Origin: Eledone cirrhosa
Taxonomy: Eukaryota
Assembly: GCA_964016885.1 (NCBI GenBank)
Contig: OZ024742.1
Coordinates: 203,980,001 to 204,044,000, forward strand
Reading direction: 5' to 3'
DNA length: 64,000 bases
The position numbers and the translations under genes are program-made. Of the stretch, positions 1 through 64,000 are shown piece by piece. How positions within the stretch are numbered: position 1 is the stretch's first letter; each line of letters opens with the position of its first letter. The notes below the pieces were generated by a model. That model saw nothing but the letters and a program-made list of their open reading frames with translations, had not been told where the DNA came from and did not search any database.

Positions 1-2143
1 AAAAGTTGTCCCTGTTTCTAGGGCATCGCTAGGCCACGCACATTCACGCGTCTTCACAATTTGTAAACTAGCCATGTTGGTGAAGAAGAGTTGGAGAAAA
101 AGGATGAAAGGTGCACTTACCTTTTCGTTTCCTGGAGATCGGGTTGTTCAATCTCCATGTGGGTGCTGGATGGGGTGTTGGGTGGGGTGGGGAAACATTT
201 TAACAGGACGCGGTTGATGGGTTTCTGGCAGGGGTTGCCCACGTCCTGTGAAAATTTATTTTTCAGGTCATTATAGGTTTCCATAGAAACCCTTATAAGT
301 TTAAATTGTGGAGACGATTCTGCCTTGACGAAAGTTTTGCCCTCCGTCTCCACCTTGGGGTTTTGAGAGATGACCTCCATGAAACTCTTGTTGTTTGTGT
401 TGATGTATGCGTATTGTTGTTTGTGTTTTTGTTGTGTTGTTTTAGTTTGTTGTTCGTCCGGGAGTTTTCTTTTTATGGTGGGTGCTTGTGATTTGGGTGG
501 TGTTGGTGTTGGTGTTGGTTTTGCTGATAGGGGGATGTTTGACTGTGGTGTTGTTTGTGTCTGTGGTTGTGTGTTGGTGTTGGTGATTGGAGTTTTGGGG
601 GTTTTGTGGTGTCTCTTTTTTTGTTTTTTAGATTTCCGCGGCTCTCCCTCTTCTTCACTTAAAGAAGGAAAAGCAGCTTCATCCGTCGATGAATAATCAT
701 CGTTAGGTGTGTGAGGTAGGGGTACGTTGTGTGGTGTTTCGGTGTGTGTGTTTGTGGTAGTGTTTGATGGAGTGAATGGGTGGGGCTGTGTTCTTCAGGG
801 GTTTTTTCTGTTGTTGGTTAAGTGTCTGTTTGTTTTAGTGTGGTTGCTCGTTTCGTCTGTCGTTGTACTTGTGGTGGTGGTGGTTGTTTTGGTGTTGGTG
901 TTGGTAATAGTGTTTTTTTAATGATGTTGTTGTGTGTTTGTGAAGGACAAGAGGCTTTTAGGTGTGCTGTGCTACCACAGCGAAAGCAATGACATTTTCG
1001 TCCTTCTACAGAAATATTTATTTTGTTGTTATCATCGATGACGACTCTTTCGGGTATTTTGGAGATTCTCTCCGGTCTCATTTGCAACAGAATCTCCAAA
1101 TCAGTACCCGCCCACCTTTGTCTAATAGATTTTCGTATCGAAAGAATCATATCAGTTTCTGGCTCTACGAAGCCAGCCAAGATCCACCAGATGTTAATGT
1201 TTGGGGGTATATTTTTTATTTTTATTTTTTGTGTCCTTTTTCCCATGTATGTAGGGAAAAAAGGTGAATGCTTTTGACACCACTGGTGTCACAGAATGTT
1301 TTTGGGCGAGTGACTCGCTTTTAAACAGTACGGAGACACTTCCGTACTGTTTACCTCTTTGGAGAAAATCGATATTTGCTAGAATTTCCTTGAAAGTAGC
1401 TTCTATAGCTGCTTGACTAACACATATCGGCTTTCTCGTGGAATTGGACAGTCCTAAAAGTGACTGATCTTCGAACTGTGTCTTCCTTTATTTCAAGGGG
1501 TGAGTTAATTCTAAACCCACAAAGTTACAAATTTTCTCCCTTGCTGGAGCATATTTCTTGCATTGGAGATGTCAAGATTTATAAAATCTTGTTTTTTGTT
1601 CACTGTTTCAGCGAAACACATTTTCTTTTTTTGTGTGGTGTTGCTGTTGTTGTTGTTGTTATCGTTGTTAGCCTCGGTGTTGGAAATCTCAGTTCCTTGA
1701 CGGGGTGAAACTTTATGTGTAGATGTATCAGTAGAGTTGTTGATGTTTATTTCATGTGTATGTATGTTAATAGGTTTAATTTCTATGTTTTCATGTGAGT
1801 TGGTGTTAAGTTTCTCCGCTTCGACGGTAGAAATTGTACAATTTTCGAGTGGTAAAATTTGTTCCTCTTTGTTGACAGTCGTATCTATGGCGACGTCCAT
1901 AGTAACAGAAGCAGATATAACGTTAAAATCTGCCTCTTTGTCTCTCCTTTCTCTATTGACGTTCTCCAGCGTTCCCTTCGTGTTATTCATGTTTTATAAT
2001 TTGCAAAATTTAATATTTTAAAACAATTTTTAAATTAAATTTTCGCCCCTGGTGAAGGTCTAGTTGTCCTATTTCAAGCGTTAACCTAATATATTCCTTC
2101 CATATACTGTACCGAAGGTGTTGCTAATTCTGTTTACCTTTTA
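1..2143 (-). mobile_element. L1/Tx1-type LINE, 5' part (fragmented ORF1 and start of ORF2), runs off window start
   Basis: ORF1 pieces at 1511-1990, 818-1246 (zinc knuckle CFRCGSTAHLKASC), 473-658 and 117-380. ORF2 start at 75 with APE motif NVRGL. Homologous to 54540-55830. Confidence 0.85.
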
Positions 2144-2166
2144 CACACACACGCACACACACACAC

Positions 2167-2260
<94 letters not shown>

Positions 2261-2954
2261 CAATATATATAGAAACACACAGATACATGCGGACACACAC
2301 ATATACATGAATGCACCCGCACCCAACCGTGAGTTAAGGGTGCCAACTTCACCGATGTTGCTCAATGAATGACTGGGACAGACCTCGCAAGGACTCTATA
2401 TCTTTATGATGTATTCTTTTTGTTTATGCCACGAAACTACGTAGTCGAGGAATCTAGGAGCAGTTTAGGTATGATACATTGTATTACTAATTATATCTAA
2501 ATGTTTCTTCTCTCTTCATAATGTATTTTTAACTCTGATACTGGTTCAGTCTAGTTCAACCGGATTGGTCTGTCCCAGTCATTCATTGAGCAACATCGAT
2601 GAAGTTGGCACCCTTAACTCACGGTTGGGTGCGGGTGCATTCATGTATATGTGTGTGTCCGCATGTATCTGTGTGTTTCTATATATATTGTTAATAACTC
2701 CCTCTGGTCGAGCAATCTTTGAAGTGTGGGGACTGCTGGAAAGCTTCCATTACTCATACTTCTCGCCTCCTTCACCACCTCTTCTACGGCTTCGATATAA
2801 ATACGCCCTCCGCCTCCGTGGTATTTTCTTCGGGGTTATAAGAGGTTTAGCTCTGTTTCTGGACCGTTATATCGCGTGACTATCTCCACCTCCGCCTTTT
2901 GGGATTCTTTCTCACGTCGTGTAGACGCGTTCTTGAGACTAGTAAAATGAGGTA

Positions 2955-3044
2955 TCCTCTTGATAAGTCGGCAGACCTCGCAAGGACTCTATATCTTTAT
3001 GATGTATTGTTTTTGTTTATGCCACGAAACTACGTAGTCGAGGA
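2955..3044 (+). ncRNA. Type I hammerhead ribozyme, U3-A8 core variant, long stem II
   Basis: TCCTC-TTGATAA-GTCGGCA...TGCCAC-GAAA-CTACGTAG-TC-GAGGA. Stem I TCCTC/GAGGA, palindromic stem III ACTACGTAGT, predicted cleavage after GUC (3039). Confidence 0.8.
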
Positions 3045-3548
3045 ATCTAGGAGCAGTTTTAGGTATGATACATTTTATTACTAATTATATCTAAATGTTT
3101 CTTCTCTCTTCATAATGTATTTTTAACTCTGATACTGGTTCAGTCTAGTTCAACCGGATTGGTCTGTCCCAGTCATTCATTGAGCAACATCGATGAAGTT
3201 GGCACCCTTAACTCACGGTTGGGTGCGGGTGCATTCATGTATATGTGTGTGTCCGCATGTATCTGTGTGTTTCTATATATATTGTTAATAACTCCCTCTG
3301 GTCGAGCAATCTTTGAAGTGTGGGGACTGCTGGAAAGCTTCCATTACTCATACTTCTCGCCTCCTTCACCACCTCTTCTACGGCTTCGATATGAATACGC
3401 CCTCCGCCTCCGTGGTATTTTCTTCGGGGTTATAAGAGGTTTAGCTCTGTTCCTCGACCGTTATATCGCGTGACTATCTCCACCTCCGCCTTTTGGGATT
3501 CTTTCTCACGTCGTGTAGACGCGTTCTTGAGACTAGTAAAATGAGGTA

Positions 3549-3638
3549 TCCTCTTGATAAGTCGGCAGACCTCGCAAGGACTCTATATCTTTATGATGTA
3601 TTGTTTTTGTTTATGCCACGAAACTACGTAGTCGAGGA
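3549..3638 (+). ncRNA. Type I hammerhead ribozyme, family A
   Basis: Same motif 594 bp downstream of 2955-3044. Confidence 0.8.
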
Positions 3639-3707
3639 ATCTAGGAGCAGTTTAGGTATGATACATTTTATTACTAATTATATCTAAATGTTTCTTCCCT
3701 CTTGATA

Positions 3708-3737
<30 letters not shown>

Positions 3738-3741
<4 letters not shown>

Positions 3742-6700
3742 CGTTTCTGAATTTGTTTAGCAAGATTCTTTATCTGAAATCGTGTGTTGAAACCGATATT
3801 GTTATACTTTGGGAGGGTCATGTTGCCAATAAGAAACACACGCACCAGTTGCTTTCACTTCAATTTATTATAATAAATTTATAATAAACTTATAAATTTA
3901 TAAATTTCTGGTTGGTGGGTTGGTTCCACAACCAGATAGTTGTTTATATATAGTCATAGTTCTTTCGTCACACACTCTGTGACCTCTTCAGTGACTGGGG
4001 ATTCCTTTCTTTGTTTCTGTGCCTCTCCTTTGTTCTGTCCTACGCCATTTTGTTTCTGTGTGTGTGTTGTGTGTTCAGTCTGCGCATGCGCCACATCCGG
4101 GTGTCTGTGTGTGTTTATGTTCATTTATTTATTTGTTTATTTACATGTTACTGGTTGGTTGCTTGTTCTATGTGTGTGTGTGTTTTCATTTTGTCCTTAA
4201 TTGTAAGTTGTGATGTTGCTGTTCCACTCATATTTTCTATTTAATTTTGGTTGTAATTTTTTTATGTTTATTGCCTCTGTAATTTGTCTAAACATTGCGT
4301 CTTTTCTGTGTGTAGATTCTATTTTTATTTCTATGTTCTCTAATTTACCCTTGTGTTCTATTTTAGCATGTTGGTAGAGTACAGATGATTCTTTATTATC
4401 TTGAAGGTCTCGCCAGTGTTCATTTATCCGTTCCCCTACACTACGGGCTGTCTCACCTATGTACACTATATTTTTGTCTCTACATTGTCCTTCAGTACAT
4501 CTTATGCTATACACTACATTTCTAGTTTTACAGTTAATATGGGGGCTTATTTTACAGGTTATACATTTCTTATCTATACATGAGGGTCTTTGAAAAGGGT
4601 ATGTCTTCCTAATAAGTGTTTTTAAGGAGGTACCTGGTCTTTCTACTATCTGAATATTGAGTTTATGTTTATTTAGGGCCCTTCTAAATTTGTAAGCTAA
4701 TTCACCTCTAGGGGTTGTATCGATGAACATTACACTCTGGTATTTATTGCTATCATACCATGATTTTATTCTATTAGCCTTGTTCCTAGTTCTTTCTATT
4801 CTATTCCAAAATTTGCTCCTATATAAGGGGCAGGTCCCATTTATGTCATTATTTACCGTTTTATCTGATTTTATCTCTCTGATTGTAGCCAGAGAACTGC
4901 ATACGGTGGATGAAGTGTTGTATGTGTCTCACTAGTTCTTCGGGGTTGCACATGCGGGACACGTTTCTCATCACCCGTACCAAATCCGCAATCAGTATGT
5001 TGATTTTGGTATGGTCCGAAACGGCCGAGTTTCGGTGGATCAGATGTTTGGAAGTCATGGGTTTGGCATAATGGGAATGGAGGATTTGTTTTTTGTTGTT
5101 AATGGTATCTAACCAGAGCTCTGTGTCTAGTACAGGTAATCGATGGTTGGGGTGTTTACTTGGGTAGTCTATAGTAACTCTGATGCTCTGGTGGATGGAG
5201 TTAGCTATTTGCTGGATGCTTTCCATTGTGTTTTTCTCTAGTTCCTGACTGTCCTCTAGTGGGGGTGTCTTAACTACGATGTTTATATCATCTACGTAGC
5301 GGGAGTACATTATCAGGGTTAAGGGGTCTTCTAATTGTTCTTTAAGTTTAAGTTTAAGTCTACTGTCCCACCATACCATGAATAAGTTAGCTATGTCGCC
5401 TGCAATGCTAACACCAATGGCTGCTCCTTCCTCTTGGGCATATGTTTTTCCATTAAATTTGAACATATGTTCCTTAAGGGTTAGTTTTATGCTGGCCCCT
5501 ACGGCATGTGCAATCATGTTCTTCAGTTCATCGTGGTTTTCGGGTGTCCTTATGGCTCCGGTCCACACGTTCCATCTATCTGTGTGGGTTTTCTTGGCCT
5601 TTGAGGTAATGGTAGGTGGTCTGCCTCTTGCTGCTCTTGTAGGGCACAGGTTGCTAAGGTCATATGTGTCTAGGTAATTATTACTATAGGTAAGCCTAAG
5701 TAGGAGTCCCAGCTCACTGGTATCAATCCCAAGGAACTCAACCTTGCTCTCACTGATCATTTCTACGCATTAGATGGATACAGGGACACAACATCCATAC
5801 TGCCTATTATGCAGTTTGTTAGGTCCCCAGATCGGTTACTCACGCCGATTCTGCTGAGGAGGTCCTCCGTGCTGTCACATACATCTGGGGATATTTCAAT
5901 GATGGGGCGTATGATCAGGGAGAGGAAGTAGGACAGTCTGTAGTTACTAGCAATGATTGCTCCACAGACTGGCCGTGTTGGTGGTCCCGCGACAGGGTCA
6001 CAGCCCGTTTTATGGTCTTTTCGAAGCCCATACAACGCCGGCACGTCATTGTTCTAGGCCTGGAAGTTGTTGGCAGTCCTTTTGTTGGGCTGCATTATAT
6101 TCGTCCACATCACCATATGGGCATTGAGGGCTTTTTCTCTATCCTCATGCTCCTGTGGTGTTACCTCTCTTGTGTTAGTGATGTGGGGTTGCATTGCCTG
6201 GATGTAGTTTGGCAGGCTGTCAACCGACATTCTGCCAGACTTGTCTGTTGGAAAGCATGCTATCTCTCCATTACGTGAGCGCTGCATGAGCTTACGCAAG
6301 CCATTTGCAGATTTATCTCCCAGTTGCTGGGCCTCCATTCTATTATGCTTCTTGCTATACTGTTCTATAATATTTCTAAGTTCGGATCTAGCTATACTAA
6401 ATTGTGCTTCTGTTTGTTCATCGACCTGCGACGGCAATTGCGTGCGTTTGTTAAATGGTAAAATCGTGGCGTGGACTCGTCGCAGGTCAAATGATTTATC
6501 GGAGGGATTATAAAACGTAGAGTTCCAGGCTGCTGCTTTATGTGTACTAGTGCTATTGTTATTGTTAGTTGTGTTGTTTCTATTTCTATTTCCACCAACA
6601 GCCTCATGGTTGTTTCTATGTCTCTCACAATTACTCCTGTCTCTTTCCACTGGCTCATTGTTGTTATCTACCCTATTTTGTGTGTCTGTGTGTTCGTCTT

Positions 6701-6930
6701 GGTTATTCTCTTTGTCCTTAGTCTCCCTTCTCTTTTTAATCCTATTACTTTCCCTTATTTCTGTGATTTCTGTGCTACTGTCATTACTTGTTTTCTGTGT
6801 ATGTGTGTTTGTTAAGATTATGGTGGTGGTGAGAGGCATTGAATGTGTGTGTGTTGTTGTTGTTGATGTGTGCTGTTGTTGATGCGTGTTGTTGTTGTCT
6901 CCGTGTGTGTTATTGTTGTTGTGTGTGTTG
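3738..6930 (-). mobile_element. Penelope-like element, left arm of inverted dimer (defective RT plus GIY-YIG, pLTR)
   Basis: ORF pieces 6054-6839, 5763-6044 (LYGLRKDHK, SMDVVSLYPS), 4861-5760 (QEEGAAIG, RYVDD, LPVLD) and 4197-4730 (VVY...YIGET). 3' pLTR with HHR ends in (TA)n. Confidence 0.93.
3952..3996 (-). ncRNA. Minimal type I hammerhead in PLE pLTR
   Basis: Minus strand AGTCA-CTGAAGA-G-GTCACA-GAGTG-TGTGAC-GAAA-GAAC-TA-TGACT. Confidence 0.8.
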
Positions 6931-9660
6931 TTAAATCATTCGACCTGCGACGAGTCCACGCCACGACTTTACCATTTAACAAACGCACGCAATTGCCGTC
7001 GCAGGTCGATGAACAAACAGAAGCACAATTTAGTATAGCTAGATCCGAACTTAGAAATATTATAGAACAGTATAGCGAGAAGCATAATAGAATGGAGGCC
7101 CAGCAACTGGGAGAAAAATCTGCAAATGGCTTGCGTAAGCTCATGCAGCGCTCACGTAATGGAGAGATAGCATGCTTTCCAACAGACAAGTCTGGCAGAA
7201 TGTCGGTTGACAGCCTGCCAAACTACATCCAGGCAATGCAACCCCACATCACTAACACAAGAGAGGTAACACCACAGGAGCATGACGATAGAGAAAAAAC
7301 CCTCAATACCCATATGGTGATGTGGACGAATATAATGCAGCCCAACAAAAGGACTGCCAACAACTTCCAGGCCTAGAACAATGACGTGCCGGCGTTGTAT
7401 GGGCTTCGAAAAGACCATAAAACGGGCTGTGACCCTGTCGCGGGACCACCAACACGGCCAGTCTGTGGAGCAATCATTGCTAGTAACTACAGACTGTCCT
7501 ACTTCCTCTCCCTGATCATACGCCGCATCATTGAAATATCCCCAGATGTATGTGACAGCACGGAGGACCTCCTCAGCAGAATCGGCGTGAGTAACCGATC
7601 TGGGGACCTAACAAACTGCATAATAGGCAGTATGGATGTTGTGTCCCTGTATCCATCTAATGCGTAGAAATGATCAGTGAGAGCAAGGTTTAGTTCCGTG
7701 GGATTGATACCAGTGAGCTGGGACTCCTACTTAGGCTTACCTATAGTAATAATTACCTAGACACATATGACCTTAGCAACCTGTGCCCTACAAGAGCAGC
7801 AAGAGGCAGACCACCTACCATTACCTCAAAGGCCAAGAAAACCCACACAGATAGATGGAACGTGTGGACCAGAGCCATAAGGACACCCGAAAACCACGAT
7901 GAACTGAAGAAAATGATTGCACATGACGTAGGGGCCAGCATAAAACTAACCCTTAAGGAACATATGTTCAAATTTAATGGAAAAACATATGCCCAAGAGG
8001 AAGGAGCAGCCATTGGTGTTAGCATTGCAGGCGACATAGCTAACTTATTCATGGTATGGTGGGACAGTAGACTTAAACTTAAACTTAAAGAACAATTAGA
8101 AGACCCCTTAACCCTGATAATGTACTCCCGCTACGTAGATGATATAAACATCGTAGTTAAGACACCCCCACTAGAGGACAGTCAGGAACTAGAGAAAAAC
8201 ACAATGGAAAGCATCCAGCAAATAGCAAACTCCATCCACCAGAGCATTAGAGTTACTATAGACTACCCAAGTAAACACCCCAACCATCGATTACCTGTAC
8301 TAGACACAGAGCTCTGGTTAGATACCATTAACAACAAAAAACAAATCCTCCATTCCCATTATGCCAAACCCATGACTTCCAAACATCTGATCCACCGAAA
8401 CTCGGCCGTTTCGGACCATACCAAAATCAACATACTGATTGCAGATTTGGTACGGGTGATGAGAAACGTGTCCCGCATGTGCAACCCCGAAGAACTAGAG
8501 AGACACATACAACACTTCATCCACCGTATGCAGTTCTCTGGCTACAATCAGAGAGATAAAATCAGAGTGTATAGAGGAGCCAGAACCAAATGGGAAAAAA
8601 TGGTAAATAATGACATAAATGGGACCTGCCCCTTGTATAGGAGCAAATTTTGGAATAGAATAGAAAGAACTAGGAACAAGGCTAATAGAATAAACTCATG
8701 GTATGATAGCAATAAATACCAGAGTGTAATGTTCATCGATACAACCCCTAGAGGTGAATTAGCTTACAAATTTAGAAGGGCCCTAAATAAACATAGACTC
8801 AATATTAAGATAGTAGAAAGACCAGGTACCTCCGTAAAAACACTTATTAGCAAGACATACCCTTTTCAAAGACCCTCATGTATAGATAAGAAATGTATAA
8901 CCTGTAAAATAAGCCCCCATATTAACTGTAAAACTAGAAATGTAGTGTATAGCATAAGATGTACTGAAGGACAATGTAGAGACAAAAAATATAGTGTACA
9001 TAGGTGAGACAGCCCGTAGTGTAGGGGAACGGATAAATAAACACTGGCGAGACCTTCAAGATAATAAAGAATCATCTGTACTCTACCAACATGCTAAAAT
9101 AGAACACAAGGGTAAATTAGAGAACATAGAAATAAAAATAGAATCTACACACAGAAAAGACGCAATGTTTAGACAAATTACAGAGGCAATAAACATAAAA
9201 GAATTACAACCAAAATTAAATAGAAAATATGAGTGGAACAGCAACATCACAACTTACAATTAAGGACAAAATGAAAACACACACACACATAGAACAAACA
9301 ACCAACCAGTAACATGTAAATAAACAAATAAATAAATGAACATAAACACACACAGACACCCGGATGTGACGCATGCGCAGACTGAGCACACAACACACAC
9401 ACAGAAACAAAATGGCGTAGGACAGAACAAAGGAGAGGCGCAGAAACAAAGAAAGTAATCCCCAGTCACTGAAGAGGTCACAGAGTGTGTGACGAAAGAA
9501 CTATGACTATATATAAACAACTATCTGGTTGTGGAACCAACCAACCAACCAACCAGAAATTTATAAATTTATAAATTTATTGTAAATTTATTATAATAAA
9601 TTGAAGTGAAAGCAACTGGTGCGTGTGTTTCTTATTGGCAACATGACCCTCCCAAAGTAT

Positions 9661-9665
<5 letters not shown>
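6931..9665 (+). mobile_element. Penelope-like element, right arm of inverted dimer
   Basis: Near-identical reverse complement of about 3797-6499. ORFs 6870-7376, 7386-7667, 7862-9007 (RT) and 8994-9263 (GIY-YIG C-terminus). Ends in (TA)n. Confidence 0.93.
9464..9508 (+). ncRNA. Minimal type I hammerhead in PLE pLTR
   Basis: AGTCA-CTGAAGA-G-GTCACA-GAGTG-TGTGAC-GAAA-GAAC-TA-TGACT. Confidence 0.8.
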
Positions 9666-9757
<92 letters not shown>

Positions 9758-9759
9758 CT

Positions 9760-9790
<31 letters not shown>

Positions 9791-9964
9791 GTACATTAAT
9801 ATAGACATACATACATACATATATACATACATACATGTGTGTATTGTATATTGTACAAGAGAAAATAAAGGGCCATTATTGTTAGATGAAAAATTAATGT
9901 TGAAATAATGTGGTTTCAAGGATGGTATTATTTGTGATTTTGTCAGATGACTGAACATTCATGG

Positions 9965-10960
<996 letters not shown>

Positions 10961-11294
10961 CGTCGCATTCGTCTTTATTCTTTTCCCCAATTAAATGTCA
11001 GCGTTCATGATTGCAAGAAATGACTTTTACATATGTCGGCAGTTTCTGTACAACTTGAAAGCTGAACATCTTACATTTTTTTCCTAGATTCTGGTGGTTC
11101 CTGTTGCTGCTGTTGCTGCTGTTGCTGCTGCTGCTGATACTGCTGCTGATGATGATGAGGATGATAATGATGATGAAGATGACGAGGTTGTTGTTATTGT
11201 TGTTGCTGTTGTTGCTGTTTAGCTACAGGTCAAATCTGTTCGAACAGAACTGTCAGAAAAGGTCTTCGTACAATCACTTTCTTTCTTCTTCAAA

Positions 11295-13500
11295 CATAAT
11301 GTATCTAGGACTACATTATTTAATGTGTCTTATCATATATTCAGACTTAGTGTATCTAGGACTACATTATCTAATGTATCCATTGGTATATGTAGATATA
11401 ATCTACCTAATACTACATTAACTAAAGTATCCAATCATATATTCAGACATAATGTATCTAGGACTACATTATTTATTGTGTGCTGTCATATATTATTCAG
11501 ACTTATATATATATATATATATATATATCTAGGACTACATTATCTAATGTAAGAGTGACAAACACGTTTGACCTTGCGAGCCAGATGGAGCATAAACTAG
11601 GTCCCGCGGACAAAAAAATCAACAGGGTGTAATTCATGATTTAGGATATAAGATTTTGCTTAGTTATAAAAACTGCGAAACCATTTTTCTGGTTTGAGAA
11701 CTGATGAGGGTAAAGATGTGTGTGTGTGCGTAAACTTGTCTTATTCATCGTCTTTCTTTATTTCCTATTCCGGTCACTTCTGCGCACCAACACACTTCTC
11801 CTTTCCCTCCTCCTCTTTCAATTTTTTTCTATACTTCATCTGCCTGTGACCCACCTTGTGGATAGTCTCTCTGTCGACCACTGGCCGCTGATCTCTGTCT
11901 TTGACAGCATCTAGCTGTTTTAACGGCGGTCCTAGTGATGAGTTTTCTCATTTTTATATCTATTCAAATACACACTCGCTTCGTCTCGATCAGAGATAAC
12001 ATTATCTTTTCATTAAAACTATGTTTTTAAAGAAATCAGTTAAAAAGCCAATGGCGGAGATATTTGTTTCTATTTCACCTGAAATAAAGGACCTGCTTTT
12101 CTACTTAATTTCTTTAAAATAACATTTTAACTCTGTCCATGTTCTTTATTTGGCATAATGGAATTTGGTAGATATTTAAAAAAATCTGAAATAAAATTAT
12201 TTGTAAAACTAAATAAGCTTCAAGCGAAAGCAGTACAATCACTGACAAGAATAAACAAGATTAACTCAAACTGGGATGTGTTGCACGTTCCACCTTGTTG
12301 ACTATATGGATTTATAAACTTATTTTTCATTGGTTCGTATAACAAAAGATTCGTTAAGGTGAATTAATTTAACTAATCATAACTGGAGTCAATCACGACT
12401 TTAGTCAAACTCCGGCTTTGAACGCATGCTAGCGTAAAACCGGAATGACAGCAGCCCGAGTGAGATGGGGTGGCTATTGCAGCGGGCGTCGCCTACGCCA
12501 ACTTGTCCGCGGGTCGTAGCTGAATCATACTGCTAAGATGGGAGTGTACACTCTGTCACTTTCTCCCCTTTTCTATTTCTTTCGTTGCTTAATTCCTTTT
12601 TTCTTTCAGTCTTTTCCTTTTTCGTTTCCTTATTGCCATTTAAATTGTAGTTTTTCCATTAATTTTTTTCTTTGCTTTGATAAATATTATTTTTTAATTT
12701 ACAGAATATTTGAAGAATGGAAAAAATAATAATTTAAAAAAAAATAAACTGAGCTGCAGGCCGGACTAAGAAATAAAGGCGGTGGGCCGGACTAAAAAAT
12801 AAAGACGGCGGGCCGGACTAAAAAATAAGGCCCAGGCCGTGTTTGACACAACTAATATGTTTCCAGGCTAAAACTATATTATCTAATGTATCAAGCCATA
12901 TATTCAGACATAGTGTATCTAGGATTACATTATCTAATGTGCCCAGTCATAATTTCTGACCTAATGTATCTAAGACTACATTATCAAATGTGTCCAGTCA
13001 TATATTCAGCCATAAGAGTATCAAGGACTATATTATCTAATGTGTCCAGTCTTATATTCAGTCATAAGTGTATCAAGGACTACATTATTTAATGTGTCCA
13101 GTCATATAGTCAGACATAGTGTATCAAGGACTACATTATCAAATGTGTCCAGTTATATATTCAGCCATAGTGTATCTAATACTACATTATCAAATGTGTC
13201 CAGTCATATCTTCAGACATAAGAGTATCTAGGACTACATTATCAAATGTGTCCAGTCATATATTCTGACATAAGTGTACCTAAGACTACCTTATCAAATG
13301 TGTCCAGTCATATATTTAGCCATGGTGTATCTAAGACTACATTATCAAATGTGTCCAGTCATATATTCAGACATAGTGTATCTAGGACTACATTATCAAA
13401 TGTGTCCAGTCATATATTCAGACATAAGTGTATCAACGACTACATTATCAAATGTGTCCAGTCATATATTCAGACATAATATTCCGAAGAGTACATTATC
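11295..13500. repeat. 51-52 bp minisatellite (11295-11549 and 12870-13500) interrupted by a MITE
   Basis: Unit TAGTGTATCTAGGACTACATTATCAAATGTGTCCAGTCATATATTCAGACA; period 51 at 13323/13374. Confidence 0.9.
11550..12853. mobile_element. Non-autonomous hAT-like DNA transposon (MITE)
   Basis: Imperfect TIRs AGAGTGACAAACACG / CGTGTTTGACACAACT and subterminal GGCCGGACTAA repeats at 12760-12820. Splits a minisatellite. TSD not resolved. Confidence 0.6.
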
Positions 13501-13574
13501 CAACATATCCTTGTTTTATTTTTTTACGAAAGTAGTTTGAGGTAGATCAGGCATCTATTCCTCGTAGATCTGGC

Positions 13575-13651
<77 letters not shown>

Positions 13652-13778
13652 ATTGCTGCTGCTGTTGTTTTTATTGCTGGTGATGCTGTTGCTGTTATTG
13701 CTGATGCTGCTGTTCCGGTCTTGACCATTCCATTGTTTTTTCCCAAACATAGGGATATATAATTATTTGAAGATATAT

Positions 13779-13845
<67 letters not shown>

Positions 13846-55964: not shown

Positions 55965-56007
55965 ATCTGATGTTTCACCTGCACACTTACAGGATCATCA
56001 GACAAAT
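55965..56007 (-). ncRNA. Hammerhead-like motif in pLTR remnant (degenerate relative near 24676-24710 +)
   Basis: Minus strand CTGATGA-T-CCTGTA-AGTG-TGCAGG-T-GAAA-CATC; stems I and III weak. Confidence 0.5.
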
Positions 56008-56735
56008 AATCCTGTGAGTGCATATAATGTTTCCGTCATTTATGATGTTTGACTATGCCAGCTGAAGTGATTAAGATATTTGTTTTCCTCTTATAAGTCT
56101 AATAATGAAATGTGAAGGTGCTTGGCTTAATGGCCAGCGTATTCAGTTCACGATTGTAAGGTTGTGAATTTGATTCTCAGCGGTGCATTTGAGCGAGCCA
56201 CTTTATTTCACGTTGCTCCAGTTCACTGAGCTAGAAAACATTAGTTGCACTGTCTCGAGCAGTTTTAGTGAACTCTTAAGTTTTCTTTTGTTACCTCGTG
56301 TCTCTGCGTTTGTTGTTGTGTTGTTTAACACCAGACAATCCCGAATGACCATAACAATGATGAAAAGTTGAACAATACCTCGGCCTCGGGTTGGGGTCTA
56401 CATTTTGTGCTTATAAAATGAGGCGGCGAATTGGCAGAGCCGTTAGAACGTCGGATAGAAAGCTTAGTGGTATTCGTTTCGGCTCCTGGGCTCTGAGTTC
56501 AAATAGCGCCAAATCAACTTTGCTTTTTATATTTTCGAGGTCGATAAAGAAAAGTAACATTCCAATGGGGTTGATTCTTCGTCTATATCTCTTTCTTGCT
56601 CCCTTTCTCTCTCTTTTTCTGGAAGAAATCGGCTATGTTCAGACCTGGAGAGATAAGTCCCGTCATATTGTTTTTAAAGTCCAAAAGACGCCGTATGTCA
56701 CTATGACGCCCCTACAACTATAAGGAGTTATTGAT

Positions 56736-56772
<37 letters not shown>

Positions 56773-57154
56773 AGTATATTACTAAATGTATCATTTCTTT
56801 TAAAAACAGTATCTGTGTTTATGGTCCTCTCCCGTCCACCCTTTTCTCCACCATCTCCTCCCCTTCCCCCCTTATTTCTCCTCCCGCTACACTCTCTCCA
56901 TCTCTCTCCTCCGCGCTCTCTATCTTCCCCCTCTCGCTCATTCTGTTTCTCCCTCTCTCTCTATCTCTCCCATCTCTCCCCCATCTCCCTCGCTCCTCTC
57001 TCTATCTTTGATAATTCCAAGACAGCAATTTCAAATTTTAATTCATAATTTTAAGAGAAACATAGAAATGTGTGAGTTGATGATTTAAGATGAAAGGACG
57101 CCTGTGGTGGTGGTGGTGGTGGTGATGATGGTGGTGGTGGTGGTGGTGGTGATG

Positions 57155-57220
<66 letters not shown>

Positions 57221-57324
57221 ATAGTAGTAGTAGGGTGGGGTTGAAGATGATGATGATGATGATGGCGGTGATGGTGGTGATGGGTGGTGGTGGTGGTGGT
57301 AGTGGTAGTGGTAGTGGTGGTGTG

Positions 57325-57361
<37 letters not shown>

Positions 57362-57904
57362 GGTGGGGTTGAAGATGATTATGATGATGATGGTAGTGAT
57401 GATAATGAAAATGCAACACTGAATTAAACCCAACACAATGTCAAACTATATAAATAAACACAAATATTTTTGTCAGTATATTTTCCTGGTGAAATCAATA
57501 AATCTAAAAATATATCCTGAAAATCTGTCTAAACTGTAGAAAAACAAGTTGACTTTGAGTGAGACAGGAATGACACCTAAACCACCTGGTCATACAGTCA
57601 GCTAGAAATAGCAGTCAAATCCCTCTCAATTCACATCTTGAGGACTTGGAATGACTACGTTGGATAATGTTGTTATAGGCTCCTTGGAAAGACTGCGAAA
57701 TTGGTTTCGGATAGAATGCGTAACGGTATTCATTCCGGCTCTCTGTACTTTGAGTTCAAATTCCATTGACATTTAACTTTGCCTTTCATCGCTTCGACGA
57801 TGATAAATAAGGTACTAGTCCAGTGCTGAGGTCGATTCTTTCTTTATATCTCTTTCTCATTTCCTTTCTCTCGCTCTCGCTCTCTCGCTCTCTTTCTCTC
57901 TCTA

Positions 57905-58225
57905 TCTGTGAATGGGCCTTCACTCTACATCAGACTATAGGTGAGGAAGATGAAAGACCAAGGGAGCACCCCCTCTCTGTGCTCCCGAGGAAAAGGGTTG
58001 CACACTTTTTTTCGGGGGTGTGTGCGACCCCCCCCCCCCCCCCCCCCCCCCCCAAGGCGCCACCTCTCTATTGAGGACTTTGTTATAAATTTTATTTTTT
58101 GTTATATTTTATTTTATTTTTATATATTGTTATTGCCTCCTCCCTATTGAGGACGCCTTGTTTTGTAAACTCCCCCCATTGTACTTGTCCCACTTTTGAT
58201 GCCCTGGTGGCAAATAAAAGAAACA

Positions 58226-58258
<33 letters not shown>
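57905..58258 (+). mobile_element. 3' end of the L1/Tx1 family with AATAAA and (ATCT)n tail
   Basis: AGGGTTGCACACTTTTTTCGGGGGTGTGTG and TGTAAACTCCCCCCATTGTACTTGTC match the reverse complement of 51017-51190. Confidence 0.75.
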
Positions 58259-60089
58259 CTTTCTCTCTTTCTATTTCTCGTCCTCTTATACCTGAAATAA
58301 GTCCGCTGTGTTCAGACCTGGAGAGAGGATGGCCCTCACCAAGTTTAAATGCCCAATACATATCGAATCCATCAAGAGAAGTTCCCTGCATATACATAAA
58401 AAAATTCACATGATTCATTAAAGTTAGGATTAGGATTGTGGCTTAGGTTAGTGTCGGTTAGGGGTTATAGCTAGGGTCCGTTATAGTTAGAGTTTATTAT
58501 GATTAGGGAAACATTTAGTGTTAGAATTATGGTGCTCTTGTCGGCTCTGTGTGTGTTGGGGGTTGGGTATTTAATGGAGCTAGCGAAATAAATACAGCGA
58601 ATTGGTGGAGATATTTTCATTTTCTTTCAACACTAACTCTAGCCCTTACAAATACTAACCCTAGCTTTAACTCCGACCATAACCCTAACCCTAATTCTAA
58701 CTTTAACTCCGCTTATTGATAGCTTTAAAGAAGTTCGTTCTGTAACAAGAATTGGAGCTATGTCTCCGGTTTGAAGATATCTTCCTTCCCACCTTACCAC
58801 CAGCCACACCTGTGTTTCTATCCCCACCATCATAATTACTCCTAAAACCTTCCTTCTGTCTTTATCATTAGCTGTACCTGCATTTCTTCAATCAGCCTTA
58901 AAATTACTCTAAAATAGATTTCCAACTTAAATACAAGGTTTCAATTTTTTTTAGCAAAGTGAGGAGTGGAATCGATTTAAACGACTCTAGTGTTTGATTG
59001 GAATTTATCCTGAAGAGATATAAACCAAAGTTGACCCCAGCGGTATTTGAACTCAGAACAAATAATTATTTTTGTCCGACATTTTATTGATTCTGCCAAT
59101 CCAATGTCTTCATCTTATTATAATTACTCGACATTTAGATATATCTTCTTTCACCATTTTACTATCAAACCGTCTGAAACCAGCCTTGGTCATATAGTAC
59201 CAAAAAGTTTATTTTAAAACAAATTTAGCAGAAATATTTTTGTTGGTTTGTTTGATTGATGGTCAATGTGACTGTTAGTGGTTGCGTGGAATTGAATTGG
59301 AAAAAGCGATTTTCCCAGAGTATTGGCTTAGACCAACAAGGCAACAAAATTGCTAATTATGTATATTTATTTCTGCCATGGAATTCGACAAAATCGTATG
59401 ACAAATGATAACACAAGCGGAATATGCAAACTTCGAAATAACAAACATGTTTTCTTATAAAATATAGAGTTCACAGAAGAGAGTATTTTATTGGAATGGC
59501 CATGAATTTAGATGTGGTGGAATAGGTAAACAGGATATATTACAGCGACAGAATGAATGTGTGTATGAGAAAAATATCACCTTAATGTTTGAAAGATTTA
59601 CTAACATGGTGACATGGCTTGGCTGTAATAGTACTGACCATTACGGCCAGTTGCTATAGCCAGCATCTGTTGTGGATCTGAGAAAGAAGTTAGCGCTGAG
59701 TGTGTTGGTTTCTATACCCCTAGATATCATCAGAGTTACTTTCCTCTAAGTTGACGAATATGGTATGATATGAAAATACGCCGACACGCCACATTTTAAA
59801 CATAAATTTAACTCGAGGATGATTTCGCTACAAATTTATATTTATCTAAAAACTTTCCATCATAATTTTATGTAAGAACCTTAAAGGTACGAGTTTATTC
59901 GATTTTGTGTGAGCGTGTGTATCTGTGTGTGCGTGTGCGTGTGCGTGTGTACCTATGTATGCATATGTATGTGTGCATGTGTATGTGTGTGTGCGTGTGT
60001 ATGTATGTGTTTGTGTGCATGTGTATCTATGTGTGTGTGTATGTATGTGTGTGTACGACGGGATTCTGTAGTTTCCGTCGTCTATTGAT

Positions 60090-62525
60090 TGGTTTATGTT
60101 TTTTTGTTTATGGGTTACTTGATCGGTTGATGGAGGAGTTGATTGGTTGGTTGGCTGTTTGGTTAGATAGTTGGTTGACTGGTTTGGATGGTTGATCGGA
60201 TGGTAGATGAGTAGATTGGTTGGCTGGCTGGTTCGGTGGCTGGTTGATTGGTCGGTTGATTGGCTGGTTGGTTGGCTGGTTGATTGGTTGGGTGATTGAT
60301 TGGTTGGCTGGATGGTTGGTTGGGGGATTCGTTGGTTGGCTGGTTGGCTGGTTGGTTGGGTGATTGGTTGGCTGGCTGGCTGCTTGGTTGATTTGTTGGC
60401 TGTTTGATCGGCTGACTGGTTGACTACTAGGTTTATTTAATTGTTGGTTGGATAGTTGACTGGCTGGTTGGTTGACTAGTTGGCTGGTTGACTAGTTGGT
60501 TGGTTGATGGGTGGTCGGTTGGTGGGTTGGTTGGTTGGTTGGTTGGTCTATTTGTTGGTTGGTTGATTTGTTGACTAGTTGACTAATTGCTTGGTTGGTT
60601 CATTTCTTAGCTGGCCGATTGGTTGGCTGGCTGGTTGACTAGTTGGCTGGTTGGTTAGTTGGTTGGCTGGTTGCCTGGTTGGTTAGTACATGTTTTTGTT
60701 GGTTAGTTGGTTGGCTGGCTGACTGGCTGGCTGGTTGACTGGCTGGTAGATTGGTTGGTTGGTTGATTAATTGGTTGGTTGGTTGATGGATTGGTTGGTT
60801 AGCTTGTGTCTTTGTTCGATAGCTGGTTGTTTGCTTGTTGCTTTGATATTTGTTTAGTTGGCTGATGAGTTTGTAGGATTGTTTGATAGTTGATTGATTA
60901 GTGGTTTGTTGGTTGGCTGGCTGGTTGGTTAATTAGTTTGTTGTCTGATTAATGAGTTTGTAGGTTTGTTTGTTAGCTGGCTGATTAGTGGTTTGTTTGT
61001 TGATCGGTTGGTTGGTTGGTTGATTGGTTGGTTGGTTGGTTGGTTGGTTGGTTAAATAGTTTGTTGTCTGATTGGTGGGTTTGTAGGTTTGTTTGTTAGC
61101 TGGCTAGTTGGTTGGTTGAGTGGTTTGTTAATTGGTTGGCTCATTGAATAGTTTGTTAACTGATTGGTTGAATAGTTTCTTGTCTGATTGGTGGGTTTGT
61201 AGGTTTATTTGTTAGTTGTTTGATCGGTAGACAGGGGAGGTTGGTATATTTTGACAAGGTGCCCGGAGTAAATAATTGTTCAAATATAACGCCCAATCGA
61301 TATCAACTATTTATTCACTTCCTATATTTTCAAGTTTCCAGAAAATTGTGAATATATTAGTGTGTGTGTGTTTGTGTGTGTATGTGTGTGCATGTGTGTG
61401 CGTGTGTGTGCGTGTGTGTGCATGTGTGTTGGTGATAATGTGTATGTGTGTGTATGTGTAGATGAACATCTGTGGGCCAGTATATGTGTATGCCTGTGTA
61501 TGTGTGTGCATGATTGTGTGGATGTGTTGGTGATTATGTGTATGTGTGTGCCAGTGTATGTTTGTGCCCGTGAATGTGTGTGTGTGTTTATGTGTGTGCA
61601 TGTGTACGTGTGTGCCAGTTTATGTTTGTGGCTGTATATGTGTGTGCCCGTGTATGCGTGTATGTAAATGCCTGTATATATGTGTACCTAAGTATGTGTA
61701 TGGCTATGTATGTGTGTACCTATGTATGTGTACAGCTGTGTATGTATGTACTTATGTATGCGTATGGCTGTGTGTATGAACATCTGTGGGCCAGTATATA
61801 TGTGTGCCTGTGTATGTGTGCACATGTGTATGTATGTATGCGCGTGTTTTTATTTCCGTCCTGTACTTGTTCACTTGTATTTATATGTGTATTTGTATTT
61901 GTATCTATGTGAGTATGTGTATGTGTGTAAGTGTATCTGTGTGTATGTGTATGTGTGTGTGTATGTGTATGTGAGTATGTATATATGTGTGCGTGTATGT
62001 GTATGTGTGTGTATGTGTGTGTATGTGTGTGTATGTGTATGTGAGTATGTATATGTGTGTGTATGTATCTGTATGTGTATGTGTTGTTTCTATACCGTAC
62101 TGCGGCAAAAGCCACCGTATAGTTTTGCATAACTGGATAGCGACCAAATAGTAGATTGGCGATGGCGGTGGGGATAGTGGTGGCGTTGGTGGGGGGGGGG
62201 GTTATGTGGGGGGGATTATGGTGGGGATATGGTAGAGATAGTGGTGGGCATGGGGGTGGAGGTTATGGTGGGGATGGTGTTTGAGATGGGGTGGGGAGTT
62301 TGGTGGGGATGATGGTGAGGATGTTGGTGGAGGTTGTGGTGGGAGTTGTGGTGGAGGTGGTGGTGGAGGTGATGTGGGGTTGACGGTGGTGGTTTTGATG
62401 GTGATGGAGGTAGATGTGGTGGTGGTGGTGGTGGTGTTAAAGATGATGATGATGGTGATGATGACGATGGTTATGATGGTGGTGGTGAAGACCATGATAA
62501 GGAGATTAATGATGATGATGATATC

Positions 62526-62556
<31 letters not shown>

Positions 62557-62560
62557 GTGT
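60090..62560. repeat. Degenerate (TTGG)n, (TG)n and (GGT/GAT)n tracts
   Basis: Direct reading. Confidence 0.9.
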
Positions 62561-62793
62561 TAAGGTGGGTATTACGAGAATCATGTAAAATATGATTTTG
62601 AGGCGAGAATCTCATGATATATGGTATTGAGGTGAGAATTAGGTGATGCCTGGCGTTGATGCGAGAATCCCACAATATATGGTTTTGAACGAGAATCTCG
62701 TGATACAATGTTTTGGAGCGGGAATCACGTAATATATGTGACACGCAAGAGATTCAAAATGTTAATAATGTATGTCTTGCACAATAAACGGTA

Positions 62794-62862
<69 letters not shown>

Positions 62863-62968
62863 CAAAGAACAAAGAAAGTGTGGAAAAATTTGAACAGGGA
62901 CAAAACAGAGAGGCAGTACAACGAATGTTTATTAATTTCACGCTCTGGAGACTGGGGTGTTGGTGGGG

Positions 62969-63004
62969 GACGACGTTTCGGGCATAAGCCCTTCCTCAGG
63001 TGAG
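62969..63004 (-). ncRNA. Minimal hammerhead-like motif in probable pLTR ending at (TA)n near 62860
   Basis: Minus strand CTGAGGA-A-GGGC-TTAT-GCCC-GAAA-CGTC; stem I poor. Confidence 0.55.
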
Positions 63005-64000
63005 AAGTGTGTGGGAACAGAGTTCAAAGGGTGTGTAGGGGAGTGGTGGAGAGACATATAGCGAAAGGAAACGGTGCGAATGAAAAAATAAAAAATAAAG
63101 ATAAAAATAAAAATAAAGCATGATCAAAATAAACTGAAATTAAAAGGGGGTTAAACAGGTGGTGGAAGGGTGTGGGGTGTGTAGGGGTGGTGGCGGGTGG
63201 AGTGGGGAGAAGGAGACGGGGTGTCCGAGCGGGGAGGGCTGAAGGTGGTGTGTGTGTGTAGGTGTGCGTGTGTGTGTGTATGTGAAAGTAAGGGTTGGGG
63301 GAAGAACGGGGTTGCATGTTCAGGAAGAGGTGTGTGTGTGGGGGGGGGGGCGTCGGAGTGTCTGTGCGTGTGTGGATAGAGGGGTGGGGGGAGAGGAATC
63401 AGGAGGCTGAGGGTGTAAATATGTGGTGGAAAGCACGTGTGTGGGGGTTTAAGCGTGTTGTGGGTGTAGGTGGCGTGTGGAGAAAAACATTTTTTTGGGG
63501 TGTGTGGGTGAGTTATATAGGTGCTTACGTAAGAGGATGGTTGAAAAGTTGGTAAATTCCGAAGATGTTTAGTGGATTGGTTGTTGGTCAATTTCTGCGT
63601 GTGGGTATTCCATGAAGCGATGGTCGGAAGAGGAGAGATGTGGGGTGCGGGCGCAACAGGAAGTGGTCAGCAGTGGGAGTGCTGTGGTCTGTTTGTGCTG
63701 GGAGGTGGTCAGAGGGCATAGCAGCAGTAGGTGGAATGATAAAGGGGCGAGGATGGGTAGGTGTGAAAGTTGGAGTGAGGAGGGTGTGTGTGTGTGTATT
63801 AGTTAGTGTGGAGTGAGTGTGGAGCGAGGGTGTGGGTGGAGCGGGGAGAGAAGGGTGTGTGTGGTTCTATGGAGGGAGTGTGGTGTACTGGTGTGTGTGT
63901 AGTTTGATGAAGAGGTGTTAGTGGGTGTTAGTATACGGGAGGTGGGGGGGGGGGTTGAATTCAGGTGTGAGTGGGGGTTAGTGGTGGTAGGGTGTGTAGA

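What the first reader, a model, noticed from the sequence alone, without database searches (positions are those of the whole stretch)
2259..3712. Large retrozyme-like family A: about 593 nt non-coding monomers delimited by hammerheads, three loci in 64 kb
Seen: head-to-tail units of 591-594 bp at 2259-3712, 31638-32525 and 46268-47250. Each unit has one type I HHR, there is no RT, and the loci start at different points of the unit. Established: animal non-LTR retrozymes are HHR tandem repeats, typically a few hundred bp, that yield circular RNAs and are thought to use PLE enzymes. Inference: self-cleavage at GUC 3039 and 3633 releases a monomer that circularises and is copied by rolling-circle reverse transcription. 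The unit is long for this class and the family appears high-copy.
Basis: partly seen in the sequence, partly recalled or inferred. Interest (0 to 1): 0.88.

Follow-up and report, generated by a model that had tools for sequence, protein, structure and literature searches.

The report
Self-cutting RNA repeat with Penelope footprints
This is one of thousands of young copies of a 594-base non-coding jumping element carrying a predicted self-cutting RNA; the kind is known, but its copies nearly always end at two fixed points, which suggests that a borrowed Penelope-type enzyme copies a probably circular RNA into both strands of TA repeats.

Summary
Real, and mostly as described. The 591-594-bp unit carries one type I hammerhead (cut after 3039 and 3633) with the known U3-A8 core swap and a long loop-2 hairpin; Rfam misses it. 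A hammerhead 28-mer has 7,049 exact matches in the genome.

Corrections: two of the three window loci are two-armed (back-to-back), only the 5' ends vary, and 594 nt is within the published range.

The 3' ends sit in (TA)n at two fixed sites, about 81 and 243 nt after the cut. Of 44 two-armed insertions, 40 pair one site with the other and none pairs like with like. This is the Penelope 'tail' signature. Arms stop exactly at the cut more often than at controls (21 vs 6, 5, 6). One insertion repeats a shortened unit joined exactly at the cut, which favours a circular template.

No copy is the terminal repeat of a coding Penelope element. The partner enzyme, expression and cleavage remain unshown, and an RNA-editing signal did not replicate.

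Verdict: new member of the animal non-LTR retrozymes. The scan has reported 591/595-bp U3-A8 units, apparently this family, on other DNA of this genome.

The parts
2167..2258 (.). (TA)n target array, left of insertion 1
2258..2384 (-). Insertion 1, inverted arm: unit positions q122-q248 (q1 = base after the cut); outer 3' end at site B
   Evidence: 99.2% to unit; ends classed
2379..2384 (.). 6-nt overlap joining the 5' ends of the two arms
2379..3713 (+). Insertion 1, forward arm: q527-q594, two whole monomers, then q1-q81; outer 3' end at site A
2379..2451 (+). Incomplete hammerhead (3' half only, GUC ending 2446; core lost at the arm junction)
2447..3039 (+). Monomer 1, 593 nt, cut site to cut site
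2954..3044 (+). Type I hammerhead: 5-bp stem I, core UUGAUAA (U3-A8), stem II with one bulged base and a 13-bp hairpin in loop 2, palindromic 10-nt helix III; predicted cut after 3039
3040..3633 (+). Monomer 2, 594 nt, 43% GC, predicted circle (folding z -3.5 on this strand, -0.5 on the other, 40 shuffles)
3121..3287 (+). Internal copy of the 'tail' between inferred RT start sites A (q81) and B (q243-248), about 162-167 nt
3548..3638 (+). Second complete hammerhead; predicted cut after 3633
3711..3739 (.). (TA)n target array, right of insertion 1; separates it from an unrelated coding Penelope-like element
31636..32525 (-). Insertion 2: single arm q374 to q81, 890 nt, 591-nt monomer, hammerheads cut at 32307 and 31716, site A end at 31636, TA on both sides
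46267..46440 (-). Insertion 3, inverted arm q499 to q81 (site A end), hammerhead cut at 46347
46440..47250 (+). Insertion 3, forward arm q27 to q243 of the next round (site B end); hammerhead cut after 47005, helix III palindrome broken by one change

Best explanation
A non-coding retrozyme whose 594-nt unit carries a hammerhead predicted to cut after GUC, and which is likely copied from a circular monomer RNA into (TA)n repeats by a borrowed Penelope-type reverse transcriptase starting at two fixed internal sites. Steps. (1) Tandem copies are transcribed: inferred, promoter unknown. (2) The hammerhead cuts after GUC: predicted, with genomic footprints; probably slow or needing two units, since helix III is a short palindrome. 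(3) Cut monomers are ligated to circles by a host ligase: inferred from other retrozymes and from one mis-joined unit. (4) A Penelope-type RT/endonuclease, perhaps a dimer, nicks (TA)n on both strands; one DNA end primes about 81 nt after the cut and the other about 243 nt after it, helped by a few AU bases: the two fixed ends and their pairing are shown, the enzyme is inferred. (5) Each cDNA runs backwards for a variable length, often more than one round, and the two are joined at their 5' ends, or a single arm is joined to the TA array: the products are shown, the route is inferred. My odds: Penelope-type mobilisation about 0.9, circular template about 0.65 given that.
For: Fixed ends: in 49 consecutive insertions on contig C1, 23 of 24 single-armed ones end at A or B; all 25 two-armed ones point outward, 23 pair A with B, 0 pair like ends, 2 have one odd end. 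In 31 further loci, 17 of 19 two-armed insertions pair A with B and 0 pair like ends (rows read by eye). 2,579 exact site-A-to-TA joints genome-wide. Penelope RT starts at two internal sites whose gap is the 'tail', the first about 85-92 nt after its hammerhead cut, and extends both strands (PMC11167929); the tail often sits at one end only (PMC8557442). The coding PLE next door shows the same layout with a tail of about 56 nt. Continuity: spacing across the cut is exact in 246 of 246 junctions; arms reach 2.9 kb. One template per insertion: copies differ 0.55% between rounds and 0.48% between arms, against 2.7% between insertions; insertion-private variants are in all copies 30 times, in one copy 130 times, in some copies 2 times (110 insertions). 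Cut site used in vivo: 21 arms begin exactly at q1 against 6, 5 and 6 at three control positions (p 7e-5, or 4e-4 with duplicates collapsed); both arms end at q1 at 3 places. L201/L202 holds a 521-nt unit, q76-q594, joined bluntly at the cut twice in tandem, the copies differing at 1 of 339 bases. Structure: 97.4% of cells paired over three subfamilies 75-84% alike, with U-A, U-G and C-G at one stem I pair.
Against: Cleavage, circles and expression are untested. The stops at q1 are well under 1% of junction crossings (rough estimate), which a barely active ribozyme on a linear multimer would give too. ViennaRNA gives stems I and III near zero probability in the circle; in nascent fragments stem I forms in only one of four lengths tried (0.7) and stem III stays at or below 0.08. 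Covariation is thin: one pair changes on both sides, score reached by 28 of 500 shuffles. The A-to-G excess among shared variants (8 of 27) did not replicate (0 of 6 in new loci). No partner PLE was identified: no significant likeness of the tail region to five nearby element ends (best z 2.6), and no enrichment of the neighbouring PLE beside family A (1 of 85 vs 5 of 583 TA arrays). Sister subfamily A2 has 2 B/B cases among 23 two-armed insertions (read by eye). In the anole PLE, uncut RNA was the main template in vitro. 'Private' means private among about 110 of roughly 3,500 insertions. L201/L202 is a single event.
Confidence: 0.6

Rival explanations
1. Same Penelope-type two-site priming, but the template is an uncut or partly cut linear multimer read through from a tandem locus; the ribozyme is weak and mainly trims transcripts.
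For: More than 99% of arms cross the cut site (estimate). Poor predicted folding of the ribozyme. Uncut RNA is the main substrate of the anole PLE in vitro. 8 of 9 Xenopus retrozyme dimers did not cleave. Four arms stop at q1 only after one or more full rounds.
Against: Arrays could only shrink each generation, yet arms of nearly five units occur in a young subfamily. Variants shared by some but not all copies are rare (2). The repeated mis-joined unit in L201/L202 cannot self-cleave and needs one monomer copied more than once.
Confidence: 0.27
2. The template is a linear cut monomer and the RT jumps from its 5' end to its own 3' end, making tandem cDNA without any covalent circle.
For: Explains shared variants and L201/L202 equally well; free ends at the cut are seen. 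End-to-end jumping by R2-type RT is recalled, not checked here.
Against: 246 of 246 junctions have exact spacing; jumps are expected (recalled) to add or lose bases.
Confidence: 0.07
3. The unit is the pseudo-LTR of an ordinary coding Penelope element, seen as truncated copies.
For: It has every insertion feature of a PLE; many Xenopus retrozymes are homologous to pLTRs. One A2 copy, L118, is joined head-to-head to a coding PLE arm without TA.
Against: Arms that run past one unit continue into another copy of the unit, never into an ORF; 42 of 49 insertions have TA on both sides; PLE protein hits near the loci belong to separate insertions. A rare master copy is not excluded genome-wide.
Confidence: 0.03
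4. A DNA-level minisatellite spread by unequal exchange or fold-back repair, with a chance or dead hammerhead.
For: Tandem and palindromic layout; Rfam gives no hammerhead match.
Against: Fixed 3' ends with variable 5' ends, dispersal over many contigs, excess of ends at the cut site, and core and stems kept across three subfamilies.
Confidence: 0.03

Closest known systems
Metazoan non-LTR retrozymes (Cervera and de la Pena 2020, PMC7229834, parts 2-4 of 6 read, supplement unreadable; Li, Clavereau and Pollet 2026, 10.64898/2026.07.22.740005, parts 1-3 of 5 read, supplements closed)
   Same: Non-coding tandem unit, one type I hammerhead per unit, GC under 50%, thousands of copies, PLEs in the same genome, size within the reported 51-972 bp.
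   Different: Longer than the 170-400 nt invertebrate examples; U3-A8 core with a long loop-2 hairpin; the hammerhead is predicted blocked in the circle, whereas most animal retrozyme circles are predicted to leave it free; two-armed insertions with two fixed ends are not described in the parts read; RNA not shown here.
Penelope-like elements with endonuclease, e.g. anole Poseidon PAc (Frangieh et al. 2024, PMC11167929, parts 1-2 of 4 read; Craig et al. 2021, PMC8557442, passages)
   Same: Tandem and inverted insertions, 5' truncation, two internal RT starts, tail at one end only, first start about 80-90 nt after the hammerhead cut, AT-rich or (TA)n target.
   Different: No ORF; tail about 162 nt instead of 30-40 nt; start sites are U-rich with short AU matches to the target rather than AC-rich and non-homologous; target is strictly (TA)n.
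PLE hammerhead variants (Cervera and de la Pena 2014, PMC4209133, passages; Perreault et al. 2011, PMC3088659, passages)
   Same: U3-A8 covariation occurs in Schistosoma PLEs and was reported active in vitro; a bulged base in helix II and a palindromic helix III are described for D. virilis Penelope.
   Different: Here helix III can form 3 bp in the monomer, and loop 2 holds a 13-bp hairpin kept across three subfamilies.

Membership tests
Non-LTR retrozyme | [quoted passage not shown] | tested here: met
   27 of 74 arms hold a complete monomer
Non-LTR retrozyme | No protein-coding capacity, no LTR, PBS or tRNA head | tested here: met
   longest ATG ORF 78 aa, not kept in A2; no tRNA; ends are TA arrays; PPT not searched
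Non-LTR retrozyme | Self-cleavage at the hammerhead | not testable with these tools
   indirect only: 21 vs 6, 5, 6 arm ends at the cut; weak predicted folding
Non-LTR retrozyme | Expression as linear and circular monomer RNA | not testable with these tools
   no RNA holder listed; circle inferred
Non-LTR retrozyme | Co-occurrence with autonomous PLEs | tested here: met
   RT plus GIY-YIG-type element at 3740-9664 (the endonuclease label is from motif recall, Pfam hit only RVT_1 below its cut-off); 27,851 exact hits of its end 24-mer
Type I hammerhead | Core with paired positions 3 and 8, GAAA, UH triplet, stems I-III | tested here: met
   UUGAUAA in 154 of 161; ribozyme fold -23.3 vs MFE -24.4 kcal/mol in isolation; 97.4% of cells paired
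Type I hammerhead | Loop 1-loop 2 tertiary contact for fast cleavage | not testable with these tools
   loop 2 is replaced by a long hairpin; no test run
Autonomous PLE (unit as pLTR) | RT-endonuclease ORF between the repeats | tested here: not met
PLE-type insertion | 5' truncation, inverted arm, tail at one end only | tested here: met
   40 of 44 two-armed insertions A+B, 0 like pairs
PLE-type insertion | Sequence link to the pLTR of a specific partner PLE | tested here: inconclusive
   none among five nearby ends; one possible hybrid, L118; whole-genome PLE set not examined

The most novel reading that the evidence does not exclude
Each two-armed insertion records one ribozyme-made RNA circle copied round and round by a Penelope RT dimer from two dedicated start sites, one for each strand of a break in (TA)n. 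The L201/L202 insertion is a fossil of a mis-ligated short circle closed exactly at the ribozyme cut. This would be direct genomic evidence for rolling-circle retrotransposition of animal retrozymes and for a fixed division of labour between the two PLE start sites.
Probability: 0.45. Interest if true: 0.72.

Novelty: new member of a known kind. Interest (0 to 1): 0.5.

Why it matters
That animal retrozymes are copied from circles by Penelope enzymes is proposed, not shown, in the papers read here, and the later steps of Penelope insertion are described there as unvalidated. This young family gives base-level predictions: where the RNA is cut, the two places where cDNA starts, that the two starts go to opposite strands, and which DNA is the target. 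These can be tested with one RNA and one purified protein. The family also shows that standard hammerhead models miss thousands of U3-A8, long-loop ribozymes in one genome. It does not define a new class of element.

Tried and rejected
Rfam at gathering score and at E up to 10: no hammerhead. Sequencing runs: no RNA holder listed; four runs laid were contigs of unrecorded kind and say nothing on expression. RNA editing: the A-to-G excess in shared variants (8 of 27 vs 5 of 114) was absent in 31 new loci (0 of 6); pooled 7 A-to-G vs 4 T-to-C, p 0.075; not claimed. Neighbouring PLE as partner: no sequence likeness, no adjacency enrichment. A search for other elements sharing helix III found a third subfamily (8 loci), the L201/L202 insertion and one unrelated hit, but no coding element. 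G-to-A at q78 in terminal copies (8 of 59 vs 1 of 123 internal) fits wobble pairing of the primer but equally a start 3-4 nt further 5'; not decisive. 5' ends are spread but not uniform (peak at q300-400, p 0.03); unexplained. The right-half hammerhead counts are partly circular, because the pattern required them. The 'AA' in the tally comes from two insertions in L174 being merged. Rows dropped from the 49-insertion count: L067_0 (A2 copy) and L073_1 (duplicate). The top-hit loci are biased to full units and were not used for the A+B count. Literature searches listed no paper on cephalopod retrozymes or on the two-end rule in retrozymes; subscription journals, Repbase and unreadable supplements (PMC7229834, the preprint) were not seen and may hold this family.

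Full report
OBSERVATION. The window lies at G000:C3:203980001-204044000 in a 3.0-Gb genome. Earlier scan notes call it cephalopod; I did not test that. BLAST of 3040-3633 against the window finds three insertions. Numbering the unit from the base after the predicted cut (q1 = 3040): insertion 1 is an inverted arm (2258-2384, q122-q248) joined by a 6-nt overlap to a forward arm (2379-3713: q527-594, two whole units, q1-81). Insertion 2 is one minus-strand arm (32525-31636). Insertion 3 is again two arms back to back. All lie in (TA)n. The unit is non-coding and has no tRNA.

RIBOZYME. Rfam finds nothing, but the motif is complete: a 5-bp stem I, core UUGAUAA, stem II closed by G10.1-C11.1 with one bulged base, GAAA, a 10-nt palindromic helix III and GUC. 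U3-A8 replaces C3-G8; it is fixed in the family (154 of 161), occurs in Schistosoma PLEs (PMC4209133, passages) and was reported active in vitro (PMC3088659, passages). Loop 2 holds a 13-bp hairpin. Two sister subfamilies, A2 (75% alike) and A3 (about 80-84%), keep the structure: 97.4% of cells pair, and one stem I pair runs U-A, U-G, C-G, but the covariation score is reached by 28 of 500 shuffles. In isolation the ribozyme fold is 1.1 kcal/mol above the minimum. In context it is predicted to form poorly: stems I and III are near zero in the circle, and stem I forms in one of four nascent lengths. Cleavage is therefore probably transient, dimeric or protein-assisted (inference).

COPY NUMBER AND ENDS. 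A 28-mer of the ribozyme matches exactly 7,049 times. The first 100 matches form about 50 insertions, which suggests roughly 3,500 insertions (extrapolation). I fetched every locus in the first 54 Mb of C1. Of 49 insertions (median 897 nt, longest 4,577), 24 have one arm and 25 have two, always with 3' ends outward. The 3' ends fall at site A (q80-82) or site B (q243-249): 23 of 24 single arms; 23 of 25 two-armed insertions pair A with B, none pairs like with like. A second set of 31 loci of one young subfamily gave 17 of 19 and no like pair (rows, by eye). In A2, 18 of 23 pair A with B, 2 are B/B and 3 are odd (by eye; sample selected for B ends). Site A is joined directly to TA at 2,579 places. 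The 5' ends are spread over the unit with some clustering.

WHAT THE ENDS MEAN. The anole Penelope protein cleaves and extends both target strands and starts cDNA at two internal RNA sites. The first lies 111-118 nt into the ORF, with the ribozyme cut at +26, and the gap between the sites is the genomic tail (PMC11167929, parts 1-2). The tail is often at one end only (PMC8557442, passages). Family A shows the same signature with a tail of about 162 nt. So does the coding PLE beside it, with about 56 nt. Both sites follow a predicted long hairpin and have AU-rich bases that could pair with the TA primer. I infer Penelope-type priming with one site per strand.

TEMPLATE. A linear cut monomer would give arms of at most 81 or 243 nt, but 63 of 74 arms exceed 243 nt (the sample required a ribozyme match, which favours this). 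All 246 junctions measured have exact spacing. Copies within an insertion differ by about 0.5%, between rounds or arms alike, against 2.7% between insertions. Variants private to an insertion are in all of its copies (30) or in one (130), seldom in some (2). Arms begin exactly at q1 in 21 places, about 18 independent, against 6, 5 and 6 at control positions; at 3 places both arms end there. So some templates had a free 5' end at the predicted cut, but fewer than 1% of crossings. One insertion, L201/L202, repeats a 521-nt unit in which GUC is joined bluntly to q76, twice, with 1 difference in 339 nt. It lacks one strand of stem I, so it cannot cut itself, and is best read as a short circle copied for more than one round; a repeated end-to-end jump would look the same. 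An apparent A-to-G editing signal failed replication.

NOT A pLTR; PARTNER UNKNOWN. PLE protein hits near the loci belong to separate insertions. One A2 copy, L118, joins a coding PLE arm head-to-head without TA; it may be a hybrid insertion or a later deletion, and both its ends are of the long type. The abundant neighbouring PLE (27,851 hits) is not enriched beside family A and shares no significant sequence with it.

COMPARISON. The element meets every testable feature of the animal non-LTR retrozymes (PMC7229834, parts 2-4). Its length exceeds the invertebrate examples there but is inside the 51-972 bp of the 2026 preprint (parts 1-3), which links retrozymes to PLEs by co-occurrence and pLTR homology and leaves the mechanism open. 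Searches listed no description of cephalopod retrozymes; the giant squid paper only counts 235 Rfam hammerheads (passages). Unread supplements and Repbase may hold the family. The scan's own notes report 591- and 595-bp U3-A8 units and other families with the same two-end rule elsewhere in this genome. My reading was formed before I saw them, except the editing test, which one note prompted.

VERDICT. A new member of a known kind, with unusually clear genomic traces of how it moves. Shown: anatomy, copy number, fixed paired ends, TA target, excess of ends at the cut. Inferred: cleavage, circle, the enzyme and its dimer. Interest 0.5.

Noticed in passing
window 3740-9664: Palindromic Penelope-like element (RT and C-terminal endonuclease, frameshifted) with a minimal hammerhead on each arm (3991 minus, 9469 plus) and a tail of about 56 nt at the left end only; 27,851 exact hits of its end 24-mer.
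   Followed up: partly
window 43278-45093: Second two-armed retrozyme-like family, unit 520-522 nt, canonical core, long loop 2, GUU triplet, two different outer ends in (TA)n.
   Followed up: partly
L201/L202 (G000:C6:87071715 and 87072236): Tandem 521-nt units joined bluntly at the ribozyme cut to q76; priming at site A still occurred without the upstream hairpin.
   Followed up: yes
L118 324-1731: Coding PLE arm joined head-to-head to an A2 arm with a short overlap and no TA; possible hybrid insertion pointing to a partner family, the one also at window 25700-26830.
   Followed up: partly
L077 about 700-1770; L067 minus strand near 7580 of the reversed locus: Another U3-A8 hammerhead tandem family, unit about 300 nt, ending in (TA)n.
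   Followed up: no
L068 8856; L114 750: Further hammerhead-like motifs with long loop-2 hairpins and palindromic helix III in other repeats; long loop 2 seems a recurring theme in this genome.
   Followed up: no
L103, centre of the insertion: The two arms are joined through several tandem copies of an 11-nt piece of the unit, suggesting RT slippage at the junction.
   Followed up: no
window 2949-2959: A small upstream hairpin is predicted to compete with stem I of the ribozyme, a possible off switch in the circle.
   Followed up: partly
window 49187-50392, 37387-37794, 51091-54575: Fragments of other Penelope-like elements and of an APE-endonuclease LINE (labels from motif recall).
   Followed up: no
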